Below are positions 1-58,771 of a DNA stretch of 58,771 nucleotides, piece by piece. The position numbers and the translations under genes were made by a program. Numbering within the stretch: the stretch's first letter is position 1; every line of letters begins with the position of its first letter. The notes below the pieces were generated by a model that did no database searches, was not told where the DNA came from, and saw nothing but the letters and a program-made list of their open reading frames with translations. Origin of the DNA: Deltaproteobacteria bacterium (GTDB lineage Bacteria > Myxococcota > UBA727 > VGSZ01); the NCBI GenBank assembly GCA_016874845.1, contig VGSZ01000005.1, forward strand, positions 1-58,771, read 5' to 3'.

Positions 1-1939
1 GCAGCTGCAACGGCGTCTCGCCCAGCAGTCGTCCCCCCGACGACACCTGACCCCACCCGCCGACGATCTCGACGTACACCGTGCCGACGGCAGCCGTCGT
101 CGTCGCCGTCGAGCCTGCCGGGCTTGCCGCCGGCGGTGGCGCTGCCGGGAGGGCCGCCGCCGCCGCCGCCGCTGCCGGTGACGGCAGCGCTGCCGTCGAG
201 GCGGCGGACGGCACCGTGGCCGCAGCCGACGGCGTGGCCGCCACCGCAAGAGCCGGGGCACCGGCCGAGGCCACGGTCAGGGCGCCGGTCGAGGACGTCG
301 CCGGGGTGACCAGCGACGCGCCGGCGCGCCCGTCGTCGTGGCCGGCGCTCGTCCTCGACGACGACGACATGACCTGCGACCCGCCGACGGCGAGGGCGCC
401 GACGGCGATGACGCCGGCGCCCACCGCCACGAGCCCGCGGCGGGCGGGCCGGGGTCGGGCGACGGCCGTCGCGCCCGTCGGCGTCGGTGGGGAGGGCGGC
501 GCGGCGTCCGGCTGGGGCGACCACGAAGGCGCCGCGCCCGGCGGCGCGGCCGCCGCCGAGACGGCGGTGCGCGTCACCGGGGTGCCGTCTTGGTCGAAGA
601 GCAGGCGGTTCACCTCGGCGATAAGGGCGCCGTCCTCGAGCGCGGTGAGCGCCGCTCCCGCGCGCGATCCCGTGCGCGGCGTCGGCCCCGAGCGTGGCTC
701 CCCGGCGGCGCCGCGGGCGACCACGGGCAGGGCGTCGTCGACGGCAGCGCGAGGATCGGGCAACGCGACGGTGGTGGCCACGGCCCGACCGGCCGGCGCG
801 CCGATGTTCGACGGCGCGGCCAGCGCGCCGCCGCTGTTGGTGAAGACCACCGACGCCGTCGCGCTGCCGTCGGCCTCGGTCGACGGCAGCAGGTCGCCGT
901 CGTCTGCCTCGCCAAGGACCGTGGCCGGCGCGGCCGCGACGAGGGATGGGGACAGCACCGCGTCGGCGCTGGCCACCTGCGTGCTGCGCAGCGGCTGGGG
1001 CGCGCCGCTGGCAGCGTCGACGATGCGCGGAAACAGCGCGCGGACGTCGGCGGTGGCCGGGTCGAGGGCGCCCGAGAACAGGAACCGTTGCAGCGCCTGC
1101 TCCATCGCCCGCAGATCGGGGAAGCGGTGGGCGGGGTCGAACGCCAGCGCCCGCAGCACGATGGCCTCCAGGGCGGGCGCCAGGTCGCGGCGCAGGCTCG
1201 ACGGCGGCGGCACGTCGTGGGCAAGGATGCGACGCAGGATCGACACGTCGTTGTCGCCGGCGAACAGCCGCGCACCACACAGCAGCTCCCACAGCACGAC
1301 GCCAAGCGCCCACTGGTCGAGGCGGTGGTCGAAGGCGCGGCCCTCGGCCTGCTCGGGACTCATGTAGCCGACCTTGCCCTTCACGATCCCCGTCGACGTG
1401 TGCGTCGCCCGCTCGGCGGCGCGGGCGATGCCGAAGTCGGCGACCTTCACCTCGCCGCTGCGGCTGACGAGGATGTTGTGCGGGCTGACGTCGCGGTGGA
1501 CGATGCCCAGCGGACGGCCGTCCTCGACGAGGGAGTGCGCGTGGTGCAGGCCGCGGCAGGCGTCGACACCCAACTGCACGACCTCGCCGAACGACAGCGG
1601 CAGGCCCTTCTTGCGGCTCGCCTCGGCGACGCGTCGCAGATCGGCGCCGTCGACGAATTCCATCGCCAGGTACAGCGTCGCGCCGGAGTCTTCTTCGACC
1701 TCGCCGAAGTCGAAGACCTGCACGACGTTGCCGTGCTGCAGCTTCGCCGCCGTCTTCGCCTCGTCGCGGAACATCGTCACGAACTCGGCGTCCTCGAGAA
1801 AATTGGGCAGCACCCGTTTGATGCACACGCGCTTGCTGAACCCCTCGGTGGCCGTGCGCGCGCGGAAGATCTCGGCCATGCCGCCCATCGCGATGCGCTC
1901 TTCGAGCACGTACCGGCCGTAGGGTCGAGGAAAAGCCAC
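1..1939 (-). CDS. Ser/Thr protein kinase with TM segment and C-terminal PEGA-like region (partial, runs off left edge)
   Basis: Not in the ORF track because it is open at the edge. Manual translation from GTG at 1939 gives VAFPRPYGRYVLEERIAMGGMAEIF..VCIKRVLP..YLAMEFVDG..IVHRDVSPHNIL..KVADFGIA..KGKVGYMSPEQ, ending GWGQVSSGGRLLGETPLQL. Confidence 0.9.
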   Translation of the reverse strand, partial: MAFPRPYGRYVLEERIAMGGMAEIFRARTATEGFSKRVCIKRVLPNFLEDAEFVTMFRDEAKTAAKLQHGNVVQVFDFGEVEEDSGATLYLAMEFVDGADLRRVAEASRKKGLPLSFGEVVQLGVDACRGLHHAHSLVEDGRPLGIVHRDVSPHNILVSRSGEVKVADFGIARAAERATHTSTGIVKGKVGYMSPEQAEGRAFDHRLDQWALGVVLWELLCGARLFAGDNDVSILRRILAHDVPPPSSLRRDLAPALEAIVLRALAFDPAHRFPDLRAMEQALQRFLFSGALDPATADVRALFPRIVDAASGAPQPLRSTQVASADAVLSPSLVAAAPATVLGEADDGDLLPSTEADGSATASVVFTNSGGALAAPSNIGAPAGRAVATTVALPDPRAAVDDALPVVARGAAGEPRSGPTPRTGSRAGAALTALEDGALIAEVNRLLFDQDGTPVTRTAVSAAAAPPGAAPSWSPQPDAAPPSPPTPTGATAVARPRPARRGLVAVGAGVIAVGALAVGGSQVMSSSSRTSAGHDDGRAGASLVTPATSSTGALTVASAGAPALAVAATPSAAATVPSAASTAALPSPAAAAAAAALPAAPPPAASPAGSTATTTAAVGTVYVEIVGGWGQVSSGGRLLGETPLQL

Positions 1940-1976
1940 GATCCAGCGTACCAAGAAGCTCGCGGGGCAGCGGTCG

Positions 1977-3446
1977 TCACCGCGACGGCGGCGGCACCTG
2001 CATCAGGTCCGGCGTCACCTTCGTCGCTGGACGCGGCGCGCGCCGGCTGGCTCCGGGCGCTGCCGGACTCTCCGCGCGCGGCGGCACGGCGGGCGTCGTC
2101 GTTCCGGTGGACGGCGCCGGCTCCGCCGCCGGGATCGCCGGCATCGCTGGCGCCGCCGGCATTGCGGGCATCGCCGGCATCGCCGGCATTGCGGGCATCG
2201 CCGGCGTCGCCGGCGTCGTCGCGGTGGGGGGGCGGTCATCGCCGCGGCCAGCGAGCGTGCCGCCGACGGTGAGCGCGCTGGCCGCGAAGACGACGCCGAA
2301 GACGGCGGCGGCGATGAGTCGGCGCCGGCGCCTCGCGGCGGTCGCGTCGGCGGGCACGGACCCCGGCGCGACGGCGAGGACGTCGGAGGCCGCCGTCGCG
2401 GCCCCCTGGGGGATGCCCGCGGCGACGGCGACGGGTGGCGGCGTGCCCCGCGCGGCGAACGCCGTGATCGGCGTGCGCATGTCGGTGACCGTGCGGTAGA
2501 CGGGGCTGCCGTCGAGCTCATGCTCGCGGCCGTGCTCGAGACCGTCGGTGGGGAGCGTTGCCGTCGGTGCGTCGGCGAGCGCGGCGAGATGATCGAGCTC
2601 GCGCAGGAGCACCGCAGCGTCGGCGGGGCGCGCGTCGGGGGACTTCTCGAGCAGACGCAGCACGAGAGCGTCGACAGCAGGCGGCACCGCGGTGCACAGG
2701 CTGCTCGGCCGCGGCGGCGGGTCGCTGACGTGGCGCATCGTGAGCGCGAAGGGGCTCGGCGCCTCGAACGGCCGCGCGCCGGTGAGCATCTCGAACCAGG
2801 TGACGCCGACGCCGTAGAAGTCCGAGCGCGGGTCGTCGCCGGCGAGGCCGAGCACGACCTCGGGGGCGATGAAGCCCGGCGTGCCGACGACGAGCCCGGT
2901 GCCGGTCATCGTCATGCCCTCGGGCAGGGCGGTGTGCTTGGCGACGCCAAAGTCGAGCAGCTTCACGAGCGGTGCGTCGCCGGGCGCGCCAGGCACGAGG
3001 AAGACGTTCTCGGGCTTGACGTCGCGGTGGATGAGCCCGAGCGCGTGGGCGGCCCCCAGCGCGGCGACGACGCCGCGCACCATGGGCAGCGACGCGCGCC
3101 ACGACAGCGGCCCGCGGCCCCGCACGAGCTGCTTCACCGTGTGGCCTTGCAGCAGCTCCATCGTCATCCACAGCGCGTCGTCAGCGACGCCGGCGTGGTA
3201 GAAGGTGACGACGTTGTCGTGCTGCAGCGCGCGCAGGGCGTCGACCTCGCGGAAGAAGCGCGCGCGGGCCTCGGCGTTGTCGGCGAGCGTCTGCTTGACG
3301 ACCTTCAGCGCCACGCGCCTGCCGTCTTGCAGATCGTCGGCGACGTAGACGGCACCCATGCCGCCCGCACCGAGCTCGCGCAGGCGGCGGAAGCGACCGG
3401 CGAAGGGTGCGTCCGACGGAGGATCGGCGGCGACGGGCTCGGTCAT
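1977..3446 (-). CDS. Ser/Thr protein kinase, membrane-anchored
   Basis: LGAGGMGAVY, VALK, HRDVKPEN, DFGVAK and GTPGFIAPE motifs; TM segment LIAAAVFGVVFAASALTV; ATG 3446 (MTEP) chosen over the longer ORF start. Confidence 0.92.
   Translation of the reverse strand: MTEPVAADPPSDAPFAGRFRRLRELGAGGMGAVYVADDLQDGRRVALKVVKQTLADNAEARARFFREVDALRALQHDNVVTFYHAGVADDALWMTMELLQGHTVKQLVRGRGPLSWRASLPMVRGVVAALGAAHALGLIHRDVKPENVFLVPGAPGDAPLVKLLDFGVAKHTALPEGMTMTGTGLVVGTPGFIAPEVVLGLAGDDPRSDFYGVGVTWFEMLTGARPFEAPSPFALTMRHVSDPPPRPSSLCTAVPPAVDALVLRLLEKSPDARPADAAVLLRELDHLAALADAPTATLPTDGLEHGREHELDGSPVYRTVTDMRTPITAFAARGTPPPVAVAAGIPQGAATAASDVLAVAPGSVPADATAARRRRRLIAAAVFGVVFAASALTVGGTLAGRGDDRPPTATTPATPAMPAMPAMPAMPAMPAAPAMPAIPAAEPAPSTGTTTPAVPPRAESPAAPGASRRAPRPATKVTPDLMQVPPPSR
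2133..2220. repeat. 9-bp tandem repeat encoding (PAM)n linker in the kinase tail
   Basis: Repeated ggcatcgcc/ggcattgcg units; protein reads PATPAMPAMPAMPAMPAMPAAPAM. Confidence 0.75.
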
Positions 3447-3592
3447 CGTGGGCGCCAGCGTAGCAGGCTGCCGAGAGTGGCCCTCTACTCGCTCGTCCAG
3501 CGCCCTGCGCGAGAGCCGATCCGCACCGCGGACCAAGCCCGGCGCGCCGGCGTGGCGCCCGCTGCGTCCGTCCTACGACCTCGGCGTACGCG

Positions 3593-6500
3593 TCAGCGTG
3601 TCCGTGACCACGTCAGACGGACGTCCGTGGGCTCCTCGTAGTAGGAGTCGACGCCGACGAAGATCGTCCGGGCGGCGCCGGCGGGTGGGACGGTGATCGT
3701 CTCGGCGTCGCCGCCGAAGCCACGGTCGCTGCCGGCGACGCAGGCGTTGGCCGCCGGCGGACAGCCGGTGAAGGCGTACAGTGAGATGTCGGTCGTGCTC
3801 GGTTCGTTCCCTTGCCCGACCGGCGTCGCCGTCAGCGTCGCGCCCTCGCCGGCGGCGAGGGCGAGCGCATAGAACGCGTCAGGCCCCGTCGAAGAGTAGC
3901 CGGTGCAGGCCCCGATCTGGTCGACGTCAACGTCGTCGGCGCGCCCGAAGAGCGTGACGGCCTCCTCGCCGCCGTCGCCGGTCAGCGGCAGCGCGCTGGT
4001 GCACCGGTCGCCGCGCTCGCCCTGGATGGCGATCGTGACCTGCACGTCGTCGTGCTCGCTCGGCGACGGCCCGATGACGAGGGCGGTCGGTCCCGTGGGG
4101 CCGCCCTCAGCCACGAGCCGCACCGAGAACGCCAGCCGCTCGACGGTGGCCGTGCCGATCGGCGGGCCAGGCCGCCCGTCGGCGGTCAACCCGTGCACCG
4201 CGACGTCGATGTCGCTGTCGAATTGACCGTCGACCTCGACGAGGAGGCGGCGCTCACCGCTCCAGTCCGGCAGCGGGATCACGTCGGCGTCGGTCGGGAA
4301 GCAGAGGCTGCGCCGCGTCGCGAGCTCCGCCCCGGTCGCAGGCGGCCCGGCCGGCCGGCTGCGGTCGTCGAGCGCGGCGACCAGCGAGTCACCCTCGTCG
4401 AGGGTGCAGCCCGACTGGACCGCCAGGCGCCACCGGGTCGTCGTCGCGGCGGTGGCCTCGGGCGGGGCCGACAGCGTCAGCACGTAGGCGCCGCGGGCGA
4501 GCTCGTCGTCGAGCGCGAGGGACGCCGACGCCACGGCGGCGATGACCGCCTGTCCGGCGCTCGCGCTCGCCGGCTCGTCGAGCGTGGCGGCCCGCACGAC
4601 CAGCGCCGACGGCGACAGGCCGGTCAACAGCACGTCGAGCGGACCGCCGCCGTGCTGGTAGAGCCGCTGGTCGACGTCGCCGGCGCAGAGCACACCCTCG
4701 CCGAGGGCGACCCAGTCGTCACCCTCGAGGTCTTCGCTGACCGACAGCGGCCGCGCGCCCTGCTCGTCGTCGTCGCCGGGGTCGGCGGCGTCGGGCGTAC
4801 AGCTCGCCTGCACCGGCTGCGCGCGCAGCTGCAACTCGAAGGGCAGGAACGGCCGCTCAGGCTCCGCCGCATCAAAGTCCTGCGCTTCGACGACGACGTA
4901 CAGCGTGCCGGCGTTGACCGCGGCGAGGCTGAGCGCCGGCAGCACGCCGGCTTGCGAGTCGGCGCAGGCGAGGTCGTTGCGCTTCAGCGCGCAGTCGCCG
5001 GTGAACGCCCAGAGGTTGAACCGGTAGGCGTCGTCGCTGAGGTTCAACGACGCGAGGGTGATCTCCACGTCGGCGTCAGCCGCGAGGGTCACGGCAAGGA
5101 CCGCCTCGACGCGGTCGGCGTCGCTGACCTCGCACCGCAGCGTGCGCAGCCGGTCCTGCTGGCTGACGACGGTCCCCGTGACCGTGACCGTCGTTCCGTC
5201 GACGGGCAGCGACACCGTCGTGGTGACCGGGCACTCGCCGCTGCGGTCGCGCGGTGCGGCGCGGAAGCCCCGCGGCACCCGCTCGAGCAGCGCCGCTGAG
5301 CGTCCCTCGCCATCGATGACCAGGGCCCGGTCGGCGTCGAGGGCGACGGCGACGAGCGCAACCGGCGACCACGGCACCTGCGGCCCCGCGACAGCCGGCG
5401 TCGACGGCGACAGGAACGACGTCGCCGACGACGGCGCCGCGCAGTCGCGATCGAGGCAGCCGCCGAGCACCGCCACCATCCCGGCGAAAGGCGCGACCGC
5501 CGGGCGCACGAGGGCGCGATCGAGCGCGGTGGACGTCACCGCGAGGGTCGCGGCGTCGACGAACTCGACGAGTGCGCTCGGTGCGTCGTCGACCAGACCG
5601 CCCGCGACGATGGCCACGCCGGGCAGGGCGCCAAGGGTCACCGACGAGCGTTCGGCCACTGTCACCGCAGCGACGCTCTCGATCCGGCCATGCACAAACG
5701 CAGCAAGCGGCCGCTCGGGGGGCTCGGAGCGATCGAAGCCATGGACGAACGTGAGGCCGGCAGGCTCGGCGGCGGGGATGCCGATGGCCCGGCCCGCCGC
5801 CGACACCGCGGGCACTGCGGAGGGGAAGAGCGACAGGGGACTCTGGGCCTCACAGTCACGATCGATGCAAATGCAGACCGGGGCGCGGTCGATCGGGGAG
5901 CCGATCGGATCGACGCAGACGAAGCCCGGCGGGCACCCCACAGCGCAGGGCGGGGCACTGGCGACGAGCAGGAATGACCCGTCCGAGGAGCTTGGGTGGA
6001 CGACGAACGTGTCGGGACCCGAGGCGATGAGCGACGGCCTCACCTCGAGCGCTCGGTCGTAGGAATCCACGCGTGAAAACTGTTGCAGCCGAAGGCCACT
6101 GGCGGTCGACAGGTGCCAGACATCCATGCTGCCTGAGTCGTCGTTACCCACCACGAGGCCGCCGCCCTCGACGGAGGCGACGACCGCGGTCAAAGAGACA
6201 CTCGCTTCGAAGTCTCGCATCGCCCATTGCTCGGTGCGCGGGTCGAAGACCTGCAGACCGGGCTTCACGGAGTCCGGCGGCTGCTCGTCCGTAAACACCG
6301 CGAGCCCATCCACGAGAGCCACCGACGGGTTGTCCACGGCGAACGGCAGCGGCGCCACCGGCCGGAACCCGACGCACGTCGCCTCGTCGAACGGCACGTA
6401 CCCCACCGGACAATCGATGCGCGTCGCCGTGACGACGAACCGCCCGGGGTCGCCTGCGGGCGGCGTGCCGTGCACGACCACCGCCCACGTGCCCGCCGCG

Positions 6501-7009
6501 AGGCGCGGCACCCGCACCGTCGCCGAGCAGCCGTCGTCGTCGTCGCGGCACGACGAGCGCTCGCCGCAGGCGCCGTCGTCGTCGCAGGCGCCGTCGCGCG
6601 CGCGCCGCAACTCCACCGATACCGCGAAGGTGGCGTTGACGGTCACCTCCACGCCGCTGTCGTCGTCAAGGTTCAGCGCGAACACCACGCTGTGCGTCCC
6701 CGGGGCGTCGCACCCCGTCGCCGGCGTCACCCGCGCGGCGTCGCCAAACGTCGACGCCGCGCGCAGCAGCACCGCGTCGTCGCCCCCGTCGGGCGCGCGC
6801 CACGGCACCGGCTCGGCGCAGCTGCCGCCGGCATCGGTGGCGGCGCGCACGGGCACGCAGCGATCGTCGACGCACACGGGCGCGTCCTCGCCACATCCGG
6901 AGTCGTCCCCGCAGCGGCGCCCGAAGCTCGGCTCCGTCGAACAGCCACCCACAAGGACGGCGACGCAGACGAGCACCACCACGACCAGGGACCACGGTGC
7001 GCGCGTCAC
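3593..7009 (-). CDS. Large Cys-rich lipoprotein with kelch-like propeller region and several PPC-like beta-sandwich modules
   Basis: GTG 7009 overlaps the upstream TGA (GTGA coupling); signal peptide ending VLVGG-C; kelch-like VAGG..VEFVD and VLGG segments; PPC-like GTWAVVVHG, GTLYVVVE, GPDAFYAL..DISLY..IFVGVDSY. Confidence 0.7.
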   Translation of the reverse strand: MTRAPWSLVVVVLVCVAVLVGGCSTEPSFGRRCGDDSGCGEDAPVCVDDRCVPVRAATDAGGSCAEPVPWRAPDGGDDAVLLRAASTFGDAARVTPATGCDAPGTHSVVFALNLDDDSGVEVTVNATFAVSVELRRARDGACDDDGACGERSSCRDDDDGCSATVRVPRLAAGTWAVVVHGTPPAGDPGRFVVTATRIDCPVGYVPFDEATCVGFRPVAPLPFAVDNPSVALVDGLAVFTDEQPPDSVKPGLQVFDPRTEQWAMRDFEASVSLTAVVASVEGGGLVVGNDDSGSMDVWHLSTASGLRLQQFSRVDSYDRALEVRPSLIASGPDTFVVHPSSSDGSFLLVASAPPCAVGCPPGFVCVDPIGSPIDRAPVCICIDRDCEAQSPLSLFPSAVPAVSAAGRAIGIPAAEPAGLTFVHGFDRSEPPERPLAAFVHGRIESVAAVTVAERSSVTLGALPGVAIVAGGLVDDAPSALVEFVDAATLAVTSTALDRALVRPAVAPFAGMVAVLGGCLDRDCAAPSSATSFLSPSTPAVAGPQVPWSPVALVAVALDADRALVIDGEGRSAALLERVPRGFRAAPRDRSGECPVTTTVSLPVDGTTVTVTGTVVSQQDRLRTLRCEVSDADRVEAVLAVTLAADADVEITLASLNLSDDAYRFNLWAFTGDCALKRNDLACADSQAGVLPALSLAAVNAGTLYVVVEAQDFDAAEPERPFLPFELQLRAQPVQASCTPDAADPGDDDEQGARPLSVSEDLEGDDWVALGEGVLCAGDVDQRLYQHGGGPLDVLLTGLSPSALVVRAATLDEPASASAGQAVIAAVASASLALDDELARGAYVLTLSAPPEATAATTTRWRLAVQSGCTLDEGDSLVAALDDRSRPAGPPATGAELATRRSLCFPTDADVIPLPDWSGERRLLVEVDGQFDSDIDVAVHGLTADGRPGPPIGTATVERLAFSVRLVAEGGPTGPTALVIGPSPSEHDDVQVTIAIQGERGDRCTSALPLTGDGGEEAVTLFGRADDVDVDQIGACTGYSSTGPDAFYALALAAGEGATLTATPVGQGNEPSTTDISLYAFTGCPPAANACVAGSDRGFGGDAETITVPPAGAARTIFVGVDSYYEEPTDVRLTWSRTR

Positions 7010-8229
7010 GGTACGACCTCCTCGGTCTGCGTCAGCGCCAGCCACACGCCGCCGGCCAGCGCCCCGCCGCCGCCGAGCGCGAGCACGGCGCCAGCCACGA
7101 GCGCCGTCGCGCCGCTCCCCCACGCCGCGCTCGCCTGATCGAGCTCGTCGCGGCGGCCGTCGACGTCTTCGAGCGCCTGGCCGGGATCGACGCGATAGCC
7201 CGCGCGGCTCTCGTCGACGGCGTCGACGGCGGCCGACAGGCGCAGCCACGACTGCACGCCGAGGCCGACGAGCGCGACGCCGCCAAGAGCGGCGGCGCCG
7301 CCGGCGGAGGCGACGCCAGTGCCCAGGGCCGGCGCCGGCCGGCGCGTGATGGCGCAGGTGCGCTCGCAGCCGTCGCCGTCCGTGTCATTGCCGTCGTCGC
7401 AGCGCTCGCCCGCCGTGACGATGCCATTGCCGCAGGCGGTGACGACGCAGCCGTGGTCGCAGCCGTCGCCGTCGCGGTCGTTGCCGTCGTCGCACTGCTC
7501 ACCGGCGGTGCGCACGCCGTTGCCGCAGGCGGTGGCGACGCAGCCGCGGTCGCAGCCGTCGCCGTCCTTGGCGTTGCCGTCGTCGCACTGCTCGCCGGCG
7601 GTGACGACGCCGTTGCCGCAGGCGGTGACGCTGCAGTCGTGGTCGCAGCCGTCGCCGTCGATGGCGTTGCCGTCGTCGCACTGCTCGCCGACGGTGACGA
7701 CGCCGTTGCCGCAGGCGGTGACGCTGCAGTCGTGGTCGCAGCCGTCGCCGTCGATGGCGTTGCCGTCGTCGCAGCGCTCGCCCTGCTGCAAGAACCAGTC
7801 GCCGCACGACGGCGGCAGCGGGCAGGACATGCCCGGACCCTCGCGCACCATGGTGGCGAAGACCTCGTCGACGCGGCGTCGGATCGTGGTCTTGCGCTCG
7901 TGGTCGGGGTAGCGGGTCTGGGCGAGGCGGTACTGGTCGAGGGCGCGGGCCCGGTCGCTGGCGGCGTAGGCGACCTCGGCGGCGTTGTAGACGGCGTAGG
8001 GCGATGGCCAGCGCGCGTCGAGGGCGAGGAACGCCGCCAGCGCCCGGCACCAGTCGCGGGCCTCGACGGCGCCGACGGCGACGCCGACCAGCGCCGGCGG
8101 CGGGGCCGACATCGTCTGCGTCGCCGGGGCGGTCGGGGCGGCCGGGGCGGCGCGCGCCTCGGGGGACCCGGGGAGCAGCGCGGCGACGAGCACGGCGACG
8201 GCAGGCAGGGTGACGACAGGGACGCGCAC
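7006..8229 (-). CDS. Secreted/membrane protein with myxobacterial Cys-rich (DUF4215-like) repeats and a TPR-like N-terminus
   Basis: Five CGNG-x-GEQCDDGN-x-DGDGC repeats; N-terminal hydrophobic signal; C-terminal hydrophobic segments; start uncertain (GTG 8229). Confidence 0.85.
   Translation of the reverse strand: MRVPVVTLPAVAVLVAALLPGSPEARAAPAAPTAPATQTMSAPPPALVGVAVGAVEARDWCRALAAFLALDARWPSPYAVYNAAEVAYAASDRARALDQYRLAQTRYPDHERKTTIRRRVDEVFATMVREGPGMSCPLPPSCGDWFLQQGERCDDGNAIDGDGCDHDCSVTACGNGVVTVGEQCDDGNAIDGDGCDHDCSVTACGNGVVTAGEQCDDGNAKDGDGCDRGCVATACGNGVRTAGEQCDDGNDRDGDGCDHGCVVTACGNGIVTAGERCDDGNDTDGDGCERTCAITRRPAPALGTGVASAGGAAALGGVALVGLGVQSWLRLSAAVDAVDESRAGYRVDPGQALEDVDGRRDELDQASAAWGSGATALVAGAVLALGGGGALAGGVWLALTQTEEVVP
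7354..7806. repeat. Five ~93-bp tandem repeats (31-aa Cys-rich unit)
   Basis: Near-identical units such as gcagccgtcgccgtcgatggcgttgccgtcgtcgcactgctcgcc. Confidence 0.9.
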
Positions 8230-8345
8230 GGCAGCAGGATCGTCGAAAGACCGCGCGGGGTGCAAACGCGCCGGCGGGCGCGGTTCGCGGCGCGGGTCGC
8301 GACGGTGCGTTGACAGGTCCGACGGGTGGGCGAAACCACCGCTTC

Positions 8346-9569
8346 ATGCGCCCCGACGTCGTCGCCCTCTTCCGCGGTCTGCTCGCCACCGGCCTGGCCG
8401 CCGTCGTCGTCGTCGGGGTCAACGCCGGCTGCGACTACGTGCTCGCCGGGCCGCTGCTTGGGTACGAGAACGACGACGAGGCCTGCGTCGATCAGCGCGA
8501 CAACGACGCCGACGGCGCCGTCGATTGCGAGGACCCCGACTGCTGGATCTTCTCGAACCGCTGCGGCGAGCTGCCGAACGAGGACCGCGGCTTCGACCCC
8601 GAGGATAGCCTCGACGAGTGCACCGATCGCCTCGACACCGACGGCAACGGCTTCTTCGACTGCGAGGAATTCGGCTGCCAGGACATCCTCGAGCTGTGCT
8701 GCGTGCTCGAGTTCGACGACGCGTCCTGCTCCGACGGCGTCGATAACGACCGCGACGGCGACGTCGACTGCCAAGACCGCAGCTGCCGCACCGGCGCCTA
8801 CGTCACGGTCTGCGACGAAGGTACCGACGTCACCTGCGACGACGGCCGCGACAACGACGCCGACGGCGCCGCCGACTGCGACGACGACGACTGCGCCGAG
8901 GAGGCGCCGTGCCTGCCGGTGGTCGAGTCGGGCCCCGAGGACACCCTGGCGCGCTGCCAGGACGGCGGCGACAACGACGGCAACGGCTACAGCGATTGCG
9001 GAGACTTCTCCTGCTCGCAGTCCGACGACGAGCAGATCGCGCTGTACTGCGCCGAGCGCAGCGAGGACACCCTCGAGAAGTGCAGCGACGGCGAGGACAA
9101 CGACGGCAACGGCTTCGTCGACTGCGCCGACTTCAGCTGTAGCCAGTCCACCGACGAGCCCCTGTTCCTGTTCTGTCGCGAGCGCAGCGAGACGACGAAG
9201 GACAAGTGCAGCGACGGTGAGGACAATGACGGCAACGGCTTCGTCGACTGCGCCGACTTCAGCTGCACCGGCGAGGACGCCGATGAGGACGCGATCACCT
9301 ACTGCGACTCGGTGACCGAGCGCAGCCCCGCGAAGTGCAGCGACGACATCGACAACGACGGCAACGGCTTCATCGACTGCAGCGACAACGGCTGCCGCTT
9401 CTCGTCCGACCCGGCGGTGCTCGCCGTGTGCCGCGAGTCCGCCGACCCCGCCCACTGCGACGACGGCGAAGACAACGACGGCGACGGCTTCGTCGACTGC
9501 GCCGACTTCGACTGCGCCTACGACCCGGCGGTCACCGCCTGCGCCGGGCAGGCCCGCCCGTGCGAGTGA
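8346..9569 (+). CDS. Lipoprotein with nine C-x-DG-x-DNDGNG-x2-DC-x-D-x2-C repeats (putative Ca/metal-binding)
   Basis: ATG 8346; lipobox VNAG-C; nine repeats counted, e.g. CSDGEDNDGNGFVDCADFSC. Confidence 0.85.
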   Translation: MRPDVVALFRGLLATGLAAVVVVGVNAGCDYVLAGPLLGYENDDEACVDQRDNDADGAVDCEDPDCWIFSNRCGELPNEDRGFDPEDSLDECTDRLDTDGNGFFDCEEFGCQDILELCCVLEFDDASCSDGVDNDRDGDVDCQDRSCRTGAYVTVCDEGTDVTCDDGRDNDADGAADCDDDDCAEEAPCLPVVESGPEDTLARCQDGGDNDGNGYSDCGDFSCSQSDDEQIALYCAERSEDTLEKCSDGEDNDGNGFVDCADFSCSQSTDEPLFLFCRERSETTKDKCSDGEDNDGNGFVDCADFSCTGEDADEDAITYCDSVTERSPAKCSDDIDNDGNGFIDCSDNGCRFSSDPAVLAVCRESADPAHCDDGEDNDGDGFVDCADFDCAYDPAVTACAGQARPCE

Positions 9570-9632
9570 GCCGCGTCGTTGCCGCGCTCAGCCGCCTCTT
9601 CTTTCGCCCGTCTCCCCCCCGAGGAAGTCCCC

Positions 9633-11207
9633 ATGAAGAACCCGCGTCCCTCCCTGCTCGTGCTCGCCGGTCTCTGCGCCGGCGTCGTCGTGTCTGCGCC
9701 GTCGGCGCGCGCCGACGAGCCCGCGGCGGCGACCCCGGCGGCGACCTCGGCGACGACCTCGGCGAAGACGGCTCCCGCGGCCGCGAAGGAGACCAACTGC
9801 ACCGATCACGAGGACAACGACGGCGACACCGTCTACGACTGCGGCGACACCGACTGCGACGCCGAGCCGCACTGCAAGCCTGACGGCAAGCCCGAGGGCA
9901 CCAACGAGCGGTGCAGCAACTGGATCGACGACGACGGCGACGGCCTGATCGACTGCGAGGATCAGGAGTGCAAGCTGTCGCAGATCACGGTGTGCAAGGG
10001 CAGCTGGCAGGGAGATCTCGACGGCAGCGGTGGCGACGGCGTGTCCGCCACCGTCGAGGGCCCCGACGGCGAGACCGGCGGCGGCGCGCGCCGGGTCTAC
10101 ACCGGCGACGTCGAGCAGCCCGACAGCGAGGGCGGCGTCGGCTTCGTCGGCATCCGCTTCGGCGTCGTGGCGGCGGTGCAGCAGCTGTTGACGACGACCA
10201 ACGCCGCCGACCCGTACGAGTACCAGGCGCGCATCGACACGCGCTTCGACACGCTGCAGCTGCGCGCGTTCGGTGCGCTGCCGCTGCTCGAGGACAGCTT
10301 CTTCCTGCTGTCGATGTCGGCGTCGCAGTCGCCGCGCATCACGTTCGCGATGTTTCAGTTCCCGCTCGGGCAGGGGCACTACGTGAACATCAACAGCGGC
10401 GGCAGCACGCTGTCGGCGCAGCCCCTCGTGTCGGCGGCCAAGCGCCCGCTGCTCGACACGCCGCGCTACCTGCTGGTCGGCTTCGACCAGTTCCTCGACG
10501 CCGGCGTCGAGGTGAACGGCCCCGTGATCCTGAACCTGATGCGCTACCGGGTGTTCGCCGGCGGCGGCAACGGCCTGTTCGGCGACTTCGGCGGCCGCAG
10601 CTTCGAGGACGCCAGCATCAACCCGACGTTCACGACGGGCGCGCAGCTGTGGTTCACGCCCATCGGCATCTACAACCGCTTCGACTCGCCGTTCCTGTTC
10701 CGCCCGGTGCCCACGGCGCTGGCCTTCGCGGTGGGCGGCAAGTACGAGCAGCGCGAGCAGGAGCGCTTCCCCGCCGCCCACGCCGTCGCGGTGTTCCGCA
10801 CCGGCCACTTCGCGGTCACCGGCGAGAGCTACAACAAGACCGAGATCAACTACGGTTCGGTGCAGTCGGCGAACTACCTGCAGCTCGGCTGGCTGGCGGT
10901 GCCCGAGACCATCTTCCTCGCCGCCGACGTCGGGCACTTCTGGACCAGCGGCTTCGGCGGGCTTACCGATCTCACCGGCCTCGAGACCGCCGGCGACCTC
11001 GGCGCCGTGCCCAATCGCCTGAAGCGCCAGCAGAACCAGGTCCAGGCGCGCGCCGCCGCCCACTGGTTCTTCTGGCGGCAGAACGGCGTGCTGACCGCGC
11101 GCTACGTCTTCGACAGCGCCGACCCGGTGCCGCTGGGCCCGCAGGCCGACCGCACGTTCCCGGTGATCACCCACGAGGCGCTCGTGCAGGCGCAGCTGCG
11201 CTTCTGA
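9633..11207 (+). CDS. Outer-membrane beta-barrel (porin-like) with two N-terminal Cys/Asp repeats
   Basis: GAGGAAG RBS before ATG 9633; Sec signal ending ARA; repeats CTDHEDNDGDTVYDCGDTDC and CSNWIDDDGDGLIDCEDQEC; amphipathic strands; terminal ..QAQLRF resembles a beta-signal. Confidence 0.75.
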   Translation: MKNPRPSLLVLAGLCAGVVVSAPSARADEPAAATPAATSATTSAKTAPAAAKETNCTDHEDNDGDTVYDCGDTDCDAEPHCKPDGKPEGTNERCSNWIDDDGDGLIDCEDQECKLSQITVCKGSWQGDLDGSGGDGVSATVEGPDGETGGGARRVYTGDVEQPDSEGGVGFVGIRFGVVAAVQQLLTTTNAADPYEYQARIDTRFDTLQLRAFGALPLLEDSFFLLSMSASQSPRITFAMFQFPLGQGHYVNINSGGSTLSAQPLVSAAKRPLLDTPRYLLVGFDQFLDAGVEVNGPVILNLMRYRVFAGGGNGLFGDFGGRSFEDASINPTFTTGAQLWFTPIGIYNRFDSPFLFRPVPTALAFAVGGKYEQREQERFPAAHAVAVFRTGHFAVTGESYNKTEINYGSVQSANYLQLGWLAVPETIFLAADVGHFWTSGFGGLTDLTGLETAGDLGAVPNRLKRQQNQVQARAAAHWFFWRQNGVLTARYVFDSADPVPLGPQADRTFPVITHEALVQAQLRF

Positions 11208-11217
11208 GCTCCCGCCG

Positions 11218-12066
11218 ATGACGACGCGGATGACGACCAGGATCGCCCCGGGCCGCGCGTCATCGTGGGCCGCGCTTGCGGTGGCGCTGTCGACCGCGGC
11301 GCCGGCGGCGCGGGCGCAGGGGGCGCGGGCGCCGGCGGCGACCGACGCGGCCACGAACGCGCCGGGCCCCCCCTGCGCCCGGCGTCCCCCTGTCGCGTCG
11401 TGGTGATGAACCTCGTCGCCCGCGACCTTGCAGCCGACCGACGGCGACGTCACCGTGCTGCTGACAAAGAGCCTGGCCGGCGAGGTCGCGGCGGTGTCAG
11501 GCTGTCAGGTCGTTAGTCAGCTCGACCTCACCCAGATGCTCGACTTCGAGGCCGAGCAGGCCGCCCGCGGTGACGTCCGCGAGTCCTGCCTGTCGGAGAT
11601 CGGGTCGGCGCTGGGCGCCGAGCGCATCGTCGGCGGCACCCTCGGGCGCCTCGGCGGCGACTTCGTGCTGAGCGCCAAGCTGATGAACGTCCGCGACGGC
11701 ACCGTGCAGGCCCGCGCCGAGCAGGTGGTGCACGGCGCCGTCGAGCACCTGCGCCCCGCGGCCAAGGACGCCGCGCGTCAGCGCTTCGGCCTCGCCGTCG
11801 AGCCGGCGGTGGCGCTCCCGGCCGCGCCGGCCGTGGCGTCGCCCTCGACGTCGCCCGCGACGTCTGTGCTGTGGTGGGCCGGCGTCGTCACCGCCGCGGC
11901 GGGCGGCCTCGTCGTCGTCGTCGGCGGCGCCACGGCCGGGCTCGCCGAGGCGCAGCTGGCCGTCGCCGCCGAAGGCCGGACCACCCTCGCCGTCGTCGCC
12001 GTCGGCCGCGGCCTCGTCGTCGTCGTCGGCGGCCTCGTCGTCGTCGTCGCCTTGCTGCCGGAGTGA
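11218..12066 (+). pseudogene. Frameshifted secreted/membrane protein of a myxobacterial family (..CLSEIGSALGAERIVGGTLGRLG..)
   Basis: Signal-peptide frame (11218), then RVVVMNLVARDL frame, then DVTVLLTKSLAGEVA..LAK frame; two frameshifts, the first at or near the C7 run at ~11367-11373. Confidence 0.65.
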
Positions 12067-12068
12067 CC

Positions 12069-13316
12069 ATGCCGCGCTCGCCCCGCCTTGTGCCGTCGTT
12101 GCCCGCTGCGCTCGTCGCCGCGCTCCCCCTGCTCGTCGTCGTCGTCGGCTGCCGGCTCCTGGGCCTCGAAGGCGCGGCCTGCGAGCCCGGCGATCCGGCC
12201 ACCTGTCCCGACGGCGACGTCTGCAACGCTCGTGGCGTCTGCGTCCCCGCCGGCGGCGAGGGCGAGGGCGAGGGCGAGGGCGAGGGCGAGGGCGAGGGCG
12301 AGGGCGAGACGGAGCCCGCGGTGGTCGTCGACGGGCAGCCTCTGGTGACGTTGCTGGCGCGCGCCGACGACGCGCTGGTGTGGGCGACGGGGACGACCGG
12401 CGGCTGCGTGCGTCGGCTCGACGACGGCGCGCGCGACCCGGTCACGATCCACTGCGTCGGCGGCAACGAGAGCATCGCCGGGCTCGCCGTCGCCGCCGAC
12501 CGCGTGTTCTAGGTCGTCGACGCTGCCGCCGACCGGCTCGAGGGGCTGCCGCTGTCGGCGTCGGCCACCGACCCGGCGCTGGACCTCTCGGCGGCGGGGG
12601 CGGCGGTGCGCACGGTGGCCGAGGCGGGGCCGAACCAGCTGGCCGCCCGCGTGATCGACGGCCAGACGGTGCTCGCGTGGATGCCGCACCCCGCGGACAC
12701 CCACCACGTCGAGCGCGTGATCCTCGACAGTGATCGCGCGGCGGGCCGGGCCGGCTACAGCGTGATCCGCGCCGGCGAAGGCGGCGGTCTGGTGCTGAAT
12801 GACGGCGACCTGTTCTGGGTCACCGAGGGGCCCTACGCGCGCATGACGGTGCGCGACAACACGCTCAACGACGGCGACGGAAACTACGGGCCCTACACCG
12901 ACGACGGCAACAACGCCGGCTTCTGCGCCGGCCGCGGCTGGGCGTCAGCGTCGTCGGGCGCCGACGTCGTCTTCGTAGCGACCCGCAACGGGCTCGACGG
13001 CGGCGTCATCCTGTCGTCCGACGGGCGCTTCGACCCGCCGTTCCTCGCCGTCATCGAGGTGCTGCACCAGGTCGACCCCGACGACCCGGCCAAGTACGCC
13101 CGCGGGCTCTTCGTCGAGGGAGCGGTGCTCGACTACACGACGGGCGGCGCGGGCTTCGCGACGTCGCCGGGGGTGTACCGCGTGTCGGCGGCGGGGGGCG
13201 CGCCGCAGCGGCTGGCCGACGCCCGGGGCGAGCCGGGGCAGATCGTGGTCGACGCGACGTCGGTGTGGTGGGCCGAGCCCGGCCGCGACCGCATCGTGCT
13301 CGTCCCCCACCCCTGA
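12069..13316 (+). pseudogene. (GE)9-linker lipoprotein with beta-propeller-like repeats, interrupted by an in-frame TAG
   Basis: Lipobox VVVG-C; TAG at 12510-12512 in DRVF*V where sister repeats have W (DALVW, GDLFW, TSVWW); the frame continues into ORF 12606..13316. Confidence 0.8.
12255..12308 (+). repeat. (GGCGAG)9 hexamer microsatellite
   Basis: Nine perfect copies encoding (GE)9. Confidence 0.95.
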
Positions 13317-13422
13317 CGAGCCCCGGATCGCGGCACCTTGCCGCGACGTCCGCGGGGCGAGGCGCCGCCGTCGGCGGCGGCGGCCGCAGAAACATCTTTG
13401 CCCGGCGACGTGGCTGCACTAA

Positions 13423-14940
<1,518 letters not shown>

Positions 14941-14945
14941 ACGCG

Positions 14946-15245
14946 GTGACCACCGTGCGCGCGATTGTCGGGCTGCTCGCCGTCGTCGGCCCCGCTCTCC
15001 TCGCGGGATGCGGCACGATCGGCGGCGGTTGCCTGCGTCGCCCGACGCCGGGGTGCCTGACGGGCTCGACCTGTCGGGGCCTCGCCGGCCATTGGCATGG
15101 ACGACGTGCGGGAACCGACGCCGGCCGCGTTGGTGGTCATGGTGGCGTCGCCGTCGACGTCTCGCGCGTCGTCGGCGGTGATGGCGCGCTGACGGCAGCG
15201 GACGCTCTCGCACCCGGTCCACGAGGAAGAGATCATGCAGCTTGA
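14946..15245 (+). CDS. Possible small lipoprotein (or remnant) between atpD and atpC
   Basis: GTG 5 nt after the atpD stop; hydrophobic stretch ending LLAG-C; the rest of the sequence is not recognisable. Confidence 0.35.
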   Translation: MTTVRAIVGLLAVVGPALLAGCGTIGGGCLRRPTPGCLTGSTCRGLAGHWHGRRAGTDAGRVGGHGGVAVDVSRVVGGDGALTAADALAPGPRGRDHAA

Positions 15246-15633
15246 GATCGTCACCCCGGATCGCCGCGTCGTCGTCGGCAAGGCCGACGACGTCGTCATC
15301 CCCGCCAGCCAGGGCGAGATCGACGTCCTGCCTGGCCACGCGCCCTACCTCGGCCAGCTCGGCACGGGGGTGTTGAGGTTCACCACGGAGGGCAAGGACG
15401 TCGAGCTGATGGTCTCGGGCGGCTTCGTCGAGGTCGACCACGATCGCATCGTGCTGATGTGCGAGAGCGCGGCGCTGAAGGGCGAGATCGTCGCCGAGAC
15501 CGAGCGCAAGAGCCTGCACGAACTCGAGCAGAAGCTGGCGGCGCTCGGCGCCGCCGGCGAGGGCGACGCCGACTACCAGGGCCTGCGCGTGGAGGTCGAT
15601 CGCGCGGCGGCGCGCCTGATGCTGGTCCGCTGA
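15235..15633 (+). CDS. atpC: F1 ATP synthase epsilon subunit
   Basis: MQLEIVTPDR, GEIDVLPGHAP, VSGGFVEV and C-terminal helical hairpin. Confidence 0.97.
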   Translation: MQLEIVTPDRRVVVGKADDVVIPASQGEIDVLPGHAPYLGQLGTGVLRFTTEGKDVELMVSGGFVEVDHDRIVLMCESAALKGEIVAETERKSLHELEQKLAALGAAGEGDADYQGLRVEVDRAAARLMLVR

Positions 15634-15645
15634 CGCTGCCGACGA

Positions 15646-15782
15646 CGTCGATGTCGACATCGACGCGACGACGTTTGGTCGGGGGCGCCTGCGGGCGCCC
15701 CTCGCCTTTGGGCCCGGTTGGCTCCGTCGTCGCGCGGCGCAAGGGCGCGGCGCGCGCGCCGGTGCCGTCGACGGCACCGGCG
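15646..15782. repeat. Two perfect palindromes (20 bp at 15646-15665, 26 bp at 15757-15782) centred on GTCGAC
   Basis: cgtcgatgtc|gacatcgacg and cgccggtgccgtc|gacggcaccggcg read directly. Confidence 0.85.
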
Positions 15783-16002
15783 ATCACGCGAGTGACCGGG
15801 CGGAGGGCGGGGCTGCGCTGCAGAGAGCACCCGTGACTCGGTCGGTCGACGGAGCCCGCGCCGGTCGCGCCTTTCCGCGGAGCGACGAGCGACCACGACG
15901 ACGACGATGATCGAGGGTGTGCAGCAGGAAACCCCTTGCGCACTCGTCACGGGTCGTGTCTAAAGGCGCCCGGACTCACAAGATCTTCACGAGGAGCACG
16001 CC

Positions 16003-17190
<1,188 letters not shown>

Positions 17191-17203
17191 TCTTGCCGTG
17201 ACG

Positions 17204-17255
17204 CAGGGCAGGGGCGGCCGCAAGGTCGCCCCTGCTCTGTCTCACTGGATTTCTT
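17204..17255 (+). terminator. Stem-loop after tuf (probable terminator/attenuator)
   Basis: cagggcaggggcggcc-gcaa-ggtcgcccctgctctg followed by a pyrimidine-rich tract. Confidence 0.7.
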
Positions 17256-17366
17256 TCGCTCACTTCCCCTTTCACCGTCTGGTTTCTGGCCCGGTTTCAC
17301 GATTCGGGAGAATCACCTCCCGGACCACCCGCCAACGGCCGCACTGCCCAGTAGCGTGAGGAACAC

Positions 17367-17678
<312 letters not shown>

Positions 17679-17766
17679 ACGGCCGCCCCGGGAAGCACAC
17701 CGGCAAGGTCCGTGCTGCGGGCGATCCTCTCTCCACTTTTGTTCTCTTCGACATCAGGAAACCTGT

Positions 17767-18390
17767 ATGGCCAACCATGACGTCATCGACCTCGCGAACA
17801 AGAAGGTCGGTACCATCGAGCTCCACGACGCCGTCTTCGCGGCGCCCATCCGTCGCCACCTGCTCACCGAGGTCGTGAACTGGCAGCGCGCCCGCGCCCG
17901 CGCCGGCACGCAGTCGGTCAAGACCCGCAGCGAGGTCAACGGCACGACCAAGAAGCCCTACGGCCAGAAGCACACCGGCAACGCCCGCCAAGGTGACATG
18001 AAGGCCCCGCACTTCCGCGGCGGCGGCGTCGCGTTCGCGCCCAAGCCGCGCGACTACGACTACGCGCTGCCGAAGGCCAAGCGCCGCGCGGCGCTGATGG
18101 TCGCGCTCAGCCTGAAGGTCCAGGAGGGCGGCCTGCGCGTCGTCAAGTCCTTCGACTTGCAGGAGGCGAAGACGAAGGCGGTGGCCGGCGCGCTCAAGTC
18201 GCTGAACACCGGTGACACGCTGATGGTCGACGGTGACAACGAGAGCCTGCAGCGCGCCAGCCGCAACCTGGCCGACTCGCGCTACCTCCATGTCGACGGT
18301 CTCAATGTCGTCGACCTGCTCAAGTACCCCTCGCTCGTGATGACCGAGGCGGCGGTGAAGGCCATCCAGGCCCGCCTGCTGGGCGAGTGA
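17767..18390 (+). CDS. rplD: 50S ribosomal protein L4
   Basis: [42 protein letters not shown]. Confidence 0.98.
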
Positions 18391-18442
18391 GCAAGCGCCC
18401 TTCCCACCCATTCGAGCCGCGAGGCTCTAAAGGAACCCAGCG

Positions 18443-18784
18443 ATGAACAAGCACACCTACGGCGTGATCGTGCGCCCCCTCGTCACCGAGAAGTCGTCGG
18501 CGCTCAAGGCCGAAGCCAACAAGGTCGCCTTCGAGGTCAAGAAGTCGGCGAACAAGATCGACGTCAAGAACGCCGTCGAGGGCCTGTTCGACGTCAAGGT
18601 CACCGATGTGACGACGATGGTCGTCCGCGGCAAGCACAAGCGCGTCGGCACCTCGTTCGGCCGCAAGAGCAACTGGAAGAAGGCCATCGTGACCCTGAAA
18701 GAGGGCACCGACCTCGACGTCTTCGGCGTGCAGGGAGCGCCCGGCGGCAACGAGGGCGGCGAGGCCCCGGCCGAGCAGGGCTGA
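18443..18784 (+). CDS. rplW: 50S ribosomal protein L23
   Basis: RPLVTEKS..FEVKKSANKIDVKNAVEGLFDVKV..WKKAIVTLKEG. Confidence 0.98.
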   Translation: MNKHTYGVIVRPLVTEKSSALKAEANKVAFEVKKSANKIDVKNAVEGLFDVKVTDVTTMVVRGKHKRVGTSFGRKSNWKKAIVTLKEGTDLDVFGVQGAPGGNEGGEAPAEQG

Positions 18785-18793
18785 GCGACCCCA

Positions 18794-18816
18794 CCACGCA
18801 GCCACGTGCTGCGTGG
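18794..18816 (+). terminator. Hairpin directly after rplW
   Basis: ccacgcagc-cacgt-gctgcgtgg, a 9-bp stem with no U-tract. Confidence 0.45.
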
Positions 18817-19067
18817 CGACGACGGGCGCGCCGTACGAGCTGTCCGGGGCGCCCGTCGCGCTTCGGAGGGGCTCCTGGGGCCTCTCGCGGGCTGTGGTGA
18901 AAACGCCGCCGGCGCTTCACCACAGCCTGCTCTCCGTCTGACCGGTCTGTTCCAGACCCGTCCCCCGTCGAGCGAAGCTCGACAGGGCCCCCACCCCAGA
19001 CGCAGCCCTCGGCGAAAACGGCCTTCGGCCATCTTCACGGCAGGCTGCTCGCGACGACGGGCGTGCC
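18816..19067. repeat. Structured intergenic element with several hairpins, bracketed by 17-bp direct repeats
   Basis: gcgacgacgggcgcgcc (18816-18832) and gcgacgacgggcgtgcc (19051-19067); inverted repeat gcgggctgtggtgaa/ttcaccacagcctgc (18887-18930); gtcgagc-gaa-gctcgac; ggccttcggcc. Confidence 0.6.
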
Positions 19068-19185
19068 ACCGCTGGCCGTCGACCTCGACCCGCCGACCGA
19101 CGCGCCAAAGCGGGACGCGTCGGGCTAGATCCCCGACACGTCGCGTGGCTCTGCGAGCCTCTTCGTCGACGCCGAAGGAGAGCCC

Positions 19186-20094
19186 ATGCCCCGCATCGAT
19201 GGTCGACCGGATGTCGCGCGCGCGCCGCGGTCGCCGCAGACCGACCTGCAGACCGCGCAGACGGTGGCGAAGGAGCTTTACGGGCCGACGACGAAGATCG
19301 TCGACGCTGGCGTGCCCGGTGTCCTCGACGCCGCGGACAAGCTCGTGCGGCAGAACGCGCGGGGCGAGACGGTGACCCGGGCGCTCGGCGTGCGCCGCAG
19401 CGAGAACATCGCGTTCCGCGCCCACGTCGTGCAGGCGGCGAAGGATCTGGCGGCGTCGGGGGCGTCGTTTTCGGGCAGCCACCAGACCGACAAGGTCAAC
19501 CAGACGCTGTGGACGATGGGCTACGGTGGCAAGATGCAGGTTCGCAAGTGGCTGGCCGACGGCGAGACCGGCAAGCCATCGGCGGCGCTGCGCGACATCT
19601 TCGACAACGGCCGCGCCTACGGCTTCGAGTGCGCCACCGCGATGATGGTCATCTACCACAAGGCCATCCTCGACCACGTCGGCGACGAGGCCTTCGACAA
19701 GCTGTTCAGCGAGCCAAAGAACCTCGCGTTCTTCCGCTGGGACATCGAGGACGCCGACTTTGTCGACGCCAAGAAGCTCGTGCACCGGCCGATGCCCCTG
19801 CAGCCCGGCACGCACTACTACTTCGAGAACCCCGACGCCGCGCCCGAGAACTCGGCGTTTCGCGGCGAGAACGTGCTGTACCTCGGCGACGGCCAGTTCT
19901 ACGCCCACGGCATCGTGGGCGACTCGGGCACCTACCTCGTCACCGAGAAGGACATCGTCGACACGCTGTCGGCGCTGCGCGCGCCCGGCGCCGACTCCGC
20001 GCCGCGCCGCGTGAACATGGCCATGTGGCTCGACGGCTATTCGCTGTCGAAGAAGGCCTTCCCCGACGGCATTCCGCAGGGGCTGCCGGCGTGA
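19186..20094 (+). CDS. tgl: Protein-glutamine gamma-glutamyltransferase (Bacillus Tgl-like transglutaminase)
   Basis: KPSAALRDIFDNG..YGFECATAMMVIYHKAILD..YFENPD..FRGENVLYLGDGQFYAHG matches the B. subtilis Tgl pattern (YAFECATA..YFKNP..WRGENVILLG..YFAHG); AAGGAG RBS. Confidence 0.88.
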   Translation: MPRIDGRPDVARAPRSPQTDLQTAQTVAKELYGPTTKIVDAGVPGVLDAADKLVRQNARGETVTRALGVRRSENIAFRAHVVQAAKDLAASGASFSGSHQTDKVNQTLWTMGYGGKMQVRKWLADGETGKPSAALRDIFDNGRAYGFECATAMMVIYHKAILDHVGDEAFDKLFSEPKNLAFFRWDIEDADFVDAKKLVHRPMPLQPGTHYYFENPDAAPENSAFRGENVLYLGDGQFYAHGIVGDSGTYLVTEKDIVDTLSALRAPGADSAPRRVNMAMWLDGYSLSKKAFPDGIPQGLPA

Positions 20095-20104
20095 GCCGTC
20101 ATCG

Positions 20105-20500
20105 ATGAGCTCGCCGTCGGCCGCCGTCGTCCCCGGGGTGCTGCGCTCGTCGAAGGGCGCGTGGCTGTTCCGCCCCGGCGCCCTCGACGTGCTGTGGCGC
20201 GTGACGCCGCTGCCGGTGCCTGCGCTCGATGCGCTGTCGACGACGGTCACTGCTCGCCTGGTCGTGAAGGCAGCGCGGGTGCGCTCGTCGTCGTCAGCGA
20301 CGAAGGCAGCCGTGCCCCGCACCGGCGTGCCCGAGCGCCTGACCGGCCCGGTGGTGGCGGGCGGCGGCGGCACCGTGGTGGTCGACGTCGGCGTGCCGCT
20401 GGTGGTCGACGCCGTGGCTGGCGCCTTCGTGGTCGGCGACGTCGTCGAGGTCGACGTCGACGTCGACGCTGGCTTGCGCTGCGTCGCCCTGTCCCCCTGA
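20105..20500 (+). CDS. Hypothetical beta-strand-rich protein
   Basis: 10 nt after tgl and 20 nt before the ATP-grasp gene; genome-typical codons; Val-rich strands. Confidence 0.65.
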   Translation: MSSPSAAVVPGVLRSSKGAWLFRPGALDVLWRVTPLPVPALDALSTTVTARLVVKAARVRSSSSATKAAVPRTGVPERLTGPVVAGGGGTVVVDVGVPLVVDAVAGAFVVGDVVEVDVDVDAGLRCVALSP

Positions 20501-20520
20501 GCCGCCGCGGAGCCCGCACG

Positions 20521-21483
20521 GTGAAGGTCGCGGTCTTCTCCCGCCGCAGCCCCGAGGTCGACGCGCAGTACGATCGCCTGAGCGCCGGCCTGCTCGCCGC
20601 CGGCCACGACGTCGTCCACATCGACATCGTCGCCTTCGGCCGGGGCACGGTGTCGTTCGATCCGGCCGGGGGGCTTGTGGTGGCCGACGAGGTCGCCCTC
20701 GATCCGTCGACGCTAGGCGCCGTGGTGCTCGGCCCGCTGCCGGCGGCGGTGGGGCGCACGGCGCTGACCGGCACGAACCTGTCCGCCGACGAGCACTACG
20801 CCCGGGCGCGCACCGCGGGCGAGCGGCACGCGCTGGCGTGGTCGATCGTGCTCGACTGGGAGCGCCGCGGCGTGCCGGTGCTGTCGTCGCCGTCTCTGGC
20901 GCGCCCGTTCGACCACAAGCCGCACCAGCTGGCGTCGCTGGCGCCGCGGGTGCCCGTGCCGCGCACGCTGATCACCGCCGACCCGGGCGCGCTGCGCGCG
21001 TTCGCCGAGAGCGTCGGCGACTGCGTCGTCAAGCCGGTGACCGGCGGCCCGGCCCGCGCCTTCGACCCCGAGCGACCGCTGGCGCTGCGCCCCGGCGAGC
21101 CGGTGCAGGTGCAAGAGCGGGTGCGCGGGCAGGACATCCGCGCCGTCGTCGTCGGCGACGACGTCGTGGCCGTCGCCGCCTTCGACCCCGCCGTGGGCGA
21201 CGACGTCGTCGACGTGCGGGCGCGCGCCGCGTGGCGCGACGGCACCGGGCGCTGGGCGCCGGTGGACGCACCCGCGCTGCGCGACGTCGCGCGGCGGGCG
21301 GCGCAGACGTGCCGCTTCGACCTCGCCGCCGTCGACCTGAAGCGGCGCGTCGACGGCAGCGTCGTCGTGCTCGAGGTCAACCGCACGCCGGTGGTGGTGG
21401 ACCTCGAGGACGACCTGGGCGCGCCCATCACCGAGCGTTTCGTCGCCCACGTCGAGCGACGCGCCGCCGAGCGTCCGACGTGA
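20521..21483 (+). CDS. RimK/graspetide-synthetase-like ATP-grasp ligase
   Basis: GTG 20521; DHKPHQL, VPVPRTLIT, VVKPVTGG, VQERVRGQDIRAVVVG, AVDLK, VLEVNRTP. Confidence 0.88.
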   Translation: MKVAVFSRRSPEVDAQYDRLSAGLLAAGHDVVHIDIVAFGRGTVSFDPAGGLVVADEVALDPSTLGAVVLGPLPAAVGRTALTGTNLSADEHYARARTAGERHALAWSIVLDWERRGVPVLSSPSLARPFDHKPHQLASLAPRVPVPRTLITADPGALRAFAESVGDCVVKPVTGGPARAFDPERPLALRPGEPVQVQERVRGQDIRAVVVGDDVVAVAAFDPAVGDDVVDVRARAAWRDGTGRWAPVDAPALRDVARRAAQTCRFDLAAVDLKRRVDGSVVVLEVNRTPVVVDLEDDLGAPITERFVAHVERRAAERPT

Positions 21484-21587
21484 CGCCCCACGCGGCTGCG
21501 GTTGACGCCCTACGCCCGGCTTGACGAGAGTAATCTCCAGCGTCGACGGGTTCGACGGTCGCGCCGGACTGGCACGGCGGGGAGCGT

Positions 21588-23033
21588 TTGGTGGATTGCG
21601 CGTCGTGTGGAGCGTTCGAGCCGACGAAGACCCGCTGCGAGGTCTGCGGCTTCGCCTTTCCCGCGGACGGTGACGCCGCCCCTCTTGCGGCCTTCTTCGG
21701 CCTCGTCTGCACCGCCTGCGACACCTACAACGACTCCGGCGCCGTCCGCTGCGTCGCGTGCGCCGCACCCTTGGACGACGAAGACGCCGCCGTCGCCGCG
21801 CCGCCCGCGTCGCCCGTATCGCCCGCTGCGCCGCCCGCGTCGCCAGTTGCGCCGCCCGTGTCGCCAGTTGCGCCGCCCGTGTCGCCAGTTGCGCCGCCCG
21901 TGTCGCCAGTTGCGCCGCCCGCTGCGCCGCCCTCGCTGTCCTTTGCCTCGCCTTTGCCCGCGTGGTCGGCGCCGCTGCCTTCCACGTCGGCGGCGCCGAC
22001 CTTCGCGCCATCGCCCGCCGCGCGTCCGTTCCCGTCGCCGCCGCTGCCGCCGCTGCCGCCGTTGGCCGCGCCGTCGGGCGGCGCGTCGACCTCGGCGGGC
22101 GTGCCCTGCTGGCGCTGCTCGACCACCACGGGACCCGGCGACAAGTTCTGTCGCCACTGCGGCGCCCGCGTCGACGCCGCCCCCGCCCCGCCCGGCGCCG
22201 CCGGGAGCGCGACCCAGGTGATCCCCGCGGCGCGCCCCGTCAGCGTCGTCCCTGCCGCCGCCCTTGGCGCCCTCGCCCCGCCCGCGCCGGCGGCGCTGCC
22301 TGCGCCGTCGGCCCCCGCCGCCGCGGCGCCGTCGCCGACGATGTTCTTCGGCGCCGTCACCGTCGAGCGGTCGGCCAAGCTGATTCTCGTGCGCGGCCAC
22401 ACGCAGTTCGGCACACAGTGGCGCCTGCAGGCCGGCGAGACCGCCCTGGGGCGCAACAGCGGCGTCGTGCTCTTTCCCGACGACAACGCCCTCGCCGACC
22501 GCCACGCCCGCCTCGTCTTCCGCGGCGCCGACCTCTTCGTCGAACCGCTGCCGAGCACCAACGGCGTGTTCATCCGCCTGCGCGAGCCCGCGCGCCTGCA
22601 CCAGGGCGACGAGTTCATCGTCGGCGCCCAGCGCCTGCGCCTGCTGCACGACCACGAGCGCCCCGTCGCCGCCTCCGCCGTCGTGGACGCCGCCGGCACG
22701 CACCTGCAGGGCAGCGCCGTGCGCCCCGGCCAGTCCACCCTCGCCCTCGCGCGCATCACGTCCGATCCGACCCACACCGAGGTCTATGTGCGGTACCAGC
22801 GGCTGCTGACCCTCGGGCGGACCACCTGCGACGTGAACTTCGCCGCTGACGGCTTCGTCTCCGAGCGCCACGCCCAGCTGACCCAGGTGGGCGACCACGT
22901 CCTGCTCGAGGACCTGAAGAGCCGCAACGGCACCTACGCCCGCGTCTCGGGCCCCTGGAAGCTCGCCCACGGCGACCTGCTGCTCGCTGGCGAGCAGGTC
23001 CTGCGCGTCGAGCTGAACACGCCGCGCGGCTGA
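21588..23033 (+). CDS. Zinc-ribbon plus double FHA domain protein
   Basis: Six CxxC motifs; two FHA domains (LGRNSG..LADRHA..STNGVF and LGRTTC..VSERHA..SRNGTY); Pro-rich linker. Confidence 0.9.
   Translation: MVDCASCGAFEPTKTRCEVCGFAFPADGDAAPLAAFFGLVCTACDTYNDSGAVRCVACAAPLDDEDAAVAAPPASPVSPAAPPASPVAPPVSPVAPPVSPVAPPVSPVAPPAAPPSLSFASPLPAWSAPLPSTSAAPTFAPSPAARPFPSPPLPPLPPLAAPSGGASTSAGVPCWRCSTTTGPGDKFCRHCGARVDAAPAPPGAAGSATQVIPAARPVSVVPAAALGALAPPAPAALPAPSAPAAAAPSPTMFFGAVTVERSAKLILVRGHTQFGTQWRLQAGETALGRNSGVVLFPDDNALADRHARLVFRGADLFVEPLPSTNGVFIRLREPARLHQGDEFIVGAQRLRLLHDHERPVAASAVVDAAGTHLQGSAVRPGQSTLALARITSDPTHTEVYVRYQRLLTLGRTTCDVNFAADGFVSERHAQLTQVGDHVLLEDLKSRNGTYARVSGPWKLAHGDLLLAGEQVLRVELNTPRG
21797..21921. 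repeat. 21-bp tandem repeat encoding (APPVSPV)n
   Basis: gcgccgcccgtgtcgccagtt, about 5 copies. Confidence 0.85.
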
Positions 23034-23058
23034 GGCCGGGGCGGCCCCCGAGGTCCCA

Positions 23059-25179
23059 ATGTCTGCGCACCCCATCCCCCCCGTGCTCCGTGTCGGCGAG
23101 ACCTTCGCCGAGCGCTACGTCGTCGAAGAGCAGTTGGGCACCGGCGGGATGGGCGCCGTCTACCGGGTGCTCGACACCTTCGTCGGCGAGAACATCGCGC
23201 TGAAGCTCGCGGCCATCGACAGCGCCGACCCGGTGCGCGCCGAGCGCCTGTGGGAGCTGCAGCGCGGCGAGGTGACGATGGCGCGTCGCGTGGCGCACCC
23301 GCACGTCGCGCGCGTCTTCGACCTCGGCCGCCACGACGGCATCCCCTACCTGACGATGGCCTATGTCCCGGGCCCGACGCTGCGGGGGGCGCTGCGCGCG
23401 GGGGCGCTCACGACCCTCGACATCGCCCGGCTCGGCCACGACATCGCCTCGGCCCTCGCCGCTGCCCACGCCGCCGGCGTGCTGCACCTCGACCTCAAGC
23501 CCGAGAACGTCGTCCTGACCGGCGGCGCGACCCCCGTCGCGGTGCTCGTCGACTTCGGCATCGCGCGCGCGCTCGGCACCGCGAGCTCGGGCATGGGCAC
23601 CGCCGACTACATCTCGCCCGAGCAGCTCGAGCGCAGCTCGCTGACCGGCGCCGCCGACGTGTTCGCGCTCGGCTGCGTGCTGCACGAGGCCTTGAGCGGA
23701 CGGCACGCCTTCACCGGCCGCTCGCGGCGCGAGCGGATGCTGGCCCGGCTGGACGCCGACCCGCGCGCGCTGCCCGACGACGTCCCCGCCGGGCTGGCGG
23801 CGCTCGTGCGTCGTTGCCTTGCCCGCGAGCCGGGGGAGCGGCCCACGGCCGCGTTCCTCGAGCGCGCCTTCGCCGAACAGGGGCTCGCCCTCGACCCCCA
23901 AAGCGGCCCGTCGCCGACGTCGGGGACGTCGGGGACGTTGGGGACGTCGGGGACGTCGGCCCGTCGCGTCGACCTCGGCGCCTTCGGCGGTGGTCTGGGC
24001 CGGCGCCTCGCCACCGCGCGGCGCAAGCTGCTGCGCATGGGCGGCGAGGACGAGAGCCTGGCCGAGATCGAGTCGGTCCTCGCCGTCGAGCCGCGCCTCG
24101 ACGTAGGGCTGGCGCTGCGGGCGCTGGCGTTGGTGCGGCTGTGGCACCGCAGCGGGGTGCACACCGACGCCGAGCGGCACGCCCTCGCCGAGCGCGCCGC
24201 CGCCGCCGTCGCCGACGCCGTCGCCGCGGCCTCGCACCTGGCCGACACCCACCTGGCCGACGCGTTGATCGCCGACTACGGCGGCGACATCGCCTACGCG
24301 GTGCGCGCGCTGCGCCGGGCGCAGACGCTCGAGCCGTTGCACGCGTTCAGCCACGAGGTCCTCGGGCGCATCGAGCTCGAGGGCAACGTCGGCGGCGTCG
24401 ACCGGTTGCTGCTCGCCCACGACCTCGACGCCGGCCAGCTGGGCGCGCTGGCGACGGCGGCACGCGAGCACTTCCTGACCGGTCGCGACGACGAGGGCGA
24501 GGCGCTGCTGGCCGTCGTCGAGGCCGGCCAGCACGGGCGGCACCTCGACGCCACCGCGTTGCGGATGCGGCTGTGCCTTTGGCGGCGCGATCGGGCGCAG
24601 GCGCGTCGACTGCAACTGCTGGTGGGGCCGCCCGGGCTGGTCGCGCTTCGGGTCCTGCAGGCCGGACTCGGCGTCCTGATCGGCGAGACCAGCGTCGATG
24701 CGCTCATCGAGGCCGCCGCCGACGCGGCGCAGCGGACCGCCAGCCCCAAGCGCAAGAGCCACATCCACCAGCTCGCCGCGGAGGCGCTGGCTGCCGTCGC
24801 GCCCGACGAGGCCATCCGCCATCTGGTCAGCTGCGCGCGCCAACCGCTGTCGGACCTCCGCTGGCTCGACGCCTGCCCCGCGCTCGACCCGCTGCGCGGC
24901 AGCCTGGCCTTCGTCGAGGCCCGCGGCGTCGTCCAGCAGCGCGTCGATCGCGCCTTCGCCGTCGAGCGCGTCGTCGAGGCGGTCCGCTTCCGCTCGGCGC
25001 AAGGCGCGCCCCTCGGCAGCCAGCCGCAGTTCGTCGCGCTCGACACGGTGACCGTGCAGCCGATGGGGTCGTCGCAGGCCCCCACCGGGACGCTCGTCGA
25101 CCTGGACGACGACGGCGACGACGACGACGCTGCCGCCGCCGCGACCCGCCGGGTCCGCTCCGCGAAGCCCAACCGCTGA
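23059..25179 (+). CDS. Ser/Thr protein kinase (non-RD) with helical TPR-like C-terminus
   Basis: LGTGGMGAVY, IALK, HLDLKPEN, DFGIA, GTADYISPEQ; no TM segment. Confidence 0.9.
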   Translation: MSAHPIPPVLRVGETFAERYVVEEQLGTGGMGAVYRVLDTFVGENIALKLAAIDSADPVRAERLWELQRGEVTMARRVAHPHVARVFDLGRHDGIPYLTMAYVPGPTLRGALRAGALTTLDIARLGHDIASALAAAHAAGVLHLDLKPENVVLTGGATPVAVLVDFGIARALGTASSGMGTADYISPEQLERSSLTGAADVFALGCVLHEALSGRHAFTGRSRRERMLARLDADPRALPDDVPAGLAALVRRCLAREPGERPTAAFLERAFAEQGLALDPQSGPSPTSGTSGTLGTSGTSARRVDLGAFGGGLGRRLATARRKLLRMGGEDESLAEIESVLAVEPRLDVGLALRALALVRLWHRSGVHTDAERHALAERAAAAVADAVAAASHLADTHLADALIADYGGDIAYAVRALRRAQTLEPLHAFSHEVLGRIELEGNVGGVDRLLLAHDLDAGQLGALATAAREHFLTGRDDEGEALLAVVEAGQHGRHLDATALRMRLCLWRRDRAQARRLQLLVGPPGLVALRVLQAGLGVLIGETSVDALIEAAADAAQRTASPKRKSHIHQLAAEALAAVAPDEAIRHLVSCARQPLSDLRWLDACPALDPLRGSLAFVEARGVVQQRVDRAFAVERVVEAVRFRSAQGAPLGSQPQFVALDTVTVQPMGSSQAPTGTLVDLDDDGDDDDAAAAATRRVRSAKPNR

Positions 25180-25239
25180 GCACCGCCGCGCACCGTCGCC
25201 GAGCACCGCCGCCGAGCACCGTCGCCGCGCATTGCCGCC
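25178..25239. repeat. ~13-bp tandem repeat (gagcaccgYcgcc), about 5 copies
   Basis: Read directly after the kinase stop codon. Confidence 0.7.
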
Positions 25240-25399
25240 GGGCCGCGCGCGGCGTGCTCGGCCGCCTTTGATCTGGACAAGACCGCTTCTTCTCGGCCGA
25301 CCCATCCGCCCCACGACGGATGCGGCGCACCGCCGTCGGCCGCGCCGCCGACATCCCGGGTGTCCGATGTTGTCCTACATCTTCGCCCCGGAGCCTGAG

Positions 25400-27238
25400 A
25401 TGACCACCGTGAGCCGCCCGCAGCCCGCCCGCGTGACGCCTGCCGCCGTGACCGTGGCTCCCGTGTCGACGACGACCACCACGGCGCCGCGCGCGCCGAC
25501 GACCACGACGCCGGCGGCCACGTTCTCGTCGTCGTCGTCGTCCCCGACGTTGCCGCCGTTGCCGTCCGAGCGCTGGGCGCGCCCGGGGCTCGCGCCCTGG
25601 CAGAGCCGCACCGCCGCCGTCGACGTCGCCCCGCAGGATGGGCTGCCCAAGGAGGTGCCGGGCTGGCTGCGCAAGCTGATGCGCCAGTGGGCCGACACGC
25701 CGGTCTTGCCCGAGCTGCTGCGGCCGCAGATCCCGCAGCTGAAGGAGGCGAAGAACCCCGGTGGCCTCGACCGCCTGCCGCCGGGCACGAAGCGGGAGGT
25801 GCTGATCGTCGGCGCTGGTCTGGCCGGCATGTCGGCGGCCCTCGAGCTCGCCGAGCGCGGCTACCAAGTCACGCTACGCGACCAGGGCGACGTCGTCGGC
25901 GGCCGCCTCGCCACGCCCACCGTCGACACCGGCGGCGCCGGAACGTTCAAGGTCGAGCACGGCCTGCACATGTGGTTCGACAACTACTTCGTCTTCAAGG
26001 ACATCCGCAGCCGGCTGGGCATCGACCACCACTTCCGCCCCTACGACGTCGTCGACTTCCAGTTCCGCGACTACAAGCCTGAGACCCTGACGTCGCGGCC
26101 GCCGGTCTATCCGCTCAACATGGTGGCGCTGCTGCAGCGCTCGCCGAACCTCGCCATCCTCGACGCACTCGAGCAGTTCCGCGGCCTGCTCGAGGTCATG
26201 AACTACGACCACGATAAGATGCAGGCGAAGTACGACGGCGTCACCTTCGCCGACTGGGCGAAGCAGAAGGGCATCAGCAAGAAGTTCTACGAGCTGATCC
26301 TCGAGCCCGCCGCCAGCGTCACGCTGAACGACCCCGACAAGATCTCGGCCGCCGAGATGCTGCAGATGATGCACGCCTACTTCATCAGCCAGCCGCGGGC
26401 GATGAACCGCGAGGTCACGACCACCGACCACGCCACCGCCGTGCTCGAGCCGTGGCAGCAGCGCCTGCAGGACCTCGGCGTCAAGGTCGAGACCAACCAC
26501 GTCACCCGCGGCCTGCGGTTCGAAGGCGGCAAGGCCAAAGGCGAGGTCGGCGAGGCCAAGGACTATGACTTCGTCGTCGTGGCGACGTCGGTGCCGGGCA
26601 CGAAGAAGCTGCTGCAGGGCTCCGTCGCCGACGCCGCCTCCGCCGCCGAGCTCGCCAAGCTGCGCGCGGTGGCCGACCCGCTGCAGACGGCGCCGCCGTA
26701 CCACGTGCTGCGCGTCTGGCTCGACCAGGCGCCGCCGCCGGGCACGCCCGACGTCATCGAGAGCCCGCAGCACAAGCCCATCCACCTGTACTGCTTCACG
26801 AGCCAGCTCGAGGACGAGAGCGCCGAGTACGCGCGCCGCACCGGCGGCTCGGTGGTCGAGCTGCACCTCTACGACACCCCCGAGCTCGCGGGCCTCACCA
26901 AGGAGCAGATCTGGGACAAGGTGAAGGGCACCTTCGCCGAGCTGCAGCCCACGCTGAAGGAGGCCAACGTGCGCGGCATGGTCCTCGGCCGCCACCACGA
27001 CTTCACGTCGTACGAGACCGGCCAGACGAAGGCCCGCCCCGCCCCCGACGCCCCCGCCGCCGCCGGCGTCGACAACCTCGCCTTCGCCGGCGACTGGGTG
27101 AAGACCGACTACCCGTCGGCGCTGATGGAGCGCGCGGTGGCCACGGGCCGCGAGGCCGCCAACGTCGCGCTGCTGCGGGACGACGTCCGCCAGGTTGACG
27201 TGCCCCACCTGCGCACCCGTGGCCCCGGCTTCCTCTGA
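25400..27238 (+). CDS. FAD-dependent oxidoreductase, carotenoid desaturase/CrtU-like (amine oxidase family)
   Basis: IVGAGLAGMSAA, GGR, VEHGLHMWFDNY, FAGDWVKT..MERAVATGREAAN; start uncertain (ATG 25400). Confidence 0.85.
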   Translation: MTTVSRPQPARVTPAAVTVAPVSTTTTTAPRAPTTTTPAATFSSSSSSPTLPPLPSERWARPGLAPWQSRTAAVDVAPQDGLPKEVPGWLRKLMRQWADTPVLPELLRPQIPQLKEAKNPGGLDRLPPGTKREVLIVGAGLAGMSAALELAERGYQVTLRDQGDVVGGRLATPTVDTGGAGTFKVEHGLHMWFDNYFVFKDIRSRLGIDHHFRPYDVVDFQFRDYKPETLTSRPPVYPLNMVALLQRSPNLAILDALEQFRGLLEVMNYDHDKMQAKYDGVTFADWAKQKGISKKFYELILEPAASVTLNDPDKISAAEMLQMMHAYFISQPRAMNREVTTTDHATAVLEPWQQRLQDLGVKVETNHVTRGLRFEGGKAKGEVGEAKDYDFVVVATSVPGTKKLLQGSVADAASAAELAKLRAVADPLQTAPPYHVLRVWLDQAPPPGTPDVIESPQHKPIHLYCFTSQLEDESAEYARRTGGSVVELHLYDTPELAGLTKEQIWDKVKGTFAELQPTLKEANVRGMVLGRHHDFTSYETGQTKARPAPDAPAAAGVDNLAFAGDWVKTDYPSALMERAVATGREAANVALLRDDVRQVDVPHLRTRGPGFL

Positions 27239-27428
27239 CGACGACGTGATCGCCAGATGCCGTCTGCCGCCGCCGAGCCCTGAAGCTGCGCCGAACCGTG
27301 TCTCCGCGGACAGGCGAATCGACTCGCGCGCCGCAGCCAGAACCGACGACCAAGAGGTTCCGACCGCGTGCGGGGCCCGGGTCCAAGGAACGGGGAACAG
27401 CGCCGTGCTGGCACTCCGAAAAGGCCCA

Positions 27429-27490
27429 AGGGGTCCAGGGGAGACGTGGCCTGAAGTGGCCATCAGTCTCCCCTGGTCGCGCCGAAGGCG
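27429..27490. repeat. Extragenic palindrome between convergent genes
   Basis: ccaggggagac (27435-27445) / gtctcccctgg (27466-27476), followed by cgccgaaggcg. Confidence 0.65.
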
Positions 27491-27626
27491 AAAGCTCGAC
27501 CAGAGAACCCGCGAGCAGAACGACGACGCCAAAGAAGGCAGCGCCGACAGCGGAGCGCAGCTCGATCAAGCCCTGAGCGCACGGAGCTCGATCAAGGCAG
27601 GGGCGCCGCGAGCCTGCCGAAGGCCG

Positions 27627-29564
27627 TCAGCGGATGGGCTGGAACTCGATCCCGACGGGCGGATAGATGTTGCCAAGGTTCGTGAGCTGCAGCCGCAGGT
27701 CGTGGGCGCCGCCCGGCGGAATCTCGAGCTCGCCGACGACGACGCCGGTGCCACGGGCGTGGACGCGCAGGTTCTTCTGCACGCCGTCCATGCGGATGGG
27801 CAGGGTCAGCATGCCGCCGTCGGGGTTGAAGGCGCCCTCGTAGGAGTGCTTCGGCGACGACATCACGACGCGCACGCGCTGGGGCGCGCGGCCGGGGTTC
27901 TCGAGCCGGTAGCGCAGGTCGTAGGTCATGCCGTAGCCGCCGTCGTTGGTGGTGGCGGCGGCGCCGACGAAGCCCTTGTTGTCGGGCACCTTCGACAGGC
28001 TCTGCAGGTCGGAGCCGTCGAGCGCCTGCTTCTGGCGCGTGCTCATCAACAGCCGCCCGGTGCGCTCGCGGACGTCGACGCGCTCGCTGCCCGAGAACAC
28101 GCTGCCGGCGACGACGCCGTTGGGGCGGCCGAGGCGCTCCTTGTCGGCGCCGGCGAAGTCGCTCTGCCGGTCCTTCAGGCGGAAGCCGGCGCCGGCGGTG
28201 GCGTAGGTGCCCTTCGTGATCGCCGCGAGGTCCTTGTCGTTCAGCTGCTTCTCGGAGGCCACCTGCGCCATGCGGAAGCGCCCGTTGGCCTTCATGTCGA
28301 GCAGCGTGAACACCTCGCCGCCCGGCGCCTGGTAGACGTCGCTGACGACGCGGGTCGCGCCCGGCGGGATGGTCAGCGCCTTCTTCACGTAGCCGTTCTC
28401 GCCGGGGCGGCCGGCCATGTACGACGCCGCGGCGATCCCCTGCGGCCCGCGGAACGCGCCGTTGCGCGCGTAGCTCTCGGGGATGCGACCGTCGGTGCGG
28501 GTGATGCTCTTCGAGAACACCACGCCCTTGATGTGGATGACGAGCGGCTTGTCCGTCGGGTTGTGCACGACGACGCTGTTGTGGATGTTGTGCAGCTTCT
28601 CCTGGCCGAGCTGGCGGCGGGCGCTCGACGTCAGCGTGTTCTGCGTCTGGTTGTTGACGATCGAGTACAGGCGGGCCTTGCCGTCGAAGTCGTGGACGGT
28701 GTTGCCGCTGCGGCCGGCGAGCGGCGCGATGGTGGAGCCGACGAGGCCGAGGGTGTGGATGGTCTCGGGGTTGTCGAAGATCGCCATTGGCGCCGTGCCG
28801 GTCGCCGTCCCCTTCGCCGCCTTCAGGTCGCGGATGCCGAGGACGTCGTTCACGATCACGTTCTTCGTCGACCTCGCCGCCGTCGTCGCCGTCGTCGCCG
28901 GCGCCCGGGTGGCTACCGCCTGGGCGCGCGCGCGGTCCGCCGCCGCCGCCGCGCCGCGCGTCGCCGCCGTCGTCGCCGCCGTCGGCCGCGTCTTCGTCGG
29001 CGCCGCACCGTCGGTCGCCACCAGCGCGCCGAGGGTCTGCGGGCCGGCGACGCCGTCCTGCGCCAGGCCGCGCTGCTGCTGGAACGCGGTGACCGCGGCC
29101 TCGGTCTGCTTGCCGTAGACGCCGTCGACGACGACGCCGGCGCCGTGGTCGTTCAGCCGCTGCTGCAGCCGCCGCACCGCCTCGCCGCCGGCCCCCGGCC
29201 GCAGCACGGTGTCGGCGGGCAGCGCCCGCAGCGCGGCGGCGCGCGGGTCGAGGCGGGCCGCCGTGGCCAGCGCGCCGTGGGTCTGCGGCCCGGCGACGCC
29301 ATCGACGGCCAGGCCGCGATCCCGCTGGAAGCGCTCGAGCGCCGCCCGCGTCGCCGGACCGAAGCGGCCGTCGGCCGCGACGCGGTGCCCGTGCTGGCCG
29401 AGCCGCTGCTGCAGCGCCTTGACCGCCGGGCCGTCGTCACCCTCGCGCAGGGTCGTCGGCGCCTTCGCCGGCGCGACAGCCGTGGCAGACGGCGCCGCCG
29501 GGGCAGGGCGCGACGTCAACGGGGCAGGGGAGACAGGCTTGTTCGAAGGCGTCGTGGGCGACAT
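27627..29564 (-). CDS. Two peptidoglycan-binding (PG_binding_1) domains plus a DUF3370-like domain
   Basis: Two repeats of GxxVxxLQQRL..DGxFGxxTxxAxxxFQxxRGLxxDGVAGPQT; C-terminal HNPTDKP..GRPNGV..GGYGMTYDLRYRLENP resembles DUF3370. Confidence 0.8.
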   Translation of the reverse strand: MSPTTPSNKPVSPAPLTSRPAPAAPSATAVAPAKAPTTLREGDDGPAVKALQQRLGQHGHRVAADGRFGPATRAALERFQRDRGLAVDGVAGPQTHGALATAARLDPRAAALRALPADTVLRPGAGGEAVRRLQQRLNDHGAGVVVDGVYGKQTEAAVTAFQQQRGLAQDGVAGPQTLGALVATDGAAPTKTRPTAATTAATRGAAAAADRARAQAVATRAPATTATTAARSTKNVIVNDVLGIRDLKAAKGTATGTAPMAIFDNPETIHTLGLVGSTIAPLAGRSGNTVHDFDGKARLYSIVNNQTQNTLTSSARRQLGQEKLHNIHNSVVVHNPTDKPLVIHIKGVVFSKSITRTDGRIPESYARNGAFRGPQGIAAASYMAGRPGENGYVKKALTIPPGATRVVSDVYQAPGGEVFTLLDMKANGRFRMAQVASEKQLNDKDLAAITKGTYATAGAGFRLKDRQSDFAGADKERLGRPNGVVAGSVFSGSERVDVRERTGRLLMSTRQKQALDGSDLQSLSKVPDNKGFVGAAATTNDGGYGMTYDLRYRLENPGRAPQRVRVVMSSPKHSYEGAFNPDGGMLTLPIRMDGVQKNLRVHARGTGVVVGELEIPPGGAHDLRLQLTNLGNIYPPVGIEFQPIR

Positions 29565-29691
29565 GCCACGGGTATCGGCCCATGAACGTCGTCGTCGTGT
29601 GATCGCGGTCCATCCAGCATCGGGCGATCATCCGATGAACAACGAGACGGTGCGACGCCGCGCGCCGCGGCGTCGCTGACGCGTCGGCCGC

Positions 29692-31323
29692 TCAAGGCGA
29701 CCTCGAGAGCCCCGCCGCGCCGCCGGTCGTGCCGTCAGCCTTGCCGCCAGGCGCATCGCCGGCGGCGCCAGTCCCCCCGGACACGGGCCACAGGTCGAAC
29801 AGGAAGCGGTGCTCGGCGTCGCCGGCGCCGCCGGACAGCTCGACGACGACGTCGTGGGTCGCCCCGGCGTGGGCGGCGGTGTCCAGCGCCAGCGGCTGCC
29901 AGCCGGTGGTCCACGGCGCCGTGTGCACCAGCTCGAGGCCGGTCCCCGGGACGGTCACCCGCAGCGTCACGGGCTGCTTGTCCGCGCGCTGGGCGCCGAG
30001 GGTCAGGCCCCAATCCGGGATGCCGGCGAAGCCCTGCAGGCTCGCGCCGAGCACCACTTGGGGAAACGTGACCCGCAGCGCGCCGCCGGCGTGCGGCACC
30101 GCCCAGACGCCCTCGCGGTAGCGCTTGCCGGCGAGCTCCGCCGAGCGGGCCACCGCCTGCCAGGGGCGCCGGCTCTCGTCGGGGCAGGTCAGCCGCGGCA
30201 CCAGCCAGCGAAACGGCGGGCCGGGCAGGCGCTTCTTGTTCACGGTGCAGGGCGCGGTCTTGCCGTCGCGCACGCGCTCGACGGTGGCCTCGAGGAGCTT
30301 CTGCGACAGCGCCGGCGGCTGCTCGCCGAGGAACCACGCGTCGACAGGGAACGACGGGTCCAGCGACGGCTGATAGTCTTGATCGTGCTTCCCGCCGGTC
30401 AGCGCGTCGCCGATGATGGCGCCGTTCTCGACGTCGACGGACAGGAACAGCCGCGGGCTCGTGCGCTCGCGGATCCACGGCGACGTCTTGTCGAACGCGA
30501 AGTCGCCGAGCGAGTACACGATCAGCTTGCCGCGGTACCGCTCGACGGGCTGGGCCACATGGGGGTGGTGCCCGATCCACAGGTCGGCGCCGGCGTCCAC
30601 CGCCTTGCGCGCGTCGTTGCGCTGCCAGGCGTCGGGCAGGTGCGACAGCTCCGGCCCGCCGTGGACGCTGACGACGACGACGTCGGCTACCTTGCGCGCC
30701 GCCTTCACGTCGGCGACGACCTGCGCCGCGCTGTAGTTCGACGACATTCGCGGCCAGACGGGGTGCTTGTACTCGTCGCCGTGCTGGTTGTACGCGAGGA
30801 ACGCCACGCGTGTGTTGCCCACCGTGAGGACGACGGGCGTCTGCGCATTCTTGCCATCCTGCTGGATGCCCACAGTGACGACGCCCTGCTCGGCCATCGC
30901 CGCCAGCGTGCTCTCGAACCCCTGTTGGCCGAAGTCCATGGCGTGGTTGTTCGCCACGCTGACGACGTCGATGCCGCTCTCCTTCAAGGCCGCCGCGTGC
31001 TTCGGCTCGGCGCGGATGCGCCAGGTCTTGGCCGTGGCCTCCTCGTCGGTCGAGGCCGACACGACGCACTCGAGGTTGGCGAAGACGAGGTCGGCGTCGT
31101 CGAACGGCTGCTTCATCGCCGCAAACAGCCAGCGCGGATCGCCCCCGCCGACGACGTCGATGCGGCGGCCGACGTCGCGCGCCACCGAGGTGTCGCCGAC
31201 GAACAGCAGGCGCGCCCGCGTCTTGCCGGCGGCGAACGTCGTCGCCGGCGCCGCGGGCTTCGCCGGGCATCCGGTCGCGAGCCCGACGAGCGCCAACGCC
31301 AGCCTAAGAAGTCGAACCCGCAT
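29692..31323 (-). CDS. CapA/PgsA-family metallophosphoesterase lipoprotein with extra C-terminal domain
   Basis: FVGD, FANLE, SVANNHAMDFG, VSVHGG, IGHHPHV, YSLGDF; lipobox LATG-C. Confidence 0.9.
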   Translation of the reverse strand: MRVRLLRLALALVGLATGCPAKPAAPATTFAAGKTRARLLFVGDTSVARDVGRRIDVVGGGDPRWLFAAMKQPFDDADLVFANLECVVSASTDEEATAKTWRIRAEPKHAAALKESGIDVVSVANNHAMDFGQQGFESTLAAMAEQGVVTVGIQQDGKNAQTPVVLTVGNTRVAFLAYNQHGDEYKHPVWPRMSSNYSAAQVVADVKAARKVADVVVVSVHGGPELSHLPDAWQRNDARKAVDAGADLWIGHHPHVAQPVERYRGKLIVYSLGDFAFDKTSPWIRERTSPRLFLSVDVENGAIIGDALTGGKHDQDYQPSLDPSFPVDAWFLGEQPPALSQKLLEATVERVRDGKTAPCTVNKKRLPGPPFRWLVPRLTCPDESRRPWQAVARSAELAGKRYREGVWAVPHAGGALRVTFPQVVLGASLQGFAGIPDWGLTLGAQRADKQPVTLRVTVPGTGLELVHTAPWTTGWQPLALDTAAHAGATHDVVVELSGGAGDAEHRFLFDLWPVSGGTGAAGDAPGGKADGTTGGAAGLSRSP

Positions 31324-31564
31324 CGTGAACCCGTCGCGGACCGGTCGCCCGCTGCCTGCTCGTCCCGTCCGCTCAAAGACGCCCGGCGCGCCCTCGACCG
31401 CGTGGTCACGACGTTGTCGTCGGATCGACACCGCGCCAAACGTTAGCGAACGGGGAAGGGGCCGAGAACCCCGAAAGAAGCCACGCCGGCGCCGGCGCCA
31501 CGTCGTCGTCTCTGGCGCCGCGAGGTGGTTTGAGCGGGGCCGTCGCGCCGTACGAACGTGCGCC

Positions 31565-31888
31565 GTGCCCGTCGATCAGTCCGCGCCCGAGCCCACCGCC
31601 ACGGTCAGCAGCAGCGGCTTCCTGCCGGCGACGGCGGCGCGGCTGCTCGTCTTCGCCGCTGGCGGCCGGGCGACGTTCCCGCTGCCCACCGTCGGCGAGG
31701 TCGTCGACGTCTGCGTCGACGACCCCACGCTGTCGCGGCGCCACGCGCGCATCCGGATGGGCGTCATGATCGCCGTCACCGACCTCGGCTCGCGCGACGG
31801 CACGACGGTGGGCGGGCGCAGCCTCGTCGCCAACCAGGCCGTCAAGGTGACACCTGGCGAGGCCTTCGCGCTCGGCAAGGTCGTCTAG
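31565..31888 (+). pseudogene. Truncated FHA-domain gene remnant
   Basis: DPTLSRRHARI..TDLGSRDGTTV; lacks the conserved (I)GR strand and stops at TAG right after the domain. Confidence 0.65.
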
Positions 31889-32126
31889 GACGGGCGCGGT
31901 GTACCTCGCGCTGCGGTCGACGCGGTGCTCGGGGCTGGATCGCCCGTGCGCGGTGAAGACCATCCGCGAAAGCCACGCCGACAGCTGCCAGCGCCTCGGC
32001 CGCTTCCTCAACGAGGCGCGCGCCAGCCTGCTGTGGAACCACCGCAACCTCTGCTCGCCCATCGACGCCGGCGACGCTCGGTGGCGAGGGCCTGCGCGGG
32101 CTGACGTGGGTGGTCGAGGCCGATGA
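31889..32126 (+). pseudogene. Ser/Thr kinase N-lobe remnant
   Basis: TGAVYLA..CAVKTI..RFLNEARASLLWNHRNL; no catalytic loop or DFG follows. Confidence 0.7.
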
Positions 32127-32380
32127 GGTGCGGCCTGCGTGTCGACGAGCCCGTGCGCTCCTGCGATGCCCGGGACTGCGCGCCCCTGCGCGCCCCGCGC
32201 CCGTTCTCCGCCGGCGCTGTGGCGCGGCCGCAATAGAGTGCAAGCGGCACACCTTCGTCGACGACCTCAACGCGGCGGTCGATCGTCGTGGCGCGGGGCC
32301 GTTGACGTTGCCGCGGTAGCGCCCATCGGGAGGCTCGGCGGGCGTCGCCAGCCACGGCTGGATCGGGTAGCAGCGTGGCC

Positions 32381-33232
32381 ATGAACACACGCGCCCTCGA
32401 GCAGAGCATCCACGTCGACCTCGCTCGTCAGGAGACCTACGCCGGCTACCTCCAGCTCGACCGCATGCTGTCGTCGCAGACACCGCGCAGCGACCAGCAC
32501 GACGAGATGCTGTTCATCATCCAGCACCAGACCAGCGAGCTGTGGATGAAGCTGATGCTGCACGAGCTCGACCGCGCCCTCGAGCACGTAAAGACCGACC
32601 AGCTCGAGCCGTGCTTCAAGATCTTCGCGCGCGTCGCCCACATCCAGCGGATGTTGTTCGAGCAGTGGGCGGTGCTCGAGACGATGACGCCGTCGGAGTA
32701 CCTGACCTTCCGCGACGCCCTCGGCCGAAGCTCGGGCTTCCAGAGCTACCAGTACCGCGCGCTCGAGTTCATGCTCGGCAACAAGGACGAGAACATGCTG
32801 CTGCCGCACCGGGGCACCCCGGACGTGCACGCCTGGCTCGCGCCGCGGCTGCAACAGCCATCGATCTACGACGAGTTCCTGCGGCTGCTGTGTCGCCGGG
32901 GCTACGCGATCCCTGACGCCGTCGTCGAGCGCGACTGGACGAAGCCGTACGCAAGGAGCGACGCCGTCGTCGCGGTGTTCAAGGCTGTCTACGAGGCCCC
33001 CGAGCAGCACTGGGAGGCCTACGAGATGGCCGAGAAGCTCGTCGACGTCGAGGAGCGCTTCCAGCTGTGGCGCTTCCGGCACATGAAGACGGTGCACCGG
33101 ATCATCGGCCACAAGATGGGCACCGGCGGCAGCAGCGGCGTCGCGTTCCTGCAGCGCGCGCTCGGGCTGACGTTCTTCCCCGAGCTATGGGACGTGCGCA
33201 CGGAGCTATCGCCGCCGTCGACCTCGTCGTGA
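32381..33232 (+). CDS. kynA: Tryptophan 2,3-dioxygenase
   Basis: YAGYLQLD..HDEMLFIIQHQTSELWMK..SSGFQSYQYR..WRFRHMKTV..GTGGSSG. Confidence 0.97.
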   Translation: MNTRALEQSIHVDLARQETYAGYLQLDRMLSSQTPRSDQHDEMLFIIQHQTSELWMKLMLHELDRALEHVKTDQLEPCFKIFARVAHIQRMLFEQWAVLETMTPSEYLTFRDALGRSSGFQSYQYRALEFMLGNKDENMLLPHRGTPDVHAWLAPRLQQPSIYDEFLRLLCRRGYAIPDAVVERDWTKPYARSDAVVAVFKAVYEAPEQHWEAYEMAEKLVDVEERFQLWRFRHMKTVHRIIGHKMGTGGSSGVAFLQRALGLTFFPELWDVRTELSPPSTSS

Positions 33233-33313
33233 GCGCCGCCCGACGCGCAAGAACGTGAAGGTCGGCCGGGAGCACGGCGCGCCGAGCTTCCAAGAGCCGC
33301 GCGCCGCGCGCCT

Positions 33314-33916
33314 TCAGTGCACGAGGTCGTCGTCGTCGTGCAGCGGACGCAGCACCACGCCCTGCGCCTTCAGCGCGTCGAGCACCTCGCGCTTGCCGGT
33401 GCGGCGGTAGCGGTCGACCAGGCCGAGCACGCGGGCGTCATCAAGCTTCGCAGTGCGCTCGCCGTGCAGGCTCATGGCGCACAGCAGCTCGACCAGCTCC
33501 TCGAACCGCTCGGCCAGCTCGGCGAACAGCGCCGACGACGTCGCCGCCGTGGGGCGCATCATCCGCGCGCAGGCGTCATAGGCGCTGCCGCCCATCGAGA
33601 CGTAGTAGTCGACGGCGACGCCGTGACCCTGGACGCTCTCGGCGAAGAACCCGGTCAGGTACAGCGAGCTGTCGCCCATGTGCTTGTAGATGCGCAGCGC
33701 CTCCTGCGGCTCGCTGTCCTGCGCGCGCTGCAGCAGGTCGACGAAGCCGAAGCGCTCGCCGCGCTCGGTGCCGGCGAAGGCGCGCTCGCTGCGGGCGAAC
33801 TCGGTGAGCAGGTTGACGACATAGACCTGCGCCGTGTCCGTCAGCGACGTGCCCTGCTTCTGCAGCGTGCGCTGCAGGGTCTCGCGGAAGTACTCCCTCA
33901 TGCTCGCCACCAGCAT
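33314..33916 (-). CDS. Conserved hypothetical helical protein
   Basis: AGGAGG RBS before ATG 33916; YVVNLL..MGDSSLYLTGFF..DYYVSMGGSAY..LFAELAERF. Confidence 0.8.
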   Translation of the reverse strand: MLVASMREYFRETLQRTLQKQGTSLTDTAQVYVVNLLTEFARSERAFAGTERGERFGFVDLLQRAQDSEPQEALRIYKHMGDSSLYLTGFFAESVQGHGVAVDYYVSMGGSAYDACARMMRPTAATSSALFAELAERFEELVELLCAMSLHGERTAKLDDARVLGLVDRYRRTGKREVLDALKAQGVVLRPLHDDDDLVH

Positions 33917-34101
33917 CGCGCCTGCCCTCCTGAACGTGCCCGGGAAGCCTGCGGAACCGATCACCCCCAGTCTAGCCTCGACACGCGAAACCTTCCCGTT
34001 CCTGACCACCGCGATCGGCGGTCGAGGTCGCCTCGCCTGCGGGCCGGGGCGCTGGCGCCTGCCGTCGGCCGGCCCGCTGTCGTGCTACCAACGGCTCCAC
34101 T

Positions 34102-34818
34102 ATGTCCACCGTCCCCGCCCGCAGCGTCTTCGGCTCCGTCGACGCCCTCACCGCCGAGCTCGTCCACCAGACCGTGCAGGCCGCCGCCGCCGCCATCGCC
34201 GCCCGCGGCCGCTTTACGATGGCGCTGACCGGCGGCTCGGCGGCGACGACGCTGTACCCGGTGCTCGCCCAGGCGTCGCTGCCGTGGGACCGCGTGCATA
34301 TCCTCTTTGGCGACGAGCGCTGCGTCCCCGGCGACCATGACGACAGCAACCACGCCCTCGCCCGCCGCACGCTGCTGGCCCGCGCCGCGATCCCCGCCGC
34401 CCACGTCCACCGCGTCCGCGGCGAGGACGACCCCGCCGCCGCCGCCATCGCCTACGAGCGCACGCTGCTCGACGTCACCGACGGCACCGGCGCCCTCGAT
34501 GTCGTCCACGTCGGCATGGGGCCCGACGGTCACGTGTGCTCGCTGTTCCCCGGCCATCCGCTGCTGCGTGAAGAGGTCGCTCTCGTCGCCGCGCTCACGG
34601 ATTCGCCCAAGCCGCCGGCGGCCCGCGTGACGTTGACCCTGCAGGCGCTCGCGCGGGCGCGGCAGCTGTGGTTCCTCGTCACCGGCGGCACCAAGGCCGG
34701 CGCCGCCCACGACGCGATCCTCGACCCCGCGTCGACCCTGCCGGCGGCGCTGGCCGCCCGGCGCGGGGCGCGGGTGCGGTGGTTGCTCGACGGGGATGCT
34801 GCTCGTTTCTTGCGTTGA
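34102..34818 (+). CDS. pgl: 6-phosphogluconolactonase
   Basis: ALTGGS, FGDERCVP..DSN, GMGPDGHVCSLFP, PKPP.RVTLT. Confidence 0.95.
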   Translation: MSTVPARSVFGSVDALTAELVHQTVQAAAAAIAARGRFTMALTGGSAATTLYPVLAQASLPWDRVHILFGDERCVPGDHDDSNHALARRTLLARAAIPAAHVHRVRGEDDPAAAAIAYERTLLDVTDGTGALDVVHVGMGPDGHVCSLFPGHPLLREEVALVAALTDSPKPPAARVTLTLQALARARQLWFLVTGGTKAGAAHDAILDPASTLPAALAARRGARVRWLLDGDAARFLR

Positions 34819-34981
34819 GATTCCCCGGGTTCGTGCGCCCCGCTGTCGGCGCTTGCGTCGTCGGCTGTCATGGTCTGCGGGCGGTGTCGTTGGTCGAGCT
34901 TTCGCCCGCGGCGCGACCTGGGGATCGGTCGCGCCGTCATCATTGATCACATCGAAAACCGCGCCGTCGCGACGACAACGG

Positions 34982-35129
34982 CCCTCACCCGCGGCCGCGC
35001 CGCTGCCCTCTCCCAATTCTGGGTATGGGCTTTCTCTCCCTCGCCATGGCGACCGGAAGCGGCGCTGCTGAGGTCGAACGTCACTTCCCCCTTCCCCAGC
35101 GATTGGGGGAGGGGGCCAGGGGATGAGGG
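34982..35129. repeat. BoxC/CIR-like inverted extragenic repeat pair
   Basis: ccctcaccc..ccctctccc..gggtatggg on the left; cccccttcccc..gggggagggggccaggggatgaggg on the right. Confidence 0.55.
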
Positions 35130-35466
35130 TCCGGTCCGGCGCAAGCGCTGAATCCGGCGAGAGTCGTCGAGGAGGCGAGTTGGGGTGGATCCTCAGGTAG
35201 CGCCCAGCCAAGAGGCCCCCCGGCGCCTTGCGGAGTGCCCGCACGACACAGCGAACCGGGCCCCGCAGGCGATCACGTCCACGACGCTGGTGTTTCCGGC
35301 GGCGGCGCGTGGGTCGCTTCGTCTGGCCGCGAGGACACGGTGTGCGAGCAACTCCGTGGCTTCGCGGGGCAGGATGCACTGGCAGATCCATGCCGTGGTG
35401 CGCCGCTCTGGGTTGACGCGCGGGGCGCAGCCGGTACGACGTCGAAGAGTTCGCAAGGAGAGGCCG

Positions 35467-35778
35467 ATGCCCTACGTCGTCACCGAGAACTGCCAGCAGT
35501 GCCGCTTCACCGACTGCGTGACGGTTTGCCCCGTCGATGCGTTCCACGGCGACGCCGAGATGGTCTACATCGACCCCGACGCCTGCATCGACTGCGGCGC
35601 CTGCGAACCGCAGTGCCCGGTCAAGGCCATCAAGGAAGACCGCGAGGCCGAGAAGAACCCGTCGCTGGCGTCGTGGGTAGCCATCAACCGTGACAAGGCC
35701 CCGGGCCTGCCGCTGATCACGAAGAAGGCGGCGCCGCTGCCCACCGCCGAGGCCAAGAAGAAGACCCTCGGCTATTGA
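35467..35778 (+). CDS. fdxA: 7Fe-type ferredoxin
   Basis: MPYVVTENCQQCRFTDCVTVCPVD..IDPDACIDCGACEPQCP; AAGGAG RBS. Confidence 0.93.
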   Translation: MPYVVTENCQQCRFTDCVTVCPVDAFHGDAEMVYIDPDACIDCGACEPQCPVKAIKEDREAEKNPSLASWVAINRDKAPGLPLITKKAAPLPTAEAKKKTLGY

Positions 35779-35820
35779 CGCGCCGCCGTCGGCGGCGGCC
35801 CGTGTGTCGTCGGCGCGTCG

Positions 35821-37110
35821 TCAGACGGCGAAGAAGTCGATGAGCTTCTGGCGCATCGCGTCGGCGTCGCGCATGCCCATGGCGACGAGGTCGGCGGTAT
35901 ATTCGCCGTCGAACAGCAGGTAGCTGAGCAGGTCGCCGGCGCGGTCGCCGCCGCTGCCGCCGATGCGGCGCAGCAGGGGGCCGACGACGGGACCGGCGCG
36001 GGCGACCACCGAGCCCAGGCGCAGGTGCTTGACGGCGACGGCGGCGATGTCTTCGAAGGGTCGCACGAGCAGGCTCTCGACCTTGCGGTAGGTCTGCCCG
36101 CGGTTGCTGGTCATCGCCGCCGCCAGCGTGTCGGCGAAGCCGTCCCCGTAGGCGCGCTCGCCGGCGGCGAGCAGGGCGTTGAAGCGCTCGAGCCGCTGCA
36201 GGTCGTACTCGGTCTTGTCCGACAAGAACGAGTTCAGGATCTTGCCGAGCAGGAACGCCGCCGACGGCGATTGCTCGACGCGGTCGGCGCCGGTGCCAGG
36301 GTCGTCGACCCTCGGCAGCATTCCACCGTCGGTGGGTTCTTCCTTGGCGCGCAGCCCGATGACGAGCAGGCGGTCGGCGCCCAGGCGGATGGCCGGGCTG
36401 ATGGGCGTGTTCAGCTTCAGCCCGCCGTCGGCGTAGACGTGGCCGTCGACGTCGACGCAGGGGAAGATCCACGGGATCGCCGCCGAGGCCAGCGCGTGCT
36501 CGGGGCCGAGCTTGACCGCGCGCGCCACCACCGCCGGGTCTGTCGACCACGGCGGCACGCGGCCGTCCTTCGTGTGCACGAACGAGTGCGTCTTGCCCGA
36601 CGCCACGTGGGTCGCGTTCACGCACACCGCGTGGAGCACGCCGCTCTGCAGGTTCTCGTCGATCAGGCTCCACCGCGTGCCGCGCCGCACCAGCTGCTCG
36701 AGCGGCGACGTGTTCAACAGCCCGCCGAGCCGGCCGGGGCCGATGACGTCGTCGAGCTCGCCGCGCCCGCGGCTGCCGAGCAGGAAGCGCGGCAGGTTCC
36801 ACAGCTCGCGCGGGCCCAGGTGGTAGACGCCGTCGATGCGCAGCCGCTCCCAGATGTCGGCGAGGGCGTGGCCCTGCACGTCGGGCTGGTGGGCGCTGGC
36901 GGCGAGGAAGCAGGCGTTGATGGCGCCCACCGACGTGCCGCAGATGATCTCGAAGCGCGCGTGCGTGCGCGTCCGTGGCGGCAGCTCGGTGCGGATGTAC
37001 TTGATGACCCCCGCCTCGTAGCAGCCGCGCGCGCCGCCTCCCGACAAGACCAGCCCCGACAGCGCCGCGCGCTTGCGCTTCACCGCGTTGGTGTCGTGCA
37101 TGCTGCTCAC
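35821..37110 (-). CDS. Patatin-like phospholipase
   Basis: LSGGGARG, GTSVG nucleophile, ASAAIP, DGG. Confidence 0.93.
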   Translation of the reverse strand: MSSMHDTNAVKRKRAALSGLVLSGGGARGCYEAGVIKYIRTELPPRTRTHARFEIICGTSVGAINACFLAASAHQPDVQGHALADIWERLRIDGVYHLGPRELWNLPRFLLGSRGRGELDDVIGPGRLGGLLNTSPLEQLVRRGTRWSLIDENLQSGVLHAVCVNATHVASGKTHSFVHTKDGRVPPWSTDPAVVARAVKLGPEHALASAAIPWIFPCVDVDGHVYADGGLKLNTPISPAIRLGADRLLVIGLRAKEEPTDGGMLPRVDDPGTGADRVEQSPSAAFLLGKILNSFLSDKTEYDLQRLERFNALLAAGERAYGDGFADTLAAAMTSNRGQTYRKVESLLVRPFEDIAAVAVKHLRLGSVVARAGPVVGPLLRRIGGSGGDRAGDLLSYLLFDGEYTADLVAMGMRDADAMRQKLIDFFAV

Positions 37111-37164
37111 CGTGCGCTCTCCTGCGTGGTCGTAGCCATCGTCGTCGACAGCGTTCGCTTCATC

Positions 37165-37970
37165 CTAGCGTCGCGCGAGCACACCGGCCCGCGTCCCTTG
37201 CGGCGTCAGCGCCAGCGTGCCGTAGGCGACGAACAGCTCGCCCGTCGTCTTCGCCGGTCGGGCGCCGTGGGCGGCGCGCAGCCAGTGGTTCAGCGACTGC
37301 CCGCGCTCATCGACGCGGGCGTGGGGCCGCGCGAGGTTCAGCCGGCTGCGGATCACGCGGCCGCCGGCGCGCTGCACGAACACGACCGTGCCATCCTCGA
37401 GGGCGCGCTCGACGATGCCGACATGGCTCAGCGGGTCGTCGACGCGGCCGTTGCCGTTTTCGTCCCAGGTGTCGTCGAAGAAGACGAGGTCGCCCGGCAG
37501 TGGGTTCTGTCGGCGCAGCGAGCCGTTCTTCTGCACCCACGCAAACAGCGCCTTCGTGTCCGGGACGCGGCCGTCGTCGAGCAGCGGGACGCCGGCGCGG
37601 GCGTAGATCGCGGCGGCCACGCCCGAGCAGTCGAAGCGGTAGCGCCGGCCCCCCACCACGAGCGGGCGCTCCCCGATCGCCGCCGCCGCCGCCGCCGCGA
37701 TCCGCGCCCGCACGTCGTCGGCGTCGTCGTCGGGCACCGCGTCGTCGAGCAGCCCGGGCCGCGCCGCGCGCGCGCTCGCCGGCGCGCGGTCGTCGTCCTC
37801 TCGCAGCGCCAGCGGGTGCAGCGGCCGGCTGCGCGCGGCCACCGGCGCGCAGCCCGTCGATGCCCACGTCGCGAGCAGCATGCCCAGCGCGCACGCCAGC
37901 GCCGGCGCCCGCGTCGACCGCCCGCGTCCACAGGCGTCCGACGCCCGACCTGGTTCGTTGCCGTCCGGCA

Positions 37971-37974
<4 letters not shown>
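37165..37974 (-). CDS. CHAP/NlpC-P60 peptidoglycan hydrolase lipoprotein
   Basis: RFDCSG..PGDLVFFDDTWD..LSHVGIVE; lipobox-like STG-C; ATGA overlap with the upstream gene. Confidence 0.85.
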
Positions 37975-40220
<2,246 letters not shown>

Positions 40221-40536
40221 GGCACCCACCGTAGAGGTGGTCGCCCATGGTCTCCAGTTTCCGACCACCGACGCCGGACGGAGCCAACGGTTGTCAGGGC
40301 GGACCGTCGTCTTCAGCGGCGTTGATCCCGGCCAGCGGGAGGCCGGACGCGGTGCGTGGTCGCGCGGTCGACGCGCGGGCAGGGCGGGGCCGATCGCGTG
40401 CGCGCTGATCCGTGTTGACGGCCGCGCTCGTGGCGGGCAAGAGCCCCCCACGAGAACGTTTCATTGGCCGACTCCGCGAGCGGCCAGCAGACCGCGTCCC
40501 CGGTCGCGAGACCCGGGCGCAGAGGACACGGGAAGA

Positions 40537-40908
40537 ATGCCCACCATCAACCAGCTGATTCGCAAGGGTCGCACCCAGCTCGAGAACCGCAGCGCCTCGG
40601 CCCACCTGAAGAGGTGCCCGCAGAAGCGCGGCGTCTGCACCCGCGTCTACACGACGACGCCGAAGAAGCCGAACTCGGCTCTGCGTAAGGTCGCGAAGGT
40701 CAGGTTGGTGAACGGCCTCGAGGTCATCTCGTACATCCCGGGCGAGGGGCACAACCTGCAGGAGCACTCGGTGGTGCTCATTCGCGGTGGCCGCGTGAAG
40801 GACCTGCCGGGCGTCCGCTACCACATCATCCGCGGCACCCTCGACGCCGTCGGCGTCAACGCCCGTCGCCAGGGCCGCTCGAAGTACGGCGCCAAGCGCC
40901 CGAAGTGA
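40537..40908 (+). CDS. rpsL: 30S ribosomal protein S12
   Basis: [35 protein letters not shown]. Confidence 0.99.
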
Positions 40909-40976
40909 GCTGAAGCCCGCCCCTCTTCTTCCCACCTCTCGTCGACGATGTCGTCGTCGACCACAGCGAGTAGACC

Positions 40977-41447
40977 ATGCCGCGTCGTCGTGAAGTCCCC
41001 AAGCGCAAGATCAACAACGATCCGAAGTACCAGGATCGCGTCGTCACCAAGTTCATCAACGTCGTCATGTACGATGGCAAGAAGGACGTCGGCGAGGCCG
41101 TCGTCTACAAGGCCTTCGGTCTCGCCGAGGAGCGCGCCAAGGAGGAGGCGCTCAAGCTCTTCAAGCGCGCCCTCGACAACGTGAAGCCGGCCGTCGAGGT
41201 CAAGAGCCGCCGCGTCGGCGGCGCGAACTTTCAGGTGCCCGTCGAGGTTCGCCCCGAGCGCCGTCTGGCCCTCGGCCTGCGCTGGCTGCGCGACGCCGCC
41301 CGCGAGCGCGGCGAGCGCACGATGATGGAGCGCCTGGCCAACGAGATCCTCGACGCCGCCCAGGGTCGTGGTGGCGCGGTCAAGAAGCGCGAGGACACGC
41401 ACCGCATGGCCGAGGCCAACAAGGCCTTCGCGCACTACCGCTGGTGA
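40977..41447 (+). CDS. rpsG: 30S ribosomal protein S7
   Basis: [39 protein letters not shown]. Confidence 0.99.
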
Positions 41448-41489
41448 GCCTTCGTCGACGGTGACGTCGACGTCCTTGCCCTCATCTCG

Positions 41490-41523
41490 ACGACACGCGC
41501 GCCCGAAAGGGCGCGCGTGTCGT
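41490..41523 (+). terminator. 15-bp perfect hairpin with GAAA loop after rpsG
   Basis: acgacacgcgcgccc-gaaa-gggcgcgcgtgtcgt. Confidence 0.75.
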
Positions 41524-41530
41524 TGTGCGT

Positions 41531-41670
41531 GGACGTCGAGGACGCGCGTGGGGCGTCGGGGCGCGTGCGTCGTGAGGGCGCGGACGTCGAGGACGCGCGT
41601 GGGGCGTCGGGGCGCGTGCGTCGTGAGGGCGCGTGGGTCGTGGGGGCGCGTGCGTCGTGAGGGCGCGTGG
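41531..41670. repeat. 51-bp tandem duplication plus a partial third copy
   Basis: ggacgtcgaggacgcgcgtggggcgtcggggcgcgtgcgtcgtgagggcgc at 41531-41581 and 41582-41632. Confidence 0.9.
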
Positions 41671-41690
41671 CGACCCGTCGCCGGTCGGGT

Positions 41691-43904
41691 TCACGTCGTC
41701 GACGGCGACGTGTGGGTGTCCCTGGTCTGGGGGTCGGGTCGGCGGCGGAGGAAGACGAAGCCGAGCAGGCCACACAGCGTGGCGACGGAGCAGACAACGC
41801 CGGCGACGAAGCCCGGCGGCACGTAGGACAGCTCGATGTCGTGGGTGCCGGCCGGCACCGGCACGCCGCGCGCGACGAGGTTGGTCGGCCACACGGGGGC
41901 CGGCTCACCGTCGACGGTGGCGGTCCAGCCGTCTTCGTAGAGCTCCTGGACGACGACGAGCGCCGGCGCATCGGCGGTCACGCGCAGCCGCAGCGTGCGC
42001 AGCGAGGGCCGGCTCCACGCGTGCAGCTCGATGCGTCCGCGGCGCGGGCCGACGTCGACGAGCGGCGGCACCTCGACGACGTCGTGGGTGTCGATGTCGG
42101 CTTCGCTCATGCGGCGCAGCGCGGCCTCGGCGGCGTCGACGTCGTGCACGACGACGAGCGCGCGCGCGGCGTCCACCCGCGGACGCACGGCGGGGATCCG
42201 CCAGAGCTTGACCCAGCCGTCGTCGACCATCAGCTCGAGCGCCGACGACGCCTCGATGTGGCGGGTGTTGGTTGGCGCGCCCTGCGGATCGGCCTTCCAC
42301 TCGTTGGTGACGAGGGCGGGTTCGAGGGCGTAGCCGACGTGGAAGCTGCGCATCAGCGCGTGGTCGACGCGCGGGGTGACCCGCGTGCTCGGATAGGCGC
42401 GCGACAACACCTGCGGGTCGATCAGCGAGAACCAGCGGTGGTAGCGCCGCGACAGCGTGGCGCCGTGGGTCCTGACGTCGTCGATGCGCGTGATCGACGC
42501 GAGGTTCTGGAGGTGCACGTGGCCGGGCGGCGCGGTGACGCGCAGCGGGCCTGGTTCGCGACGCAGCGCCTGCAGCACCGCGCTCGGGGGTTCGACGGCG
42601 CCGCCGTTTGGTCGAACCCACAGCGCCGAGCGGGCGGGGCCGGCCGTGGCGATCAGCAGCGCGACGACGGCGGTGAGCCACCCGCGTCCAAGGATGGGCG
42701 CCCGCGCGATCAGCCCGTCCCAGGCCAGCGCCGCGGCGAGGGTCGCGGCCAGCGGCAGGATCCCGAAGAGGTACCAGACCTTCAGCGTCCACAGCCCGGG
42801 CACGGAGCGCGCCCACTCCATCCACGGTCCGGGCATCGCGAACGCGAAGGCGACGACGACCACCACCACGACAAAACGAATCCGCGCGATGAGGGCCATC
42901 CCCAGCCCGGCCACGGCGAGGGCGGCCACGGGGATGCCCAGCCACGCGAAGGCGTCCATCAGCTCGCCGTACGTGCCGGGCGGCGCCACATCGACGAGGC
43001 CGGCGACCATCGATGGCCACCACTTCCACGAGATGGGCGCGTACAGCGTGCCGAGGGTGGTCTCGTACTTGTATGTCCAGCCCGTCCGTACCTCGAAGAC
43101 GAACGGAACCCACGCGGCAGCGCCGAGGGCGACGCCGGCCAGCCCCATCGCCGGCAGGCGCCACAGGTGCCGCGCTGCCCCGAGCGAGACCGCGCGCGCG
43201 ACGGCGATCAGGCTCGCGAACGCCACGACCGCCAGCGCCACGCCGGGGTGGGGACCGGCCACGGTGACGGCGACGAGCAGCGCGGCGCCGACGGCCGCCC
43301 CTCGGGGCGCGACCCGGGGCAGCAGCACGGCGTCGAAGGCCGCCGCCAGCCACGGCAGGCCGGCGTACACGACCGGAAACTCGACCTGCACCGCGGTGCA
43401 CATGTGGGCCGAGAGCGCGAACGCGCCGCTCGTGACGACGGCGGCCTGCCGCGATCGCCCGAGCCGGAGCAGCAGCACGCACGTCCCGGCGTAGGCCAGC
43501 GCGACGGCGAAGACGACGGCGAAGCTCTCGGCCTGCCGCTCGGGCACCACCAGCGACGCGAGGCGCAGCGGGTGGAAGATCGCGTCCTGCAGGCGCCGCA
43601 GCGGCGAGAACCCGCCGCCGCTGTAGGGGTTCCACAGCGGCACCTCACCGCTGCGCCACGCGCGGTGCACGAACACGCTGCCGGGGAAGAACTGGACGTA
43701 GCCCGAGGGGTCGTCGTGGCGGTACGTCAACGGCGCCTCGGTCCGCGCCGCGCGAAACAGCAGGTCGTTGCGCACCTCGGGCGTGGCCGAGACGTCGCTG
43801 TCGGTGAGCACCAGGCCCCCGACCACGAGGGCGGCGCACAACAGCGCGCCCAGCGTGACCCGCGTCGACCACCGCGTGTCGGAAGTCGCCCCGTCCATCG
43901 TCAC
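41691..43904 (-). CDS. YfhO-family polytopic membrane protein (GT-C-like glycosyltransferase)
   Basis: GEVPLWNPYSGGG, many TM helices, LYEDGWTATVDG..RGVPVPAGTHDIELSY. Confidence 0.88.
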   Translation of the reverse strand: MTMDGATSDTRWSTRVTLGALLCAALVVGGLVLTDSDVSATPEVRNDLLFRAARTEAPLTYRHDDPSGYVQFFPGSVFVHRAWRSGEVPLWNPYSGGGFSPLRRLQDAIFHPLRLASLVVPERQAESFAVVFAVALAYAGTCVLLLRLGRSRQAAVVTSGAFALSAHMCTAVQVEFPVVYAGLPWLAAAFDAVLLPRVAPRGAAVGAALLVAVTVAGPHPGVALAVVAFASLIAVARAVSLGAARHLWRLPAMGLAGVALGAAAWVPFVFEVRTGWTYKYETTLGTLYAPISWKWWPSMVAGLVDVAPPGTYGELMDAFAWLGIPVAALAVAGLGMALIARIRFVVVVVVVAFAFAMPGPWMEWARSVPGLWTLKVWYLFGILPLAATLAAALAWDGLIARAPILGRGWLTAVVALLIATAGPARSALWVRPNGGAVEPPSAVLQALRREPGPLRVTAPPGHVHLQNLASITRIDDVRTHGATLSRRYHRWFSLIDPQVLSRAYPSTRVTPRVDHALMRSFHVGYALEPALVTNEWKADPQGAPTNTRHIEASSALELMVDDGWVKLWRIPAVRPRVDAARALVVVHDVDAAEAALRRMSEADIDTHDVVEVPPLVDVGPRRGRIELHAWSRPSLRTLRLRVTADAPALVVVQELYEDGWTATVDGEPAPVWPTNLVARGVPVPAGTHDIELSYVPPGFVAGVVCSVATLCGLLGFVFLRRRPDPQTRDTHTSPSTT

Positions 43905-44113
43905 GCTCCCGCAGCGACCACGCCGGTGGCGAAGGTCATGACCACCGCCGCCGCGCGCGCGTGGCTGCGCCTGTCGAGCTGCACCCGATCAGCCCACCCT
44001 CGATCGCCACGCCGAAGCGCTGACCGGCGCCGTCGTCGGCGCCGTCTTCGGCGCCGTGGCAGTCGCGATGGCCGTCGTCGTCCACGTCGCCGTCAAGGGA
44101 GCGACGGCGACGC

Positions 44114-45346
44114 TCAGGCCAGCGCTTCGTGCTTCTTCGACTTCTTCGACCCGGACTTCTTGCCGAAGCCGCACTCCTCGGCGAGCGCCTTGGCGAGGTC
44201 GGTCTTCTCCCACGAGAACTCGGGCCGGCCGAGGTGGCCGTAGGCCGCCGTGCGCTCGTAGCCATGCTTCAGCAGCTTCAGGTGCTCGATGAGGCCGAGG
44301 GGCCGCAGCGGGAACAGCTTGCGGATGGCCTTCTCGATGCGCTCGGCCTCGACGACCTCGGTGCCGAAGCAGTCGACCATCACGCTGACCGGCTCGGCGA
44401 CGCCGATGGCGTAGGCCACCTGCACCTCGCAGCGGCGCGCGAGGCCGGCAGCCACGACGTTCTTGGCGACGTAGCGGGACATGTAGGCCGCCGAGCGGTC
44501 GACCTTCGACGGGTCCTTGCCCGAGAAGGCGCCGCCGCCGTGACGACCCATGCCGCCGTAGGTGTCGACGATGATCTTGCGACCGGTGACGCCAGCGTCG
44601 CCCATCGGACCGCCGACGACGAAGTTGCCCGTCGGGTTGATGAAGAACTTGGTCTGCTTCGTCAGCATCTTCGCCGGCAGCGCCTTCTTGACGACGTCAT
44701 CCATCACCGCTTCGCGTAGCCTGGGCAGCGTGATCTCGGGCGCGTGCTGCGTCGACACGACAACGGTGTCGATCCACGCCGGGCGGCCGTCGACGTACTG
44801 GATCGTGACCTGGCTCTTGCCGTCGGGGCGCAGCCACCTCAGGCTGCTGCGGCGCGCGTCCGCCAGCCGCTTCGTGACGGCGTGGGCGTAGGCGATGGGC
44901 ATCGGCATCAGCTCGGGGGTCTCGTCGCAGGCGAAGCCGAACATCAGGCCCTGGTCGCCTGCGCCCATCTCGCGCTTTTCGCCCTTCTTCGCCTTGTCAC
45001 CCTTGCCGACGTCGACACCCATCGCGATGTCGGGCGACTGGCCCTCGATGACGTTCATGACGGCGCAGGTGTTGCCGTCGAAGCCTTTGTCCGAGTGGTC
45101 GAAGCCGATGCGGTTGATCGTGCGGCGCACGATGGCGGGCACGTCGATAACGGCGTTGGTACGGACCTCGCCGGCGACGACACACAGGCCGGTCTTGAAC
45201 AGCGTCTCGACGGCGACGCGCGCGTTCGCGGCGTTCTTGTCGCCGGCGAGGATGGCGTCGAGGATCGCGTCGCTGACCTGGTCGGCCATCTTGTCGGGAT
45301 GGCCTTCGGTGACGGACTCGGACGTGAACAGGTAGCTGCGGGCCAT
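44114..45346 (-). CDS. metK: S-adenosylmethionine synthetase
   Basis: [46 protein letters not shown]. Confidence 0.99.
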
Positions 45347-45397
45347 GTCGGGATGCTCCACGGGGCCGGCGCCTAACCGCACGGCCGCACTCCCGAG

Positions 45398-45426
45398 CAC
45401 CTAGGTCGGTGACGTCGACGTGTCAA
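45398..45426 (-). promoter_or_regulatory. Putative sigma70-type promoter of metK
   Basis: Minus strand TTGACA-17 nt-TAGGTG, about 50 nt upstream of the start. Confidence 0.4.
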
Positions 45427-45463
45427 CGCGCCGTCACCGTCGGTGGGGGGGCAGCGTCGACGG

Positions 45464-45804
45464 TCAGGCGTGGCGATCGGCGAGCGCCAGCGCCGCCGCC
45501 ACGGCGACGAGCGCCAGCGCCGCCCCCCCGAGAGCACGAGGTTCGCCGCTGCCTCGCCCGTTCCCATGTTCACGACCGCGACCTTGTCAGCGAGGTCGGG
45601 CACCCCGTCGAGGGCGGCGCGCACCTGGCGCTGCCCGAGCCCCTGCCCGACCTTCCCGAGCGACAACACTGCAAGCACGAACGGCGTAGTCGTGGCCCAC
45701 GGCTCCCGCTGCGCGCCACCGACGACGAGCAAGGCCCCAAGGCCGCCCGTAAAGACCAGCACCGCGCCGAGTCCGGTCGCACCGGCTTCCAAGACGGGTT
45801 CCAT
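45464..45804 (-). pseudogene. Small membrane protein with a frameshift in a G7 run
   Basis: MEPVLEAGATGLGAVLV..GTGEAAANLVLSGG then shifts; the alternate frame gives hydrophobic AALALVAVAAALALADRHA*; C7 run at 45523-45529. Confidence 0.55.
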
Positions 45805-45985
45805 GACGCGCGCTCCTTTCGACGGGCCGCGGCGAGGCGGCGTCCGGGACCGACCATGCGGCGCCGCTGCCAGTGCCCGCCGCGCGTCGATCCGCCGGGC
45901 GCGGACGCGGTCGGCGAGGTGCGTCGGCGCGGCGCCCCCCGTGGAGACGTTGTCGCCGTGGACGGTCGCGCCTAGAGTCGTTTTC

Positions 45986-46177
45986 ATGAGCAGCCTCATG
46001 AAGCGCACGCAGCAGGTCGAGAAGAACAAGCGCTATCTCGCCATCGGCGTCGCCGGCGCCGGGGCCGCCGTCACCGCGCTGTTGACCCCGGTGCTCGGCG
46101 TGCCGCTGCTCATCGCCGGCGCCTGGCTCGGCTGGGATTGGTTCAAGTTCCGCGTGAAGAACGGCATGCGCTTCTGA
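45986..46177 (+). CDS. Small (63 aa) membrane protein
   Basis: MSSLMKRTQQVEKNKRYLAIGVAGAGAAV..WDWFKFRVKNGMRF; hydrophobic hairpin; genome-typical codons. Confidence 0.8.
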   Translation: MSSLMKRTQQVEKNKRYLAIGVAGAGAAVTALLTPVLGVPLLIAGAWLGWDWFKFRVKNGMRF

Positions 46178-46297
46178 GGGGCTGAGCCGGCGCTGGCCGA
46201 CCGCCCTGCGGTTCTCGGCGCGCACGGCAACCAACGACCCTGGCCGCGCCCGTCGACCTCGGTCGTCGACGTCGGGGGCGAAGTCGGAGGCGGTGCG

Positions 46298-47046
46298 TTA
46301 CTGCGCGCAGATCCGGCGCTTGTGCACGAACGCGAACGTGCAGCCGCCGGCGGAACGATCGACGGGCGGCGAGCGCACGCCCTCGTGGTCGAAGTTGACC
46401 GTTTCCTCACGGCAGACCGCGCCGGTGGTGCAGCGCTTGCCGGTCGCGCTGCAGTTCGCCACCAGCTCCTCGTCGCGGAAGCCGAGCTGCGCGCTGACGA
46501 CGGTCGCCGGTATCTCGACGTCGCGCAGGGCGTAGTCGCCGAGATCCTCGGGTGCTTCGTCGTCCAGCAGCGTCCCGTTCGCGTCGAAGAAGAAGTTCTT
46601 CCAGCACTGCGGACGGGGGCGCTCGCAATGGACCGAGCCGGCGTACGTACGACAGATCGACTGGCCGACGCCGGTCTCCAGATGGATGCGAGCGCCCGAC
46701 TGCAAGCCGACCCTTTCGAACATGTCCACCGGCGGCCGCGCAGTGTTCACGCCTGACTTGAACCACCAGGAGTCGATCGAGCCGGCCTTCGCGCCGCCCA
46801 CGTTCACGACGCTCGCGACGTCCGTGCAGGATTCGTCTCCGCCTTCGCCCTCGTCCTCGTCCTCGTCTTCGCGTTTGTCTTCGCCTTCGCCGGTCCCGGC
46901 GCGGCACGTGCCAGCGACGCGGTCGCAGGAGCCCGCGCAGTCGTCGTCGTCTTCACAGGCAAGTGCTGCGAGCGGGGGCGGACAGCCGACCCGACGACGG
47001 CGCAGAGGGCCGCAGCGGCGAGCGCTCCGACGACGAGGGGAGTCAT
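46298..47046 (-). pseudogene. Frameshifted Cys-rich lipoprotein with degenerate (GE)n linker
   Basis: Signal peptide MTPLVVGALAAAALCAVVG is out of frame with VG-CPPP..CEDDDDC..GEGEDKREDEDEDEGEG; shift near 46990. Confidence 0.6.
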
Positions 47047-47209
47047 CCTGGCGGAGGGTCGGGGGCGAGGTCACCAGCGCGCGAGCCGCAGGCCAGCCCC
47101 CGAGCCACGGCCCCGTTGATCGTGGACGTCGCCGTCGCAGCCTGACGGATGACCGAGCGCGTCGCGCGACGCATGTCGCGACCGGCACGCACGGGCGCGA
47201 GCGCGCTCT

Positions 47210-48460
47210 TCAGCCATCGTTGTCGAAGCGGTAGGCGCCCTCGCCGGGAGCGAGCCGGTCGATCTCTTGCTGGTTCAAGAACTGCGCGCTGCCGGGGGAG
47301 CCGCGCAGGTGCTGGTTGAAGAAGCCGATGGCGTTGCCGCGGATGACGGGGAACGCGACGTCGGCGGACAGCGCCTCGGGGCCGCAGCCGTCGTCGAGGA
47401 CGTTGCTGACGTCGAGCCTGAGCACGCCGTTGATGGCTTCGACGTCGAGGACGCACAGGTCGCTGTAGGTGAAGTGGCCGGCGCGGCTGAGCGACAGCCA
47501 GCCTTTGGGCGACGGCATGTTCTCGTACAGCGGCAGCGCGTTGGTCTCTTCGGGCAGCGTGCCGTCTTCGCTGGCCGACTGGATGAGCATGGGGATCTGC
47601 ATCTCCTGCAGCGGCGTGCGCATCTGCAGGCCGAGCAGCTCGTGCGATCCGGGGCACTGCGGGACGATGGCGTCGATGCGGCTGTCGGCGCTGGCCGACA
47701 GGAAGCTGGTGATGGCGCCAAACGAGTGGCCGCTGACGCCGACGCGGTCTTCGTCGATGCGGGCGTACAGGTCGACGGGGAGCACGTCAGGCAGCAGGTC
47801 GAGGACCGCGATGACGTCCTCGGGGCGATAGACCAGCGCCTCCACCGTCGAGTCGGGCTGGATGTTGCCGCTGTCCTTCACCTCGCGCAAAAGCTCGACG
47901 ATGGTGTCGCCGGCGTGGTCGGGGGCAACGACGACGTAGCCGTGCGACGCCAAGTACGCCGTGTAAAAGTTCGACTGCAGCCGCGTGCCGCCCTTGCCGT
48001 GCGAGAAGATCACGAGCGGGTAGCGGTCGTCGTCGTCGGCGCGGACGTCGGCGTCGCGCACCGCGATCGTGGGCAGCGCGCCCAGGTCCTCGACGGTCAG
48101 GCCCTCCTGCAGGTCGGGGGGCAGCTCGTTGTACAGGTAGATGGTCTCTTTCTCGGCGTCGCGGGCGGCCTCCTGGGCGGGGTACCAGACCTCGAGGGGC
48201 AGGGTGCGCGGCTGCCCGGCGCGGGGACCGTCGGCCTCGACGCGGTAGTGGTCGATGAGGGTGAAGTGGCGGACGCCCACGGGGTAGGGCCCAGCCGCCG
48301 AGGGGTCGGGGGCGGCGTCAGCGGAGGCCGGGGCGAACGGCAGCGGCTCCCGCGTCGAATGCGGTGCACACGACCACAGCAGCGACAACGACGACAACGA
48401 CCCTGCGAGCGACGCCGCGACGCCGACAACAGCGCGGGCGCCACGAGACGGACGGCTCAT
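47210..48460 (-). CDS. Alpha/beta hydrolase (PAF-AH/dienelactone hydrolase-like), likely lipoprotein
   Basis: GPYPVG, EVWYPA, PLVIFSHG, ASHGYVVVAPDH, GHSFG, AGHFTYSD. Confidence 0.9.
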   Translation of the reverse strand: MSRPSRGARAVVGVAASLAGSLSSLSLLWSCAPHSTREPLPFAPASADAAPDPSAAGPYPVGVRHFTLIDHYRVEADGPRAGQPRTLPLEVWYPAQEAARDAEKETIYLYNELPPDLQEGLTVEDLGALPTIAVRDADVRADDDDRYPLVIFSHGKGGTRLQSNFYTAYLASHGYVVVAPDHAGDTIVELLREVKDSGNIQPDSTVEALVYRPEDVIAVLDLLPDVLPVDLYARIDEDRVGVSGHSFGAITSFLSASADSRIDAIVPQCPGSHELLGLQMRTPLQEMQIPMLIQSASEDGTLPEETNALPLYENMPSPKGWLSLSRAGHFTYSDLCVLDVEAINGVLRLDVSNVLDDGCGPEALSADVAFPVIRGNAIGFFNQHLRGSPGSAQFLNQQEIDRLAPGEGAYRFDNDG

Positions 48461-48468
48461 GGGGCTCC

Positions 48469-50772
48469 TCACCCGCCGCTGCTGGCGAGGCGGCTCTTGG
48501 CGTCTTCGGCGTAGACGCCCTGCGGCTCGACGCGGAGGTACTTCTGCAAGGCCTCCTTCGCTGCCGCCTGCTCCTCGAGCGCCTCCAGCGAGACGGCGAG
48601 CCAGTAATACGTCGACGGGAACTCGCTGGTGGCAGCCAGCGCCTGCGCGTAGCTCTCCTTCGCCTGCGCGTGGTCGTCGGCCTTGGCGAGCGCGCGGCCG
48701 AGCCAAGTGTAGACGTGGGCCTGAATGCCCGGGCTGCGCGACGACGCCTTCTCGGCGGCCTTCTTCAGGTTCTCGACGGACTTCTGGACGTCACCCTTCG
48801 TCATCCAGACCTTGCCGATGTCACGGTGGACCTCGGCGACGTCGTTGGTCTTCAGCATGCTCTGCAGGTGGGCCAGCGCGTCGTCGCTCTTGTTCTCGGC
48901 GTTCAGGCGGCCGGCGCGGGCGAGTCCTAGGTCGAGGTTGTCGCCGAAAATGGCATTGGCGTCGTTGTAGGCCTTGTCGGCGACGTCAAACTTCTTGGCC
49001 CGCGCTCCGACCTCGATGAGCTGCAGGTAGGGCGCGAGGCGGAAGGCGTCGAGCTTGAGGGCGTCGCCGAGCTGCTTGATCGCCGTGTCCCAATCCTTGT
49101 TCGACTTCGCCTGTAGCGCGTCGAACAGCGGCATCTCGGCGTCAGCCCGCAGCAGGCCCCGCGCGGTGTCGATGTCGCGCTGGGTCTCCTTCTCGGAGCC
49201 GGCGCGCACGCGCTGGCCGATGAGCGCCCGACCCAGCGTCGCGTAGCCGCGCTGGCGGTTGCCGAGCGCGTCCTTGCCGAGGTCGAGCAGCGTCGTGACG
49301 TCGTCGAGGGCCACCGGCAGGTTCACCACGTCTTCCATCTCGAGGATGAGCAGGGCGCGCAGGCCGCGGGCGGGGTCGTGGTACAGCTCGAGCTTCAGCG
49401 CTTTATCGAGGGCCTGCCGCGCGCGGAACATGTCGCCGGTGCGCCGGTAGACCTCGCCGGCGAAGACCAGCGCGTTGACGTCGGGGGTATCGCGCAGTGT
49501 GTCGGCGAAGGCGATCATGTCGGCGACCTTGCCCTGCGCCGCCAGCGCGCGGCCGAGCTCGACGCGCACCGGCACCGGCAGCGCCCTGGGGTCGGCGCGT
49601 TGTCTGCGGCCGATGGCCTCGGCGTCGGCGGCGTTGCCAGCGATCCGCGCGGCGATCATCTGCGCGGCGACGCTCAGCGGGTGATCGGGCGCCTTCGTCT
49701 TCGCCCGCGCCGTCGCCTGGACGACCTTCGTCTCGACCTCCTTGACGCCGCGCTCGTTCAACAGGTTCAGCGAGTACGCGTACTGGCTGACGGCGTTGAC
49801 GTTGTCGTCGTCGATCTTCAGCGCGGCCTCGAGCTTGTCGAGCGCCTTCTTGTGGCCGATCGTCGTGTCCTTCTTGACGAGTCCCTGCTGCTCCTTGAGC
49901 AGCGCGAGCACCTCGTCCTGCTGGCGGCGGTGGAGCGTCAGGCCGCCGACGATGCCGACGATGACGAGGAGCAGCAGCGCTGCCAGCCCGAACGTGAAGC
50001 CGAAGCCGTGGCCCTTCTTGCCGATCGGCGTCTGCGGCCCCTGGTAGCCGTAGAGGGTCTGCGCGTAGGCGGCGGCGAACGCCGGGTGCACCGTCTGGGG
50101 CGCCGCGGACAGCGCGGGATCCAAGGCCGCCAACGACCCGGTGAGGTGCGGCATCGAGCCAGTCAGGCGCGGGGAGCCGCCCATCGCCGCCGACAGCGCC
50201 GCGGCCTTCGCCTGCTGTACCCGCACCGCGGCGGCCTCGGCGGCGGCCTCGGCGGCGCGCCGCTCCTCCTCGGCGCGGCGGGCGGCCTCGGCCTCCTCGG
50301 CGGCGCGGCGGGCCGCCTCTTCGGCGGCCCTCTGCGCCGCGATCTCCTCGGGCGACGGCCCGGGGTTGAAGTTGATGCCCTTGGCCTTCAGCGTGCCCCA
50401 CGCGCCGTCGTGCTTGCGGTTGCAGCGGATCGTTTCCTTGAACTCTTCGATGGCCTCTTCGAAGCGGCCGGACTTCTCGAGCATCTGCCCGTGGAAGAAG
50501 TGGGCGTCGGCGTTCTCGGGGTTCGTGCCAAGGACGCACTTGATCTCTTCGAGGGCCTTCGGGACCTTGCCCTGCTCGGCGTAGACGCGCCCGAGGAGCA
50601 GGCGCCCCTCGACGGACTCGGGCACCGCCTTGATGCCCTTCTTGCAGACGACCATCGCCTCCATGAAGCGACCCAGCTGCAAGTACGCGTTCGTCAGCGG
50701 CACGAACGCCTTGGCGTCGGCGGCGAACGCCGTCTCGAGCTTCGACAGGTCTTGCGGGGCGGTATCGCTCAT
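48469..50772 (-). CDS. Tetratricopeptide-repeat membrane protein
   Basis: N-terminal TPRs (AYLQLGRFMEAMVVCKKG..), central TM segment, periplasmic TPR array. Confidence 0.88.
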   Translation of the reverse strand: MSDTAPQDLSKLETAFAADAKAFVPLTNAYLQLGRFMEAMVVCKKGIKAVPESVEGRLLLGRVYAEQGKVPKALEEIKCVLGTNPENADAHFFHGQMLEKSGRFEEAIEEFKETIRCNRKHDGAWGTLKAKGINFNPGPSPEEIAAQRAAEEAARRAAEEAEAARRAEEERRAAEAAAEAAAVRVQQAKAAALSAAMGGSPRLTGSMPHLTGSLAALDPALSAAPQTVHPAFAAAYAQTLYGYQGPQTPIGKKGHGFGFTFGLAALLLLVIVGIVGGLTLHRRQQDEVLALLKEQQGLVKKDTTIGHKKALDKLEAALKIDDDNVNAVSQYAYSLNLLNERGVKEVETKVVQATARAKTKAPDHPLSVAAQMIAARIAGNAADAEAIGRRQRADPRALPVPVRVELGRALAAQGKVADMIAFADTLRDTPDVNALVFAGEVYRRTGDMFRARQALDKALKLELYHDPARGLRALLILEMEDVVNLPVALDDVTTLLDLGKDALGNRQRGYATLGRALIGQRVRAGSEKETQRDIDTARGLLRADAEMPLFDALQAKSNKDWDTAIKQLGDALKLDAFRLAPYLQLIEVGARAKKFDVADKAYNDANAIFGDNLDLGLARAGRLNAENKSDDALAHLQSMLKTNDVAEVHRDIGKVWMTKGDVQKSVENLKKAAEKASSRSPGIQAHVYTWLGRALAKADDHAQAKESYAQALAATSEFPSTYYWLAVSLEALEEQAAAKEALQKYLRVEPQGVYAEDAKSRLASSGG

Positions 50773-50969
50773 GATCGCTTGGACATCCGGGGCTTGTGGC
50801 CGCCGAGGTTGCAGGAACGGCCTACCGACGTCAAACCTCCCGCGCACTCCTCCTGGTCGCGCCGCGGCCCCCCGCTGGACGGCGCTCCCTGACTTGCCCC
50901 TGTTGCTTCCTGCTGGCCCTGCTGGCCCGTGATGTCCCCCGAACGGTCCTCGTCAGGGCCGGAGTCTCG

Positions 50970-51746
50970 ATGAACGCTCCTCCTCGTGCTTTGCTGACTG
51001 GTGCCTCGTCGGGGATCGGCGCCGCGCTGGCCCGTGAACTTTGCCGCCGCGGCGCCCACGTCTGGCTCGGAGCCCGCCGTGCCGACCGGCTGGCGACGCT
51101 GGTCGACGAGCTCCGCGCCGCTGGCGGCGTCGCCCACGCCGTCACCCTCGACGTCGCCGACGCCGCGTCCTGCGCGCGGATCGTCACCGGGCTCGACGAC
51201 GACTGCGGCGGCTTCGACGTCGTGATCGCGAACGCCGGCACTGGCGGTCGCACCACCGACCTGTGGAAGATGCAGGTCGACGACGCCGCCGAGCTCGTCG
51301 CCACCAACCTGACCGGCGCGCTGGCCACCTTGCTGCCGCTGTTGCCCCGCATGCGCGGGCGCGGCCGCGGCCACGTGGTGGGCATCTCGTCGCAAGCCGC
51401 CGACATCAAGCAGCCGCAGGGCGCCGTCTACGGCGCCACCAAGGCGGGGCTCAGCTACTTCCTCGACTCGGTGGCGCCCGAGCTGGCCGAGCACGGCATC
51501 GCCACCACCATCGTGCATCCGGGCTTCGTGAAGTCCGAGATGACGGCGAAGAACAAGTTTCCGATGCCGTTTCTCGTCGAGACCGACGCCGCCGCCCGCC
51601 GCATCGCCGACGCCATCGAGGCCCGGCAGCGGTGGCTGCGCTTCCCCTGGCAGATCGCGGTGGCGATCACCGTCGCGTCGTGGATCCCCGGCTCGGTGCG
51701 CGCGTCGATCACCCGCAAGTCGGTGCCGCCCCCGCCGTCTTCCTGA
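50970..51746 (+). CDS. Short-chain dehydrogenase/reductase
   Basis: TGASSGIG, NAG, YGATK, PGFVKS. Confidence 0.93.
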   Translation: MNAPPRALLTGASSGIGAALARELCRRGAHVWLGARRADRLATLVDELRAAGGVAHAVTLDVADAASCARIVTGLDDDCGGFDVVIANAGTGGRTTDLWKMQVDDAAELVATNLTGALATLLPLLPRMRGRGRGHVVGISSQAADIKQPQGAVYGATKAGLSYFLDSVAPELAEHGIATTIVHPGFVKSEMTAKNKFPMPFLVETDAAARRIADAIEARQRWLRFPWQIAVAITVASWIPGSVRASITRKSVPPPPSS

Positions 51747-51779
51747 CGGCCCGGCCCCGCCGCGCCGCCGTCGCGCTGC

Positions 51780-52492
51780 CTACGCATCTGCCGCCAGCGA
51801 CGACCTCACGCCGAGCAGGGACTCGTGGTGCGGGCCGAGGAACAGCCCGCGCGGATCGAGCCGCGCGCGCACCGCGAGGAGGTCGTCGCAGCGCGGATAC
51901 AGCGCCCGCAGCGTCGGCGCCGTCAGCGTGTGCTGCTTCCCCCAGTGCGTGCGCGCCGCAAACGGCGCCAGCGCCCGCTCGACGTCGACGAACAGCCCGC
52001 GCCACGGCAGCCGGTGGTACTGCAGCGTGCCGAGGTAGGCGCTGTCGCGGCCGTGCAGCGGCGACAGCCACACGTCGTCGCCCCTCACGAAGCGCGGGTG
52101 CTCGTCGCCGTGACGCCGGCGATGGACTGGTGCGGGATCGAGCCGAGGCTCGACAGCGCGAGGCCGCGGGCGTCGAGCAGCTCGTGCAGGTCGCGTGGCC
52201 ACATGCCGGCGTGCACCGTCAACTGCCGCCGCTCGACGTCGACGCCGCGCAGGCCCGCGAGCCGGTCGAGCGAGACGAGCACGCCGCGCGGGTGACGGGT
52301 CAGGTCGCTCCACGCGTGGCCGCCGCCCACCACCCGCAGCGGCAGGCCCTCGCGCAGCCCGCGCTGCACCAGCGTCACGACCGCGTCGACGCTCTCGGGC
52401 AGGGCGAAGGGAAAGTCGCGGTGCTCGACGGTGCCCGCCCAGTTGCGCCACGTCGTGCGCGTCGTCGTCGAGATGAGCGCGGCCCGATCCAT
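51780..52492 (-). pseudogene. Aldonolactone oxidase (ALO/GULO-type FAD oxidase) with large internal deletion
   Basis: N-terminal WRNWAG..VGGGHAWS..SIAGVTATST joined out of frame at ~52097 to C-terminal RFVRGDDVWLSP..HWGK..LDPRGLF; the central part is absent. Confidence 0.85.
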
Positions 52493-52578
52493 GAGGCGCA
52501 CTGTGCCGGGTCCGGCGCGATCCGGATCCGCCTTTCGCCGGGCTTGTCGTCGACCCTTGAGTCCTCGACGCTCCTCTC

Positions 52579-53727
52579 ATGAGCATCTCGCGCTGCGTCC
52601 CGGGTGTCGCGCTGTGCCTGCTGGCCGCCTGCGGCGAGCCCGCCGGCGACGTCGTCGTGCGGTGGCAGGACCGGGACGCTGGTGCCGACGTCGTCGCGCC
52701 GGTGGCGGACGCTGGCGAAGCCCTCGATCCTGTCATCGACGCTGGCGCCCCTGACGCCGTCGACGCCGGCGAGCCCGACGTCGTCGACGCCGGCGAGCCC
52801 GACGTCGTCGACGCCGGCGAGCCCGACGTCGTCGACGCTGGCGAGGCTGACGCTGGCGAGCCGGCGACGCCGCTGCGGGTGGCCGTGATCTCCGACCTGA
52901 ATGGCTCCTACGGCGCGACGACGTACGGCTCCCCGGTGCACGCCGCCGTCGACGCGCTCGTGGCCGACCCACCCGACCTCGTGCTCGTCACCGGCGACAT
53001 GGTCGCCGGACAGCAGGCCGGGCTCGATTATGCCGGGATGTGGCGGGGCTTCCACGACGCCGTCACCGAGCCCCTCACCGCTGCGGGCATCCCCGTCGCC
53101 GTCACGCCCGGCAACCACGACGCCTCCGGCTACAGCGGCTTTGGCGCCGAGCGCGACGAGTACGCCCGCCAGTGGCGCGCCCGTGTCCCCGCCGTCGAGT
53201 TCGTCGACGACGACGACTACCCGTTTCGCTACGCCTTCCGCGCCGGCCGGGCGCTGTTCGTCAGCCTCGACGACACGCTGGTGGGGCCGCTGGCCTTCGA
53301 GCAGCGCGCCTGGCTCGACGACGTGCTGCGCACCGACGACCCGGTGAAGGTCGTGTTCGGCCACGTGCCGCTGCACCCGTTCACCATCGGCCGCGAGACC
53401 GAGATCCTCGCCGACGATGACCTCGAAGACGTCATGGTCGCCCGCGGCGTCGATGTCTTCGTCAGTGGCCACCACCACGGCTACTTCCCCGGCGTCCACG
53501 GCGCCCTGCGCGTCGTGTCGATGGCCTGCCTCGGCGGCGGGCCGCGCGCGCTGGTGGGCACGTCGTCGCCGTCGCCCCGCAGCCTCGTGCGCTTCGTCGT
53601 CGATGACGCCGGCCTGCGTGCGCTCGACGCCTTCGGCGGAAGCACCTTCGACACGATCGTGCTGCGCTCGTCGCTGCCGTCGTCCCTCGGCAGCGGCGCC
53701 ACGCTCGTCCGCCGTGACGATCTGTGA
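52579..53727 (+). CDS. Calcineurin-like metallophosphoesterase lipoprotein
   Basis: Lipobox LLAA-C; ISDLN, TGDMV, PGNHD, GHVP, SGHHH. Confidence 0.9.
   Translation: MSISRCVPGVALCLLAACGEPAGDVVVRWQDRDAGADVVAPVADAGEALDPVIDAGAPDAVDAGEPDVVDAGEPDVVDAGEPDVVDAGEADAGEPATPLRVAVISDLNGSYGATTYGSPVHAAVDALVADPPDLVLVTGDMVAGQQAGLDYAGMWRGFHDAVTEPLTAAGIPVAVTPGNHDASGYSGFGAERDEYARQWRARVPAVEFVDDDDYPFRYAFRAGRALFVSLDDTLVGPLAFEQRAWLDDVLRTDDPVKVVFGHVPLHPFTIGRETEILADDDLEDVMVARGVDVFVSGHHHGYFPGVHGALRVVSMACLGGGPRALVGTSSPSPRSLVRFVVDDAGLRALDAFGGSTFDTIVLRSSLPSSLGSGATLVRRDDL
52753..52848. repeat. 24-bp tandem repeat encoding (DVVDAGEP)n
   Basis: gacgtcgtcgacgccggcgagccc, about 4 copies. Confidence 0.85.
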
Positions 53728-53802
53728 AGCCCCGGCTACGCCGCGACCACGCCCGCCGTCGATGACCGCCGCACGAACGATCCGCAGAGAGCCTGTCTCC
53801 CG

Positions 53803-55690
53803 GTGGCTGGTTTCGCGCGCGCGGCCCGCGCGTTGCATCGCCTCCCCAGGCGTCGTTCCCTGCTGCTCGCTGTCGTCGCCCTCTCGCTGCTGTCGGGCTG
53901 CCCCGAGGAGCCGTCGGCTCCCGACGGTGCCAGCGAAGCCGAGGGCGAAGGCGAGGGCGAGAGTGACGGCGAGGCCGGCGCCGACCGCGAGCGCGACGGC
54001 GTGCCCGACGGCTTCGATGCCAACGCCGACAACCCCTGCGTCCCGTTCGCGCAGAGCTTACGGGCTGCTGAACGCCGCCGAACCCGACACCGACAGCGAC
54101 GGCGTCGCCAACGTCGATGACCCGCTGGCCCTCGGCCCTTGCCTGCCCGACCCGCGCAACCAGCGGTGCGCCGGTCGCCCGCCCGCCGGTGACCCCCGAC
54201 AGCGACTGCACGCAAAACGGCGTCGACCCCGCCGATCTCGAGCCGTACGCGCCGGTGGTCGATGTGCTCGCCTGTCCGCGTGGCGGCGAGGACAACGACG
54301 GCACGCTGAACGACGACGATCCCGACGACGTGAACGCGTGCGATCCCGATCCGCAGTCGTTGGCCTGCGTCGGCGGCTCGCTGGCGAACTTCTGCACCGG
54401 CAACGGCCCGCCGGTGAACAACGACCTGAACGGCGACGAGCAGTGCGCCGGGCAGCTGGCCGAGCAGGCGTTCCAGAACGCGCCGTGCGCCTGCGAACCG
54501 ATCAACGACGACGGCAGCCAGCTGAACACCGATGCGTTCGACTCGCGCCGCGGCGCGTTCAACGCGTTGTTGCCCGGCGGGGGACCAACCTCCTGCGCGA
54601 GGGCGACGTCGGGCAGAACAAGCTGCTGGCGGCCGCCTCGCTGAATTTCCAGCTGAACGGCGATCTGACCGTGGGCGGCAACGCAACGGTGAAGGGCAAC
54701 TCGAACGAGCTCGGCAACGTCTTCGTCGCTGGCAGCGCCACTCTCGGCGGCATGACTGGCAACGTCTCCGCGACCGGCCAGCTGCTGTCGTCGCGCCACA
54801 ACGTGTCCGGCACGGTGACCACCGGCGTCGTCGTTGCCGACCCGTGTCCGTGCGCGGCGGACCAGAGCATCAACATCGCCGAGCTGACCCGCCGCGTCGG
54901 CTCGAACCACTGCGCGATCACCGACGACGCCTGCGCGGCACCGACCGACTGCCGCGACGTCTGTCTGCTGGGCGCCTGCACCGTCTCGGGGGCGGCGTGC
55001 ACCAGCGACGCGCAGTGCACCAGCGTCGACGTCCGCGAGCCGCCGCAGAACGACAACGAGAACGGGCGCTGCGGCGCCGCTCGCGCCGTGTGCACCGCCG
55101 CCGCCGAGTGCGACGCTGGCGACACCTGCGGCGCTGGCGGTCGCTGCAGCTCGACGCGCCTGCGCTGCGGCGACAACACCGACTGCAGCGCCGTCGTCGC
55201 GACCTACACCTGCACGCCCGACGCCGTCACCGATGCCTCGCGCTACGCGAGCGCTGACGTCGATGCGCCCGACCTGCTGGTGCTGCCGTGAGGTCGGTTC
55301 TTCCTGACCCAGATGAACCGGAGCACGCTCAACATTCGCGCTACCGGCCGCACCGTGCTGTCCGTCGACGGCAACCTGACCACCTGCAGCTTCAGCATCA
55401 CCGTTGACCCCGGCGCCGAGCTCGACATCTTCGTGCGCGGCCGGCTCGAGTCGTCGGCGTCCACGATCCTCGGCGACCCCACACGGCCGGTGGCCCTACG
55501 CCGCTACGTGGGACAAACTACGATCTTCAACTCCGTGGCCAAGGTGAACGCCAACCTGTACGCCCCCGCGTCAACCTCGTCTCCGGCACCGCCACCGTCC
55601 ACGGCGCGCTGTTCGTCAATCGGCTGACCATCGCCGGCAACACGCTGCTCCACTGCGACGTCGCCGTGCGCGACGCCGGCACCGGCGGCC
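53803..55690 (+). pseudogene. Multiply disrupted Cys-rich lipoprotein (TSP3-like repeats, DUF7305-like C-terminus)
   Basis: Lipobox LLSG-C and GE linker; frameshifts near 54058, 54178, 54582 and 55570; in-frame TGA at 55289-55291 in LVLP*GRFFL. Confidence 0.75.
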
Positions 55691-55693
55691 CAC

Positions 55694-56920
55694 GACGGCA
55701 CCTTCCGGGGCGGCGGCACGAACCACACCTACGTCGCGCCGGTGTCGTTCGGCTCGGCCCACGTCGACATGCCGCTGCACGACCTCGAGGGCCCGACGCC
55801 GCCGTGGGCCAAGGAGGTGGTCAGCGGCCACCCGACTCAGCTCATCGTCGGCCAGCCGTGGGGGAGCCCCGGCGACCCGCTGTGCACCAACCGCAACCCG
55901 CGCACCGCCCTGGGGCTGACCGCCGACCACCGCGCGTTGTTCGCCCTCGTCGTCGACGGGCGGCGCGCCGGCGCCGCCGGCTTCACCTGCGACGGGATGG
56001 CCTACGCGATGGCGCTCGAGGGCGCCTTCGCCGCCGTCGCCCTCGACGGCGGCGAAGGCGCCACTCTCGTCGTCGACGGGCAGGTGAAGTACCGGCCGTC
56101 CGGCGGGCAGCAGCGCCGCACCGGCAACCACCTGGCGTTCTCTGCGACGGGCAGCGGGCCGGCGCCGCAGTGCCCCGACTACGCCGACCCGATCTGCGAA
56201 GGGAGCGCGAACCTGCAGCGCTGCGCCGGCCCGTCGGGCACGTTCATCACGTCGTGCGAGGACGGCGCGGCCATCGCCCACGGCGACTGCGGCTTCTTCG
56301 GCGCCGGCTGCTCGCTGCAGGGCGGCCTCGCCCACGGCGTGCACCCCTCCTGCCTGCAGAGCCTCGCCGGCGGCGAGGACGGCAGCTTCTGCGTCGACGC
56401 GACGAAGATCGCGACCGGCACGCTGGGCCGCTACGAGGCCGTCGACTGCGGCGCCTTCGGCGCCCTGTGCAGCGAGGCCGGCGGCAACGACACCGACGCC
56501 CACTGCGTCCACCGCCTCTGCCACTCGAACCTGGACGGCGGCGAGAACGGCACCTGCTGCAAGGACCCGACGACGCTGGCCACCTGCACCTTCGGCGCCG
56601 ACGTCGCGCGCGCCTGCGTCGCCGCGGGGGGCGCTGCCCGCCGCGGCGAGGACCCCGAGACGCCGCCGCCGCCGTCCGACGCCGGCGTCCCCGACGACGC
56701 CGACGCCGGGGTCGTCGACGCCGGCAGCCCCGACGACGCCGACGCCGGCGTCAGCGACGACGGCGGTGACGATCACGCCGCCGCCGACCGGCCCGTCCTG
56801 CCGCCCGCCGTCAGCGCGGGCTGCGCCGCCGGCGCGGCGAGCCCGGTGGTGGCGCTGCTGGGGCTCGGGCTGGTCGCCTTCGGTCGTCGGCGTCGCGGTC
56901 GTCGGGGTCTGTCCGGCTGA
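55694..56920 (+). pseudogene. N-truncated phosphodiester glycosidase (NAGPA-like) with Cys-rich region and MYXO-CTERM-like tail
   Basis: RNPRTALG..VVDGR..ALDGGEGATL..RPSGG (canonical LDGGGS altered); tail GCAAG..hydrophobic..RRRR; no signal peptide or N-terminal half. Confidence 0.65.
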
Positions 56921-56923
56921 CGG

Positions 56924-58486
56924 TCACCAGCGCACGACCAGCTCGACGCGCGCGCCGGCGAAGGCCGGGAACTCGCGGCAGACGCCGGCGACGCACTTGA
57001 TGCCGCCACGCTGGGTGCCGAACGTGCCGCGCACGAGCACAGCGTCGCCGAGCTCCGCCGCCCCGATCACGGCGTGGAAGACCTTGCGCACGTCGGGGCC
57101 CTGGTTCTGCGTGTCGACGCCGAGCTCGTAGGACAGCCCACCGAGCCCGGCGCGCTCGAGCCCCACGAACGTGCTGCCCCGCGTGAAGCCGCCGTCGAGG
57201 AACGTCCACCACTGCGTGTTGCTCGTGGCGTGCAGCGCCAGCCCCTCGCCCAGGGAGATGAGCCCGTCGACATCGAGGTGGGCCATGCTGCGCAGCGGCA
57301 CCAGCGCCGGCAGCGACCCGCGTTGCTCGTCGCGCGCCCCCGCCGACACCGCCAGCCGCGACGCCCCGCCGGGCAGGCGCCACTCGAAGCCGGCGTAGCC
57401 GTGGACCTGGTGCAGCTCCGACGGCTTGTCGGGATCGTTGCGGCGGTAGACGCCATTGGCGAACACCAGCAGGTCGAGGTCGAAGAAGAAGTACTCGGGC
57501 CGCAGCCGCAGACCGACGAGGTCGCGGTTGTTGGCGACCTCCTGGTCGATGCGCTCCAGCGTCGGCGGCTGGTTGTAGTCGAAGCGGCTGCCGAGCACCT
57601 TGTTCTGGCTGCCCTTCTGCTCGAAGTCGCCGAGCAGCTGCACCTCACCGACGACGGCGAAGTCGCCCGCCCGCGCCTCCGACGTCGCGTACACCGCCGC
57701 GCCGGCCTGCGACGCGCCAGCGAGGTTGCGCCCCTGCGCCGCCGCCTCGCCAGCGAACGTCACGCCGGGTAAGAGGCGCGGCGCCGTCAGGCCCACCGAC
57801 ACGGTCGTCGCGTTGTCGACGAGGCCGGGCAGCAGCGCCTCACGCGGCTGCGTGTAGACGGCGTGGGTGGCCACGCGCAGGTCGGGCGTGGCCTGCAGCT
57901 CGCCGGTGGCGCCGACGACGAGATCGCCGGGGTCGGGCAGCCAGCGCTGGTTGATGGGGTCGATGTTCACCGGGTTGGTGGTGCCGCCAAAGACGAGCGC
58001 CGCGACATCGTCGGACTGCCAGCCCACCCGCGCGCCGCGCAGCGCCACGTCGACGCCGGCCTCGTTCAGCTTGCGCAGCGACAACAGCAGGCCGCGGCCC
58101 ACCTGCTGGTAGAAGTCGCCGCCCGTGAACTGCCACGCGCCCGGCGTCCATGACAGCGCCAGACGCTCGATCTGCGCGACGTCCTGGTAGCGGGCGTCGG
58201 GGCGCCGGGCGAACAGGGCCAGATCGATGCGCGCCTCGGTGGACAGTTCGCCGCCGTGGGCGCCGACGTTCAGCCGCTCGAGCAGCACGCCGTAGTCGTC
58301 GTCGACGACGCCGTTTTTGTTGTCGACGCGCCACTCGGTGATGGTCGTGCTCGTGCCTGTGGACGACGGTGGCGCCGCCGGCTCGACGGCCGCGGCCGGT
58401 CCGGCGCCGGCGATCGCGCCGACGACGCTGCCGGCGTACAGCGCGCGCGCGGCGTGGCGCGCGCGTCCTTCGAGCCACGATGGCAT
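56924..58486 (-). CDS. DUF6029-like outer-membrane beta-barrel protein
   Basis: Signal peptide; GDFYQQVGRGLLLS; C-terminal GTQRGGIKCVAGVCREFPAFAGARVELVVRW. Confidence 0.75.
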   Translation of the reverse strand: MPSWLEGRARHAARALYAGSVVGAIAGAGPAAAVEPAAPPSSTGTSTTITEWRVDNKNGVVDDDYGVLLERLNVGAHGGELSTEARIDLALFARRPDARYQDVAQIERLALSWTPGAWQFTGGDFYQQVGRGLLLSLRKLNEAGVDVALRGARVGWQSDDVAALVFGGTTNPVNIDPINQRWLPDPGDLVVGATGELQATPDLRVATHAVYTQPREALLPGLVDNATTVSVGLTAPRLLPGVTFAGEAAAQGRNLAGASQAGAAVYATSEARAGDFAVVGEVQLLGDFEQKGSQNKVLGSRFDYNQPPTLERIDQEVANNRDLVGLRLRPEYFFFDLDLLVFANGVYRRNDPDKPSELHQVHGYAGFEWRLPGGASRLAVSAGARDEQRGSLPALVPLRSMAHLDVDGLISLGEGLALHATSNTQWWTFLDGGFTRGSTFVGLERAGLGGLSYELGVDTQNQGPDVRKVFHAVIGAAELGDAVLVRGTFGTQRGGIKCVAGVCREFPAFAGARVELVVRW

Positions 58487-58490
58487 CGGC

Positions 58491-58771
58491 TCAGCGCTCG
58501 GCGAGCAGCGCGGTGATCGTGGCCTCGTACTTGCGCTCGTCGCCGGGGCTGTAGCCCTCGTGGCGGTAGGCGACGCGGCCCTGACGGTCGAGGAACAGCG
58601 TGTAGGGGTTGGCGGCGCGCGGGTTCAGCGCGGCGATCACGGTGCCGCTGCCGTCGTGGGCCACCGTCACCGACAGCCGCCGCCGACGCACCACCGACGC
58701 GATGTTCGCCGCCGTCTCGGGGCCGTCGGTGGCGATGGCGAGGACGACGAGGCCGTCCTTTTTGTGCTTCT
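58491..58771 (-). CDS. TlpA/peroxiredoxin-like thioredoxin-fold protein (partial, runs off right edge)
   Basis: KDGLVVLAIATDGP..NPYTLFLDRQGRVAYRHEGYSPGDE. Confidence 0.85.
   Translation of the reverse strand, partial: KHKKDGLVVLAIATDGPETAANIASVVRRRRLSVTVAHDGSGTVIAALNPRAANPYTLFLDRQGRVAYRHEGYSPGDERKYEATITALLAER

Follow-up and report, generated by a model that had tools for sequence, protein, structure and literature searches.

A predicted Tgl-type transglutaminase and its small conserved partner protein in Myxococcota, joined in a narrow clade by an ATP-grasp gene

In the stretch of 58,771 nucleotides that we analyzed (the window), three closely spaced genes encode a transglutaminase of the Tgl family, a small beta protein and an ATP-grasp ligase, which raises the question whether two enzymes with amide-forming chemistry act on a common substrate. 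A sequence-only reading of the DNA had proposed just this, with the middle protein as possible target and a coat polymer, a protein tag or a RiPP as product. We found that the conserved unit of the locus is Tgl together with the small partner protein. The interpretation that we favor, and to which we give about an even chance, is a two-gene core of Tgl and a dedicated partner on the lysine (amine-donor) side, downstream of which the ATP-grasp gene was captured without becoming an obligate component.

The three co-oriented genes with gaps of 10 and 20 nt that had been described are real (Table 1). The GC content at third codon positions, with the second position being lowest, backs exactly these three frames on the plus strand, and a Pfam scan of the three proteins yielded only PF20085 for the first and PF08443 for the third. 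The GTG start of the ATP-grasp gene is internal to a longer open frame (20161-21483), the first 120 codons of which are Arg-rich junk. An antisense open reading frame of 720 aa (18457-20619) was rejected as a shadow frame. For the middle gene, conservation in relatives was E 1e-18 for the plus frame versus E 2e-9 for the antisense frame; the antisense translation gave one weak match (locus L008, E 6e-5), which lies inside the ATP-grasp coding region of that locus and was treated as a shadow-frame effect. Contigs of four other sequencing runs bridge the gene junctions with 0 differences, so that the adjacency is not an assembly artefact; no RNA run was present among the 24 runs listed. A scan of the locus revealed no sigma-70-like promoter, terminator-like sites were no more numerous than in shuffled sequences, and none was present in the 20-nt gap between the partner gene and the ATP-grasp gene, which is probably co-transcribed with the pair in the window. 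In the 104 nt downstream of the ATP-grasp gene, no open reading frame was visible.

Table 1. Positions of genes, intergenic gaps, upstream hairpins and junction-spanning contigs in the window.
Feature	Position	Strand	Description
tgl	19186-20094	+	302 aa, ATG start, GAAGGAG just upstream
tgl/partner gap	20095-20104		10 nt
partner-protein gene	20105-20500	+	131 aa, ATG start
partner/ATP-grasp gap	20501-20520		20 nt
ATP-grasp gene	20521-21483	+	320 aa, GTG start
hairpin 1 after rplW (L23)	18820-18858	+	one of two inverted repeats (17 nt at 88% and 15 nt at 93% complementarity)
hairpin 2 after rplW (L23)	18887-18930	+	repeated palindromic element
run contig X4	19729-21327		spans junctions
run contig X5	19931-21868		spans junctions
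run contig X6	19224-20887		spans junctions
run contig X7	19492-20871		spans junctions

The product of the first gene matched the TGL family PF20085 with E 6e-45 (153.8 bits, cut-off 23.7) over profile positions 48-234 of 245, and the solved Tgl chains 7c9j (E 7e-27) and 4p8i (E 7e-25), whereas its 146.5 bits against the NCBIfam equivalog NF002869 are below the cut-off of 307. Judged from these comparisons, it is a member of the TGL family, not an equivalog of Bacillus Tgl, and it is predicted to act in the cytoplasm as a Bacillus Tgl-type transglutaminase; an N-terminal signal peptide was not visible by eye. The catalytic set of Bacillus subtilis Tgl consists of Cys116 with Glu187/Glu115 plus His200, according to excerpts of PMC6490927. 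Alignment to 4p8i places C149, E228, E148 and H241 of the window protein at these positions, within the motifs FEC (E148-C149), R226-G-E228-N229 and H241, which correspond to E115-C116, R185-G-E187-N188 and H200. The assertion that both enzymes keep their catalytic motifs holds for Tgl and for the ATP-grasp protein. In the latter, R207, D231 and R233 are invariant among 22 homologues. In 16 aligned Tgl homologues, F95, C149, W185, E228, N229 and H241 are invariant and E148 is nearly so.

The spore-coat Tgl of B. subtilis (PF20085; 4p8i/4pa5, 7c9j) belongs to the same Pfam family and has a catalytic domain of similar size, and its catalytic and tunnel residues F69, E115, C116, W149, R185, E187, N188 and H200 are all matched in the alignment, while W184 is replaced by Phe and about 70 additional N-terminal residues of the window Tgl fall outside the Pfam match. 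Unlike Bacillus, the host, which is probably a lake-water MAG of Myxococcota, is not an endospore former; of the 401 genomes that we sampled from this Gram-negative phylum, 39 contain PF20085. To our knowledge, the Bacillus Tgl system has no dedicated adjacent partner gene. Its substrates include GerQ, SafA and YeeK, as named in an excerpt of PMC7725329, and in the literature that we found, Tgl-type transglutaminases were studied solely as spore-coat cross-linkers of Bacilli. Our literature searches returned neither a pairing of Tgl with an ATP-grasp enzyme nor a Tgl in Myxococcota, and a word search of a graspetide phylogenomics paper (PMC8939145) likewise returned no such pairing.

The partner gene adjoins tgl in all six loci that were read as DNA (the window, G003, G004, G063/L003, L071 and L072). 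In three of them, the tgl stop codon and the start codon of the partner gene share nucleotides (GTGA or ATGA), and in two the genes are divergent, indicating that the adjacency survived a rearrangement. The flanks differ as well: upstream of tgl lies L23 in the window versus a divergent gene in G004, and in G003 the pair is followed by a convergent tRNA-Met. Among the 401 sampled genomes, all four strong matches to the partner profile are located beside tgl; five further matches (E 3e-4 to 9e-4) cover part of the profile and fall within open frames of 202-659 aa. A locus scan with the narrow alignment A4 recovered only the genome of L003 from the genome collection, plus two metagenome contigs. 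Identical contig sizes across protein searches point to tgl and the partner gene on nine more contigs (3038, 6809, 49385, 10010, 17652, 29830, 8003, 12126 and 3173 nt). A functional tie of the middle protein to Tgl is supported by the adjacency in 6/6 readable loci. That the three genes are mere neighbors without a common function might be suspected from the rearranged gene order of the genome and from the narrow linkage of the ATP-grasp gene described below, but the persistence of the tgl-partner adjacency in two orientations and with differing flanks makes this explanation very improbable.

The 131-aa partner protein had no match among Pfam and NCBIfam families and belongs to an undescribed family, the profile of which recovered 31 proteins (E <= 1e-3) in a search of 1.84 billion representatives. 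Its AlphaFold2 model (pLDDT 93.5, pTM 0.87) is all-beta with two small barrel-like halves. Matches to known folds were weak and best to TOBE/di-Mop domains, as found in ModE, ModG and the C-terminus of ModC (Foldseek E 0.017, TM 0.43; VIA Z 5.0 over 110 of 131 residues with rmsd 4.3, a score range that is common for unrelated folds according to the tool). The resemblance extends over nearly the whole length, but it is accompanied by no clear sequence relationship and by no transporter or molybdate context. One of 26 family members had a marginal match to TOBE_3 (E 0.053), and the window protein had no Pfam match. An ESM Atlas look-up gave scores all under 0.9 and TM of about 0.3.

Lys17 of the partner protein is part of the motif LRxSKGxWLF and, in the model, sits where the first beta hairpin turns. 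It is kept in 22 of 22 partner sequences and is the sole lysine in 12 of these; the strict conservation in proteins that otherwise avoid lysine suggests a need for the amine itself. The window protein contains 0 Gln and consequently can neither be a glutamine-side substrate nor polymerize with itself. In the Tgl-type reaction, a cysteine forms a thioester with a substrate glutamine and the acyl group is passed to a lysine amine, resulting in a Gln-Lys isopeptide bond. We propose that the partner protein would bind Tgl as dedicated amine donor, that Lys17 may reach into the tunnel of Tgl from its lysine side, and that the small protein would thereby become covalently linked to glutamine residues in at least one other protein.

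Alternatively, the small protein could regulate or inhibit its cognate Tgl in the cytoplasm instead of being a substrate. It would then dock on the enzyme, perhaps with residue 17 plugging the lysine side of the tunnel, and keep a constitutively active cross-linker silent until it is needed. Small beta-barrel inhibitors are encoded beside some bacterial cysteine proteases. The conservation of the pair and the overlap of start and stop codons, which favors 1:1 production, would agree with such a role, as would the compact domain that is confidently predicted in the model. B. subtilis Tgl is made in active form and requires control from outside, as stated in the same excerpts (PMC6490927). In the wider partner family (26 sequences), position 17 is occupied by Arg in three distant members, which fits a binding contact, and by Asp or Asn in two, so that a plain basic contact in place of a reactive amine is possible. 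The invariance of Lys17 in the 22 closer members, however, argues that the amine itself is needed, and no known inhibitor family stands out structurally, with potempin D (Z 2.9) being one among many rows of similar score. We regard regulation of Tgl by its partner as a somewhat unlikely explanation and retain the amine-donor reading.

The third gene product matched the RimK-like ATP-grasp family PF08443 with 25.9 bits (cut-off 21) in its C-terminal half only. Its best solved relative was 7drm from the crystal-structure chain set of the graspetide synthetase PsnB (E 2.7e-22), compared to about 1e-8 for RimK structures, and the rimK models TIGR00768 and NF007764 gave 47.4 bits (cut-off 143.4) and 46 bits (cut-off 331). 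Scores for curated graspetide maturase models were low as well, with 59.5 bits for TIGR04187 (cut-off 350) and about 20 bits for TIGR04185 and TIGR04184. On this basis the protein is a divergent relative of PsnB-like graspetide synthetases, and the likeness of its KPHQL motif to these enzymes, pointed out before, was borne out by the alignment of residues 133-137 to KPFQL of 7drm. PsnB Arg213 binds the ring-forming carboxylate according to an excerpt of a preprint (10.1101/2021.03.09.434688); its counterpart is R207. This residue pairs with the Arg of DVRVY in the 7drm alignment, and the chain numbering was taken to differ by 20 from that of the paper, as deduced from the DFR motif. In the D(F/W)R loop, Asp and Arg are kept as well, but the aromatic residue is replaced (D231-V232-R233), and PsnB Arg72, described as highly conserved among graspetide enzymes, is matched by Gly71 in the N-terminal part, where the pairwise alignment is less certain. 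Gly71 is invariant among nine ATP-grasp orthologues. Orthologues were found at 65-84% identity, with none recovered from the genome collection in scans with the protein and alignment A6.

No graspetide precursor, i.e. a leader followed by a core with Thr/Ser/Lys plus Asp/Glu, is encoded beside the ATP-grasp gene of the window, where the sole small gene nearby is that of the folded 131-aa partner. Within the same order, a locus with a repeat precursor does exist: such a precursor is present at L018, unlike at the window locus, and the relative in G013 sits behind a typical one with TTxAxGEEDGG units. Unlike PsnB, the clade of the window ATP-grasp follows whole-protein genes, namely the Tgl partner in the window and a DUF2939 protein in the same genus, where the ATP-grasp gene is preceded by genes for a TetR regulator and the DUF2939 protein and abuts or overlaps the end of the DUF2939 open frame. 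The DUF2939 protein was not found in the window's own genome.

These features bear on the RiPP product that had been suggested, in which the 131-aa protein would be a precursor peptide of a graspetide cluster and Tgl a tailoring enzyme or leader peptidase. PsnB as the best solved relative and the precursor in G013 would be in line with it, and a 2026 survey mentions neighbors with predicted transglutaminase fold for graspetide groups 33 and 39 (PMC13097080). In two supplementary files of this survey, the terms 'transglutaminase', 'PF20085' and 'PF01841' were absent. The middle protein, however, is a folded beta domain in which no core motif is repeated and which accompanies Tgl rather than the ATP-grasp gene, and the exchange of Arg72 for Gly71, the DVR loop and the low TIGR04187 score also speak against this reading. 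Together, this leaves the RiPP reading with hardly any probability.

Conservation of the ATP-grasp linkage in relatives had been named as a check of the proposed three-gene system, and outside a narrow clade it failed. An ATP-grasp gene was found beside 0/29 other Tgl loci sampled from the phylum and 0/6 loci of the genome-collection scan, two sets that overlap in part, and neither tgl nor the partner gene occurred at 11 loci with ATP-grasp relatives. The pair stands without an ATP-grasp gene in G003, G004, G063, L071 and L072, and in one MAG, Tgl and an ATP-grasp homologue are on separate contigs. Within the nearest clade, equal nucleotide sizes across three protein searches point to the full trio on three further contigs (6809, 10010 and 49385 nt), and to Tgl plus ATP-grasp on a fourth (5839 nt); one more contig (3148 nt) carries partner plus ATP-grasp. 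This evidence is indirect, since it is derived from matching contig sizes. The ATP-grasp proteins of the trio and Tgl plus ATP-grasp contigs are 75-77% identical to that of the window, while for three contigs with orthologues (43994, 15683 and 7299 nt) no Tgl or partner of matching contig size was found. In the tree, a 10-row clade (98/96) has the trio-linked ATP-grasps as its crown and lies next to ATP-grasps of the same genus whose genes come after the DUF2939 gene. This topology fits a single recent capture, in the closest relatives only, by which a graspetide-synthetase-like ligase came to lie downstream of the pair.

In the trio clade, the partner proteins differ from those of the pair-only clade by a Ser/Thr-rich N-terminus and by an RVRRSSS(S/T)T-type loop, features that would suit an ATP-grasp enzyme linking carboxylates to hydroxyl or amine side chains. 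The earlier idea of a shared substrate for the two enzymes is supported in part: the recurrence of the trio in the nearest clade and the loop speak for it. A true three-component system restricted to this clade would have the ATP-grasp enzyme activate an Asp/Glu carboxylate with ATP and join it to Ser, Thr or Lys, with Tgl acting on the small protein or the same targets too, and yield a doubly cross-linked product or a protein tag. Besides the loop and the recurrence of the trio, the terminator-free 20-nt gap and the retention of the carboxylate-binding Arg as R207 would be consistent with such a system, and the junction to the DUF2939 frame in the same genus hints that partnering an upstream-encoded protein may be a habit of the clade. 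On the other hand, the arrangement goes back to a single clade and so to a single event, for which common descent alone suffices, pairs without ATP-grasp and orthologues without size-matched Tgl or partner exist, and the Ser/Thr loop is ordered in the AlphaFold2 model. We hold this alternative to be unlikely. A more specific and quite improbable reading is that in this lake-water lineage, one small carrier protein has come to serve two chemically distinct amide- or ester-forming enzymes: Tgl tags target glutamines via the single lysine of the carrier, and the captured graspetide-type ATP-grasp enzyme uses ATP to join the same protein, through the new Ser/Thr-rich loop or Lys17, to Asp/Glu side chains or to lock the carrier by an internal ester. 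The carrier would then be a folded protein tag of ribosomal origin that a transglutaminase installs, and the ATP-grasp enzyme would be the first known ligase of the graspetide type with a folded protein, not a peptide, as substrate.

Operons combining ATP-grasp, Alpha-E and transglutaminase-like genes, often with Anbu, were reportedly predicted by Iyer and colleagues in 2009, with a circularly permuted ATP-grasp and an enzyme of the Transglut_core type. The window locus resembles them in that an ATP-dependent amide ligase is encoded beside a papain-like thiol enzyme, for which peptide or protein modification was proposed, but it differs by the combination of PF20085 with a plain PsnB/RimK-like ATP-grasp and by having no Alpha-E domain in the Pfam scan. 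In one clade of the phylum, Tgl is accompanied by a putatively dedicated and co-translated partner of an undescribed family with a single invariant lysine, and this pair provides a testable handle on the role of Tgl-type enzymes outside endospores and could serve as a compact enzyme-plus-tag for protein ligation. The ATP-grasp enzyme, a graspetide-like ligase that no longer has a peptide precursor and is encoded behind whole-protein genes instead, bears on the question how RiPP enzymes change clients.

The two hairpins listed in Table 1 delimit the cluster upstream of tgl, where the ribosomal-protein genes end. The gene order of this genome is rearranged, with the S10 operon in pieces. The stem GGCTGTGGTGAA...TTCACCACAGCC occurs at five sites in the genome, compared to 0 for the reversed control pattern, and the summed contig depth is elevated at 18884-19125.

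The cluster very probably consists of a conserved pair, formed by tgl and the partner gene behind it, and of a lineage-specific third gene for an ATP-grasp enzyme. The ORF coordinates (listed in the table) and the codon-position GC content, which favours these three frames on the plus strand, bore out the sequence-only reading of three co-oriented genes separated by gaps of 10 and 20 nt. An antisense ORF at 18457-20619 and an Arg-rich 5' extension of the ATP-grasp frame were rejected as shadow frames. The source genome is represented by 532 contigs (5.6 Mb, 94.8% complete; the window is contig C5). The adjacency of the genes is real, because overlapping contigs from four runs labelled as lake-water metagenomes, none of which was marked as a potential origin of the window, span 19224-21868 with 0 differences, and contigs of each of these runs cross the junction between the partner and ATP-grasp genes.

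Features of the cluster and its flanks
Feature	Position	Strand	Description
S10 operon piece	16003-18784		tuf, rpsJ (S10), rplD (L4), rplW (L23), then end of the piece; 5' neighbours of the cluster, followed by two hairpins
Palindromic element	18887-18930		GGCTGTGGTGAA, 14-nt loop, TTCACCACAGCC
tgl (gene 1)	19186-20094	+	302 aa, ATG start, GAAGGAG upstream
Partner (middle) gene	20105-20500	+	131 aa, ATG start
ATP-grasp gene	20521-21483	+	320 aa, GTG start
FHA protein gene	21588-23033	co-oriented	zinc-ribbon protein with Pro-rich linker and two FHA domains, directly 3' of the cluster
Ser/Thr protein kinase gene	region 21588-25179	co-oriented	after the FHA protein gene

Gene 1 matched the Tgl family PF20085 with 153.8 bits (E 6e-45) and the solved Tgl chains 7c9j and 4p8i with E 7e-27 and 7e-25, respectively. 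Its catalytic motifs are kept, as had been proposed: among the nine residues that PMC6490927 assigns to the catalytic site or the tunnel of B. subtilis Tgl, Cys116 (C149), Glu187 (E228), Glu115 (E148), His200 (H241), Phe69 (F95), Trp149 (W185), Arg185 (R226) and Asn188 (N229) are retained in the alignment to 4p8i, in which chain and native numbering coincide, and only Trp184 is altered (F225). F95, C149, W185, E228, N229 and H241 were invariant among 16 aligned Tgl homologues. With these residues intact and a score under the NCBIfam equivalog cut-off (146.5 versus 307 bits), gene 1 thus encodes a member of the Tgl family whose active site is preserved, but not a Bacillus orthologue. Of 401 genomes sampled across the phylum, 39 matched PF20085; among 14 control genomes, B. 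subtilis alone did. In other genomes of the phylum, partial TGL-domain matches also occurred inside very long open frames of up to ~1,750 aa (contigs C152, C191 and C227 of genome G115, C66 of G096, and others), suggestive of a Tgl-like module in multidomain proteins.

The middle protein had no match in either of the profile sets scanned, Pfam and NCBIfam. Homologues directly follow tgl in three relatives (loci L005, L029 and L003 of genomes G003, G004 and G063), and residues 11-126 are conserved in the plus-strand frame (E 1e-18 in L005), so that the middle ORF is clearly a gene. In all three relatives its start codon overlaps the tgl stop (GTGA, GTGA and ATGA), and the partner gene is predicted to be translationally coupled to tgl there. 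A profile of four partner sequences retrieved 31 proteins, mostly 117-166 aa long, at E <= 1e-3 among 1.84 billion cluster representatives. In the 401-genome sample, each of the four strong matches adjoins tgl; five weaker ones (E 3e-4 to 9e-4) cover part of the profile only and lie inside larger open frames. Two metagenome contigs (L071, L072) carry the partner gene beside tgl in divergent orientation, which brings the adjacency to 6/6 readable loci in two arrangements. The flanks of the pair vary: L23 lies upstream of tgl in the window versus a divergent gene in G004, and a convergent tRNA-Met gene follows the pair in G003. Nine more contigs (3038, 6809, 49385, 10010, 17652, 29830, 8003, 12126 and 3173 nt) probably carry both genes, since separate protein searches returned hits to each on contigs of exactly the same length. 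No partner homologue was found within 1.5 kb of 27 of the 30 Tgl loci of the phylum sample, and other genes follow the Tgl orthologues in L002, L004 and L006, which argues for a partner protein restricted to one Tgl clade.

AlphaFold2, supplied with 26 family sequences, modelled the partner as a small double beta-barrel without an assigned family (all-beta, pLDDT 93.5, pTM 0.87). The closest folds, TOBE/di-Mop domains, matched over nearly the whole length, but weakly (Foldseek E 0.017, TM 0.43), and VIA gave Z 5.0 and rmsd 4.3 over 110 residues, values that according to the tool are common among unrelated folds. Lys17, which the model places in the turn that links strands one and two, is invariant in all 22 close family members (motif LRxSKGxWLF) and the sole lysine in 12 of them; the protein of the window contains three Lys and no Gln. 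Lysines are scarce in this high-GC proteome, and a Gln-Lys cross-linking enzyme is encoded next door; the strict retention of a single lysine would be most simply explained if the partner served Tgl as lysine (amine) donor via Lys17. We prefer this reading tentatively, with slightly less than even confidence, over that of an inhibitor, regulator or plug of Tgl, which would fit the presence of Arg (three sequences) and Asp or Asn (two) at position 17 in the wider set of 26 and which we consider unlikely.

The linkage of all three genes was not conserved in relatives with readable DNA: an ATP-grasp gene stood beside tgl at 0/6 Tgl loci of the genome collection and 0/29 other Tgl loci of the phylum sample, and neither tgl nor the partner gene was found at 11 loci with ATP-grasp relatives. 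In the closest clade, however, the proposed linkage probably recurs. ATP-grasp orthologues with 65-84% identity were retrieved from 5.8 billion proteins, and contigs of equal length carry close Tgl (85-88%) and partner (71-79%) homologues. By such length matches, their DNA not having been read, contigs of 6809, 10010 and 49385 nt would carry all three genes, a 5839-nt contig tgl and the ATP-grasp gene, and a 3148-nt contig the partner and ATP-grasp genes. The orthologue contigs of 43994, 15683, 7299, 4238 and 36730 nt had no length match among 20 expanded Tgl clusters; for the last two a match may have been missed, as the listing did not include fragments or proteins clustered with those of the window. 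A maximum-likelihood phylogeny (35 sequences) groups the window enzyme with its orthologues in a supported clade of 10 (98/96), with the trio-linked enzymes as crown and the unmatched sequences branching earlier; within a 100/100 clade, this group stands beside the same-genus ATP-grasps of the DUF2939 context described below. The simplest history would be that an ATP-grasp gene was captured once, downstream of the tgl-partner pair. For the nearest clade, a genuine three-component system would be in line with the 20-nt gap before the ATP-grasp gene, the recurring arrangement, a Ser/Thr-rich N-terminus and loop found in trio-clade partner proteins only, and the tendency of these ATP-grasp genes to lie immediately downstream of a protein-coding gene. 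As all these features go back to a single evolutionary event, they are a lead rather than evidence of joint function, and we regard such a system as possible but unlikely.

The same-genus relatives, from five other species (37-51% identity by tblastn), lie behind a TetR regulator and a DUF2939 protein in an uncharacterised ATP-grasp context. The trio of TetR, DUF2939 and ATP-grasp is conserved at L008 (G005), L009 (G001), L010 (G003) and L013 (G004); at L011 (G002), no TetR match was present in the DNA examined. The DUF2939 frame ends within ~5 nt of the ATP-grasp match or overlaps its start, and encodes a membrane-anchored protein of ~210 aa with a variable, Ser/Thr/Lys-rich tail; this protein was not found in the genome of the window. 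The nearest described pairing of ATP-grasp and transglutaminase-like proteins is the ATP-grasp/Alpha-E/transglutaminase-like operon, reportedly described by Iyer et al. in 2009, but its families are other than those of the window trio. Literature searches turned up nothing on a partner protein of Tgl, nor on Tgl-type enzymes from Myxococcota. According to a 2026 survey, graspetide groups 33 and 39 have neighbours of predicted transglutaminase fold (PMC13097080).

The best solved relative of the ATP-grasp enzyme was 7drm (E 2.7e-22), which shares its sequence with three other entries; we took these four as the PsnB crystal structures described in the preprint (10.1101/2021.03.09.434688). An MvdD-like enzyme (1e-10) and RimK (~1e-8) came next. 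With an offset of 20 between chain and preprint numbering, deduced from the DFR motif, R207 is the counterpart of PsnB Arg213, D231-V232-R233 that of the D(F/W)R loop, and Gly71 that of Arg72. R207, D231 and R233 were invariant among 22 ATP-grasp homologues. These matches argue for a divergent relative of graspetide synthetases, scoring far under the cut-offs of the curated graspetide and RimK models. No precursor peptide was found among the ORFs of the cluster or in the stretch 3' of the ATP-grasp gene, the single one of its kind in this genome. At L018 (contig C20 of G013), two tandem ATP-grasp genes follow a precursor without Pfam match but with many TTxAxGEEDGG repeats (~3-386, ATP-grasp strand), which looks like a textbook graspetide locus.

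With a kinase gene near the cluster and a Ser/Thr-rich loop in the trio-clade partner proteins, phosphorylation may be another possibility. On the 5' side, the S10 operon is in pieces: the L3 gene, normally between those for S10 and L4, lies on contig C11 of this genome (weak Pfam match, 39 bits), and the L2 gene, normally after that for L23, on C29. The palindrome between this operon piece and tgl occurs at five places in the genome with near-identical loops, the summed contig depth in the four runs is raised near it, and it resembles a REP-type repeat.
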